From the NCBI GenBank assembly GCA_964247055.1, contig OZ176052.1:8804001-8868000 (forward strand): a stretch of 64,000 bases of DNA, in the 5' to 3' direction. The DNA comes from Paragordius varius. Taxonomy: Eukaryota; Animalia; Nematomorpha. A program made the translations under genes and the position numbers. Under the pieces are notes generated by a model. It saw only the letters and a program-made list of their open reading frames with translations. It was not told where the DNA came from and did no database searches. Below, in pieces: positions 1 to 64,000 of the stretch (the first letter of the stretch is position 1; the number at the start of each line of letters is the position of its first letter).

Positions 1-1505
1 CATTGAATTGTGTCTGGAAAGAAAATTATTCAGGATCATTATGGTGCATTTGGTTTGGGTTCTTACGAGAGAATATAAGATTATTACCACTTTTGTAGTT
101 CTCTATTTATAACAGAAAATCGAAAAATTAGCGCCATTATGTTTAATAAAATTATTTTTGAGCTTAATGCTTTATTCCAAATAATATTAATAAATCATAT
201 GATATACTATATTTAAAAAGCAGAACAATATTTTTATAAAACTTTGATTTTTAGATAGGTCTCCGAAAGCCTCAAATTCTTCCTCCCTCTAAAATGGGTT
301 AATTCTTCTAAAATAAAGGCAAAATTTTGCGTTTGCGATATTGCTAGATTAGGCCAAAATATTTATGCATAATTTGTTTAATTTAATTATGGAAATTTTG
401 TTGAAGCATATTTTATTTTTGATAGGAAATCGGTATAAAGACAATTTAACAATTCTTAAAAACAGTTTCTTATATTAATAAGGAACATTTCACTCAAAAC
501 ATTAACCTAGAGGTAACATATATTTGAAGATCAACGTAATGAAAAATTGAGAGAAATGTTCATCAAGATCGAATTACATAGGAAAAGTTTAAAATATCTT
601 GAAGCGTTTTGATAATTTTTTTTCATTCAAAATAGCATGAAGTACTGGTTAACAAAATTTTGCAAAAATTTTATAAGCGTGCATTTATTCAAAAAAATAT
701 TTTTTAATGCCATAATATAGCACAGTGGTATTTACAAGCATATATTAAAGGGTCAAAAAAATATTTTTCTTTTCTCAAGGGCTATAATACAGATGTAATT
801 TTAATGCTGTTTGATACCTTTGCAGATATTTATTATCGAAATAAGTAATTCAGACCCCTAAATAAGCATTTTCTCCGGGCCCGTGGGCAGAAGCTAAACT
901 TTTCAAGCGATTAATCCATTATGTAGGGGGAAAAGTTTATGGTTTTTGGAGACCACATCAAAATATTAAAATTTTTATAAAAATGTTTTGATAAAATATA
1001 GTATATCATATATTTAACGATATATTTAAAATAAATCATTTAGCTCTAACCAATTTCAGAATAATGAGCGCTAATTTTGCGATTTTCCTATATCAAGCAA
1101 TTATCACAATCCAATTAACTTTCTATATCATATCCTTAACCACCATGAGTAACCTGAGAATATCTATCATAATATCTATATCTCGGAATATTTTTTCATA
1201 CCTTCTGATTGTGACAGTGCAAGAACCATTGTTTCCAATTTATAGAACCCTACGTAAGAAAACCTTTTTTGATCCCAAGAGCATGTTTACCAAATATTTG
1301 ATTTTTTTCACGACACAATATACAATCGAAATAAATTTGCCACTTTTATCAAAATGGTGAAAACTTAATTTAAATGTTTTTTTTTAATTTTATATATATT
1401 TCAAAGTATACCAATTGCGCCTTAATGAAGCTTTGAAAATATAATTTTAAAAGCTTAGTAATGCTTTAAGCGTATATTAATTATTTTCATCTGTTTATAT
1501 TTTAA

Positions 1506-1977
1506 CATTTCGATTCAAATAGAGGTAACTAGTGACTCCAGATCATATAAATTGATATTATTAAAAAACAAATGAAAAAGACGGTTCTGTTTTAAATTTA
1601 TGATTATATCCTAAATTACAAACTTAGCATTGAAAAAAATTTCCATATTCAACGCCATTTTTCACAATATTTTTGAAAAATATCGTCTTTATCTAAAATT
1701 GATAAAAACAGAAAACAGGTTTATTTGCATTATATTTATATTTAGTTAATCAAAACATGTCATGTTAGCTAAATTTTTACTTTTGGTTTTATCCATAAAA
1801 TAAGTAATATCAAGCTTTTTTGAATGATTATTTTTGATTGGTTTATCAATGTTATCATACTTTTGTAATGGTTTAAATATTTTCCATATTTTTTGGAATA
1901 TTTGATATTAAACAGGTCTGGGGTCACTAGTTGCTCCAATCATAAAAGGACTGAAATAAATGTGTTGTATCCAGGCG
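1506..1977 (+). mobile_element. Diverged piggyBac-type MITE (family A, older subfamily)
   Basis: TTAA at 1502-1505 and 1978-1981. Left end CATTTCGATTCAAATAGAGGTAACTAGTGACTCCAG; right end CTGGGGTCACTAGTTGCTCCAATC...GTGTTGTATCCAGGCG. Same layout as the family A copies at 11302, 43102 and 50075. Confidence 0.65.
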
Positions 1978-2311
1978 TTAAGGACACTAACTCATCTGTA
2001 CGCTCAATAAGCTTTCAAAAAACTGTTCATGATATTTAATATTAAATTTTGGGGGTATAATTTAGACACAACAGTGACACTCGAACCGCGGGCCTAAAAG
2101 TGTTTTTTTGGCCCTTATTTACACGGCCCTTGAGACAGGATGAATATTTTTTTGCGGCCCTTTATACCTTTTAATGAGTACTACTGGTTTACACTATCAA
2201 AACTTTACTTGATAACTTTTAATTTTTAAAAATTAGCGAAAAAAATTGATAAAACTCGTAACTGATTTGAAAGCCGCAAAACTCATGAGCATTCTGATGC
2301 ATTTTCCTACT

Positions 2312-2315
<4 letters not shown>

Positions 2316-2345
<30 letters not shown>
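2316..2345. repeat. (AT)n microsatellite; others at about 40903-40928, 42760-42785 and 47045-47070
   Basis: Direct reading of the sequence. Confidence 0.9.
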
Positions 2346-2349
<4 letters not shown>

Positions 2350-2643
2350 CATCAGGATATTTTTATATGACCATGATATTATGCTTAGCGTATATTTAAT
2401 ACAGTTTAAGACAAAAATACCATAAAATTTGCTACTATATAAAAACATGACAATCCAGTTTAATGCTTAATCAAAAGAGGGAATTTTGTTTTTAATAGGC
2501 ATTTATTTAATATAAAATCTCAAAGTTAATGAGTGAGGAATTTTAATGTAGGAATTATATTATAGATGAGGAAACACAGCTGGAATTTATAGTTTAAAAG
2601 ATATTAAAAATACGAATGCGGTATGTCGACAAGATCCATAAAG

Positions 2644-3250
2644 CAGGGGTGGCCAAAATTTTTTTCCCACAAACTACTTTTTTGGGAAAAAATTTTACGC
2701 GGTCATGCATGAATATTAGGTGTTAAAAAATTCCTTTTTACTTTGATATATCTCCATTTACGGATTGGGGTAACTAGCACAGGCCATTTTAAAATAAATA
2801 TTACAAAAATAATTATTTTTGAGAAGTATTTTATATAGATTCTTAAATTTATCAAAATACAATTGCGATGACTCAGAAGACCTCCGTTTGCCACAATCAG
2901 TGTACATATTAAAACATTTACATTATTCAATTTATTTTTACAATGTATAATTAACTGTACTTGCGATGGAGTTTAGAGGATTGAAGTAAAAGATTGATTT
3001 GTAGCTCTTGGCAATGATCTTTATAATTTACCATATTTTATGGATTATTATTGCATGCCAGGTTTAAAATAACGGACATATGCTACAAGATAGTAAATTC
3101 CATCAAATCGAAAAAAGTATCGTGCCCCAGTTTACAGATGTAAGATGGTTAACTCGCGCTGCATTTTTAGAAAGATTAGATATTTTTTAGTACAATAAAT
3201 CTATTACAGAGGAAAAATTATTCAAATCAACAATTAATAGGTCTAAAATC
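2644..3250 (+). mobile_element. Decayed hAT (Buster-like) transposon relic
   Basis: hAT-type terminus CAGGGGTGGCCAAAA at 2644. Peptide TDVRWLTRAAFLERL at about 3134-3180 resembles the conserved hAT motif TEVRWLSRG..LER. Surrounding frames are broken. Confidence 0.5.
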
Positions 3251-4140
3251 ACTTCTTATTATAGATTTTTAATGTAATATCTCAGAAAAATTCCACATTG
3301 CAAATCAGAAATAAATAATTTTGTGAAAAAAATCCATGCAAAAATATTTTTTATTTTTTAAAAAACTTTTAGGCGGGCAAGTTATGGAATCTCGCGGGGA
3401 AATCGAACGGAGTCTACCTAGTTACTCCTGTCATAAAGTGAACAAGTTCATTAAATTGAGAGATTTATTGATTAAAATTGAATTTTATTGATTCATAAAT
3501 GACAGAATTTTTAAAGTAAAAGCGGTATTAAATTATTCCTTATTCTAAATAGATGGATTAAATTTTCAGAGAATATTATGGGATGCTAATAGAAATTCAT
3601 TTAAAAATCCCATACATATATTAAAGAACAAAAAAAAGATCATATAAAAAGGCCCACTCTCGAATTAATATATTGCTTTAAAAAAGCGTGTCAAAATGGA
3701 TTCTCTAATTATATGATATTGCATACACCTAGGTTTTATTAATAGGATATACGCTAGGCTTTAAAAGATTTTTCACATTATAATATTAAATCATTAGTAT
3801 AATTTAATATAATAGCTGATAAGACTTTATTTTCCACTTAAAACAATACTAGTTTAATAATCATTTTATTACAAACATTCTTATTCTTATAGCATACCAT
3901 TATCTCCCTATAGTCACCCAACCCCGACGCAACTAGGAGGCTGTCAATGACACATTATTTAGTGATGATAGAAAGGCAGCAAGAGATAGTTTTGCTACAC
4001 GGTTTTCTTAATACACTTCGATAAAAACTTTTAGTTAATTTATCTTTTGCGCATTTTTGTTATGATTGATACTTTTCAAATTGCGATGCCGTATTTTACA
4101 CATGTTGCATTAAATAGCGTGCAATCAAATCATCGTCAAT

Positions 4141-7100
4141 ATGCTTCTCCGTGAGTTTCGTATTATATTGCCCTTAACCGTGGAAGAAGTAATATTATTA
4201 TAATTTCAGTATCAAGTCGCTCAATTGTACACAGTTGCCGAGGCAAGTAAAAATGAAACTGGTGGAGGAGATGGTGTTAAAATTATTAAAAATGAACCCT
4301 TTTCTAATAAACCTTTGTTTGAAAATAAATTTGACAAAGGTCAATATACTTATAAAGAATACCATGTTGGAAAGTAAAGTATGTATAATATTAGGAAACT
4401 TCCAGCATTTTTGCGCTCAATCGGCTCATCAAAATATTTTACTTTTTATGAAGAGGCTTGGAACGCCTATCCCTATTGCAAAACAAGTTTTATTACGTTA
4501 TAATATTAGTTATTAGTGTAAGAATTGCGAATAATTATTTAGAATCAAGAATTAAAAGATAGCTTTATGTTAAAAATTGAAACAATTCATAAAAGTGATA
4601 GAGGAACATCTATTAATGTACACATTTTATTCATCTTTTAGCCATTACATGTAAATGAGGAAGAATATAAAAATGTTGATATAGTATACATCAATATTGC
4701 TGATGGATCACATCTTAATTCCACAGTATTGTTATAATATATTATATTTATATGTTTTGATTTAGCCCCATTTATGCATATACCATTTGCACTTCAAGAG
4801 TGTCCTTGAACACTTTAAGTTGGTCCTTGAACATTTTAAGTTGTTCCTTGAACACGCAAGTTGGTTCTTAAACATTTTAACGTGATTCTTGAACACTTCG
4901 AGTTGGTCCTTAAAATTTATAAATTTTGATTTAACCATAATTTTTGCATTTTATTTTATTATTTATTAACCTAATTTTCTTTATTTATCATATATTATCC
5001 ATTTAAAAATAATTTTTTTTATTGAAATACAACTTTTTTGTTTCAACTATTTTTTTTTTGATTGTCAAAATTATTAACTTTTAAATGTTTTTAATGAAAA
5101 TTTTTAATAAATAACCCAGAAAATTTATTTTTTAATTACTTGTTACAATCTTATAAATAATCCAAAATGAAATTAATAAAGATATGCGGTTTCTCCAAGA
5201 TTAAAAGATGATATTGATTTAAATTTATGTTAAATAATAGAAAATAGGTTAAAAACGATAAAATAGATGATTGATATACGATTTGATATATAAAAGTTTG
5301 AAACAAAAAAAAGTCAAAAGACCAACTTGAAGTGTTAATGGACCTACTTGAATTCAAGGACCAAATTGAAATGTTCAAGGACCAACTTAAAGTTTTCAAG
5401 GACATTGAAGAGCAAATGGTATATATCATTTTTTTCCAAATGTTTAACAATATATTTACATAAACTCAAAATTGACGTTTAAACTCTATACAAGTGAAAT
5501 AAAAGCGCCAAATATTTTAAGGTATTAGTTCCCAACTTTTTTTGTTCCGGCCTCACCAAATTGGAAAAGAAATTTTTGCGTTTCCCCTCCTCGATACAAA
5601 ATTTATTGTGATATCATAATTCTCTGCATTTGTTGAAATATTTTTTTTCATATCGGGGATCCTGATCTGATATTCTCAATACCCGATTTGTTTCTAGTTT
5701 TATTTTTTAATTGAACCAAGGTCTCAATATAAATATGTACATGCAAAATGTGGCAAAATATGTAAGGCAATCTGAGATAATCTTGGGCTCTTTGTATGTA
5801 GGTATATATCTAATCTCAACTCAAAATCAACTGAAACGACTTAATAATAAAGGATTTAATCAACTCCGATGGCGTAGGTTTTCAGATATTTGGCTATCAG
5901 ATATGCAATTTCAAAAAAGGCTTGATTAGTATAATGATTAAACTTTTTTTCGGATTTTAAGTTAGATTAGAAGAATGTATTTGGTTTGTATCTTAACTCA
6001 TGGTATGACATAAACATACTCGGGCGCATAAAAACATTGGTAAAATTTTTGTGGCAAATACGCATTGTGGTGATGGTTTGCCATCCTTTTCTATAGCTAT
6101 AAAACCATATTTAAGAATTCTACATGATATTGTCTTGTTTTCATAATTCAAATAATAAATATATTAATGAAAAATGTAAACTAATAACTATGAATTACAA
6201 TTGTTTATTTGTATAAAAGCGAAGATGGCAGGAGCATGAAATTAAAAATATATGAATGATTGCACAATTCTTTGATTTTCAATCCATTATAATTTTTTAA
6301 AGCTGTTTAATTTTTTATATAATAATATTTGTAACCATTTAAAGAAAAAATAATTATATGTGTAAATTTAACAATCCAACACCAATACTGTAACTTTATA
6401 ATTTAAAATAAATATTATGAAATAAACCAATTATCCAATAATATCAAACATTATGTTATGAAAAGGTTGTTTTTTAAACGGTTACAACAAATCTTACAAT
6501 TTGATACACTATTATATGTATACATATTATTAATAGGACAGACATAAAAATGATCCCCAAAAATTTCATTCCGTAAAAACTGACCGGGGTCCTTTAATCA
6601 ACAATTGGCAGGTTTCATTTATAATTTTATTAGAAAAAAAGGAAACTTGCCAACCCTACATGTGCTGTTATAAACTTGTATCCGTTAATTTCGTTTGGTT
6701 TGGTTTACAAACGAGAGTCGAAAAGTTTTTGATGGACGTAAGATTTTTATAGCTTTTATTTGCCATATACATATAAGCTTGCATTTTATTAAATATAGTG
6801 TATATAAATATAAACTCGATAGATTTAACAAATTTCGGCCTAATTTTTACTTTTTAATGTTATTATTTGTGGGACACTCCATATGCCCAATATAAAACTT
6901 TTACAATCAGTTATAAAGTATTAATTATAATAGTATTTGGGGAAAATTAGTTAAACGTTTTTAAACGGTTAAAAATTTTATTAACTGTCTATTAGCGTAC
7001 CACAGACATTTAAAACTTTTCATTGATCTAATAAACCTTTCTATCTTATTTTCATATGTTATTTGCCATTTTTTACAATTATAGTTTTAATATTCTTACT

Positions 7101-8017
7101 CAAATTTTACATTTGTTAGTAGAGAAAGAATTGAATTTTAATATTAACATTTATGATATCAGCGAATTTGATTTTATAATGTGCAAGACTCAAGACCCTT
7201 ATGTATAGTTTAAATAGTGGTTAATAGGGTATGAACCAATTAAACCAAAATCAGGTTCCAAATGTACCAAAACATAAAAAGTGTTATGGTATAAAATGCC
7301 TTATTTTTTGCAATTGTTGTAATATTTTAAACTATTTTAATTAATTTATTAGGGTAACATTTGGAGAAATTTATATGTAATTGGAAAAATTTCAATGTAT
7401 CGTGAATAGGTTGAAAAGCGATTATTCACCAATTTCCACAGACAATTGTTTTGTCTTATTGATCAATGGTATGGCCTCACTATGCAAGATATAAGGGACA
7501 TTGAGGCAAGAACCAAGAAAGAATTGGAAAAAGTATGTAAATTAATTTTATTTTAAAAGATTTTGTATTTTATAAGTTTGGATAATTTTTCGAGTTATAA
7601 TTTTTTGATGTATCTTTAAATATACTTATTTAAAATTATATTTCAATCTTTTAAGTAGGTATTTCATGACTATGCAACTTTAGACGGCTCTTTTATCAAT
7701 TTAATTTAAGTTTTTTAAATACATAATTGGCGAAAAATTTTATATTTTATCTAAAAAATTAAAAAATATTTTTACTAAAGAAATTTTTATGTTATAAAAT
7801 TTCATCAAATTTCTTAAAAGTATAATTAGATTTGCATGTGTTAACTTTTTAATTAATCAATATATCAGTATATATTTATAACTATTGAAATTTGGGATAA
7901 AGCTTTATTACACTATTTTTAAAAAATATATTATATTTATTGCAATCTTCTTAACGTATCCAATGTATAATTTAGAAAATTGAGACAAACGAGATTGTGG
8001 GTACAGTTGAAAATTAG
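4141..8017 (+). CDS. PITPNA: Class I phosphatidylinositol transfer protein (PITP alpha/beta, vibrator-like), about 268 aa
   Basis: Exons 4141-4188, 4210-4373, 4395-4486, 4510-4517, 4543-4617, 4642-4725, 6537-6611, 6642-6737 (start uncertain), 7410-7532, 7976-8017; all introns GT-AG. Translation [38 protein letters not shown]...[32 protein letters not shown]...[23 protein letters not shown]...[29 protein letters not shown] matches the PITP family throughout. Confidence 0.93.
4781..5421. mobile_element. Foldback-like MITE (family D) with modular TIRs, in the long PITP intron
   Basis: TA|TACCATTTGC...GCAAATGGTA|TA. The left arm has five roughly 21-bp units (TTGAACACTTTAAGTTGGTCC) at 4806-4910, mirrored at about 5320-5410. 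A partial relative lies at about 8500-8570. Confidence 0.75.
5525..6200 (-). mobile_element. Internally deleted Buster-type hAT transposon in the long PITP intron
   Basis: Minus-strand peptides [19 protein letters not shown] (about 6118-6060) and [12 protein letters not shown] (about 5922-5887) match the Buster transposase N-terminus. [11 protein letters not shown] (about 5680-5645) resembles its C-terminus. TIR-like AAAAGTTGGGAACT at about 5527-5540. Confidence 0.6.
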
Positions 8018-8989
8018 AATGGATATACTCAATATTTTATCTTCTCAAACTATAATCATGTTTCAATCATCAAACTGTTATATTTTTTATTATTATGTTT
8101 TCCCGATTAATACTAATTCTAAGTCCTATTTATAAGGTGTCTATAATGTTTTATATTATATTTAATTTGTCTGTATATATATACTTGCTTAATTTGAAAT
8201 AATTGTTAATTTTAAAATAACAAATTAGGACGCTAAATTGCATTCCCAAATTATATCATATTAGACAATTGAAATAATATTTTTATGCATAATTATTATT
8301 TTTTATTAATACCTAACTAACTACGTTATTGAAATTATATAATTAATAAATTGATAACATAACTTATAATTCATAATTAAATATTTTAGAAATGTCGCTT
8401 TTAAATTATGAACACTAACATTCTTTTTTTAGACTGAAGATTGAATTTCTTTGGTTTATTATAAGAGATTTTATCATTAATTTATATGGTGTGATTACCG
8501 TTTGGACTTCAAGAGTGCCCTTCAAAACTTCAAATTAATCCTAGAACATTTTAAGTTGGTCCTAAACTTTTAACAATTATTAATAAAATCATGTTTGATA
8601 ATCTATCATATACTGTTTAACTTATATTTATTTAACAAATCAATATCAACCTTTTTCCATAAAAAACCGTATATTTATTTTTTACAATATTTTTATATCA
8701 ATTAATTAACGTAGATATTTATGTTTTCTGGGTACTTCATTGCATTTTTCCTTTTATAACATTATTAGGTTAGTAATATTGTCAAATTGGAAAAAAATAA
8801 TTGGAAACAAAAGAAGTTGTTTTGAAATGGAAAATATTAATTTTGTAAAATACTATTAAATAAAGATATTAGGTTAAAATATAAAAAATATTACGAAATC
8901 AGGGTTATACTCAAGTCAAACAATATAAAGATTAATTTGAAGTATACAAGAATTAACTTAAGCAAGGGCTATCTTGAAGTGTTTAAGGA

Positions 8990-9300
8990 AACTTTTGGAG
9001 TGTAAACAGTATATATAGAAATAATTTTGTTTCGGTAATAAGCGTTTTTCTAAGGGCCCAGGTTTCTGAAGCGTATGTCATAGCTGATCGTATTCCCAAT
9101 TTGTAAATCTTTATATTTAGATCTGATTTGATATTTTTATTAGTTAAAATATATTTAAATTGATTAAATTTGGCCCATTCTTGTCTGATTCTATGAGAAA
9201 TGGCATCCCTCAAAAATGGAAAAGATGTTACAACTTCACTTAAATAGACTTACTAGAGCTGAAAATCAAATGCTAAAATTCTGCATAGCCATATGATAGA
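8990..9300 (-). mobile_element. RTE-type LINE fragment (post-RT C-terminal region)
   Basis: Peptide DAISHRIRQEWAKFNQFKYILTNKNIKSDLNIKIYKLGIRSAMTYASETWAL is typical of the C-terminal region of RTE-clade ORFs. Confidence 0.75.
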
Positions 9301-9701
9301 GCCAACGTGTTTATGTATGTCATACTAATCACAGGCCTTTTTACAATAGTGGTAATAACATTTGATTATGATAATCAAAGTTCGTTACTTTTAGGATATC
9401 CTAAATTTTTTTACAAAATTTATTAACATTTTGTTTTTTTATATCAAGCGATTAAAACTTTCAACTTCCTTTTGACCAAAAGCAGTTGCACTCATGGTAC
9501 ATTTAGAACGATCAGAACTAGCCCTGCTAAATCTATAATAACAACGATGTACTACCCCAATTCGTTCTCACTTTTTTCCGCTTAAACCACATTTGACATT
9601 ATTTTTTTAGGATTTTAAAAGCTCATTATTGTGCCTATATCAAATGATGGCTAAATTTATTATTTATGCATAGGCTATGTTCATGTTAAAGTATAGTATT
9701 A

Positions 9702-10217
9702 TTAAAATAAATAGTATAAATAGGCAATGACAAGAAAAGCTTTGCTAAAAGAGTATTTGGATTTTGAATTATTGCACAGGTCAGTATCACAGCACTTGTA
9801 ACACATCTTTAAATTTGAACGTACAGTAAGGTCAGATGTGGCATATAACTTTCGATCGATACCTACATCGATGCATGAAGGAAAACAAGTTTTGGCACAA
9901 TCCCGCTCCAAACTTATGATTTTTCCATCCTCTTCTAACTTTTTAACCTATTGTTTCAAATATAGAGGTTAAAACAAGAATATTGTAATAATCGTTGGGA
10001 AATAAGACAAAACTTAGTAATATGAAATATATTTTACACATAAAGAATTTAAAAAACTTACTAAGCAATAAGGTTCATTTAGTTTGCAAAATTTGGTATT
10101 AAATGAATGATTAAATGCGATGCAATTGTGAGGAGAGCTGCATTCGTAACAAGTAAGGCTAAAAAATCCTTTAAATTTGGCAATCCAAAAAATTATCAAA
10201 ATATTTCGAATATTCAT
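9702..10217 (-). CDS. Ly6/uPAR (three-finger) protein with signal peptide and probable GPI signal, 133 aa
   Basis: Exons 10217-10062 and 9947-9702, joined by a 114-nt GT-AG intron. Signal peptide, then LTCYEC, 12 Cys in total, terminal CCDTDLCN motif and a hydrophobic C-terminus. Confidence 0.85.
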
Positions 10218-11029
10218 TCATTTAACACATGTTAAAATAAAATTTTATAAAATTATTAAAATAATTTGGAGATATTTTTGAACCCATATTATATATATTA
10301 TTATAATATAATGAAGAAAATTGTGGTTTAATTAGAATAAAAACAAATTATTATATCATTTGTTGATTATTCATGGCCAAACCAGATTCTATTGTCTTTT
10401 TTAAATGTTCTGTGATGTATTTACAATGTTTAAACTTGAATGTCTATCTAATTGCCTAAGTTTTTTGCTATTTTTTCGGATTTTTAAAGGTGGTAGGTTC
10501 TTAAAATACTAAACAAAAAGTTTAATCATAATAAATCAAACGTTGTGTGTATATACATGTTTACTCATGTCCAATCATATATTTGCGATGACTTATGCGA
10601 TTGAGCCATTCAACCAATTAAATTAGATCCCATATATTCTTCCTATTTACAAAATCATTTTATTAAGCAACAAATGTAGTGAATCAGTTTTCTATCATCA
10701 TTATTCGATCATCTTCCAAAATGTCTGGTAAATTGCATAATAAAAATGGCTTTTAGTAAAAATGATCAATAGATAGGGTTGATCAATAGGCTAGTTAAAA
10801 CTAGTACAAATCAAAAAATACTATATGTTTCTAGGATCAGATACCCGCAAGTATCCCCATAAATGGTTTTTCATAATTTTGCAAATAATTTATTTATCAT
10901 CAATATCATGAGGTTTTACTCAAATTATTTAGGATAGGAAAACGTGTCAAAACACAATTTAAGCTCTTTTTGAACTATGTTTTTAGGGGGTGGGGCAAAT
11001 TTGACTTAACTGAGATTCAAAGGGTTTTT

Positions 11030-13100
11030 ACCATCTATAGCATTTATGCTCCCAAGATAGGGTTGATAAATTTTGAGAAAGATATATTTTATGATTTGTT
11101 TGACGGAAAATTAACTTTATTACCGAAAGACAGATTTATCATATAATGTGATGATTTCAATGGCCATGGGACAAAAATTTGAGCCTTGGCATGGCGGAAA
11201 AGGTTTGGGGTAATGAAGAAAGGGCTAGTTTATTGAGATTTGCTCAATCTTATGACATAGCTATAACAAGCACCCTGTTTAAAAAAGGGATAGTCATTTA
11301 ACACTTCGATTCAAATTGGGGTATCTAAATACCCCAGACTAAATTTAAATTATAATTTTTTAAAAACTACTGAACGAAACGGTCCCAATTTAAATTTATG
11401 CTTCTATTTGATAAATATTATATAAATATGCCAAATATCTTGATAAAATTTTGTTTTGAAAAAAAAGTTTCATCTCAAACTACTTCGACGCCATTTTAAT
11501 TTACAAAAATTTTGCAATCGTCTTCATTTACTTTTAAGGGTAAAACTAAAGATTATTTTTTATATAAATTACATCTAACATTGATAGAAATAGAAAAAGC
11601 GGTTTATTTTGTATTATTTTTTAATTTTACACGTTGACACATATCACGTTGACTAAATTTTTACCTTTCAGTTTCAGCTCAAAATAAGTAATATCAAGTA
11701 TTTTTGAAAGTATTTGATTTTAAACAGGCCTGAGGTATCCAACTACCCCAATTTGAATCGAAGTACTAAAATTAGTGTGTTGTATCCAAGTGTTAATAAC
11801 CTACGAAAAAGGAAATATGAAGTCACAAATCGATAATATCCTTGCACCGTGGAAATCTTTAAAGTATGTTTTGGATTGCAAAGTCATACCTAACCTGCAG
11901 ATTAGTACATAACAACTTAATTATATATAAATATAGATATCTAATAATTGGTAAAAAGCGTAAGCTTATGACGCCGAAAGTAATTAAATGGGATTCCTTA
12001 AACGAAAGATTTGTGGAAAAGGTAGGCATTGGACTCAGGTGGCTAAACAATTAGAGAGGCGGGAGTTAAGGACTGTGGATTGAAAGGGTGTAAGGTAAAA
12101 AAGTATAAAACGTTAAACTTGAAAGATATTTATTCGGTTTTTTGTGCTCCATATATACTATTTTTAAGTGAACATAATTTGCATGATAACAAAATTTCGA
12201 TAACTAATGGATATATAAGACAAAAATATAAAAATAAGACAATGCAAATCTCACCAAAACTATAGCGTATATACATAATATATGTTTAAAATTTGCATAT
12301 GTAACAAAGGGGTAGATCACGTATAGAGAGACATGGCTGAAGAAAGAATAATTTTGAGATAGCGAGTAAAAGTGTAGCTCCTAAAATGTGGAGGGACACC
12401 CACCAAGCAGAAGACAAGGAAAATTATAAATTAATAAGGAATTTTAAAGGCATGTGAGAATGGTCAAAAAAAGAAAACGGACCTTATAAATTTTTGTGGG
12501 AAAAAAATATAGAATTAGAAGAAGATCGGGTTTTGAAAGTTCAGGAGGAATGTAAATATTTATGAGCGATTTTAGCAGCTGATGGTTCTTTTAAGCATGA
12601 TATAATATTGAAAATTCGTAGTGGCAAATTATAAAAAGATCTCAAATGTATAGTGCGATAAAAATATTGATCTAAATGTCAGGGTAATATTTACAGTACT
12701 GTTGTACAGCCAACAATGTAGTACTCACAGAGATGGGCCTTAAAGAAATTAAAAGAGAGGCACTTTGAAGTTATTGAAATGAGAATGCTTAGATTGGAGT
12801 TGGTTGTAACAAGGAAAAGACAAGGTGATGAATGTATACATTCGAGGAAGTACGGAAATTAAGCCGATATCGCAAAAGATGATGTTAAATCGTCTTAAAT
12901 GGTTTGGAGCCGCAGAAAGAAAAAAATTATAATACATTGGTAAAAAGATTGATGATTATAGTGTGAACGGTAAGGGGGGAAGAGGGCGCCCTAAAACGCG
13001 ATGGATAGATATGGTAAAGATGGACATAGCAAAACTGAACCCAAAACGCTACGACGCCATCAGGGTCCTATGGCGAAATAGTTTAGGGATATGACCGCTG
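11030..13100 (+). mobile_element. Decayed RTE-type LINE (endonuclease and C-terminal parts) interrupted by a MITE
   Basis: AP-endonuclease motifs SIYAPKIG, DDFNGH and SHL|ITYEKGNMKSQIDNIL. C-terminal motifs EMRMLR, RLKWFG and GRGRPKTRWID. Many stops and frameshifts. Confidence 0.8.
11302..11792 (+). mobile_element. piggyBac-type MITE (family A)
   Basis: TTAA on both sides (11298-11301, 11793-11796). CACTT/AAGTG termini. Internal inverted repeat CTTCGATTCAAATTGGGGTA flush with the left end and about 30 nt inside the right end. Confidence 0.88.
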
Positions 13101-14094
13101 GAAATAGTGTTTATAAAGTAATTATTATGATTATTGACGCATTCTTATAAAAAATGTGTTGACATATTTAATTTTTAATCACCCTTAATTTTTTTCAATG
13201 ATTTTGGTTGAACTAGGAATCTATCCATGGGCAAATGCAAAAATTCGCTCAATTATTGTTTTTCACAAAAGAAATATTTAAAACTTAATAACTTTATTTG
13301 GTTTTATACGTTTTCCAAAAAATTGCTTCAGAGAAATATTTTTGCAAATATTTTTGCAAATTTTTTTCGCCAAAGCTAAATAAGCCGTTAACTCCCTAAT
13401 CGAATTGAAGTTTATAAACACGTGTGAAAATTTATAATTTCAACTTATAAGTAAAATTTAGCCTATTAAACCATTCGCTATATTTTATCGACATATGTGG
13501 CATTTTTATATCTCATATCGTATGAGTGTTTTTATGAAAATTAACAGATTAATAAAAAGAGAGACAATATAAAGATAAATAAATGGAGAATAGACATTTT
13601 ATATAAAACAGACACTTAGATGTCAAATTTTAAATGTTAAAATAATTTATTAAGATGGTAAAGCGACAATGATCCACATTAAAGTATTTATAATTAATAA
13701 CATGATTATATTTACATTATGCATTTTAATGGTTGCTTATTTCAAAGTTGGGGAATTCGCAACACAAAAGTGTATGAAAAAAACAACAAAATGTTGAATA
13801 AATAATTTTTTCCTTTCTAATATTACTTTGTTTTATTCAATATTTTGTTATTTTTTCCATTACAGTGTTGCAAATTGCCTATCTATAGTATGAAATACGA
13901 AACGATTAAAATTCATACTGTATATTTGGGTATATAATAAAAATAAAATATATAAATATAAAATAATTTCGCGTCAGTCATGATATATATATCAAAAATT
14001 GACAAATTCTAAGCGACATTTATAAATGATATTTTATGACTATTTTAGAATTAAATAATAAATGAGTTTAGTTGTAAACAATGTGAAAAAAGAA

Positions 14095-17000
14095 TTATTC
14101 ATTAACATGGCCAATCATGGCGACAGAATCAATTATGTATTGAAATGAAAATGGTTCAAAGAGGTAGCCACTTCCTTCATAAAATTTGCTTTGGAATTCC
14201 ACCCTATATGAAGATAAATAAAAAGGTTAATAATATATAAGTGATAAAAATATTGGCCAAACATACAAAGAATTCGTACGCGCTTTAAAATAAAATGTAT
14301 TGATTTTATGAGGAGCCAAATTAATATTTAAATATATATATATATATGCGTGATTATAAAAATGCGTTTGAATTGAAGCATAAAAATTACATTGTTTAAT
14401 ATTATCGTATAATCATATAATAATATGGTAAGAAACGTTAAAAAAATTATTTGATGTAAATAAATTTACTAGTTGGTATATAAAAATCCAGTCAATTAAT
14501 TAATAAGTTTACCAATGGAGACGCAAAGCATGCAAAAAAGCTGAAAGCCCCTCCATAAACAATAAAATCGCGACGGTTAAAACGGCCCAAACAGCGAAAA
14601 CGCAAAAAAGGACCAAACCACCCACACTGCTTGTGAAAGTGAAACCAATGTGAAAAACCATTTGCCATAGTACTTCAGATAATTCTAAATAAAATAAACA
14701 TAAAAATAAATAATTGCAGACAAACGTGTATATTAACTAAGGAAAAAAAATAGATAGAAAAACTATCAAATATAATTACATGAGAAATGTTTAAAAATGT
14801 ATTCAACCTTAACTTATATTTATATGAATGATTAGAAATTAATCAACTTCTCAGTATAATTAAAAAATTTTATTACATTTATAAAATAAAAAATTTACGT
14901 GCATGAGCCAAACTCAATGCCCAAAGTCGAAGGTATGAAGCCGTGTGTGATAAGCATCCCAAACAAAACTCAATCGTATGGATGCATTGTTCAATGAATA
15001 TTTCTCCGAAATTAAATTTCTAAAGCAAAACAAAATAATTAAATATACGGATGGTAAATATAGAGTAAAAGTAAAATTATTTAGGTAAAACGTAAAATCT
15101 TAATAGCAAATATTTATTGTGAAAGAAAATCCTACTTCTTCGAACCTTGATTTTTCGTATGTATAATACTAGATACAAATCAAAATTAAATAACGAGTTA
15201 CCAATGCAATTCCCCATTTCGCAAAACCAAAAGGACAAGTTTATTATTAAAAATCATAAATATTTTTTTTATTTTTACGTCTAGTCTGTAAATTTTAAAA
15301 AAACCATGCTTTTTTAAAAGCTTTATTTTTCAACATACAAACCTTTGTGAAATATAGATTAGAATGTGTTTTTCAACCCAGATCAAGTTTTTATGATTTC
15401 AAAAATATGGCTATAAAACACAAAATGATTGTCTTAAATTTATATATTTTATCTGTATAATTTCAATTTCCATTAATAAAATTTTTGTACAAAAATAACC
15501 TCTTCCCCATCATCGCTAGATTCGGAGCCTATGGGTTTTGGAGTTGTACCATTAACAGTATCTCTGCTAGAGCTTATAGAACTTCGAGCAGGATTGTTAA
15601 CATTGTTTGGGCTCAACAATCCATGCTGTATGATGATGATGTGAATTGAAAATAAAAATCTTAAAGCTTTATATAACATGGATATGCTTACTTTATATAT
15701 TTTATAAGTTAATTTGAACGAGATTGATCATAAAATTCATATAATACTGTGATTTAATAATTTTTTCTAAAAATGACATAAACTAAAAACATTTTAAAAA
15801 ATATAGTGGTTTAAGTTATAATATAATATGTAGACCAATAATAATTTTTCAGTTATTTCGAAATCCATACATAAATAAAATATATTATGAACAACAAAAC
15901 GTGCATTATATTTCTTATCAAGCATAAAAGTTCCATGCTGTAACAACGTGCAAAAATTATATTACACCAAATCGAACGATATAGTTTCAAAAATTGTTTT
16001 CACCAACTTTTGATTAACTTTTCTATGAAAAAAAAAAAAACAAAATATATGGATATGACACACCTCATCTTTTTCATTAACAACCGATAATCTTCGATCA
16101 GGACTATTTGAGGGTCTAGGTTTAACACTGCTGGTTGTAGACGAAGTTACAAACTGCTTGGTTAGCCTACGAGCCCCATGGACATCAGGACTGGTTGAAT
16201 GGGAAACATCCACAACCGGATTCTCAGCGCCCATTAATTGAGTCATTCGCTGATAAGTAAGCGATAAGAATTGGAATTATATCGGAGGGGGGTTTTTGTA
16301 TGAAAGAAAAAGTAAAAAGTTTTATTTTTGTGGATTAAGGATGTGGATTAAGGACTGTTTTTGCTATTAATCAAATTATATCTTATACCAGCCACGATTG
16401 AAGTAAACTATGTTTCACAAGTTTTATAATTTATTTTTATCCCATAAATATAATAAAACAATTAAAATGCCTATATGACTGTTAAAGGAAGTATATATAA
16501 TAATATTTTTTACAAGTGTTAAAAAAACATTAAAAGCTACATATTTTTTAATTATGATATTGAGTAAAATGCATGAATTATAATGAATTAACACCTGAGC
16601 TTTTTTTAAAAGAATGAGGCTAAATTGTTGTTACATAACGATTTATATTTAATGTACTATATAGTAACTGCACAAAAAATCGAATCCTATTCACAAAAAT
16701 ATTCTCTTTTTCTGTTGACTACGAGTCGATTTTAGACTTTATTTAATTTATAAATATATTTTTTACAGTACTATTTTTGTCGTTTTTGGCAATATTTCAG
16801 GATCGGGTGCTTAAAAATGGGTTTAATTTATGGATTCCTTTTTAAAAAATGTAGTATATAAATATTATGAGTGATAAACTCAATTTTTGTAATTAAACAA
16901 ACTGAAATCATACTCATATAATGTAAAATACTATTGATTTTGAATTTTAAAATTAAGTAATTAAAATGAATAAACAAAAATTCAAAAATAAAAGGCCTAG

Positions 17001-20000
17001 AAATGGAGACACCTTTATAATTTATTATAAATTTTTAACATAACATTTGATATGAGTGATTACCAAAAAGAATAATGTTAGCCACATATATATTTAAAAT
17101 TTCGAAAAATGTGCACCAAATCCTGAATTATTGCAAAAACATATATAAAATTACTACCAAATAATTTATAATACCTTAGAGTTTGAAAATAATACCTATG
17201 AAATAATTTTTTTAGTATATTTTATCAAAAAAAACAATTGTCATCCATATATAATAAACTAATTAAAAAAATTTGAGACAATATGGCTGATACAAGATAT
17301 TATTTCGTTAACAGAAAAATGCAATCAAAATATTATAATAAAAATATATCCAATTTACAACTTTATTAGTAAGTTATTATTTATTTGTTAGCATTATGAT
17401 CGCGGCGTTAATTGGCTGATAGGAAAAATAAAGTAAGGTCATTAATGGGTTAGTGAAATATTGGACTTAGGGTTATGTGTCGATTAAGCCTGAATGGAAA
17501 TTATCATTAAAAGTAAGAATATAGAAGAGCTGGTTCAAAAAACACTCTGCACCATCAACCATTTTTCAAATCATCAAATCAATAAAAGGGAAAATAAAAT
17601 AGAAGAAAGATTGGTTTAACTTAGAATTTCCAAGCTATTCCGAAGAAACAAATCAAAACGGAATCAATTCTTAGTATGGAATTAATAATAATCTGCACTA
17701 AGCATTATTATGAATTGCTCCAAACAGTATATGTGCATTAAAATATAAATTAAACGGTAGAATATTATTACCTACAATTTTTAACTTTTACAAACATTTC
17801 CAAACTATAACAGAGAGAGCCAAAGTCTTTTTAACAGGAAACTTTAAATAAATTCTTCCATTTGAAAATTTGAGAGACTACAAAATCTTTATCGCATCAT
17901 GTAAAATGATCGATAACGACACAACGAAAGAAAAAATAACGGAGACAACTTTATTGAATATAATTATGGAATTTTATAGAAATAGATGAAATAGTAGAGA
18001 TAGAATACATGCAAAAAATAGGGTATAAGCAGTGTAGCATGCAAGTAAGCAAGCAAGGAGTTTTTATAATAATATAAATTTACACAACATACCTTGCCAA
18101 AATGTTTGTGCTTTCGACGCAAAATCAATGGTTTTGGTAAAAGCATCCAGGGTATACATAGCACAGCAATAAGTACCAGTGCCAATTGTAAAGGTTTCTA
18201 ATAATAATAAAAATGACAAAATGCAATTTCAATTAAAAGTCTAGTATAAAAAAGATTTATAGATTATTTATATTTTTTACACATGTTCTTTTTTGATATC
18301 CAGGATATGATATAGAAACCAATATTACCTTCTTTATAAATATTTTGGGAGCAAAAATGGTTTCAAAAATAGTTCGTTCATTATTGTAACGACGGTGCCA
18401 AAAAATATTATTTTCTTGAAATTAATTCTTTAAATTGTTCAATAAAAGGAAAGTGGAGTGTAATAAAATTTACTGTTTATGATTTTACTGTCATTCACAA
18501 TTGTATCAAACTAATTATTTAGAGAATGAAACCGATAAAAACCATATAAAATACAATAAAACAGTATTCAAAACTAGTATGTTTTTCAACAAAAAAATTA
18601 AAGCCGGTACCAAACGAAATTCCAATTTGAATCCTTAATTTTTAAAGCGCATTATTTTATGCATGGCTTTAATTTGGACAAGATTACGTTAAATATCGAG
18701 AAGACCTCACTAATTTCATTTCCGTTTAAAGGAAGAATTATATGGGTCATAAAAAGCATCATGAACTTTTGAAAAAAATATTATACTTAAATTTTTTAAA
18801 TTAAGTTTAATTAATATTAAATTAAATATATTATAATAAATAAAAAAATGGTAAAAAATAATTAATTTATTTTTTTTGGCTCAAACTTAAAATTAGGAAC
18901 TTATTCTTAAATCGGAAAAGTGAATGATAATCAGCATGAGCGAATAAATATATTATAGACGCGTTGTTTGTATAAAAAAGCTAATGAGGGGGCCACTATA
19001 GGTGAATAATAAAAATTAAGCATAAACTTGTCCAGCATATAAGTATGGACTACACTCCCCAGGTTTCGTTGGAGGAGGATAACTCACCAAAAACATATTA
19101 ATGAGATTTATTAGTAGGCTAGGAGCACACCGTGAATCCCACGGTCTAACTTTAATCCATTTAATGAAAATGACTATACACAAATACCCAAACAGGCAAA
19201 AGAGAAACAGGAACTGTGGAATAAATTCGAACCAAATGTTAAGGGGATGTTTGAAATATCTAGATAAGATAAGAGAAGATAAAAAAATATATACATTTTT
19301 TAAACAATTTTTTTTCGGTTTTTGGTAAGGTGGAAAGATTTAAAGCCCAATGATTTGAATATATATAAGTAATAACAAAGTAATTCAAGTCATATTCCTA
19401 TAATTCATCATATTATAAAAAGTGTAAAGTATCAACTCTTAAGATATTATCCCGATAACGTAAATACTAATAATAAAGCTCAAAAGAATTTTTTAACAAA
19501 ATCTAAATGCTAAATATGTATATATTACGTGTGATTCCACATAGATAAACATATCCCTAACATCATATGTATAACGCCCAAAATGATAGAAATTTTCATT
19601 TTATAGCTGTTGGAGAAGGTGATTTTATTGGATGAAAGAATCCAAACAGGATCAATGGCATAGGGGTAAGGTGATCCACGATATACGCGTGGAATGATAG
19701 CCGGATCCAATGTTATAGATGCGGTGTCCGTAACAGACGTCATATTCACTGGGACTAACTGGTATGGTTTTTTGTATAATTTTATAATAATGCGTTGTAT
19801 TTTCTTATAAAAATATTTTTAATAAAGTTTATATTAGTTTAATATCCTTGATCTTCGTACCAAACATTACATAATCAAAATTCTCTCTCCTTAAAAGAAT
19901 CAAAATTCAAATTATATAATATAATTAGGTTTTCTTACAATAAATCAAGTTTGATTTCAATTTTTTTTATATTTGAAAAGTATTTTACTTCTCCTGGATA

Positions 20001-23000
20001 GCTAGGAATGAATGTATCCGGCATATCACTGTACCAAGAAGTTCCAAACACATTAAAGGCCTTGGAAAAGATATCATTGTAAAGCAAGCCAGTATATATG
20101 GAAAATAGTCCCATAGCCAACATAATGTACCTCCCAGCAAAAAATAGACCAAATGTCTAAATATTCATTTAAAAATTTTCAAATTAAAAAAAAACTTTTT
20201 TTGTGAAAGAAAAAACGTTAATTTATTAGTAAAATAAAACGTTTCCGAATGCTTTCCTAACTCCTAACATTGTTAGTTTTTAGGAGTTTAGAATAGATTT
20301 TTTCTGTCACTTTACCATTTTACGCTCTTAATTACATTGTAATAATTGGACTATTTGTAATTTTTTAGAAAATGTAAAATCAAAAACGAGTAGACTAAAA
20401 ATAATGCAAACGGAATCGCAACAAATATATTTAAGAAAACAATATAAACGGAATCAATCGCAAAAAATTGGCACCCAAATTAGTATAAAACTGCTATTTT
20501 TTGAAAAAATTGTAAAACCGGAACCAACAAATAATGATTCGAAACCGTATCAGGTTTAAATCCATGAAAATCGTAAAAAAAGCTTAATATACAAATTATG
20601 CAGAAATAACTATAATGTTTAATTGTACCTCACTCCTCCCCAATGATGCAAGAGCTTTTTCCCTCCAACACATCCAACCGGCAAACAGAGTCATAAGTAA
20701 ACCATGTCCAGCATCCCCAAACATGACAGAAAAGAGAAATGGAAAGGATACAATCGTATATGGGGCTAAAATTTGACGTCAGATACAGAAAGAGCGATAA
20801 TTTTAAGATAAGAAAGCGTAAAAATAAGACAAATATTTATATGACAAAAAGATATCCATACTTTTTTAAATTTTTTCAAATTTTTTATATATTTTGATGA
20901 TTTTAATTCTTAAAATGGTATAATGTGCTATCAATTTACATCTCTATTGCATGATTTATCAAAAATTAAGGTTTAAAAATATGGTTGTCTTTTTTTACTG
21001 CTAAAGTGATATATTTTGTTTACTAAAAAATTTAGATACTATATCTACAAAAAATATAAAACCTGGATTAACTTCCCTATATTTAGCCGCACCGTAAGCA
21101 TCGACGATATTTTGAAAACCTGAGGTGTATTTGTTAACCTATATGTAAATGTATTTATAATCCAATTTCATGTATATAATCATGTCACATAAAAAACACA
21201 ATAAAAATAAATACTTTACTTTATTATAAGTGGGAGGTGAAACACTTGAAGGAATTTCCATTTTATTCATGATACAAGGAACAGTGCTACCAGAATTTTC
21301 CTAAATTACAAATTTACCATATTTATATTTCACAAAAAATAGTGATAAAAACTAAATTTTATAACTTAACCAATTTAAATAATAAAATAAAAGTTGTTGG
21401 AAACCTCTCCACGCTTAAGAGCCATACGGATTTTATCCAACTCTGGGACAGGACACCAGCCCTCAGCAATCAAACATTTGTTCGTGACATCAATGCTAAA
21501 CATATTAAGGCTGTGATAGATTGCCTTAATTTTTCGGACTTTAATGTACCAAATTTTAATGTTTTTCGCAGCAGCCACTAAAACGCGATGTCGATGCTCT
21601 TGTGTTTGGCTCAAAACCTATTTGAATGAATTAGTAAATATTGAATATTTTGCTTAAATCCGTTTCTATATTTTTATTTTTTTTAAGAAAAAAAAGGCTT
21701 GATGTTATCATTGATTACATGGGTTAGGAGCTTTATTGATTTTTATTGGAAACAAGTACTGAGCAGGAATATATATTAGAGTTTCTAACCAATATAACTA
21801 TTTTTCATTAAAAATAAAAATGCCATTAGAATTTTTAAAAAATTTGATTTATAGAATTTACGTACAATAATCAAACGCTATGAAAGTAATAAAATAAAAA
21901 GAAAAATAATCATATAAAATTATGGGCAACAATGAATATATTATATTTTATCAATAAAAAAAGTGTGATTTAAATTTTCAAAAATTTTAGATAATATTTA
22001 ACTCTTTTGAGTTATATATCAAATATTTTATTGAAAAAAAAATTAAAATCAAAAATATAAAGGCAAACAGTGCTTAAATCCTCCAATCTAGTCATGACAC
22101 CCATCTCCATTTCACGGCGTTCGGCGGCAGTTTCAGGACATGGATACAAAGTTGCGCGGAAACTATAGCATTAAATTTTCAGAAAAAATTCCAATTTTTG
22201 ATAATTGTAAAGAAATAGGGATGCCCTTATTAAATCTAAAATTATTCCTTTAACAAAATATAGTAATATCTGCACAAGAATGGTTTATAGCAAATTGTTT
22301 AATAAAAAACAGGCAAAAAAATAATCATAAATTTAGTTAACATATAAAGCGGTAAGCCATTAATGAATATATATTAATTGTATACAACTTACGCTTCACA
22401 AATCTTTTTTACGCGGTTTCGCAATTGATCTCCCTGGAAAAATATCATAAAAACGACTTTGTTAACTTTGTCACCCTGAGAATATAAATGTGGATATATA
22501 GCGATGTATAATATAGAATATAAATTAGTATTAATTATCCTTTTACGAACATAAATGTATAAAAATCGATCAAATTAAGCAAATTTTTATCTAAACATCT
22601 TAATTAGGGACCTATAAAATATAATTTTAATTAAACATAGCCAGACTAATTTTTTTAATACAATGATAGATAGTAAAATATATTGACCCATAGAATTCAA
22701 AATTTCCCAAAAAAAATTATACATAAACAAACATTACATAAATCATTAAAGAGAAAGACATGTAATTTTAAAGTATATTACTGTGATAGGATCTTCCAAT
22801 GGTATATCAATGTCTGAGCGACGGAGAAATACATTACCTCGACAAGCTCTCCACAACAATTTTTCAAAGGCAGGAAAACGTTCACGTAAAATAACTCCAG
22901 CTACAAAACTAAATTTTTTGAATAACAAATTTAGTAAATAAATAATTCTGTTCAAAGTAATATTGCGATGCAAAAATTTAGATTTTATAAAAAAATATCA

Positions 23001-25079
23001 ACAAAAAAATATTTGGGGTGTGTGTAATCATCAAAGGGAAAAATAATATTAACAGGTATAATGGTTTAAATATACCAAAAAAATGATTTTTTTCAAAGAT
23101 TTTTACAATATAATGATAATAATTAATCAATATAATCAGTTTTAAATTAAAATACAAAAATTATTATTTATACAATATGGTCTGAAAAACAATATCACTA
23201 ACATCTTTCAAACGTATTTATATTTACCCAAATTACAAATCCAACATATCCACACAACCAAGTGAAACTCAAATAATATTACAGGGACATTCAAACATAA
23301 AAATCCCCTAAAAAGACAAACCCTAAATCTCCCGTAACAAAGGCCCCGATAGAAGGTGCCTTAAAGGGCAAAGCGCTATTCAATCGCCCACGAAATGATT
23401 TATCCTCATTATCCTCCATTTCTTCGGAATCCCGAACAAAGGCTTCATTCAAAGCTCCTGGACTGAAATTAAACAAGGATTTGCGATTATTGGGCGACGA
23501 GGGATCATCATCATTATCATTTTTAACATTATTGGGTGAGGAGGGGTCTTTAGTACTCTTGATACTTTCACCCTTAACCCGTTGTTTTTGTAAGGTTAGG
23601 GCTTGAGCCGCAGTCATACGCCTCAAGGCTTGATATTCCTTTTGTTGTCTCTTAAACAATTTTCTGTGCACCTTACTATCGTGTTGTTGGAAAGCTGGAT
23701 CAGGTATGGTTGCACCCATCGGGCCTTCCTCACCCCCATAGGTGTCAGTGCCTCCATAGGGATGAGTTGGAGACAAAGAACCTCCTGTGCCAATCAAAGG
23801 CATGGGAACGGCCGGATTCAAATCGATTGGCTAAGGACGAAAAGTTTAATCAGATTCGGAAAAAAAAACAATGTGGGATTAAAGACGGCTGTGAAGCAGA
23901 AAGACAGGATTAGGAGTTATATGAGTTATATCAAGAATTTAAAAAGTGTGTTTAATATTTTGTTAAACCAGCAATGATGGTAATGCGAAAGATTAGAGTA
24001 GATGATCAAGAAAGGGTGTTTGCGTCAGCAGGGAATACAAAGGTATAATTTATGCAATAAGGTAATTGAAAATACGTGTTTTAGTTTATTAATTGGCATA
24101 ATAAAGGACAGACAGAGTTAATTTGTTAGAGTAATCAAATATAGCCCTAAATAAATAATTATTCTAACCCTAAGCGTAATGATGAACCAAATCCAGTACG
24201 ACTACCACGAGGTTCCAGAGAATTCTTTCGATTGTCATTATTGTTAAAAGTATGTCCACCTTCCTCAATATCAATCAAATTGGCATTTGTAGTATTAGAA
24301 GGAGGGTTAGGTGACGCAGAGCCTATAAGATCATGGAATGTTTCATCACTGCTCAGGTTTGAGGGATTCAAAATGGATGTTGTATTTGTGGCCGCCGAAA
24401 GACCAAAACTAGATCTATGGCCACGTATGGTCATACCTCTAGGAGTTTCGTGCATCTATAGAGAGTAGTTAGCCAAAACTAATATTGTTAATATAAGCCG
24501 TTTTTAAAACATATATGTAATAGATGAAAATTAGTGAGAAAAAATAAGCAAAGCATAAAGAAAGGGCATAAGCATGGTGAATGATGATATCAAAATAATA
24601 CTTCATCAAAAAATGCGTGGGTTTTACGCAAAATTTGTTTAAGTTCGGTTAATTCCAAATAATTTTTCTTAAGCGCTTCTGCATTGGTATTGATCTCTTT
24701 CATTTCAACTTCCAATTTTTCAAATGTCGACTTAAATGTTTATTAAAATAATCCTTACTTCTAAATCTATCATTTCTCTAGGTAAGGGTGCAGGTGGGTT
24801 ATCATTTGTTTCTAACATTGGAATTTTATCTTTTTCGATTTCTTTTTGCAAGAACCTCAACTTTCTTTCCATCTCATTACATCTTCTAACTTCATTTGTG
24901 AATTTTCGTTGAAAGGCATTAACTTCGGGATTTAACTAAAAATAAATTAACCAATGTCTTACATCCCGAAACTGGACCAGGCCTAATTCACCGAGCTCGG
25001 AAATACATGAGTATGCTGATTCTGCCTGCAAGAAAAACTGGCATAAAGCCATCTCCTGACTTCTAAAAAGTTCCCCCAT
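14095..25079 (-). CDS. ATP6V0A1: V-type proton ATPase V0 subunit a (a1/unc-32/Vha100-like), about 989 aa with exon 4a or about 1063 aa with exon 4b
   Basis: Exons: 25079-24963, 24935-24759, 24730-24602, [24455-24169 or 23830-23322], 22908-22782, 22475-22393, 22162-22069, 21617-21405, 21300-21220, 21138-21063, 20765-20629, 20156-19989, 19758-19529, 19259-19028, 18197-18093, 16249-16064, 15625-15500, 15019-14899, 14684-14513, 14203-14095. All phases are compatible. Motifs [16 protein letters not shown]-like [41 protein letters not shown] (catalytic Arg) and [13 protein letters not shown]. Confidence 0.96.
23322..23830 (-). CDS. ATP6V0A1: V-ATPase a alternative exon 4b (509 nt, phase 0 to 2)
   Basis: Acceptor TTTTCGTCCTTAG, open frame [11 protein letters not shown]...VTGDL-G, donor GTTTG. 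GC-richer than the flanking introns. Confidence 0.8.
24169..24455 (-). CDS. ATP6V0A1: V-ATPase a alternative exon 4a (287 nt, phase 0 to 2)
   Basis: AG at 24457-24456, open frame MHETPRG...SSLRL-G, donor GTTAG. Confidence 0.85.
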
Positions 25080-25148
25080 AATTTATCAGGTAAATTTATT
25101 GCACCCAATAAGGTCAAAACCAAAAATATAATTCATTCGTTAATTTGC
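25080..25148. promoter_or_regulatory. 69-nt spacer between the divergent start codons of V-ATPase a and FRG1 (candidate bidirectional promoter or overlapping 5' ends)
   Basis: ATG on - at 25079 and ATG on + at 25149; both N-termini match their families. Confidence 0.6.
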
Positions 25149-28100
25149 ATGGCAGAATACGATCGCGTTATCACAACCAAGCTAAAGCTTAAGGGGCGGA
25201 AAAAATTGTTGAAATATAATATAATTATTATAGAAAACGTAAAAGAGATGTCTATGAACATTTGGAAAACGAACCACTTTCAGAATCTGGGAATATGGAT
25301 CCTGAAATGGTGAAATATGGTTTTAATTATTATATAAATTTAGAGGGCTGGTATAAAATACAATATCTGGAGGACATTTTTGGACAAGTTGCTATTGAGG
25401 TATTTCCAAAAACATATATATCATCACTAACAAACGGTCTATTTGGTTTGGGATTAACCCATGCAGATGGTAGTTTTGATTTTTTTGTTGCTTAATTATA
25501 AATATTATATTGAAAACATTTTGATTAAATTTTTTTTTCATTTACATTAACCTTTTTATTTTGGTTACTACCTTGTTAAGTATCTTATTCCTAAAAATAT
25601 TATTTTCTATATAATTAGTTTTATTAAACTAATTATATTTGCCTTTTTATTAGGTGATGGACCTGCACCTGAAGAAATTTTTATAGCATCCCAAGTTTCC
25701 GCCACAAAAATTGCTTTAAAATCGGGTTTTGGAAAATATTTAGGCATCGATAAGGACGGTAATCTCATTGGACGCGCTGATGCTATATCAGTTATGGAAC
25801 AATGGGAACCAGTTTTTGATGACGTAAAAAACTTTTATTGCCGCTTAAAAATAATTGAGCAGTTTTTAGATGCTATATACATAGTGTGCCAAATTTTTGA
25901 ATTCTCGCATTATTGAATCTGAGGTTCAGGCTCAATAAAAATAACACCAGCGGCATTCTTGCTATAAACTAATTTTAAGCAGTCAGCTAATTTTTAACAT
26001 TTTTTATATTTTTTACATATATAAATCAAAATGACGAAAAACTTTGCCTATTAACACAGAATAAAATACATATACATTTGATATTTATAAAATATGGCGT
26101 CCAAAATGCAAAAATCAGATTCTTAAGATAAAATCAAGTAAAATATAAAATTTCGTAAAAATGGGTCTTTTATCATGCGTAAAATTTATCTAAACAATTT
26201 GCCTAATAACGCTTAATTTCGCATACCACCTTCTTAACTTAAACATATGAGTAACCCGTTCGATATATGGGATAACCAAAAATTATATATCTTAGTTAGT
26301 ATATTATAATTGTTATTTATAACTATTAAGTTATAAATACTTTAGAATTTTGCCCTAATTTTTTTTAAAGCTGTCACAGTTCAGGACAGGTTGATAACAA
26401 TGTTTTTAAAACAAAAAGTTTAGAAGCTAGTGTGAAAACACAAAGAGTTTCTAGACAAAGATGTTTTTATTTACAAATTTTCTAAATCTTTATTTACAAA
26501 TTTTTACGGAATTTATATTATCATTCTTGAGGTACTCAATAATGAGTGTAATGTATTTTTTTTTCTCCTATGCTGTGGGCGTCTTTAAAATCAATTTTTC
26601 GTTCCTCGAGATCTTCTGTGACTGTTTTGTGCCATGTTTTAAAAGGACGATATGGTAGAGCTTTTGAATCTAAATAATATTGAATCTTTTTCAAAATAGT
26701 ATCATCATATCTTGTCTTTTGGTTTAATTTTTATGACCAATTGGGTCTATTTGAAAGATTGCGTGAACGTCAAAATTATTATCGAAATCATATTTGGATG
26801 GGTTTAATGCATAAATAATTGTCTTGAGAATTTTATTTTCGGTTTATAAAATTTTATTTTTATTAGTTTTAGAGGTTTCTTCGCCGTATAAGGGCTGGCC
26901 GTATCGCTGTGGTGTATATTTTTGCTTTGGTTTTAATGTATATTAATTTGTTGTTTATAATATGCTTGATTGAATGGTATTTTTTTCCAAGCTTGGTTGG
27001 ATCGGTGTTTTATTGCATTAACTATACCTCACCGAGCTATATAAAGCAATCTACTGTTTCAATTCCATGGGGGTACAAATGGATGGTTTTGTATTTTGAA
27101 TCGGTGTGAGCTCATTTAAATACGAAGTGTGGTGTGTCCAAGGATTGGAAACCAGAACACTTTTTTATCCACAAATTGCAACGTGTACACATTAAGGAGT
27201 TAGATTTGACATCTTTGCTACAAACACTAGAGGGTTATTTTGTTTTTTATCAATAGCGTCTGTCATAAATTTAGTTTTGTTAAGATTTACTTTAAACTCA
27301 AAATCTTCAAGAGTAAACTTCCAAGTTTCCAAAATGTATACAAGATCTTGGGATGTGGAAGTAAGTACCAAATCGTCTGCGAACAAGATCTGCCACGGTA
27401 ATTCTGTTCTGATGTCGCCTGTAGTTTCTGAAAAGTATAGGGCTCATAACGGAGCTGCGATCCGGAATCGATTTGGAATTTTCGAGTAAAGCCATAGGCA
27501 GTTTTTATCTTGGTATAATTATTGTGGTAGAGATTTATTATTGAATTCATTCTTCGCACCATTTTCTCCTTAAAGCCCATATTAGTATTTTGGGTACACT
27601 ATCAAAAGCTTTCTCTAGGTCGACGAAGGCGTAATGAAGTGGAGATTTATTGGAATGTGCCGATTACAACTCACTTAATATAAATATAGCATCTATTGTA
27701 CTTATCAATTATAAACCCATTTGCATATCACTTATGTGTAGTTAATTTTTAAGTTTGTTGATCAAAATCATTTTATATATTTTCAATAAATGTTCTAGTT
27801 TGATAGGCCTGTATGCGCTGGGATGACATAGACCTTTCCCTTTGATTGGAATTATAAAATTATCTTTCCATTGATCAGAAGCTTTGTTTTGAGTATATTA
27901 TTAAGCAAACAGGAGAGTTTGGGATTTATTATAGCTGGGTCAAAGACATTTAATTATGTCGAGAGATACCTCGCTTAAGCCGGGTGTTTTTTGTTTTAAA
28001 GTTTGGATAGAGCTTGGACCACTTCGTTTGTGGTAATAAACTCTGCACCCTCTCTGACAGGTAGAAGTTATAACGGTTTATTATATCTCAAAAATCTAAT

Positions 28101-29202
28101 TTTTGCACTTAAGACTCTTTATTTATTCCTTGTTTTTAAAAAACCATGTTGCTTTTATTAACAAATTTTTATGATTATTTTCATTAGAGTAAAATGGCCT
28201 TGCAAGCTGCAAATGGATGCTTTTTATCTTGTGCCGACGAGGAGCAAGAAATATTCAAATGCACCAAAGATAAAGCTGGACCCTCTGAAATGCTTTGTGT
28301 AATTAAATATTTTTGTTTGCCAATTTTTTATTTCAGTCGGCATTTTTATCTAAAATGGTTTATAAAACAGTTTTAGCCATATTTTTTATGATAAAAGTAT
28401 ATTTTTTAGGTTTTACAGTGGAAAGTTAACATTCTCTCTATATGGCTATTTATTGATATTTATTAAATATAGGTCTTTAAATAAAAAAATTAACTGAAAA
28501 TAACAGTTTGTATTTTTATCGGAATTTGAGTCATATATGATTTATAGTTTCGAACCAATTATGTTAAAAAAGAGGAAGATCCAGTCCCAAAAGAAGACAA
28601 AGGAGACGAAAAGGATATTGAATTGACATACATGTAAGTTTATTGCTAAAAATGTTTATAAAAGTTTTGAAACGATAAAACACTTACAAATTAATAATGC
28701 CTTATTTTAAAAGAAAATATTTTGTTCAGCTTGCTTTAAGCACATTTTTTTAATTATAAATTATAGTTTTTACAAATTCTCACATAAGAATCTGATTATT
28801 TAAAAAAATCGATATAAATGTTTACTAAAATAGAACTGTATCATAAAACATGTTTTCCTCAAACTAATATTTTTTGTATTTTAGCAATAAATTCCAAAGT
28901 TTTCACAATCGAAATCTCAAGATCTCCAAAGAAGATGTTAAGCAGGTTAAACTGGCAAAGGTTAAAGGGAACATGCATGAAACATTACTAAACAGGTATG
29001 TTATTTGACATCATTCCCCTTTTATAGAAAAATATAGATATATTTTTACACTTTCAATTAAAAAGTCTTTTAACGTTAAATAATTTCTTAAATTTATTTG
29101 TCAACATCATATTATATTCAATTTTTCTTTGGTGTATATTTATATAATATGAATTTTATATGTAGGCGTGAAAAAATGAAATCAGACCGTTATTGCAAAT
29201 GA
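25149..29202 (+). CDS. FRG1: FRG1 (FSHD region gene 1) homolog, about 261 aa
   Basis: Exons 25149-25207, 25234-25319, 25344-25469, 25654-25823, 28188-28298, 28548-28633, 28885-28995, 29166-29202. Translation MAEYDRVITTKLKLKG...IALKSGFGKYLGID...EQWEPVF...KFQSF...HETLLNRREKMKSDRYCK* matches FRG1 at both ends. Confidence 0.95.
26560..28050 (-). mobile_element. Frameshifted RTE-type LINE reverse transcriptase relic inside FRG1 intron 4, antisense to FRG1
   Basis: RT motifs YAFVDLEKAFDSVP (about 27633-27592), SVMSPILF, FADDLVL (about 27383) and VNLNKTKFM. Confidence 0.85.
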
Positions 29203-29281
29203 TTGAACCATCTATTTTTTATTTATTTAAAATTATATAAATTGTAAATACATTGTTTATCACATCTGTTTTGTAACAGGG

Positions 29282-31969
29282 TTAACTTCCAAAAGCTTTA
29301 GATAGGGCTTTGATCCTTAGGGCCATAGGGGATGTGTCTGATGTTGAAGCGCTTGTTGTTGGTTTTAATTCAGATTCGTTTGTTTTAGTTTCTAAAGAGG
29401 CTGTTTTATCTGCTGCGCTACTACTTTTTGCCAATTGTTTTTGTGAATCTACTTTAGAAATTGAAACCGCCTTTTGTTTTTCTAAATTTGTTTCCTCGAT
29501 TTTTGGTGTTTTAGGTGTTTTTAAAGCGTCAATTTCTGATTTTTTCTGTTCAAGATTGACATTAGAACTGGATGTTTTCAAGATTGATTTAGTTTTTGTG
29601 GTTTCGGTTTTTGAAGAAATTCGGGTGGTTAGAGATTCTTTGTTGTCTAATTTATTTTGTGAAATTTTTGTTTCCACATTTTTTTCATTAATTTTAGAGT
29701 CACGCTTTTGAGTGATTTCATTTGGTTCATTCTTTAGCGTTGGAAGTTTGTTATCTGATGCTTTGAATGATAACCGTTTGTCTCTAATGGCAGCCAATGA
29801 TTTACGTCGTAATGCAGTGCTGCTCTTTTTTTCTTCAATAGATTCTTGACTCACTGATTTCGTTGGCTGATCCTTGGAATCTGATTGAATCGTTGTGACA
29901 GTTGAAGCTGACAATTTTTTGCTTAAAGATTTTCTACTTGATTTTAGGGGCTTATCATCAGACTTTTTAAGGGCGTGATAAGAGAGTGCATTTATCATCC
30001 ATACTTTGCAATCATCTCTTTCGAAGATATTGGGATTACTTAAACTAATTTTTAACAAGTCATCAACTGTTATCTCTTGATACCTAACGCATCGTAAAAA
30101 ATTTGACGTTAAAGGAATACGTAATGAATCCGCATTCAACCATTTTACTAAACCCTCAAGGATTTGTAATTCGTTATCTACTTTGATTTCATCTCTGGCT
30201 AATAATTTGAGTAACATATCGGGAGGTATAGCACAAAATTCCGGTTTCATCATCAAATCTTTAAATTCCTGATTCAAAAATGTTTGCATTCGCTTTTCCA
30301 ACGTAAGACTCTTTAATTTTTTCAATGTTTCCCCCAGTAATACAATTTCCCCTTCCTCGTAATACGTTTCAACAAAGTTTTTGCACATTGAAATCAAGGT
30401 CGGAATGCCAAATTTAATGGCGCACGTAAGTATACCCTCAACATTTTCCTTACTAATATGGATTTTATTTGTGTACAAATAATACAAGGTTTGCAATATG
30501 TTTGTAACACTGACATTTTCGTTGTCCATTAAAATTTTTCTAGGATCACCGCTTTCTTCTGTCAATTGTTCATATTTTTCACAAAACATAGTTAAAAGAA
30601 GCCGATGTACCGGCAATTTGTAATGACGAACGCGTATGTTTGCGTCACACATCGTATTTTCCATCCATAACTTAAACATGTAATCCAATAATTCGCATCC
30701 TCTATTAACTTCTCTGGGATGAGGTTTGGCCCTTGCTTGACTTTCATTATCTGCCCCAACTTCCTCATAAAAATGGGACCATAAATATTCTGCTGCATGT
30801 TTCCGTTTTTCCGTGTTATCCTTTTCAACTTTGGCCCCTATTCGTTCACCCAAATCTTTTATGTCAAATTGTTGTAATTGACTACGATACAAGTCTAAAT
30901 GTGCATCAAATCCTTGTGCGATTTTTACGTTTGGTATAATAAATTGATTAAAAGCTGAAATCGGAAGAAACAAAACTTTGACAATATCCGAATTCGCGAC
31001 AGCTTTTGCAAATCTCTTTTGGCCCGTTCTACATTCAATTTCTCCAAAAAACGCTCCGGCCTGTTCTGAAGCAATAAGGAACGATGCTTTAGATTCCAAA
31101 TCTAAATTATCTTTGTAAACTCGATCATATACTATATCCACTGATCCTTCATCAATAAAATACATTCCGGACGGATCGTCTCCTTGTCTGTAGATAAGAC
31201 TTGTACGTTTAAAAATTTGATATTTGAATAAATCAAGTACATTTTCCTGGTCGTCAAACTTAAGTAATTTAAACCAAGGAAATTTTTTGCGTAAAATTTT
31301 GAATATAATTTCTTTATCATCATTTTCGAAATCCATTTGTATATTACCTTCAGTGCTGTGGATTGGTGGTAGTTGAATGTGTTTTAAATGTTCATATGGA
31401 TCAAAAGTTTCAACATCAATTACATGTCTATCTAGGGGTCTTAGCCCTATTTTAACGTAATTCCCATCTATCAGTTGAATTCTTATCTCAGATGTTGTGG
31501 GAATAGGCGGTGGAGTAGGCACTGGTGAAGGTGAATTTGTAAGCCTTATATTTTTTTCTAATTTTTCCTTTCTTTTTTCATTTCTTTCAGCTTCATGAGG
31601 TGATTCTATCGTAACGACCTTATTTTTATTATCAGATTCGCTTGACATAGATTTATCAGGAGTTTCAGATTCTGAAATACTATGGTCATCCAATTCTTGT
31701 TCATCCATATCTTTCGGGTCATTTTTAAGGTGGCGCTCAGATTTTCCATCAATGTTATCCTCTTCAATCTCCAAGGGTGCTACGAAATGAGCCCATAAGA
31801 AATCTTGTGCGGTTTGTGCCGAAGATGTTTCTTTATGTACAGTTTTTCTCTCTTTAACTACCCCAATTTTTGTAGTTTCATCGTTTTTAGGAGCGACAGA
31901 TGCCGTACTTACATTGCTATTATTGTTTGTAATAGTTTCTATCCCGGCCATTGATGATTTGTAGAACAA
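29282..31969 (-). CDS. Intronless 895-aa protein (or 889 aa from ATG 31951): cyclic-nucleotide-binding domain + BTB + BACK + K/S/T-rich tail, no kelch repeats
   Basis: Long uninterrupted ORF. cNMP motifs IYRQGD..SGMYFIDEGSV and FFGEIECRTGQKRFAKAVA. BTB motifs CDANIRV...LPVHRLLL and LQTLYYLYT. BACK motifs EFCAIPPDMLLKLLARDEIKVDNELQILEGLVKWL and FLRCVRY. Confidence 0.85.
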   Translation of the reverse strand: MFYKSSMAGIETITNNNSNVSTASVAPKNDETTKIGVVKERKTVHKETSSAQTAQDFLWAHFVAPLEIEEDNIDGKSERHLKNDPKDMDEQELDDHSISESETPDKSMSSESDNKNKVVTIESPHEAERNEKRKEKLEKNIRLTNSPSPVPTPPPIPTTSEIRIQLIDGNYVKIGLRPLDRHVIDVETFDPYEHLKHIQLPPIHSTEGNIQMDFENDDKEIIFKILRKKFPWFKLLKFDDQENVLDLFKYQIFKRTSLIYRQGDDPSGMYFIDEGSVDIVYDRVYKDNLDLESKASFLIASEQAGAFFGEIECRTGQKRFAKAVANSDIVKVLFLPISAFNQFIIPNVKIAQGFDAHLDLYRSQLQQFDIKDLGERIGAKVEKDNTEKRKHAAEYLWSHFYEEVGADNESQARAKPHPREVNRGCELLDYMFKLWMENTMCDANIRVRHYKLPVHRLLLTMFCEKYEQLTEESGDPRKILMDNENVSVTNILQTLYYLYTNKIHISKENVEGILTCAIKFGIPTLISMCKNFVETYYEEGEIVLLGETLKKLKSLTLEKRMQTFLNQEFKDLMMKPEFCAIPPDMLLKLLARDEIKVDNELQILEGLVKWLNADSLRIPLTSNFLRCVRYQEITVDDLLKISLSNPNIFERDDCKVWMINALSYHALKKSDDKPLKSSRKSLSKKLSASTVTTIQSDSKDQPTKSVSQESIEEKKSSTALRRKSLAAIRDKRLSFKASDNKLPTLKNEPNEITQKRDSKINEKNVETKISQNKLDNKESLTTRISSKTETTKTKSILKTSSSNVNLEQKKSEIDALKTPKTPKIEETNLEKQKAVSISKVDSQKQLAKSSSAADKTASLETKTNESELKPTTSASTSDTSPMALRIKALSKAFGS

Positions 31970-32192
31970 TATGTTCTCAAAAAATAGTGTAAGTTATAAC
32001 CTATTTTTATTTAGTAAAAATTAAAGCACTTTTATTTATATTTTTATATACAACTTAATTTTGACAAAATATAAAAATTGAACATAAGCCATGCCATTTA
32101 TTGCACCATAAACAAGTAGGTTCAACCTTTTGAAAATGCCTCCAAGCTACATTATTTAATGGTGGCGTATTTAACATCAGCACTAACAATGG

Positions 32193-32203
32193 GCTGATTG
32201 GCT
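32193..32203 (-). promoter_or_regulatory. Possible CCAAT (NF-Y) box upstream of the cNMP-BTB-BACK gene
   Basis: AGCCAATCAGC on the minus strand, about 230 nt upstream of the ORF. Motif match only. Confidence 0.3.
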
Positions 32204-32528
32204 ATTAAATTCATTATCGATCTATCAAGGTGCACACAACTGGGTGATAAATGCTAAATATCTGGAAAAAAGCTTCAGAGTTCTATGGATATTTTGTTTT
32301 TTGGCTTACAAATCGACTAGAATAAAATTTCTCATTTTGAGATGTTTACATTTTGATAAAATAATAATATATCACAAATAAATATATTAGATTTATTTTT
32401 TAAGATAAATCAAATTTATTTGTTTATATATACACATGTGTGAATTATAAGTATAGTAGTAACGAGTAATATTGACATATATAGTACATGTAAAAATGAA
32501 TATATTTTTCTCTTCAAGTTTAATGCAT

Positions 32529-34219
32529 CTAATCCGATTGAGATCCACCTGATCGCTTATCATCATCAGCTGATCTGCGATCATCATCGTCGTCAGAATT
32601 GTCATGAGCCGCACCACCTCCATTGGTTCGACGCGAGGGCTCATCATCTGGTTCGTCGTCGTCGTCATCGTCGTTATTACGGCTATGGTCGGCAGCGTCA
32701 GTAGGAGAACGAGAATGAGATTTGTGACTCTCTGAACTTTTGTTTCTTCCATTATCATCACCATGGTCTTGCTCATCTTCATCATCATCCATGTGGCGAG
32801 CACGTGATGTTGATCGTTTGGCCGACGAGGAACGGCGACCATTATTATCGCTCCTTTTTCGCCGGGGTTCAGATCCACTCCGAGAACGGCTAAAGAAACG
32901 AAAAAAAGCATTTTAAACAAAAAATAGCTCTAGATAAGGTTTGGATTCAACCATTGCTGTTCGAAATAACCGGTCAATGAGTTTATGTGATATAAAAATT
33001 TAGCCTTAATTGCACCATTATTATCAATAGCATTTCAAACACTTAACTTCTTTTTTAGCAATGACTGTTTATGACTAAAGGGATTCAAACGAAATGATTC
33101 TAAATATACCTTCTTTTGTGTGAACGCGATTCCCGTTTTTCTTCGTAAAGTTTTATTTTACGTCCAAAAAATTCTGTCCCATAAAACTTATCAATGGCAT
33201 ATTTCATGTCCCGGGCCGAAACAAATTCAATCACACTAAAAGAAAAACAATAATGAACAAATTTTATACATAAATCTTTAAATTTACCGGTAACCAGCAA
33301 AAAAAACAACCAGTAGGCATTTATAATAAAAAATTAAAAAACGTACGCGTAATCGGAATGCATCTCAATATGTTCGATATCCCCACACTTTCTCAACAAA
33401 TCTTTCACATCCTGTGTTTTGACAAAAAAAGATAAAAATAAATTGTTTGATTGTATGGTGGATAGATAAGATAGTTGTGCGTTTGTTTGTACACGAAGTG
33501 TAAAGAGTAATTTGAATGTTTAGAAACAAAAATGTTGTTGTGAATTGTGAAAGGCAAAAGCTTTGGGGTTTTTTAAGAACGAACACAACACACAATTGAT
33601 ATTGAGCTTGTACAATTGTTTGTGTATCAGAATTGATATTTGAAAAACTATTTTGGATTTTATATATATGGTTATACATAATGGATGGATAGATTGACTT
33701 GTTGATAAATGTTAATAAAAATTAAAAAATAATTACATGTTTGGTGGCACGACTGGATAGGTTTTCTAAAACGCATTTGTGGGTATAACGTGTTCGATTT
33801 CTAGAATAAAACACGTTTATTAAGATAAAATATTATATTTGGTTAAAATATTAATAAGTAAATATTTTGTATATGATTAAAAATACCTTTCAGGTTCCTC
33901 ATATCGATCGTTATTGCGCCGCGAATAATCTATGCCTCTTTCCCTATCTTTCCAGGCGTCTCGTCCATGCGGTGTTCCTTTGGCGTGTTCGACTACTACA
34001 CGATCTCCACATAGTTCTCGTCCGTTTAACTCATAGACTGCATCGTCAGCATCTCGATCATCTTCAAATTCCTAAACAAATTAAAAAAACATTTACCACA
34101 AATCCATATCCATTTTTCAACATAATTTCTTTAACTCTCCCATAATTTTTGAAGAATCTTTCAATATCTCGTTCTCTAACACGGTGGCTAAGTCGTCCAA
34201 TGTATACACGTGAAGCCAT
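32529..34219 (-). CDS. SRSF6: SR splicing factor of the SRSF4/5/6 (B52/SRp55) family, divergent, about 307 aa
   Basis: Exons 34219-34097, 34071-33887, 33800-33737, 33411-33347, 33235-33110, 32889-32529. RRM1 [27 protein letters not shown]...[39 protein letters not shown]. RRM2 VLENLSSR...VIEFVSARDMKYAIDKFYGTEFFGRKIKL. Confidence 0.88.
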
Positions 34220-34619
34220 TTATATTGGTTTTTTAGAAATGGTGGTATAAATGTTTTAGAATGATAGTTAGATTGTATATTATTGTTGATTGTAAAATTT
34301 ATAAATTTTTTAATAAAATAATAAAAAACTATTAGTAATTGATATTTGAATAAAATTTAGCTATATATCATATTATTTAAATATTGTCTAATGCTAAAGC
34401 ATTTATTATTCAGTACACAATTTTAGGGTTCAAAAAAACTTTAAATAGATAAATATCTTATGATAGAATTTATCAAGATAAAAGTTAAGGCAATACGCTT
34501 ATTAATCTATGAATATAACTTTTTGCTATTCATCGTAAAATTCTCATGCTAAAGAAAGTTCATTATGGATAAAAGAAATACTTTATTAATAATAAATACA
34601 TTATTTGATATAACGTTTT

Positions 34620-34930
34620 CTAGCGGTATCCGTAAACTATTTCGCCATAGAACCCTGACTATGTTGCTCATCACGTTTTATCAGTTTCGCTATGTTTAAC
34701 CTATCTATCCATCGCTTTTTAGGAAACCTTCTTCCCCTCTTACCTCTCAATATATTCATCAATCTTTTTCCAATGTGGTTACGATCTCTTCTTTCTGATC
34801 CAAATCATCTACCTTTAACATCATCTTTTGCGTTATCGGTTTGATTTCCGTATTTTCTCTGATGTATAAATTCTTTACTTTCTCTTTATGCAACTATCCT
34901 AAACATTCTCTTATCAGTAAATTAAATGTG
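34620..34930 (-). mobile_element. RTE-type LINE 3' fragment (same family as about 12800-13090)
   Basis: Nucleotide similarity to 12830-13090 in reverse orientation; peptide GKRGRRFPKKRWID. Confidence 0.7.
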
Positions 34931-35159
34931 CCTTTCTTCTAATTTCTTAAATTCCAATATTATAAAGTAATTATGTAACTGCAATTTGATGCAAGCTTTT
35001 AGAGTTTTAAATTTTCCCAACTTCAAATAAAAAAATGCCAAGAATGCGTGATAACGCTTTTTGTTTAAGTCAAATGACGTCAATAAAAAATATTTTTGTC
35101 AAAATCCATACTTGCTTAAAATTTTATTTGGATTAATACGGTTTTTATAGTATTTTTAA

Positions 35160-35860
35160 ACACTTCATGACTTTTTGGGTTAGTTTAATATCCCAGAGCG
35201 ATTTTAATATCTTTAAAAGTATTTTATGTATTAGGCCGAATTTCAAATAAGTTTTCCTTAGGCTTCTAGGCGCATTATACAAAAAATTTTGTTAAAAATT
35301 AATTATCAAACATTGTTCTTATGTATTATAATTTTTTAATTTGTGACGGAGACCGAAATTGTTAAAACTCACAAGGAAACAAACATCAGATTTTTGCTTG
35401 TAAAATGTAACCTGAAAGCTTTTTAAAGTTAATTATTCGCATTTCAATCATAATATACATTTATTTGCCTGTTGCATTCATATGATTTAACACTTCATTA
35501 ACTTTTGATATAGTTTTATATCCCAAAGCGATTTGTAATTTGAATATCTTTAAAAGTATTTTACGCTTCAATTTAAATTGGGGTATCTAAATACCTCGGA
35601 AAAGATTTAATTATGACAAACTACTGAAATAAACGGTTTTAATTTAAATTTTACTTTTCCTAATAAAATTATATAAAGCCAAAATATCTGAATAAAATTT
35701 AGTTTTAAAAAAAAGTTCCATATCAAACTACTCTCACGCCATTTTTGTTTTGCAACATTTTCGCAAAATATTGTTTTTATTTTTTTTTAAGATAAAATTA
35801 AACCTAAATTATTATAATCGCATCCAACAGTGATAGTACAGAGAGAGTGGTTTATTTTGT
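35160..35860. mobile_element. Old piggyBac-type MITE fragments (family C ends at about 35160 and 35490; family A left part at about 35562-35860)
   Basis: CACTTCAT...TATCCCA[GA]AGCGATTT ends shared with 54330-54376. TTGGGGTATCTAAATAC shared with family A. Confidence 0.5.
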
Positions 35861-35883
35861 TCTTAAATTTAATAATATTTATA

Positions 35884-36158
35884 TACCATTTACAATTCAC
35901 CTAAACTCAAAATACCCTAAAACAATTAATTACCCTCGAACAATTCAAATTAATCCTCAAATAAATTATATGTTTTTAAGACTAAATTACCTATATTTTT
36001 ATAAATATTTTAAGAAAAAATTTGTTTAATAATACTGAAATAATACCTATGCTATGAAGATACATTTTAATAATGAGTAAAATTAGTACGAAAACACATG
36101 ATTTGAATTGTTCGAGGGTTTTGAATTGTTCAAGAGTGAATTTGAACTGTAAATGGTA
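35884..36158. mobile_element. Foldback-like MITE (family D, short form)
   Basis: TA|TACCATTTAC...GTAAATGGTA|TA with GAACAATTC/GAATTGTTC sub-repeats. Matches 42829-43692 once the nested insert there is removed. Confidence 0.7.
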
Positions 36159-36209
36159 TATGTCATATTGAAATTTTTAAATTTGGATTTTACCTTAAAA
36201 TAATATAAA

Positions 36210-37212
36210 GGGTGGGGTGACATAAAAGTCGCACTTAAATTGTAAGCCAAGCGTGGCAAGTTGAGCAACTTAAGCCAGCAAGTGTACACTTTAAGGTTGA
36301 TGATAAAAAACACTTAGGTCAAGTCTTTTGCTTATAACATTTTTTTGCCAACCAATTCGAATTTTACAGAAATTATTTTGATCATTTTTAACCAAAATTT
36401 ATGAAATAAGGCACAAAAGATAAACAATTAATACAATATGCATTTACTGACGTTTTTCAAACTCACTGACAAGTATCTTATTTAATATTATAGAATTTTT
36501 TAAATATTGAGCCTGGTAATTATTTTTAGATTAATGGAACCATTCGCCCTTAAAACACTTTTCATTATTTAGCACACTACTTGTTTTGTTTGGAGTCCAG
36601 TTGCAATTATAATGGGAAGATGTTTATACAATTACATAATTATTTCTAATTGATTGTAAACATTACATTCGAATAAATTTATGATAAAATTAATTCTTTA
36701 CATTAATAGTGAAGTAACCTTTTGCTTTTAATAAACGAAGATTTGAATTTTACAAGATTAATATTTAATTATTAATTTTAAGAAATTTTCGAGAAATCAA
36801 TTTTTTTGCGGTCACGTTATATTTTTAGCATTTTTATATATGCCATGTTATTAAATATTAGCAGAGTTTTTCTATAAATTTATCCTCTTTTGTATCCACC
36901 CAATGAATAGATTAATTAGCCAAAATATATTAAATTAACATGTTATAGCATTAACAAATGTTTGAATTACATATAAAACCTAAATTTTATACATAAATAG
37001 GTCATATCCATATTTTAAATCTGTCAAGTGTGCCCTACACCACACTTGCAAAATCTTTAAGTTTTACTAAAACATATGATTTTTTATCACCTTCTTATCA
37101 AGTTTTCTTGCTTGACTTAAGTCGTGTAATGTCAATTTTTTTTATCACATGAAAGCAAGCCTGACTTGAAAAACTTGCAAGTCAAGACAAAAATTTTTTT
37201 ATCACCCGACCC
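36210..37212. mobile_element. 1.0-kb non-autonomous DNA element (family B; GGG termini, 3-bp TSD, PIF/Harbinger-like), copy 1
   Basis: GGGTGGGGTGAC...TATCACCCGACCC flanked by AAA/AAA. No ORF. Confidence 0.72.
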
Positions 37213-37339
37213 AAAGTATTTATAATATAAGTACAAACATTTGCTATGGTTTCAATTCCTTCCATATTTTTTGAGTATTTAATTTTAAAAAGCCATGAAT
37301 ATTTAACTGCCCTAATTTGAGACAAAGATTGAAATTAAT

Positions 37340-38373
37340 GGGTGGGGTGATAAAAAAAGTTTTTTGACTTGACTTGCAAGTTTTTCAAGTCATGGCTTAC
37401 TTTCATGTGATCAAAAAAATTTAACATTGGACTACTTAACTCAAGCAAAAAAACTTGATTCGAGGGTGACAAAAAATCATATGATCCAGTAAAACTTAAA
37501 GATTTGGCAAGTGTGGTGTAGGAAACACTTGACACATTTAAAAATATGGATAAAATTATTTTGGAAACTATTTTTGTATAAAATTTAGGTCTTATATGTA
37601 ATTCAAACCTTTGTTAATGCTATAAAATGTTAATTTGATAAATTTTGGCTAATTAACCTATTCATTGATTGGATACAAAAGAGGATAAATTCATAGAAAA
37701 ACTCTGCTAATATTTAAGAGCATGGTATATAAAAATATGCTATATAATTTCGTGAACGCAAAAAAATTTGATTCGCGAAAATTTCTTAAACATAATTATT
37801 ACATATTAATCTTGTAAAATTTCAAATCTTCGTTAATTAAACGCTAAAGGTTACTTCACTATTAACTAATCAAGAATTTATTCCATCATAAATTTATTTC
37901 GAATGTAATGTTGATAAACAATTAAAAATAATAAATATGTTATATTGTATAAACATCTTCCCATTATAATTGCAACTGGACTCCAAACAAAACAAGTAGT
38001 GTGATAAATAATAAAAAGTGTTTTAAGGGCGAATGGTTCCATTAATCTAAAAATTATTACCAGGCTCATTATTTAGAAAACTCTATAATATTAAATAAGA
38101 TACGTGCCAGTGAGTTTTAAAAACTTCAATAAATGCATATTGTATTAATTGTTTATCTTTTTGCCTTATTTCATAAATTTTGGTTGAAAATAATCAAAAA
38201 AATTTCCATAAATTCGAATTGGGTGGCAAAAAAATGTTACATTCATAAGCAAAAGACTTGACTTAAGTGTTTTTTTATCACGGATCCTCAAGTGTACACT
38301 TGCTGGCTTAAGTAAACTTGATTAACTTGCCACGCTTGAATTACAAAAGTGCGACTCTTTTATTACCCCACCC
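37340..38373. mobile_element. Family B copy 2, inverted relative to copy 1
   Basis: GGGTGGGGTGATAAAA...TTACCCCACCC flanked by AAT/AAT. Reverse-complement similarity to 36210-37212 along its length. Confidence 0.72.
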
Positions 38374-39039
38374 AATGTGTTAGTAAAAGTTTAAATTATT
38401 GCAAAATAAACCACTTTTTCTCTTTCTATCAATATTAGATGTGAGTTAAATAAAAAAATATATTTGATTTCCCTTTAAAATTTCGATTTAAATGGGGGTA
38501 TCTAAATATCCAGGCAATATTAAATTTGATATTTTTATAAAACTACTGAAAAAAATGGTCCCACTTTAAATTTATGCTTCTATCCTCACAAAAATTATAT
38601 AAATCAGCCGAAATCTATATAGTTATAAAAATGGAAAATGCTGGCTTGATCTGTTTCCGGAAAACCAGATTTAAATCCAAATATCGTAAAAATATAATCA
38701 TTAATGAATGCCCAGACAATAGCTTCGCTCTTTTTTTGAAATAGGCCCCTTCGGGCCCACCCCGTGTGAAAAATGGGTTTTTTTTAAAACAGAAGTCCAC
38801 AAAAATCGTGTCTTTGAGACAATTTTCCGGAGAACGTGTTGGACCATTCAATTTCAAATATCATTTTTTTACTTATATACGATTGCGCCGAAGATAGTCG
38901 GCTCGCTTTTTTATTTTAAGACCTCTTTTTACCCGCTCCCCCCGTAATATGCCATTTTTTTGAATCTATTTTTCACCCAAGTAAACAATATATTAGTATG
39001 AATACCCCGTTTTGAAATTCCTGTGAGATCATAGCTATG

Positions 39040-39739
39040 TAGTGTGATAAAGAAATAAAAATTGTTTTAAGGGCGAATGGTTTCAAGCCAGTGAGTTTAA
39101 AAAACGTCAATAAATGCATATTGTATTAACTGTTTATCTTTTTGTGCCTTATTTCACAAATTTTGGCTGAAAATGATCAAAATAATTTCTGTAAAATTCG
39201 AATCGGGTGGCAAAAAAATGTTACATTCATAAGCAAAAGAATTGACATAAGTTTTTTTATCACCGATCTTCAAGTGTACACTTGCTGGCTTAAGTAAAAT
39301 TGCTCAACTTCCCACGCTTGACTTACAATTCAAGTGCGACTTTTTTATCTTTAAAAATACTTGATATTACTTATTTTAAGCTAGAACCGAAAGGTAAAAA
39401 TTTGGTCAACCTGACATGTGTGAAATGGTAAAATTAAAAAAAATACAAAATAAACCGTTTTTACTATTTCAATGTAATTTAAATAAATATTTAGCTTTAA
39501 TTTTACTCTTAAAATTAAATGAAGGCGACATTTTGCAAAAATTTTGTAAAATAAAAATGGCGTCGGAGTAGTTTGACATGGAACTTTTTTAACAAAATAT
39601 TATTTAAATATTTTGGCATATTTATATATTATTAGGAAATGAGCATAAATTTAAATTAGCACCGTTTTTTTAGTAGTTTTTCAAAACTCCTAGCTCAAAT
39701 TTAGTCTGGTATTTAGATACCCCAATTTAAATCGAAGTG
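39040..39739. mobile_element. Composite: deleted family B fragment (about 39040-39350) joined to a truncated family A MITE (about 39350-39739, minus)
   Basis: 39040-39350 aligns with 37995-38355. The family A left end ...GATACCCCAATTTAAATCGAAGTG|TTAA ends at 39739. Confidence 0.65.
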
Positions 39740-41096
39740 TTAACAAAATGCCAAAAATTAAATTTTTAAAAAAATTATTTTTAAAAATTTTTTAGTTGAT
39801 TTCAAAATTTAGTATATATTATAAATTTTTATTGCGCCGCATTCTGGGCTTTGCGTTTTTAAGGAAAACCCATTTTACAAAGAGAGAAAAAAATCGAGAC
39901 TTTCCGAGCACCCATCTAAAAATATTTTTTTTTTAAATATTTGTTTCATTTTTGTATGTCTTTTATGATATATTTTTCGTGATATTCTCTTAAAAGAAGC
40001 ATTTAGATTCAAAAAATTATTTAAAAAAAGTGTGGTCGCAAATTTTGCCTATGGAGAACTTACCACAAAATTGTAAATAACTTTTTTAAATCACTCGCAA
40101 TGCTCAACAAATGCACCATGACAATATTGATCCATTATATCAGAATATATATATTTTATCAATAATTTTTTGTGAACACTGTGTAGCTAGTTTCCGGCAA
40201 ATTGCTTTAAGGCCAATATAAATCTTAATAATGAGAACCTCATCATTAACCACACAATTATTTAAAAACCGCCATTTTAGATAATGGGCAAAACTGTGGC
40301 TCAAAACTTAAAAACTCTCGGGCTTTTTAAAAATAAAAGCACCTTATTGAATTTGAATGGGCCCACATGTTTCAGATATTTGTTCAATGCGACTTAACAA
40401 TGTGCCAATTGGAAAAAATGAGTCCTGTGACGCATTTATGTAAAAACTCTGTATCTATTTTTAAATTTAAATTGATCAACACGTTGCTTGAAAACCAATA
40501 TTTGTTCAAACCCACTCTTTGGAGCCTAGGTCTGGCCAAGGGACTTATACATAAAAATGGTTTTGTCGCCCAAAATCAAAAAAATATTTTTGATTTTGAC
40601 CCTAACCGCCAATTTTGCGCACTGTAAAAAGGGCGCTGTCACCCCTGACGCTTAAAAATCAAAAATCCACTATTAATTTTGAACAGCCGTTTACGTTTAT
40701 CGAATTGTTTTTACCAATATTTTTAAACCTTCAGTTTTCGGAACAGTGGGCATGAGAGGTTTATTAAAAAATCGTTCTCTATTCCCCGCACAATTCTACT
40801 GAGCCTACGCGCCAGTATTTTCCTACTGAGTAATTTTAAAGGTTTAAAATTATCACTCATTAAAATATTATAGTTAGATAAATATTTATTTTATGTGTTT
40901 AAATATATATATATATATATATATATATCCAATATCAACCATAGTGAAGCTTGATTTATAAAATCCATGTGTGTTTGCACCCTAAATGTTTGTCAGACGA
41001 GCTTTAAAGAAATAAACGAAACTTAAATTAGGTTATACACAAAGGTTTATTAACCTTAGTTTATATAATCTATTTTGTCTTTTTAGATGATTTTAA

Positions 41097-41638
41097 CACG
41101 ATACAACACATTCATTTTAGTCCTTCGATTCAAATTGGGTAGTTAAATACCCCAGGCCTGTTTAAAATTAAATTCTTAAAAAATATGGAAGGAATTGAAA
41201 CCATGGCAAAATTTTGCACCTATATAACATTAATAAACCGAAATATGTAGAAAATTTTATTCAAAAATACTTGTTATTACCTATTTTAAGCTAAAACCGA
41301 AAGGTAAAAATTTTGTCAACGTGACATGTGTACAATAGTAAAATTGAAAAATAATACAAAATAAACCGCTTTTTCTATTTCTATCAATGTTAGATGTAAT
41401 TTAAAAAATTAGCATGTATTTTACCCTTAAAATTAAATGAAGACGATATTATGCAAAAATAAATGGCGTTGAAGTAGTTTGACATGAATCTTTTTTTTCA
41501 AAACAGAATTTTATTTAGATATTTTTAATAAATTAGAAGCATACATTTAAATTGGGACCGTTTCCTTCAGTAGTTTTTTAAAAATCTTAATTCAAATTTA
41601 GTCTGGGGTATTTAGATACCCCAATATTAATCGAAGTG
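41097..41638 (-). mobile_element. piggyBac-type MITE (family A)
   Basis: TTAA at 41093-41096 and 41639-41642; full family A structure in reverse orientation. Confidence 0.85.
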
Positions 41639-42270
41639 TTAATAGATTATTTAGCAAAATCACAAAAACGGTTTTATTTAAAAATTTAAATTTCTATGAA
41701 GTTACTTCAACTGTTTTGATTTTTTTAAAAATTTTGGCGATTCGCATATTATCTCAAAAGATTTGTTTTTTAATTTTTTAATTTATTTTTGTTATATGAT
41801 GCTTGTGAACACATTTCTTTTGGCTTTTAAATCATCCACTCTTTCTGATGAGAAACGTACAAGCCGTACTCTCAAATTCAAACATTAAATAATGTTCTCC
41901 GCGAATTTATAAGAGAATTAATATTCAAATAGGGTTTTTACTAAAATTGCTTTTATATAGTACAAAATACCAAATCAGAAGGGTTTATGTAAATTAAGGG
42001 AACCATTTTAAAAATGGTTCACCATTAGCGGCACATTCATAAAATGTTAATTATGGAATTATGGTTTGCGCGTTTCCCCCGGAAATTGCGCTAAAATCAA
42101 TATTTATTGAAAAAGTCTATTTTTAGGCGGAATAGTGACTCTGTTACCAGCACATTTACATTTAGCTATTGCGTAATTACAAAATTTAATCTGTTTTTTT
42201 TCAATAAAATTAATAATGAGTTATTCTTATTCACAGCGCATAAATGGGGTGGGGGAATGTAAGAATGATA

Positions 42271-42722
42271 AAACTTGTATTTTCTATAAATAAATATATC
42301 CGAATTAACATGAGTGTTTTGTAGGAGAAGCATATTACAGTCAAAATAACTTTAATTGTATTCTTTTAAATTTGGCTCTCAAATGTATCAAATATAATAA
42401 GTGTTATTCAATCACCTTAATTAAAATGGACCCATTTGGTTTCCGAAATATTGCTTGAAAGCCAAGTTCTACATTTTTTAATTTCAAAATCTTAATAAAC
42501 TTGTATTTTCTATAAATAAATATATCCGAATTAACATGAGTGTTTTGTAGGAGAAGCATATTACAGTCAAAATAACTTTAATTGTATTCTTTTAAATTTG
42601 GCTCTCAAATGTATCAAATATAATAAGTGTTATTCAATCACCTTAATTAAAATGGACCCATTTGGTTTCCGAAATATTGCTTGAAAGCCAAGTTCTACAT
42701 TTTTTAATTTCAAAATCTTAAT
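42271..42722. repeat. Perfect 226-bp tandem duplication (42271-42496 and 42497-42722)
   Basis: The two units read identical by eye. Confidence 0.9.
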
Positions 42723-42828
42723 ACAATAAGATTTGAATCTGTTAAAAAACTGTATTTATCTATATATATATATATATATATATATGCGTGTTCATAGTTA
42801 AATGAATATAAATATGCGAAATATTATA

Positions 42829-43692
42829 TACCATTTACAATTTAAATCCACCCTAAGCAAATTAATTCATCCTAAAAATAAATTACATGTTTTCGGGCAA
42901 ATATAACTCGTCATTAATGTGAAATATATCTTTATGGTTTAGGTTATAGTTTTTGAATTATTTTAATAACCAAAATTTTAATAAAAATATAAAAAATTAG
43001 GTAAATTTTCATTTAAAACAAAATTTATTTTAAGGTGATTTGAATTGTTCGAAGGTGAATTCGGATTGCTCAAGTGTAAATGTGAATTGTTCAAGGGTTA
43101 ACACTTCGATTCAAATTGGTGTATCTAAATACCCCAGATTAAATTTAAACTAATATTTTTAAAAAACTATTGAAGGAAACGGTCCCAATTTAAATTTATG
43201 CTTCTATCCTGATAAATATTATATAAATATGCCAAATTATCTTTATAAAATTTGGTTTTGAAAAAAAAGTTCTATCTCAAACTACTTCGACGCCATTTTT
43301 ATTTTACAAAATTTTTGCAAAATATCGTCTTTATTTAATTTTAAGGGTAAAACTAAAGTTTTTTATATAAATTACATCTAACATTGATAGAAATAGAAAA
43401 AGCGGTTTATTTTGTATTATTTTTCAATTTTACTATTGCACACATGTCACGTTGACGAAATTTTTACCTTTCGGTTTTGGCTTAAAATAAGTAATATCAA
43501 GTATTTTCGAATAAAATTTTTTATATATTTCGGTTTATTAATGTTAGATAAGTGCAAATTGCCATGGTTTCGATTCCTTCTATATTTAAAGATTTAATTT
43601 TAAACAGGCCTGGGGTATCCAACTACCCCAATTTAAATCGAGGACTAAAATGAGTGTGTTGTATCCAAGTGTTAATTTAACTGTAAATGGTA
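42829..43692. mobile_element. Family D foldback-like MITE carrying a nested family A MITE
   Basis: TA|TACCATTTAC at 42829 and GTAAATGGTA|TA ending at 43692. Removing the insert plus one TTAA leaves about 290 bp similar to 35884-36158. Confidence 0.72.
43102..43671 (+). mobile_element. piggyBac-type MITE (family A), nested
   Basis: TTAA at 43098-43101 and 43672-43675; CACTT/AAGTG ends. Confidence 0.88.
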
Positions 43693-43771
43693 TATTACAA
43701 GCATTGAATGGGGATATGAGATATCATGTAATAACATTTCTCTTACGTTTTATTGCTTACCGTTTGCTCGT

Positions 43772-46033
43772 ATGGCAAAGAAATCATATGACTACTTATT
43801 CAAGCTTCTTTTGATAGGAGATTCAGGAGTAGGAAAGACATGCATTTTATATCGTTTCTCCGTAGATCTCTTTGATCAAAATTATATATCTACGATTGGT
43901 TAATCGTTTTTTTATTTAAAGGTATTGATTTCAAAGTTAAAACGATTGAAATGGAAGGCAAAAAAATCAAACTCCAAATATGGTTATAATTTAATTAAAA
44001 CTCCTTAGGGATACAGCAGGACAAGAAAGATTTCACACTATTACAACATCATATTACCGAGGTGCTATGGGTATCATGTTAGTTTATGATATTACCCAAC
44101 CTAAAACATTTGAAAACATATCCAAATGGTTACGAAATATTCAAGAAGTAATGCGATTTAATAAAGTTTAAAGTATTATTTATATTGATAAAAACGCTAA
44201 TATATCTTTGCATACTTGGTGAGAATTTTGGATATGGTTTTTTTTTAATTAGTTATTTTAAAATTTATTTAAATGCTAAATTAAAATCATGATATAATTA
44301 AAATCTTAAAAAATTTATTAAACTGACATTAAATATAAATTTCGCTTAACTATTGGTATTTAAACTATTTTTTTAAAATTAATATCCAAATACTTTTAGG
44401 GTTTGGCCCAAACTTATCTATTGTAGTGACTTATCATTAGTAAATAAATTTAAACAGGCGCATATTTTAAGTTTTTCATGGTTTTCAGTGCTTTTCTTAA
44501 TTTCTAAGGTTAAACACTTGTTAGCCCTTAATTACCTTTTTGAATTTTTATATTAAGAATAATTATTAGTGTAATTCTTATATGACTTGTAAAATCAAAT
44601 TATAAGGAAACCTGTTTTTGCTAAAATATGTAACATACTTATAATAAATAAGAAAGCTAAATTTTTTAAATTTGGTAACTTCTTAAAGATTATTGAAATA
44701 AACCTCAAACGCTTTTTATAGTGCTAATTTTAAAAAATGCTGTCAAAATCATGTTAATAAATTTACATAATATTTTTTTTACTATTCAGAAATCCAATAA
44801 AAAATGCGAAAAATTGGCGGCAAAGTGTAGAAGAGGATTTTATCAAAATGCCCATTATTTAAAAATAGTTTCAAAAATACGCCTAAAAGTCTATAAATTC
44901 AAATTTTTAAATTTGGTCCAGCGTTATAGATATCATTTCGAATGTTTGTGAGGATAATTGTTAGTTTTTTTAGTCTAAATTTTTTATTTACCAATGAATT
45001 CACCTTATTTCCAATTCGGTTTTTATCTTTTTGTTTTTCATATTTGATTAGATTTATTTTCCATTGTTTTTTAAAATGGTTGATTTTGATTATACTTTTT
45101 TGTTGGACATAATGATAATCATAAAATGATATTATCAAAAAATATATTGTACCATTCATTTAAAAATAGAGTGTATTCGAATTCAAATAAAAATCGGTCA
45201 TTGTAAAAAAATCAAATAAAGGATACATACGATTAGGAACTGTGATTACGGTTTAATAAACGTTTTTTAACCGTTTCGTTTCTCCATAAAAATGGCATAA
45301 TTTTTTCCACTATGTCTGGTTTTTTTTTATAACTATAACTCGTTCTACGGTATTTCTATAGATATGTATTAAATCATCAAATTATTTTCTAATTTTTTAA
45401 GTGGGCAATAATTTTGATACTCTCTAAAATATGACCAAATATAGTATTTTAAAATATTTATAATATTTTATCATTTATTTACGGTTGCTTTACAAAATTT
45501 TGGGAGACTATAATGTATTACAAACTCTGTTTTTTTAGCACGGGATAGAGGAAGTCGAAAAAATTTTGATTGGGAATAAATGTGATATGGAAGACAAACG
45601 TATGGTATCAAAAGAAATGGGCGAAAAAGTTTTTTTTGACCTCAAATTTATAATTATAGATAGCTTATGCTAATAATATAAGATTTTTGGAAACAAGTGC
45701 CAAGGAAAACATTAATGTGGAAGAAGCATTTAACATTCTGACAAAAGCAATTTTAGACAAGGTACAATATTTCATTTAATTATTTCGTAAAAGTAATTTT
45801 AAGCAAAATTTTTATAAAAACTATTGTTTGGAATTTAATTTTATGATTTTTTTAGTGTAATTAGCTTCTCTTAAATTTATTTCGCAACAAAAAATACCTT
45901 TTTATTTCAAAAACACTATATATAACCTTTATTGTAATAGGTCATCGCTAAAGAACGTGAAAAACCAACGAACCCCACTAATTCCCTTCAATTAAATCCA
46001 AATCAACGGACAAGCTCTTCAAGATGTTGTTAA
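43772..46033 (+). CDS. RAB10: Rab10 small GTPase, 203 aa
   Basis: Exons 43772-43898, 43922-43982, 44009-44147, 45539-45628, 45660-45761, 45941-46033. Translation [24 protein letters not shown]...[30 protein letters not shown]...GNKCD...ETSAK...[12 protein letters not shown] is diagnostic for Rab10. Confidence 0.95.
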
Positions 46034-46791
46034 AGTTTAAGCTTAGCCTTTTAAACTCAGACATTTTTTCCTTATATTACTGATGGGAACAAAAACCAAA
46101 AATCTCTCTCCATTTTATAGGAAAACTGTTTAGCCGATAATATTTATGTGATACTTGACAAACCTAAATACATTGATATGTATAGTAAAATAACCCTAAT
46201 TTAATTGAGAAGCTATCATTTATTTTTCATGTATGCTTTTTAACATTTTGGATATAAAATGTATTTTTTATCAATGTATATTATTATTATTTTGGTTTAA
46301 TGTAATATTGATTCTTTTTCCTTACTCTTACAAATAATAAGCGCCGTTTTACTTTTCATGGATAAAAATTGGCAAACCCTGGTGTGAGACTACTGTAGGC
46401 TTATTTTTATAATATCATCCATTAATTTATTTATATTTAAGCGCTTTATTATAACATCCACTCTCATTAAATTACTACTCCTCTCTTATGTGAATGAATG
46501 ATTATTAAATAAAATAATTTAATGTGCTGATAATATTATTATAAGTGGCTTAGCCATTACCATTATATATATTAATTAATAAAACTTTTGTATAAACTTA
46601 TTTATATTATACAGCGAGGTGTGGCAAAATAGAATACAGTTGAATGGTTATAATATTTACAAGGATTTTTCGTGCCAATTTTTTTTAATAATATATCAAT
46701 AGAATATATTTTAAGAGTAGAGGAAATCATATAAAATATATAACCTATAAAGATTTTTTAAAATATACTACATATAATTTATAAATTCATT

Positions 46792-49090
46792 TTATTTTAT
46801 CCATAACTTAAGTCGATAAGCGTCCAAACCATTGAGATAATAACGAAACAAATATTTTTCGCGATAAAATCCCAGGTTTTGGTACAGAGAAAGTGCGGCG
46901 TGATTTGTGATTTCAGTTTCTAGCACAATCTAAAAATTAATAAAAAAAACTTGAGCACATCCCATTTCAATCATTTTCTCAATGGCCATGCTAACAAGTT
47001 TGGAACCTACAAATGAAATAATAAATATAAACATATTTTTTGAAATATATATATATATATATATATATATCAAGCATGGGTGTAGCTTTTTATTTAATAT
47101 AGGGTAAAATCTGTAGGCGTTTATAACCGCATAGATCTGAAGGCATTCATAGAATGGTAGAAAGGTAAGGTATGTTTGTGCAAAAAATGAAAATATTTAA
47201 AAAGTAAGAATTATTAAAATCTGATTCTGATCTTAACGTCGCAAGTGACAATATGGAGATTTCTGCACTGTCACTAATCAAAACTAACAAGCGTTAATGA
47301 GAAAGGAGCTATTGTTTTAAAAACAATTAGTAAGTGAATTATACAATCATGCCTAGACAGTGATAGGGTTCAACTAAACATATTGGCAATACAGGTATGC
47401 CGTCGTGCGAAACTCATATATTAAATTAAGATATTTTAATGCCTTAAAATGCAGAAAAAAATTGTGCTGAAAAAAAAAGCATTGGAAAAAAATTAAATCT
47501 GACATCGTGACGCTAAAAAACGTGTATTTTTGGAATCATCGATGTTTTAGTCAGGAATTAAATATAATTTTACAAACAATTAAAATATCTCGGTCATATT
47601 CTTCGATCCGATTCCCTGGAAAAAAAGTATTCTTGGGTTGGTCGATCATACCCGCAAGAGATTGTCCCAGAAACCAGTAGCTCTATATCATCAAATCAAT
47701 AAAAAACCTTACCTTCAAATAATTCGAAGTCTCAAGATCTGCTATGAGAAAACTAAGAGTCGCTATGCGACTAGCTTCTTACACACATTAAAATATTTAA
47801 TAATCATGTTGAAGATAAAATAGAATTTTGATATATGTATTTTATAAGAAACGAATATTTATATTATTGAAAAAGGTTGTTTTTATAATTTAATTCTAAG
47901 AAAATCGGTTGATTTTAGTTGTGTAAGATATATTGCACAAAAAAGTATCCGCAAACAGAGGTTTTAACTGTATGGGTTTGTTAAAAAGATGCATTTGACG
48001 GAGTTTAAGGTAGATTTCAATTACACAGGAGCAAGGCTAATTCGCATAAGTATTTAAACTTACAATATAATTTAATAGTTTATCCACAAAGGGGCTGTGA
48101 TATACACGGAATATATACATATAATAACCGAGGAGGGATATGATTTTCCAAATATTATAATTGGCTAATAACTTGAATTTAGATTTTGACAACTTAATTT
48201 CATTTATATGCTAATATTTTAATGATTAACAAGCTTAGTATTCACATGCAAGTAAGCACTACTTAGAATGGATATTATGTAAATTCGTTTAAAATAAATT
48301 TATCAATGTTTACATACCATGACTGTAACCACTTTAAAAATAACCAGAAAACGTATTGGATGATCATATAAAATGTAAAATTTTTGTTTTTTACCATGAA
48401 AAGCTCAAAATAATTGTCTTATTTGCTTTTATAAACAGGCAAATTATTTAAAACATATTAAATAATAAATGTTGAGCATTCAACAGAAAAATAGATGATA
48501 GTCAAAAAGATCCAATATTACAGTCATGAATGTGTGATTTGTTTTTCATACGTTTTTGTTATGACTTTTTAAGATGCGCAATCAGAGCCTAACTACACAT
48601 TCGCTACTGCAAATATATTTAATAGTATCTTTTTGAAATCATGGTATAATTATGATTTTGGAATTAACTTTGAAAAGTCAATTAATTAATTCACTTAAAT
48701 AATGTTGTAGATTTTTATCTAAAAATTTAGTTCTTTTATCATGTACTAACTAAGAATTTTAATGCCAAAAAACAAAATTATATCTGCGAAAAAATATTAC
48801 CTATCTGATGTCTTCTATATTCCGTTTCCACTGCTAACATGGCAATGTAACCCTCTTTGATTTGATTATTTACATCAGTTTTACATATTATAGACCCAAT
48901 AAGTTTATCCCCATGCGAAGCCTACTGATTAAATAATTATAAAATAAACTATAAAACAAAGCTCAGGCCAATTATGTATAAAGTAGCGGTATGTGTAAAT
49001 TGAATATGGTTCTGATAAATCCTTTGTGATGAGTTTTATTATATCATTAAGAATAGATTCATCGCTGTAAAGAGTATATTTAATATCCAT
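46792..49090 (-). CDS. NAA30: N-alpha-acetyltransferase 30 (NatC catalytic subunit, Mak3), 151 aa
   Basis: Exons 49090-48950, 48921-48801, 47006-46951, 46929-46792. Motifs [52 protein letters not shown] and [15 protein letters not shown]. Confidence 0.93.
47250..47700 (+). mobile_element. Heavily decayed RTE-type LINE 3' relic in NAA30 intron 2
   Basis: [14 protein letters not shown] at about 47583-47624 resembles the RTE motif YFGHILR..SLEK. The remainder is degenerate. Confidence 0.4.
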
Positions 49091-49148
49091 ATATTTTTTA
49101 AAACAATATTTAGTCAATTTAAATTTAGCACATGTTCTCACCTAACCT

Positions 49149-49458
49149 TGTAGCGAAATGTAAACAAGTAAACAAGTAAAGGGTGTAGCGTCGGAAGATC
49201 GTCGGCCACCTGCCGTCAAGGCAATCCCTACCCACCCGTAATGCATTGAGCTTCAGAGCGGGGAAACACATCGGAGGTTGGGGTTGACGTTAGTATCTAC
49301 ATACATAAATAAATGCCTTCATGTTAGATGTGTTACTGTGAGTTAGTATAGTTAATAAGCTATATATAAAGAAATGTATGTTTGATTCTGATTTCAGCTT
49401 TTTATATTTATATGCTGATTAAATTCAGAATATTTCTAAAATACTAATAACCTCTACA
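49149..49458 (+). mobile_element. Probable solo LTR (310 bp)
   Basis: TGTAG...CTACA termini. Flanks AACCT/ATCCT (4 of 5 match, TSD-like). TATATAAAG at about 49363 followed by ATTAAA at about 49418. GC-richer U3-like part. Confidence 0.55.
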
Positions 49459-50074
49459 ATCCTTCGAAAATAGGTTTAAGATTAAACATAAAAAATATAG
49501 AATGTATTGCAGTCATTTCAAATGTTTTCAACTATTAACACCACTACCTTTTCATTTTTTTCTCTTAAACATATTGGGGTATTTTTAAATCCCAGAATTC
49601 AATTTTATAACTACTGTTTATAAAGTTAAATATAAATTTAATTATATAAAAAGGCTTATATTTTTAACTGACTTCTAAAATCTAAAATTGGGGCAACTCC
49701 AAAAAACGATTGAAATGAACAACTGATATTTAAATATACATTATGTTTTTGATGAGAGCATGTAGGTTGAAAGCATTTTAAAGTTATTCAAATTTTCTAA
49801 CCATAATATACATTCATTCCTGTTACAAAGCGATAAAAAATTAAAACAAATATGGCAAAAAAGTTTGAGATGAGGATTTTTAACAATTTTATATTTTTTT
49901 AAAACAAAATTACCTGCCTAAAACGCTTAAGAAAGCATTTTAAATTAAGCTTAATGCGTTAAATATCTTTTAGGATATTCGAATTTTGAATCGCTCTGGG
50001 AGAAACTAATAATGGTAATTGATTGCTAAACAATGTGAATTAAGCCAAAATCTCTTAAAATGTAAAGCTATTAA

Positions 50075-50635
50075 CACTTCGATTCGAATTGGGGTATCTA
50101 AATACCCCAAAATAAATTTGAGTTAGGATTTTAAAAAACTAATGGATGAAACGGTACCAATTAAAATTTATGCTTCTATCGTAATAAAAATTAAATAATA
50201 ATGCAAAAATATCTAAATAAAATTTTGTTTTGAAAAAAATATTCCATGTCAAACTACTTCGAAGCCATTTTTATTATAATTTTGCAAAATATCTTCTCCA
50301 TTTAATTTTAAGGGTAAAATTAAAGTTAATTTTTTATTTAATTTACATCTAACATTGATAGAAATAGAAAAAGCGGGTTATTTTGTAATATTTTCCAATT
50401 TTACATTGTACACATGTCACGTTAACCAAATTTTTATCTTTAGGTTTTAGCCTAAAATAAATAATATCAAGTATTTTTGAATAAAATTTTTTATATATTT
50501 AATGTTATAAAAGTGCAAATTTTTGCCATGGTTTCGATTCCTTCCATATTTTTTTATTTGATTTTAAACAGGCCTGGGGTATCTAACTACCCCAATTTGA
50601 ATCGAAGGACAAAATTAAATGTGTTGCACCAAGTG
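50075..50635 (+). mobile_element. piggyBac-type MITE (family A)
   Basis: TTAA at 50071-50074 and 50636-50639; full family A structure. Confidence 0.88.
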
Positions 50636-53600
50636 TTAAGAAGAAATTAAAAATATGCTTTCTTTAGCCTTTTAGGCGCATTTCACTGCGTCTAAAATAT
50701 AAGCGTTTTAAAAATAACCTGATGAAATAAATATATACTGATAGAAAATATATCCGGATTATTATAGTGCTTTTCAAGTGATTTAATAATATATTTACAC
50801 ATTTTTGGTAAATGCTCCATATCAGATTGCAAAATTTGACATTTTTTTATACAATTTTTTTGGTGAAGGATATATGCTTTATTCCAAAAAAAACTTAAAT
50901 ATATCAAATTTTCCTCATAAAAAGGAAAACAATATTTTTAAAAAATTTCGATTTTTTGATGTAAGCTCGGATAGGCCCCAATTTTTTTGCTCTGCTAAAA
51001 TGGGCAAGTGCTAAAATTTAATTTTCGAAGAAGGTATGTATTTTTTTATTTTTTACAAAATTTATGATTATTAAAATTTTTATCGCACAATCCTACCATT
51101 TTTGCGTATTTTAACATGGAATAATTTATAAGAAATCATTTCCAATAAAACGATAATAAATAAATAATGTCAGGTTAGAAATCAGACAGTTTAAATAAAC
51201 AAATTGAAATAAATTTATAAAACATTCTTATAAATATTATTAATTATATGAGGCTAGTAAAACTAATATGAATGGTTGATTTTGTTTTGTTTTATTTAAT
51301 TACAACTAAATACGTCAAATCACACATGACTTCTCATAAATAACCATAATATTAGTTGATATAATATACATTAAAAATTATAGTACGGACGAAACAATAT
51401 AAAGACAAATATTTTTTTTAAAAGACAAATCTTTTTAAATCCTAAATTTGTAATTGCAACTTGTTTAAAATTTAAAAATATGAAATAAAGTATATTGTTA
51501 ATACAATCCATTATATATTTTACAATTGTAAATTAATAATTTTTATGGGTAATTGGTTATCTTTTGAAAAAATAATGTCTTTATATTTTTACTTGTCCGT
51601 ATAATTACTGTAAATATGAAATATGGATATATTTTATGTGTAGAGAAGTGTTTAATTTGTTTTCGATTTGAATATAGGTTTATTTAAAATGTATTGGGTT
51701 CGAAAATTGATATATCTAAAAGAGATATTAATTGTCTGATTATGTCCATAAATGATTGCATACATAAGAAGTACCCCAAATGAAAACTATTAAGTAATAA
51801 TATTTTTCCGTAAAATTTTGACCAATAAAAGTTTTAAGCGTATTTTCCTTATGACCATAAAGGATGAAAAGTTAATTGATTAATATATAGAGTGATTAAA
51901 TAAATGGCATTCGTCTTGTCATGACTCACGACAATACATTTATTTATTAGCAAATAGAAACAATTTAAAATTTGAAATTAGAATTTACATAAATTTTTTC
52001 CATACACTTTCTTGGTATACAATGAATATATCTTTAATTTTGGAAATTAATTTATCGAATATATCTAAAATTTAACATAAATTTTATGCGCGATGAACAT
52101 ATTACTTAAAAGTGAGTTAATATTTGTTTAACACGAAGAGAGAGCGCAGTTTAATTATAAAAATTTACGAAATCTCTCAAGACGTTTCCATGAATTTGAT
52201 AAAAAATTATACACTTATTTTATTTCCTACTTTAAATTGAGTAAAATTTAATTTAAATATGTATTCATCTCCGAAATATAAATGCGTTTCCGGATTAGCT
52301 TAATAGATTAACATTATATGAGTATTTAGACAATTAATAAATTTTGAATATAATTGTATGATATTGATTTATAAAAACAAACTTAAATATTTTCATACCA
52401 AAAAGCTGTAATTTTGAATGTATATATAATAAATATTTTAATTGTTACAAATTGGTGGACTGATGACACACAGTTAGTATTAATTACTATTGAATGGGGT
52501 CACACATAGTTAAAAAATTAAAATCAATTTTTTATTCCAAAGATGAAAAATTAATTTCACAAAAGATCAATATACTATGAAACTTTTTTAAATTAAATAA
52601 AGCAGTTACGGAATAGTAAATTTTTTTCGTACAAGCTGTAGAATTTTTGTTTGATGTTAATTACACCAAAATTCAATAAAAATTAAATTTGACTGAAAAC
52701 AATGATAATTATTGAAAATATGTGATATCCTTTCGTGGTTGTTAGCACTCATTGTACGACACAATTATTTAAATTGATTTTTCACTTATCATTTCGTAAC
52801 AGCCCATCAACGTTTTTTCCTGCTTAATTAATTGAGAACAAAACAAAAAAAAATCACACTTCCCACACAATCAATTGTTTTCCCAATAACAACTCAAAAG
52901 ATCCATATAATCAATATTATGTTTGTTTTATGTATATTTCAAATTTACAATTTTGGTAAAAATGCCAATCGGTTATACAGCGAAACTAAATTAAAAATCA
53001 TTCAAATTAAATGAAATCAAATTGAAAATTTGAACATAGACACTACGTGTTACCCTAGATTTGGAGTATATCGCAGACTAGTTTTGTCCTCGTTAGCGTA
53101 ATTTTCGTTTAGACTAATATAGATTAATATCTATTGTGTCTGATTAGGTTTTATAAGTTATTTATAGAATATTTTTAATTGTATTCTTTACCCAAACGGT
53201 TTACAAATTATACACTTACTTTTTGAAACTCACTTATTTGAATGTTTACAAATGAGAATTGATATTTTATAAAATTACCATTTTTTTAATTTAAAAATTA
53301 TTTTAAACATTTGCCAATTATTGAAAGTGTGTAAGGTAGATTTTAAGTCCTATCACAGACAACTTTGATTGTTTTAATTATAATTCCACATGGTATAATT
53401 ATCATCGCATATATGAAACTAATTTATCTACATATAGTTTATATTACAAATATGCAATTTATATATTTTAATCATTAATATATGATTTTTTATATTGTTT
53501 TGATAGAATAAATTTAACGTAAGAAAGTGTTTATAGGATGTTTTGATTTAAAAACACCCGAAATATATTATGATGGCTACAGTGTATTGTATAAGTTAGG

Positions 53601-53691
53601 TTTAAAAAAATATTGAAAAAAACACTTTATTATCAAGATTTATGTGTTTGATTATTTTTTTAAAAAAAAGAATAGCAGGAGAAAATCTTAA

Positions 53692-54376
53692 CACTTTAAT
53701 AATAAATAAACATCAACTTTTCTTTTGGAGTAGCTAAAATATTTTAGGGAGACCTCTGATTCTTTTAAAATCAATGACTCTAGTTTTGAGTTATGAAGCC
53801 AAAATATCATATTATAATTACTAAAATAATATAACCTCATCATGTGAGAATAAACTTTGTTTGGATATGAATAATATAGGCTGCAATGTGTTTTGATTTC
53901 TTATATTAATTATTATTAAATATTATCAAACAAATTATTTTTATTATAACATTGATCTACGGTGTTAGATAAAAAAAAGGTTGTTTAACAGTTTTGTAAC
54001 CTCTAGAGTCTGAAAATGTGATAGTTCCAAAACATGATTGAAAATAAAACAGCTGATTTTAAAATCAATAAATGTTTTTGTTGGTCAAATGTAATCTTAA
54101 ATTTTAAAGTGAATTATTAACATTTCTACTATAATGTACCTATATTTGCCTATTGTATTAGCATTAAAAAAATTAAAGAAAAAATGGTAGCGAAAGAGAT
54201 TCAGATAGGAATTTTTACATGATTTTACATTTTTTGAAAAAAAAATCATGAAGCATGCGCCTTAAAAGCTATAGAAAACATTAATTTAAATTTGGACTAA
54301 TATCTTAAATATCTTTTTAAAATTCGAATTTAAAATCGCTTTGGGATTTAAATATACCCCAAAAGGTCATAAAGTG
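53692..54376. mobile_element. piggyBac-type MITE (family C); partial relatives at about 49700-50010 and 59900-60190
   Basis: TTAA|CACTTTA...TAAAGTG|TTAA. The 3' part is shared with the other listed fragments. Confidence 0.65.
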
Positions 54377-55592
54377 TTAACATAAAATTTGGACAAAAAT
54401 AATGAGTTATAAGGACACTAAAAATTTTGGTGGAATATTTGCGATTTCTAAAAATGACCACTTTGTTTAAAAAACATTTATATTATAAGATTTTAAAAAT
54501 TATTAATTTAAAATTGTGTGTGCAAAATTACGAGAAAAATGGTAGTTAATATTTGATTAACAAATTACAATATGTTAAATGATATTTTTTGGAAAATGTT
54601 AGACTGTAAATTTCATTATCATTGTATTGAAGTTGTTAAATTTACAATATTAATATTTTAAACAAAAATTAAAATTTAAAGACAAAACATTAAAACCAAA
54701 AGACAAATATTTTTTTCAGGATTACAGCCATCCATTTAAAAAGCATTATTTTTTTCAATATTACCCAAGTAATAGAATGAATAGTTGGGTATGTTACCAT
54801 TTTAAATCTTTATCCTTTTATTGCACCCGAAAATGATAAGCTACATCAAAAAGGTTTTAAACAAGTATAAGGCGTGTTAAAAAAAATTGTTTTTTATTTT
54901 TTTGCGTTTGCCTTTGAAATTTCAATTTTCACAGTATAGTATTGATGAATGACTATTTATCAAAAGTATTTTCTGACTTTGGTGTTTAATCATAAGTTGT
55001 GTTAAAATTGAGCAGTTTAAAAAAACGAATGATTGATTGATTGATTAGAAGTGCCTTTCATACATTAAAATTTTACATCAATCAATTATATTTTTTTTAA
55101 ATTTTATTATATAAATAGAAATTTAGAAGAGAGTTTTGGATTAAAACGTTACAAATTTAATAGTTTTTGCATGGTATAAAAAATATGCTGTTAAAAACAT
55201 GTCCATATTTTTAGATAATTGTCTTGAAAAACGTAAAATTAATTAAGGTAGGTTATGATTTTATTTAAAATCTGAAAGTAAAGAATTTAGTATCAATTTA
55301 AAATTTTAAAGTGGCATAATCAGAATATATCGATATTTTATAGCTGATATTTTTCGATAATATTGGTGTTCAAATGGCAAAATAGTCCTATAATAAACAA
55401 AATTTCAAATATAACAATTAAGAACCACAACTAAATAATATAGACTGATTCGATAATTGTAAATTAAAAGAATATAGAAAACTCATATTCAAAAAAAAGC
55501 TCTAATCCCCAAAGAGAGATAGATATAAAATTGTCGTCAACAATAAAATGTTATCATTTATTTGCATAATAATAAATATTTATTTGAGCATT

Positions 55593-56078
55593 TTAACTTT
55601 TAACAGGACATGGTTTGGAGCCAGCATACTGAATAACACTAAAGCTTCTTAGAGGAGGATTCAATATAGGATTGAAAGAAGCATTGAATGTGCCTGAATA
55701 TCCAAATAATCCAAATTGATCGACCATTCTTTGTGGATAAGATTTGACATCTTTCCACATGACCGTCTTTTGCTGTTTAAACAGATAATGTTTTTGGGTT
55801 CGAGATTTCTCGGGTGTTTTCACATGTGTCACCATGTGTTGTTTAAGGTTTCCTTTTGTCGCAAAATTTTTTGAACAAATAACGCAATTAAACGGTCTCT
55901 CCAGCGTATGTGTTCGATAATGAATGACGAGGGCAGTACGACAATTCATGACTTTGTAGCATAGGCGACACGTTTTATCATTCGTAGAAATATTTTGCGG
56001 TATTAAACCGTTTTTTAATTCAGAATTCTTTGAAGCAAAATATTTTTGTCTGATTTTTTCCGAGATAGAGATACCCAT
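55593..56078 (-). CDS. Small Spalt/SALL-like double C2H2 zinc-finger protein, 161 aa, single exon
   Basis: [49 protein letters not shown] contains a SAL-box-like FATKGNLK. Intact ORF. Confidence 0.78.
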
Positions 56079-57409
56079 TATAATTTTATAAAATATGTAT
56101 GTAGATAGTTAGATGGAGGTTGTTTTTACCAGGTTATTTAAGATGTTAATTATTATGTAAAAATATTATATATACAATAATAAAAAAATTATTGTTTTTA
56201 AGGTCTATCTATATTTGTAATATACATTCATCAATAAAATTGCAAAACAAAATTAGAGAATTTAGATTTTAGATTGATAATTACACAAATATACGTAAAA
56301 CTTTAAATAAAATAGGCGTTTATGATAAAATAATCATAAAATAATTATAAAAGATATGTAATGTTATATATCCGAATTGTTAAGCAAACACGTATTTTTC
56401 TCAAAAAAATATGTATTATCTACTCCGTAAAGTTAAATTTTTTAAATTTTAAATTTAAAATAAACATAAAATTGGATGTTTGAAAATGTTTCATGATTAT
56501 AATTAATACCCATAGCTAGAAAGTTATTAAGTATTGACAATAGCATATGCAGCAAAGAGAATTATTAGCTAATAATAGTAAAAGTGAAAAAAATAAATAT
56601 TAGCCAATTATATTGCCCTTTGTTGTATATGCTATTTGGCAATAATTGATGACTTGCTAGCAATGTCTTACTCATACTGTATTTTAAACCTCATACTAAT
56701 ATAGTAACCCAACATAAGGACCTCAAAAGTCAATTTATTTAAATCAACATGCCCCTCAAAACTGCCAAGTTTATGCTAATTTTTACAAATAATTTATACA
56801 TCTTTTGTGTGCTTTTTATATAAAGTCAAACAATTTTAATTCAAAAATATATCTAATACTACAATTTTTAATATGTTTAGTAAAAATTTGTGTTAAAATT
56901 TTAATATTGATATTATTTAATAGTTTGTCATAAATTGAATAAAAAATACATGAAATTTTTAACTCATATTAATCAATAACAAATATGAATTTTTTGAACT
57001 TTCATCTAATAATAACAACCAATTTTTCTTCGTTTTTAACAATAACAATAAAATAATTAATGTTGTACACCAACCTCTCTATATAAAAGTTATGTTTTTA
57101 AATATATTAAAATGTTTATCATAGTCTGGCGATTTATATAGATTTTAATTTTAATGAAATTAATTCGACTCGATTCCTTTTTTAATAATTTAATGTTTAA
57201 GCTTTACATAAAGTAAGGATAAATTTAGCTTTAAGGAAATTTTTATTTAAATAAAATGACGTAAGAATAAATTTTTGAAAGGGTAATTAAATATTGGTGT
57301 AATATGTCAAATATAATAAATTTAAAACCACTTTGTCAAGGTCTATCGTCAAGGCCCAATTTTTATATGTGAATTTCACCTAAGCTAATTCGATTGCCAA
57401 TGTTAATAT

Positions 57410-57497
57410 TGCGCATTTTTGCGATTCGAACTCTGGCACTCTACACGCACACATATATTGTAAGCGTCCATGGCCCTACCTACTATACCATCACGCC
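57410..57497 (-). mobile_element. 5' head of a tRNA-derived SINE (second copy)
   Basis: GGCGTGATGGTATAGTAGGTA (A box) and GAGTTCGAATC (B box); similar to 57835-57908. Confidence 0.65.
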
Positions 57498-57639
57498 TTC
57501 CTTAAAAAAATTAATAAAAAAATAATTTGTAACACATTATTTACTTATATCTCCAAATAAATTTGGACCATATTATATTTATATAAATGATATTATCCAT
57601 TAATTTCAAGTTTTTTTATTCGATTTTTTTGACACTTAC

Positions 57640-58570
57640 TGTTGTTGTAACATTACTTGTTTTCACTCGTGAGGAGGTCGTGCATTAATACCTGTCTTGC
57701 CATAGAGCTATGTCAATAGACAGTTTAGAGTCTCTTTTTTCCTTTTTTATTAAAGGGAAGGCACTTAGAATATATCCGGACATGTGAAGGCTTTAACACT
57801 CGACTGACCAGGGCTGACAGTGATGATGGATAAATTGCGTGGTTTCGGGGTTCAAACTCTGGCACGCAGTGTAAGAGCCTGGCGCCTTACCTACTATACC
57901 ATCACGCCTTTACCATAGAGCTATGTCAATATGGTCTTCAGTTTCATTTGTATCTTGCGAGTTCTCTCTATTGTGGTCTGAATCGCGTTTTAGGGCGCTC
58001 ACATCTTCATTATTCTTGATTGACCATCTTTTCAATGTGCCACAACCAAGCTAGTTCATTTTTTATCATTTTTTCTGCCATAAGTTTAACATCAGTGCTC
58101 CCACAAATATATTTTATCTATCCTTAATTTTGTCCATCCTTGTTACACCGCACATTAAGCATTCATTTCTGTAACATTAAAATGGGTTTCAACGGATTTT
58201 AGGCCCCACGTCTGTCATTTGTACATCACTGTGGGTTGAATTGAATTGTATGTAAACCTTACCTTTTACTTTATTATCAATATTTTTATCGCATGACACG
58301 CCTTAAACTTTCGTCTATCTAACCCAATCGTTCTGAATTCTTAAATTAACAGGCCATCTGAACTCACATCCCTAAATATTTGCACCTTTCTTTACGCTTC
58401 AAACCTAGTATCGACCTCCATTTCATGTTGTTTACCACCGCTTATAAATTCTGTTAGCTTTGTTAAATTTCAGAGCGCATTCATTCGGTTTAACCCATTT
58501 TTTACCATTTGCTTTGACTTTGCCAGTGAATCAGACATAATGATTATGTCATCCGCATACATGATATACC
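57640..58570 (-). mobile_element. RTE-type LINE 3' half, decayed, with a (CAA)-like tail and an inserted SINE
   Basis: YADDII at about 58561-58544, then IQPTVMY and QTWGL..ETH, ending TTACAACAACAG at about 57645. Confidence 0.75.
57719..57912 (-). mobile_element. tRNA-derived SINE, about 194 bp, with a 19-bp target-site duplication
   Basis: CCATAGAGCTATGTCAATA repeated at 57700-57718 and 57913-57931. Pol III A box TGGTATAGTAGG, B box GAGTTTGAACC, CTT anticodon-like loop. Confidence 0.8.
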
Positions 58571-58777
58571 ATCCTAACCTTTGATCAACAATATTAACTC
58601 TCTCATTTACGGTATTATAAATAACAACAGGCTAAGCGATGAGACTTCGTGGACGCCATGCTTTATTGCAAAGGGTTCCTATCTTCGTTGGGGAGTTTTA
58701 ACCCAAAGTTGTGAGATTTATAGTCTAATTCTAGCAATTGACAATTTTTATCATACAATTTTGGATTTAGCTTTTAT

Positions 58778-58870
58778 TTTTGTGCCAGAGTTTGAAAAAC
58801 TAAACAGCTCCATTATTTATCTACACAGTCAGTCCTTTGAACCTTAATCTAAAAGGAAAAAAGAGACTAC
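58778..58870 (+). mobile_element. Deleted third copy of the tRNA-derived SINE
   Basis: GTGCCAGAGTTTGAA and tail AAAAGGAAAAAAGAGACT shared with the 57719-57912 element. Confidence 0.5.
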
Positions 58871-60465
58871 ATACAATATATCCTTGTGTACTATTTATTA
58901 TTATTTTTGATTATATGGTTCTCCAATTATGTTTTTTATTTGAACCATCGCATTAGGCTATGTGATACTTCGCTAAAGGGTTTACCATTTTAAACCGGTT
59001 TCATTTCTCAAATAATCATAACCACACTGGCTTAAATTTTAAGCTCCGTAAAATCTGTTAGCTTAATTTGGTTTTATGCCAGGAAAGTTTACAATAGAAT
59101 CTATTGCGGTTAGAAGGTTGATTTAGTAATAGTTGCACAGGTTTGAATTGACATAGAAAAGGTTGACAAGATTTTTAAACAATGGTGGAGTTTTGGTATT
59201 AAAAATGTATCGGAAAGCTATATTATATTACATAACCTTTACATAACGGTTAATAATCAAGGTAAGGAAGCAGTAATACAACGTATTGTTCATTTGCATT
59301 ATCATGTAAGGATATTAATTTTTTGTAAAATGATTCCAGAATTTGATCTTATGAATTAATTTCTTTGGACATTGTATATAAAATGTTTTAGTTTGATTTT
59401 TCTATATATCATGTTTGAAATAGGAGTTTCGCTTTTAAACCGGATTATAATTTGTATCTTATTATGCAAATGTTATTCTTTTTGTCCGATCTTTTTATGA
59501 AATACCATCTAACAAGTCAAATTTTATAAACCTTTTCAATATTTTTATTTAGTAAGGTAGAAAGCCCATTGTGGAGAAACAAGTGTTACCCTATGCCCCA
59601 AACGCTATAATTAAGATGAATAATTTATTTTTTAAGCCCATGGTAAATATATTTATTCATTAACTCACCATTAAAAAATCTTTCACCAGGTGCTACAAAA
59701 ATTGTAATGAAAAAAGCTTAACTACTGCAGATTAAAATAAATTTATATTGACGAATTGAATTTAACATTTCATTGCATTTTCATTTTTGGCACGCGAATA
59801 CATTTTGCGGAAGTTTTCTACCCCAGAAGCAGTAAACAAACTACTATTTTAAAAGTTTAGTTTCAATATAATTTTCAAACCCCCTTCCCCTGATAACTTA
59901 GGGTTTAAACAATTTTTTAACTTCCAGACAAATTCAGATAGTTACAAAACATGAAAACGAACGCTATTAAAATCAAGAAAGTTTTCAAAGTTATTAATAT
60001 TTTCAAACATAATATACATTTTTTGCCTGTTGGATTCATAAAGAATTAATGAAAAAAATGGCGGAAAAGTTTGAGATGAAGGTTTTTTTATAACTTTATA
60101 TTTTTTTTAAAAAAATTGTATCATGCGCCCAATACGCTAAAGAAAGTAAATTATTAAATTTGGCCTAATGCTAAAAATATTTTTTAAAATATTAAAGTAT
60201 TGAGTGTTAAAGATAAAAAATAAAATTTATAAACCAATTAGGATAAAATTTTTCTCAAATTTATTTTATTTGCCATTGAAAACAACTACAGTTACAGCCA
60301 ATAAATAATAAGGTAAACCGTTTGAATGAATCTTAAACTAATAGAGTTATTTCCGCACCTTGTGTCCATAAATCAATATTTCATTTTAATTTAGTTAAAT
60401 TAATTATCGAATGGGACACATAATGACAGTTTTGATAAAGCGTGTGTTTGTCTTTTTAATATATA

Positions 60466-61710
60466 CAGTAAATATAAACTTTGAATATTTGTAATAAAGA
60501 TTTAAATATTAAGAGTAAAACAATGAATATTTATAAAAAGAAAAAAAACAAAGGGCCATAGTGTATGTGTAAGAATCACCATGCCCATTACATAATAAAT
60601 ATTTACTATTAAAGAAAAAAGGAAAGGAAAGGCATTTACTGAATATGTATACTACCATTTCCATGCCCCTATTTACGTGAGCATTACCATGCCCATTAAA
60701 TAATAATTATTTTTACTGATTATGTAATACCATACCATTACCATGCCTATATCACTGGAAAGAATAGTTTACACATAAATTTTTTTCCCATAACAAGGAT
60801 GGTGATAGAATCTTAAATAATAGCAAGCTGCAAACAACTGATTTAGAAGCCTATTTAAAATATTTGAATTCGACTCAAAGCAACCCTTATAAAAATTATA
60901 AACATACAAAAATTTATTTAAAAATTTATGAATAAAAATGTATAAAAACATGTTCATAATAAATATAATTTAAAACACCTCCAAATGAGATAAATTAACG
61001 TGATGAACCACAAAAATATTAATAAAAACTATATCTATAATTGTTTTCATTGTCTAATTTTTGTCGTTTCAAAGCAATATTTAATAAAATATCATGACAA
61101 AAATTATAATAATTTTTTAAAGACTTAATTTTACGTTCATCACATAAACGACCTATTCGAAGGTGTTGTTTTAAATAATTTTTACACCTAGGTGTTTTAT
61201 AATAATAAAATTTTATTTTATGAAAAAGATTTTCTATAGTATTAAGTTGAGGGGAATAAGGCGGTAAGAAAACAAGCCTATTTCTTAATTCCGCAGCTCT
61301 ATGAATTGGCTTCAAATTTTAAATATGCTCTTAAATCAATTGTTTGCAGCTTGCTATTATTTAAGATTCTATCACCATCCTTGTTATGGGAAAAAAATTT
61401 ATGTGTAAACTATTCTTTCCAGTGATATAGGCATGGTAATGGTATGGTATTACATAATCAGTAAAAATAATTATTATTTAATGGGCATGGTAATGCTCAC
61501 GTAAATAGGGGCATGGAAATGGTAGTATACATATTCAGTAAATGCCTTTCCTTTCCTTTTTTCTTTAATAGTAAATATTTATTATGTAATGGGCATGGTG
61601 ATTCTTACACATACACTATGGCCCTTTGTTTTTTTCTTTTTATAAATATTCATTGTTTTACTCTTAATATTTAAATCTTTATTACAAATATTCAAAGTTT
61701 ATATTTACTG
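60466..61710 (-). mobile_element. Non-autonomous Tc1/IS630-superfamily element with about 400-bp TIRs and a transposase C-terminal remnant
   Basis: TA|CAGTAAATATAAAC...GTTTATATTTACTG|TA. Arms about 60466-60868 and 61311-61710. Internal peptide LVFLPPYSPQLNTIE (third DDE acidic motif) in 61315-61019. Confidence 0.88.
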
Positions 61711-61937
61711 TAAATATACTCTTCTCAAATATTAAATTTTTGATCAAACTAAAAATTATCCCAGAAATTAAATTTTAACAAAAATTTATATAATTTAACA
61801 TAATTACGCATATACTTCTCGTACAAAATATTAATATTCCTGATATAATATTGGAATGTGGGTATATTTGTTTGTCTGTAAATTACTTAATAAAAGTAAT
61901 AATAATAATAAATAGAATGGATGAATGATTAGTCACA

Positions 61938-62579
61938 TTAAACAATATTGCATTTGTTACGAAATTTGTCACGTCTTTTTTGTGATGATTTTCCCCGTTT
62001 AAGTGTATCTCCATTCCGCGGAGGAACGAACGGTAATTCATTGGATTGTAGTGATATATGCCGTCTTTTTTCTAGTTTAAGTAGGGATTCAAACACCTCA
62101 GTTATATTATGGTCAGATTTGGCACTCGTTTCCAAAAAGGCACATCCCCATACTTTAGCCTGTTTTTGGGCAATATCAGTCGTAACTGTTCGTTCGCCCA
62201 CTTCATCAATTTTATTTCCTACAAGAATTAATGGGATACGATCCATATCATCACACTTGATGTTGACAATCATGTCATAAATGACTGCTAATTCATCTAA
62301 TGATTGGAGGCTCGTTACACTGTAAACCAGGATAAAAGCGTGACCCTTGGCGATATTTAGGCGTTGCATAGCAGGGAATTGATGGGTCCCGGTCGTATCA
62401 GTTATTTGAAGCGTGCAAATGTGTTTGTTAGATGCCACAACTTGACGATAAATGTCCTCTATGGTAGGGAAATAGGATTCTTTAAATGAACCCTTCACGA
62501 ATCGTTGGATGATGGAAGATTTACCTACCCCGGCTGCACCCAAAACTACAACTCTATAATCATTACTTTGTTCTGGCAT
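61938..62579 (-). CDS. DIRAS1: Di-Ras (DIRAS1/2-like) small GTPase, 213 aa, single coding exon
   Basis: [22 protein letters not shown]...[10 protein letters not shown]...[31 protein letters not shown]...GNKID...ETSAK...CNIV (CaaX). Confidence 0.93.
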
Positions 62580-64000
62580 AATGGTCCAATATGTTATAAA
62601 GACAAGAAATTATATCAATTTAGTGAAATATATATGGTTTGCTTGATGTAAGTAGGACAAGTTTTTCCGTAATATATAAGAGAAAAATGATTAATTTTAA
62701 CATGGTGGAATTATTCTCTGACTCTTGTTTCTGGATGAATACGGTTGATGTAAATTAAAAAATATAGGCTTGCACGAAATTTTGAAGCAACACCCAGTTA
62801 ACAATGATGAATGAAATCTATTGGAATTGTGTGTGTTAAGGAATTTGCTCGTCTGTTAATTTTTAATTGAAAAATTGATTGATCCATGTGTTAACATGGC
62901 TATTTTATAATATAACTATCATTTGCAAAGAGTGTTAGTAACATAATATGGTAAAAACTACAAAACAGTAGGTAGAACGTCATTTTTGGCTAGCTTCAAT
63001 CAATATTAATCATTTTCAATATTTTTTAAATTTAAACAAAGGTTAAATTTGAATTGAACGGTAGTAATAAACAATACAATGATTTCATAGAATGTTAACG
63101 TATTTCCCTTAAATTAGCCATTTTTAGATATAAATGAGGCCAATATATAATTTATTTATATAATTTCTCTCTGTTCAAAAGGAACGCTTGTCGGCACGTA
63201 ATGCTTTGTGTAATAATAAAATGAAATATTATTAGTATAATATAAATATAATGCGGTGTTATTAAACGGATGATATTATCATAATTGAGATGAAATGTAA
63301 GTAACTTAATTTTCCTATATATATTTTTTGTTAGTACAACTGATATTGCGTGTTATAAGGATAAAATATACATTTAGCCAAGGATAAAGGTTTTAACTTT
63401 AGAAAACCATTAAATTAGATAGAGTTCATACTAGTTGCCGTCACTTTTATGGTGGGTCTTTTTTTAGTTTAAGATTGAGGAAATAGAGAAGTAATGGAAA
63501 TAAAAGATATGAATATAGATTTTATCCAACGTTTGAAGATATACTATATTTGATGCGCCCAATAACGATAAAAATAATTACCAGTTCTCTATGAAAAAAA
63601 ATCTATAAGCACACAATACCAAATGTACTCAGCGAACAGTAAAAATGTCAAAATAGCTGTGCTAATAGATAAGTGTATGTGTAGAATGTGACATAAATCT
63701 CTTTTAGTTATAGTAATGTAATAGCTATCCAGTCACCATAATAAATAATTTGTGTGCACGGAGTGTGAGGAAATATTACTGCTTGCTCTATACATAAGTG
63801 TTTATTAATTGCCTACATAGATATTACCATTTTAGTAGATAGCTAGCAGCTTAAAATTATTATTGGTAATATAATGTATTATATTTCGGATGCCTTGAGT
63901 TAAGGACAAGGGTTTCCCAGAAAAATGGATTCATAAATTTATTACTGTGTTCTTTTATACTTTGTCTCATATTTCAATTTGGTCTTTCTTTGGGATTAAT

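Follow-up and report, generated by a model that had tools for sequence, protein, structure and literature searches.

A 64,000-nt stretch of contig OZ176052.1 of Paragordius varius (Nematomorpha), hereafter the window, in whose positions all coordinates are given, carries what looks like a genuine single-exon gene confined to horsehair worms, where it is present in two genomes (Table 1). The gene joins a CNB domain to a BTB–BACK module in one protein, a combination that appears to be new. Its stop-free frame extends over 903 codons, exceeding the runner-up in the window (223 codons) by a factor of four; at the window's stop-triplet frequency, the chance of an open frame of this length is about 5e-31 (the DNA has 27% G+C). 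The frame is continuous and the gene intron-free, which bears out the intact, intronless 895-codon ORF described in an earlier note on this DNA. At its N-terminus, the 889-residue product aligns with its Gordionus ortholog, P0001, in the region of the start annotated there. Ultra-short in-frame introns hidden in the domain core are unlikely: compared with Gordionus, the folded domains hold just two extra residues, and the alignment contains no run of 7–11 extra residues anywhere in the core. An intron of this kind may be present within the disordered N-terminus or tail.

Table 1 Features of the fusion gene and its product, in window positions
Feature	Residues	Position	Strand	Basis
Whole ORF as listed		29282..31969	(-)	895 codons counted from TTG, stop included
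Probable CDS, single exon, 889 aa		29282..31951	(-)	First ATG is codon 7 (31951)
N-terminal motif SAQ.A.DFLWAHFVAPLEIEED	50-71	31757..31822	(-)	First [DE][FY]LW[AS]HF copy
Proline-rich SPSPvPTPPPiP, then IDGNYVKIGLRP	146-178	31436..31534	(-)	Block conserved with respect to Gordionus
CNB fold	210-367	30869..31342	(-)	PF00027; AlphaFold; Foldseek
Phosphate-binding cassette FGEIECRTGQKRFAKA	308-323	31001..31048	(-)	Aligned to RII-alpha FGELALVTNKPRAASA
Linker motif AAEYLWSHFYEEvGA	392-406	30752..30796	(-)	Second [DE][FY]LW[AS]HF copy
BTB domain	420-536	30362..30712	(-)	PF00651; KLHL3 1.5e-14; pLDDT ~86-97
BTB alpha3 and alpha3-beta4 loop YEQLTEESGDPR	466-477	30539..30574	(-)	HMMER alignments to KLHL3, KEAP1
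3-box and BACK helical domain	537-672	29954..30361	(-)	PF07707; Foldseek match KLHL11
Ser/Lys/Thr-rich tail	673-895	29285..29953	(-)	Composition; no Pfam match

The protein is composed of a disordered, motif-bearing N-terminus, one CNB, a KLHL-type BTB–BACK module and a probably disordered Ser/Lys/Thr tail. Pfam recognises cNMP_binding (residues 253–344, 43.7 bits with a cut-off of 27.5, 2.7e-11), BTB (residues 436–535, 46.9 bits with a cut-off of 20.5, 3.4e-12) and BACK (residues 556–640, 57 bits with a cut-off of 20.9, 2.2e-15). The three domains named in the earlier note are therefore real, with bounds near its estimates, and both modules are supported by HMM scores above threshold. AlphaFold models the CNB (210–367) and the BTB–BACK region (420–672) confidently. 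No kelch repeat or any further Pfam family is found in the protein at E ≤ 1; the tail stands in the place of the repeats, as had been described, and its composition (18% Ser, 17.5% Lys and 11% Thr) agrees with that description. Besides the CNB, neither Pfam nor the model yields a folded candidate substrate-binding domain, whether a kelch propeller or PHR.

The regions outside the folded domains contain conserved elements. Pfam recognises nothing in the N-terminal 208 residues, which are modelled with low confidence and include the first copy of a motif, [DE][FY]LW[AS]HF, found in the two orthologs only. Around this copy, 19 of 22 residues are the same in both orthologs and DFLWAHFVAPLEIEED is invariant, with low pLDDT. 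The second copy lies in the linker between the CNB and the BTB domain, where 14 of 15 residues are the same in both orthologs and a helix (386–400) is predicted with low confidence. A weak β-hairpin is predicted, also with low confidence, for the proline-rich block and the segment that follows it. The tail is weakly conserved, differs in length in Gordionus and is probably disordered; the AlphaFold model ends at residue 690.

Distribution, age and selection

The three Pfam domains recur in Gordionus P0001 (795 residues), which matches the P. varius protein at 50% identity in the core and likewise comes from an intronless gene. When 1.84 billion representatives were searched exhaustively with HMMER, it was the sole protein with the same architecture among the best 150 matches, which we inspected; none of the other 149 holds both modules together. 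The best BTB–BACK matches are kelch-less proteins from metagenome and transcriptome assemblies (P0002–P0024; 8e-25 and weaker, 22–30% identity). None of them has a CNB: their N-terminal regions are without a Pfam match, and a search at E ≤ 1 for a CNB hidden in these regions found none. Some of these proteins are encoded on intron-free, gene-dense contigs. The combination of CNB and BTB–BACK was not found in the PDB. In the ESM Atlas, a feature search gave no usable match and a shape search returned kelch-type BTB–BACK clusters, none with a CNB. A literature search for CNB, BTB and cullin found no such protein, and cyclic nucleotides go unmentioned in a survey of BTB architectures from 2005. 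The combination is thus as unfamiliar in animals as the earlier note supposed, and the protein, found in the P. varius genome and in Gordionus only, is lineage-specific, as it had also proposed.

A recent chimeric origin, which had been offered to account for the lack of introns, does not hold. Gordionus is a distant species (PKA-RII exons are 45–84% identical between it and P. varius), and because its ortholog shares both the architecture and the intronless state, the fusion is old within hairworms. Within 6 kb on each side, only the gene itself matches between the two genomes. Neither a parent gene nor a paralog was found in the P. varius genome, where the other matches are to BTB–BACK at E ~1e-6, and retroposition is left without a parent gene or paralog to argue for or against it. 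The best single relative of the CNB is a hairworm PKA-RII-like protein, P0133 (common segment QGD[DN]P.GMYFI.EG.V.I). From such sequence likeness, descent from the second CNB of the PKA regulatory subunit type II would be the best explanation. The likeness to PKA-RII CNB-B includes a long β4–β5 insert, whereas the hairworm protein differs from PKA-RII in having a single CNB and in lacking the dimerisation/docking domain and the kinase-inhibitor site.

The locus might instead hold a frame that is not functional, an untranscribed or decaying retrocopy. Such a reading draws on the intronless state of the frame amid neighbouring genes that have introns, and on the RNA data: no support for the locus was found in the runs searched, none of the runs recorded as RNA contains it, and almost none of its words occur in five small runs presumed to be RNA. 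However, the length of the open frame, the intact ortholog, and the conservation of domain cores and motifs all count against a retrocopy, as do the variants listed from other individuals. Those in the core are synonymous (5) or conservative (2), whereas those in the tail divide into 11 non-synonymous and 5 synonymous ones; all listed indels within the CDS preserve the frame, among them a 9-nt deletion that other individuals carry in the tail. The core is shown to be under purifying selection, and we regard a non-functional frame as very improbable.

The sequencing runs that do contain the locus (X1–X3) look like DNA: their contigs total 150–240 Mb, depth is even over genes and spacers, and their bubbles resemble two haplotypes. 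An X3 contig spanning 28803–32023 was rejected as a transcript for this reason. A joint in X4 from 31738 to 32541 was likewise rejected as an upstream splice, having no GT-AG on either strand, a 4-nt microhomology and a depth of 4.

The ligand pocket of the CNB domain

The CNB model consists of N-terminal helices, an eight-stranded β-barrel, a cassette helix and C-terminal hinge/lid helices (pLDDT 86–96). By Foldseek, it matches PKA/PKG CNB-B domains with TM scores of 0.77–0.86 by target, and the best sequence match for residues 210–367 is PKA RII-alpha CNB-B (1.1e-14). A conserved tyrosine, Tyr361, lies close to the capping position. The phosphate-binding cassette retains G309, E310 and R319 at canonical spacing, as the earlier note had observed, and all three are conserved in Gordionus, the cassette of which is FGEVECKTRNGRFAKA.

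Two other positions of the cassette deviate, a feature that the earlier note had not remarked. Position 4 is E312 in place of Ala, and the residue following the Arg is F320 in place of Ala/Ser/Thr; both changes are common to the two orthologs. The residue before the Arg has also changed, from Pro to Lys/Gly. Thus, the PKA-RII cassette reads GELAL...PRAAS and the hairworm cassette GEIEC...KRFAK. All seven other cassettes found in the P. varius genome are canonical, with the pattern GE[LI]A[LI]...R[AST]A. In binders of cAMP or cGMP, position 4 is a small residue (Ala/Gly/Ser/Cys) and the Arg is followed by Ala/Ser/Thr; the CNB of the fusion protein has neither. The proposed regulation by cAMP or cGMP therefore keeps its Gly-Glu and Arg but is weakened by E312 and F320. 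In trypanosome PKA-R, the residue equivalent to PKA-RI-alpha Ala202 is a Glu that clashes with the cyclic phosphate. Nanomolar activation of TbPKAR by cyclic nucleotides requires the replacement of this Glu by Ala, and a TbPKAR cassette bearing both Glu and Arg responded to cIMP alone, at 24 uM (PMC10959531).

One way to read these changes is that the CNB binds no ligand and acts as a protein-binding or structural module, in the manner of KCNH-type CNB-homology domains, filling in for the absent kelch propeller by binding the substrate within a constitutive BTB–BACK adaptor or scaffold. Two consensus positions of the cassette are derived, the Pro ahead of the Arg is replaced, and the charges of Glu312 and Arg319 might cancel out within the phosphate site; the protein, moreover, offers no other folded candidate for substrate binding. 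However, Gly-Glu and Arg are invariant despite an ortholog identity of ~50%, which is unexpected for a dead pocket, and the derived residues (E, C and R-F-A-K-A) are themselves conserved, suggesting a specific pocket. We consider a ligand-free CNB unlikely.

A second reading takes the pocket to have shifted towards a ligand that is not cyclic, for instance a purine nucleoside, in parallel to the G-E-x-E 'ribose-binding cassette' of trypanosomatids. G309-E310-I311-E312 has the same form as G308-E309-x-E311 of TbPKAR, and the residue after position 11 is bulky and hydrophobic in both proteins (Val in TbPKAR, Phe in the hairworm protein). In TbPKAR, the Glu contacts the 3' and 5' hydroxyls of the ribose and excludes a cyclic phosphate, and restoring the Arg did not significantly change the response to inosine (PMC10959531). 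Against this reading, the hairworm protein retains R319, whereas trypanosomatids have lost the Arg, a polar residue having taken its place. Moreover, the likeness spans only three aligned positions. TbPKAR and TcPKAR (PDB 6FLO, 6HYI), which have the Glu at the RI-alpha Ala202 position in common with the hairworm CNB, are two-CNB kinase regulators and not BTB fusions; Foldseek returned chains of 6FLO and 6H4G among its matches. Since the changes do not go back to common descent, the likeness would be convergent. We judge a pocket retuned in this way to be distinctly unlikely.

The BTB–BACK module and Cullin-3

The BTB–BACK region has a KLHL-like fold that includes the 3-box helices, as established by Pfam and Foldseek, and its nearest structures are those of KLHL11 (TM 0.81 by target), KLHL3 and KBTBD2. 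It shares BTB and 3-box/BACK with the KLHL/KBTBD adaptors (KLHL3 4HXI, KLHL11 4AP2) at 17–28% identity. Unlike these adaptors, the hairworm protein carries a CNB N-terminal of the BTB domain and ends in a probably disordered Ser/Lys/Thr tail without a kelch propeller.

The surface through which such adaptors hold Cul3 is altered. The phi-x-E motif is a Cul3-contact element in the α3–β4 region that inserts into Cul3; in BTB–Cul3 structures the phi residue is the one that buries the most surface, and in KLHL3 each of the mutations A77E, M78V and E85A eliminates measurable Cul3 binding (PMC3616122). M83-S84-E85 of KLHL3 and L-R-E of KEAP1 align with S473-G474-D475, in a loop where the alignment is gapped, and a large hydrophobic residue is absent throughout 471–477. 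The corresponding site in Gordionus is S-E-D. KLHL3 A77 and M78 align with E467 and Q468 (HMMER). The phi-x-E motif is also missing in most of the kelch-less relatives P0002–P0024. The earlier note's candidate Cullin-3 adaptor keeps a KLHL-type BTB–BACK module but is weakened at the contact residues, the phi-x-E motif and the equivalents of A77 and M78 having all been replaced. Given a derived CNB pocket and a derived Cul3-contact loop, we would expect this protein neither to bind cAMP or cGMP canonically with high affinity nor to engage Cul3 through a canonical interface of the KLHL type.

In the P. varius genome, Cul3 is present, with both its N-terminal extension (RMRIRAFP MTMDEKY) and its H2 and H5 helices conserved. 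A complex prediction scored 0.00 for BTB–BACK with three exon-encoded Cul3 pieces supplied as separate chains, a design that left out the 21-residue N-terminal extension and was unlike the calibration of the tool; the score speaks neither for binding nor against it.

These observations bear on the strict form of the first proposal: a CNB with canonical cAMP or cGMP binding, a BTB–BACK module that recruits Cullin-3, and cyclic nucleotides that directly gate the ubiquitination of a substrate, which the CNB, the N-terminal motifs or the tail would hold. In favour of this proposal are a complete CNB fold with hinge/lid helices and a tyrosine near the capping position, the canonically spaced Gly-Glu and Arg, a BTB–BACK fold closest to that of Cul3-bound KLHL11, KLHL3 and KBTBD2, and a conserved Cul3 in the same genome. 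It is opposed by Glu312 and Phe320, at positions where the other cassettes of the genome and PKA-RII have Ala and Ala/Ser/Thr, by the cIMP-only response of the Glu- and Arg-bearing TbPKAR cassette, and by a Ser as the phi residue. Direct gating by cyclic nucleotides is in our view doubtful.

Proposed mode of action

The best explanation of the whole, which we favour tentatively and place somewhat short of an even chance, is a hairworm-restricted gene encoding a dimeric, small-molecule-sensing BTB–BACK adaptor that is a possible partner of Cullin-3. That the protein senses a ligand, dimerises and is linked to a cullin is what we infer. In its most likely mode of action, a ligand entering the CNB pocket would shift the C-terminal hinge/lid helices, which lead via a conserved linker of ~50 residues into the BTB–BACK scaffold, and their movement would alter what the scaffold binds. 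By analogy with KLHL proteins, the partner of the scaffold could be Cullin-3. A more specific version, in which the G-E-x-E ... R-F pocket would be retuned to, for example, a purine nucleoside and would couple that signal to Cullin-3-type turnover, convergently with trypanosomatid PKA-R, is a long shot.

Our claim for the fusion protein is a modest one. To our knowledge, cyclic-nucleotide signals reach ubiquitin ligases only indirectly, via kinases or via adaptors that degrade components of the pathway. If the favoured explanation is true, a CNB sensor and a BTB–BACK module in one chain would constitute a direct, one-protein link from a small-molecule signal to a cullin-type scaffold, and the design of ligand-switchable degraders could naturally start from this protein. 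The Ala-to-Glu change in its pocket is the same as that which made trypanosome PKA a nucleoside rather than a cAMP sensor, and the protein therefore tests whether CNB domains have been repurposed more than once. The gene is limited to a phylum of host-manipulating parasites with scant molecular biology, and its domains would be cheap to test as recombinant proteins.

Architecture and distribution of the CNB-BTB gene

The CNB-BTB gene is most likely a real, lineage-restricted gene, the predicted product of which combines a single RII-B-derived sensor fold with a KLHL-type BTB-BACK module. Its intron-free frame comprises 903 codons from stop to stop and 889 from the first ATG (31951). It is the longest in the window (27% G+C), the runner-up having 223 codons. 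The chance of an open frame of this length, calculated from the window's stop-triplet frequency, is ~5e-31, and we consider it highly improbable that the frame is a non-gene. Three Pfam domains exceed their curated thresholds (see table). The description and coordinates in the earlier note are correct. Neither kelch repeats nor any fourth Pfam family was found in the protein at E ≤ 1. Among PDB sequences, KLHL3 is nearest to the BTB-BACK part (1.5e-14) and the second CNB of PKA RII-alpha/RII-beta is nearest to the CNB part (1.1e-14 to 4e-13). In the tail (residues 673-895), Ser accounts for 18% of the residues, Lys for 17.5% and Thr for 11%.

Features of the CNB-BTB gene, its predicted protein and the adjacent frame
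Feature	Window position	Strand	Residues	Basis or description
CNB-BTB open frame	29282-31969	minus		895 codons counted from TTG
Conserved motif SAQ.A.DFLWAHFVAPLEIEED			50-71	ortholog comparison
[DE][FY]LW[AS]HF, first copy	31784-31804	minus	56-62	
Conserved proline-rich stretch, then IDGNYVKIGLRP			146-178	ortholog comparison
cNMP_binding			253-344	Pfam, 43.7 bits, above curated threshold
Conserved AAEYLWSHFYEE.GA			392-406	ortholog comparison
[DE][FY]LW[AS]HF, second copy	30770-30790	minus	394-400	
BTB			436-535	Pfam, 46.9 bits, above curated threshold
BACK			556-640	Pfam, 57 bits, above curated threshold
Frame DAADHSRNNDDDDDDEPDDE...RRSADDDKRSGGSQSD (stop)	32527-32700	minus		Asp-, Ser-, Arg-rich

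A word-indexed search of 5.8 billion proteins returned a single relative, P0001 from Gordionus sp. (Nematomorpha), a 795-aa protein with 50% identity across 99% of the core and a matching set of three Pfam domains. Exhaustive HMMER comparison with 1.84 billion representatives placed P0001 at 1.8e-155; the next match (7.8e-25) covers BTB-BACK only. When each module was re-scanned separately, P0001 alone contained both among the best 150 of 1936 matches, a range that divergent two-domain proteins under about 58 bits could escape. The combination had been proposed to be lineage-specific, and this ortholog is the sole second case within that range. Ten of the nearest BTB-BACK relatives were scanned N-terminally for a CNB, and none was detected even at E ≤ 1. 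Feature search of the ESM Atlas yielded nothing usable, and its shape search returned kelch-type clusters only, with no CNB-BTB combination. No publication describing a protein of this kind came up in full-text search, and a classic survey of BTB architectures makes no mention of cyclic nucleotides. The component domains are well known; their combination appears new as far as these searches reach, and is seen in one small phylum only.

In Gordionus, the gene spans 2388 bases without interruption and is therefore likewise intronless. The two hairworms are not close, as their PKA-RII genes share only 45-84% identity exon by exon; the fusion and its intronless state are therefore older than the species split. 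The recent chimeric origin suggested previously thus finds no support; retroposition, the alternative suggested with it, is a possible origin. The Gordionus locus has no other match to the window within 6 kb on each side, and no paralog was found in the 110 Mb of the hairworm's own genome searched.

Among the matches listed, the best single CNB relative is Gordionus P0133, annotated 'cAMP-dependent protein kinase type II regulatory subunit-like', and the match falls in its second CNB. The CNB stretch QGDDPSGMYFIDEGSVDIV is nearer to hairworm RII-B (QGDNPDGMYFIKEGVVKII) than to mammalian RII-B (QGEKADSFYIIESGEVSI), suggesting that the module originated as a copy of the RII gene of this very lineage. 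No close parent of the BTB-BACK part was found among the matches listed, in which its best relatives are kelch-less, 22-30% identical and from metagenome or transcriptome assemblies. The nearest, the P0003/P0151 cluster (~610 aa, kelch-less), are encoded on JGI metagenome contigs (L014-L017) that are gene-dense, up to 228 kb long and have no introns called; a ~730-aa LRR protein always adjoins the cluster's gene. These contigs may derive from a protist, a giant virus or a symbiont.

Predicted fold and ligand pocket

Residues 1-690 were modelled with AlphaFold2 using an alignment of the ortholog, 44 BTB-BACK and 7 CNB fragments, the register of which was checked. pLDDT is mostly 86-97 at residues 210-367 and 420-672; confidence is low for residues 1-208 and 368-414. 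The modelled CNB contains the N-terminal helices, the barrel and a cassette helix (310-315), and its C-terminal helices 337-344 and 348-367 are counterparts of the hinge and lid. The 3-box helices are present elsewhere in the model. Foldseek comparison with the PDB retrieved two groups: KLHL11 BTB-BACK (TM 0.81 by target), KLHL3, KBTBD2 and vaccinia A55; and the CNB domains of PKA-RII, PKG (CNB-B), HCN2 and Trypanosoma PKA-R (TM ≤ 0.86 by target).

The phosphate-binding cassette is FGEIECRTGQKRFAKA, compared with FGELALVTNKPRAASA in RII-alpha CNB-B and FGEVECKTRNGRFAKA in Gordionus. Gly-Glu is retained in this alignment, and so is the Arg at cassette position 11, in agreement with the earlier note. 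The note overlooked Glu at position 4, equivalent to Ala202 of PKA RI-alpha and present in both hairworms, and Phe directly after the Arg. The latter position is occupied by Ala in proteins that bind cAMP and by Thr in those that bind cGMP. All seven other cassettes found in the hairworm's own genome fit GE[LI]A[LI]....[PQ]R[AST]A; their probable sources are PKA-RI, PKA-RII, PKG and related proteins, and ordinary cAMP/cGMP sensors therefore exist in this animal. These canonical cassettes (loci L020, L022, L024, L027, L029 and L032) include FGELALIYGTPRAAT, FGELALLYNCPRTAS and FGELALLTNQPRSAT.

The hairworm cassette bears exactly the Ala-to-Glu change of trypanosomatid PKA-R, in which the 'ribose-binding cassette' is G308-E309-x-E311 (PMC10959531). 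There, the Glu contacts the 3' and 5' hydroxyls of the inosine ribose; it sits where the Arg side chain lies in the mammalian proteins, and it clashes with a cyclic phosphate (PMC10959531). With Arg restored and Glu kept, trypanosomatid PKA-R responds, among cyclic nucleotides, to cIMP only (24 uM), its inosine response being without significant change; nanomolar cyclic-nucleotide activation also needs Glu to be changed to Ala (PMC10959531). With its Glu, Arg and bulky residue after the Arg, the hairworm cassette resembles this Glu-plus-Arg intermediate, which makes canonical high-affinity cAMP/cGMP binding unlikely by analogy. Instead, the pocket may bind cNMPs weakly or accept a different ligand, for example a nucleoside, or it may be closed through pairing of E312 with R319. 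A pocket retuned to a nucleoside-type ligand would fit the identity with the trypanosomatid change, and we regard it as rather improbable. A ligand-dead CNB serving as a binding module is also unlikely, though less so; the whole derived cassette is conserved, which argues against a decayed pocket. At the key position the cassette appears convergent with the trypanosome solution, in our view the most interesting detail of this sequence.

The putative Cul3 interface

In KLHL3, the phi-x-E motif is M83-S84-E85; phi has the largest buried surface of any residue across three BTB-Cul3 structures, and A77E, M78V and E85A each abolish measurable Cul3 binding (PMC3616122). HMMER aligns KLHL3 A77, M78, M83, S84 and E85 with E467, Q468, S473, G474 and D475, across a gapped loop shorter than that of KLHL proteins, and KEAP1 L-R-E with the identical S-G-D. 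Gordionus has P/T at the A77/M78 positions and S-E-D in place of phi-x-E. No large hydrophobic residue occurs within residues 471-477 of the CNB-BTB protein. Only 3 or 4 of the 44 nearest BTB-BACK relatives, those of typical KLHL length, have M/F-x-E; the remainder lack it, like the hairworm protein. A second contact in KLHL11 is made by the Cul3 N-terminal extension, in a groove at the 3-box (PMC3597819).

The hairworm's own genome contains a very conserved Cul3 gene, whose exons encode RMRIRAFP, MTMDEKY (continuing with 23 protein letters not shown) and WNDHQTAMIMIRDILMYM. When BTB-BACK and three exon-encoded pieces of Cul3 were modelled as separate chains, the complex score was 0.00, readable neither way. 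The start of the Cul3 gene (L007:1381-1809; G000:C1:6160939-6161367, plus strand) is split by two in-frame 24-nt GT..AG introns, at L007:1444-1467 and 1666-1689, each with a stop codon; once joined, the exons again encode the conserved RIRAFP|MTMDEKY and HLIEK|VRKD.

The hinge and lid helices, which are predicted to run through the conserved linker into the BTB, would shift when a ligand binds, as they do in all CNB proteins characterised so far; on the model of KLHL proteins, BTB-BACK would dimerise and could dock Cul3. A strictly cAMP/cGMP-gated Cul3 adaptor is doubtful, since both hallmark interaction motifs, the cassette and phi-x-E, deviate. We tentatively favour a dimeric adaptor that senses a ligand, in which the pocket is non-canonical and the Cul3 interface either non-canonical or absent.

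Conservation, variation and surroundings of the locus

The blocks conserved between orthologs include both domain cores, and the probably disordered flanks carry conserved short motifs (see table). Both copies of [DE][FY]LW[AS]HF are at equivalent places in the Gordionus ortholog; the motif was absent from the rest of the window and from the other proteins compared (~160), and comparison with known motifs gave no match.

Contigs of four public sequencing runs (X1-X4) cover the locus and yielded a partial list of variants, beyond which there are 107 further differences. In core codons 200-680, those listed comprise five synonymous changes and two conservative ones (V597I and R592K); in the tail they comprise 11 non-synonymous and 5 synonymous changes. 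The CDS indels listed all keep the frame (+3, +3, +1 with +2, -9); two additional X3 insertions sit upstream of the first ATG. X1-X3 look like DNA runs because their contigs total 150-240 Mb, depth is uniform over genes and spacers, and bubbles resemble two haplotypes; their contigs over the locus therefore do not count as RNA evidence. Almost none of the locus's words occurred in five small runs that were guessed to be RNA.

A join between 31738 and 32541, present in one low-depth contig of X4 (a run labelled as another organism), was rejected as a splice: it has a 4-nt microhomology (ATCT) and no GT-AG on either strand, and probably reflects chimeric assembly of the contig or a variant with a deletion. 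In X1-X3 contigs, 33342 is joined to 32289 via 34 other letters, with a depth ranging from roughly half of the local value to all of it. The pattern suggests a structural variant, a second haplotype or a repeat located within or next to the upstream SR-protein gene. The adjacent Asp-, Ser- and Arg-rich frame, presumably the last exon of that gene, ends ~575 bases upstream of the CNB-BTB ATG, which would leave a short spacer for the 3' end of the SR-protein gene and the CNB-BTB promoter.
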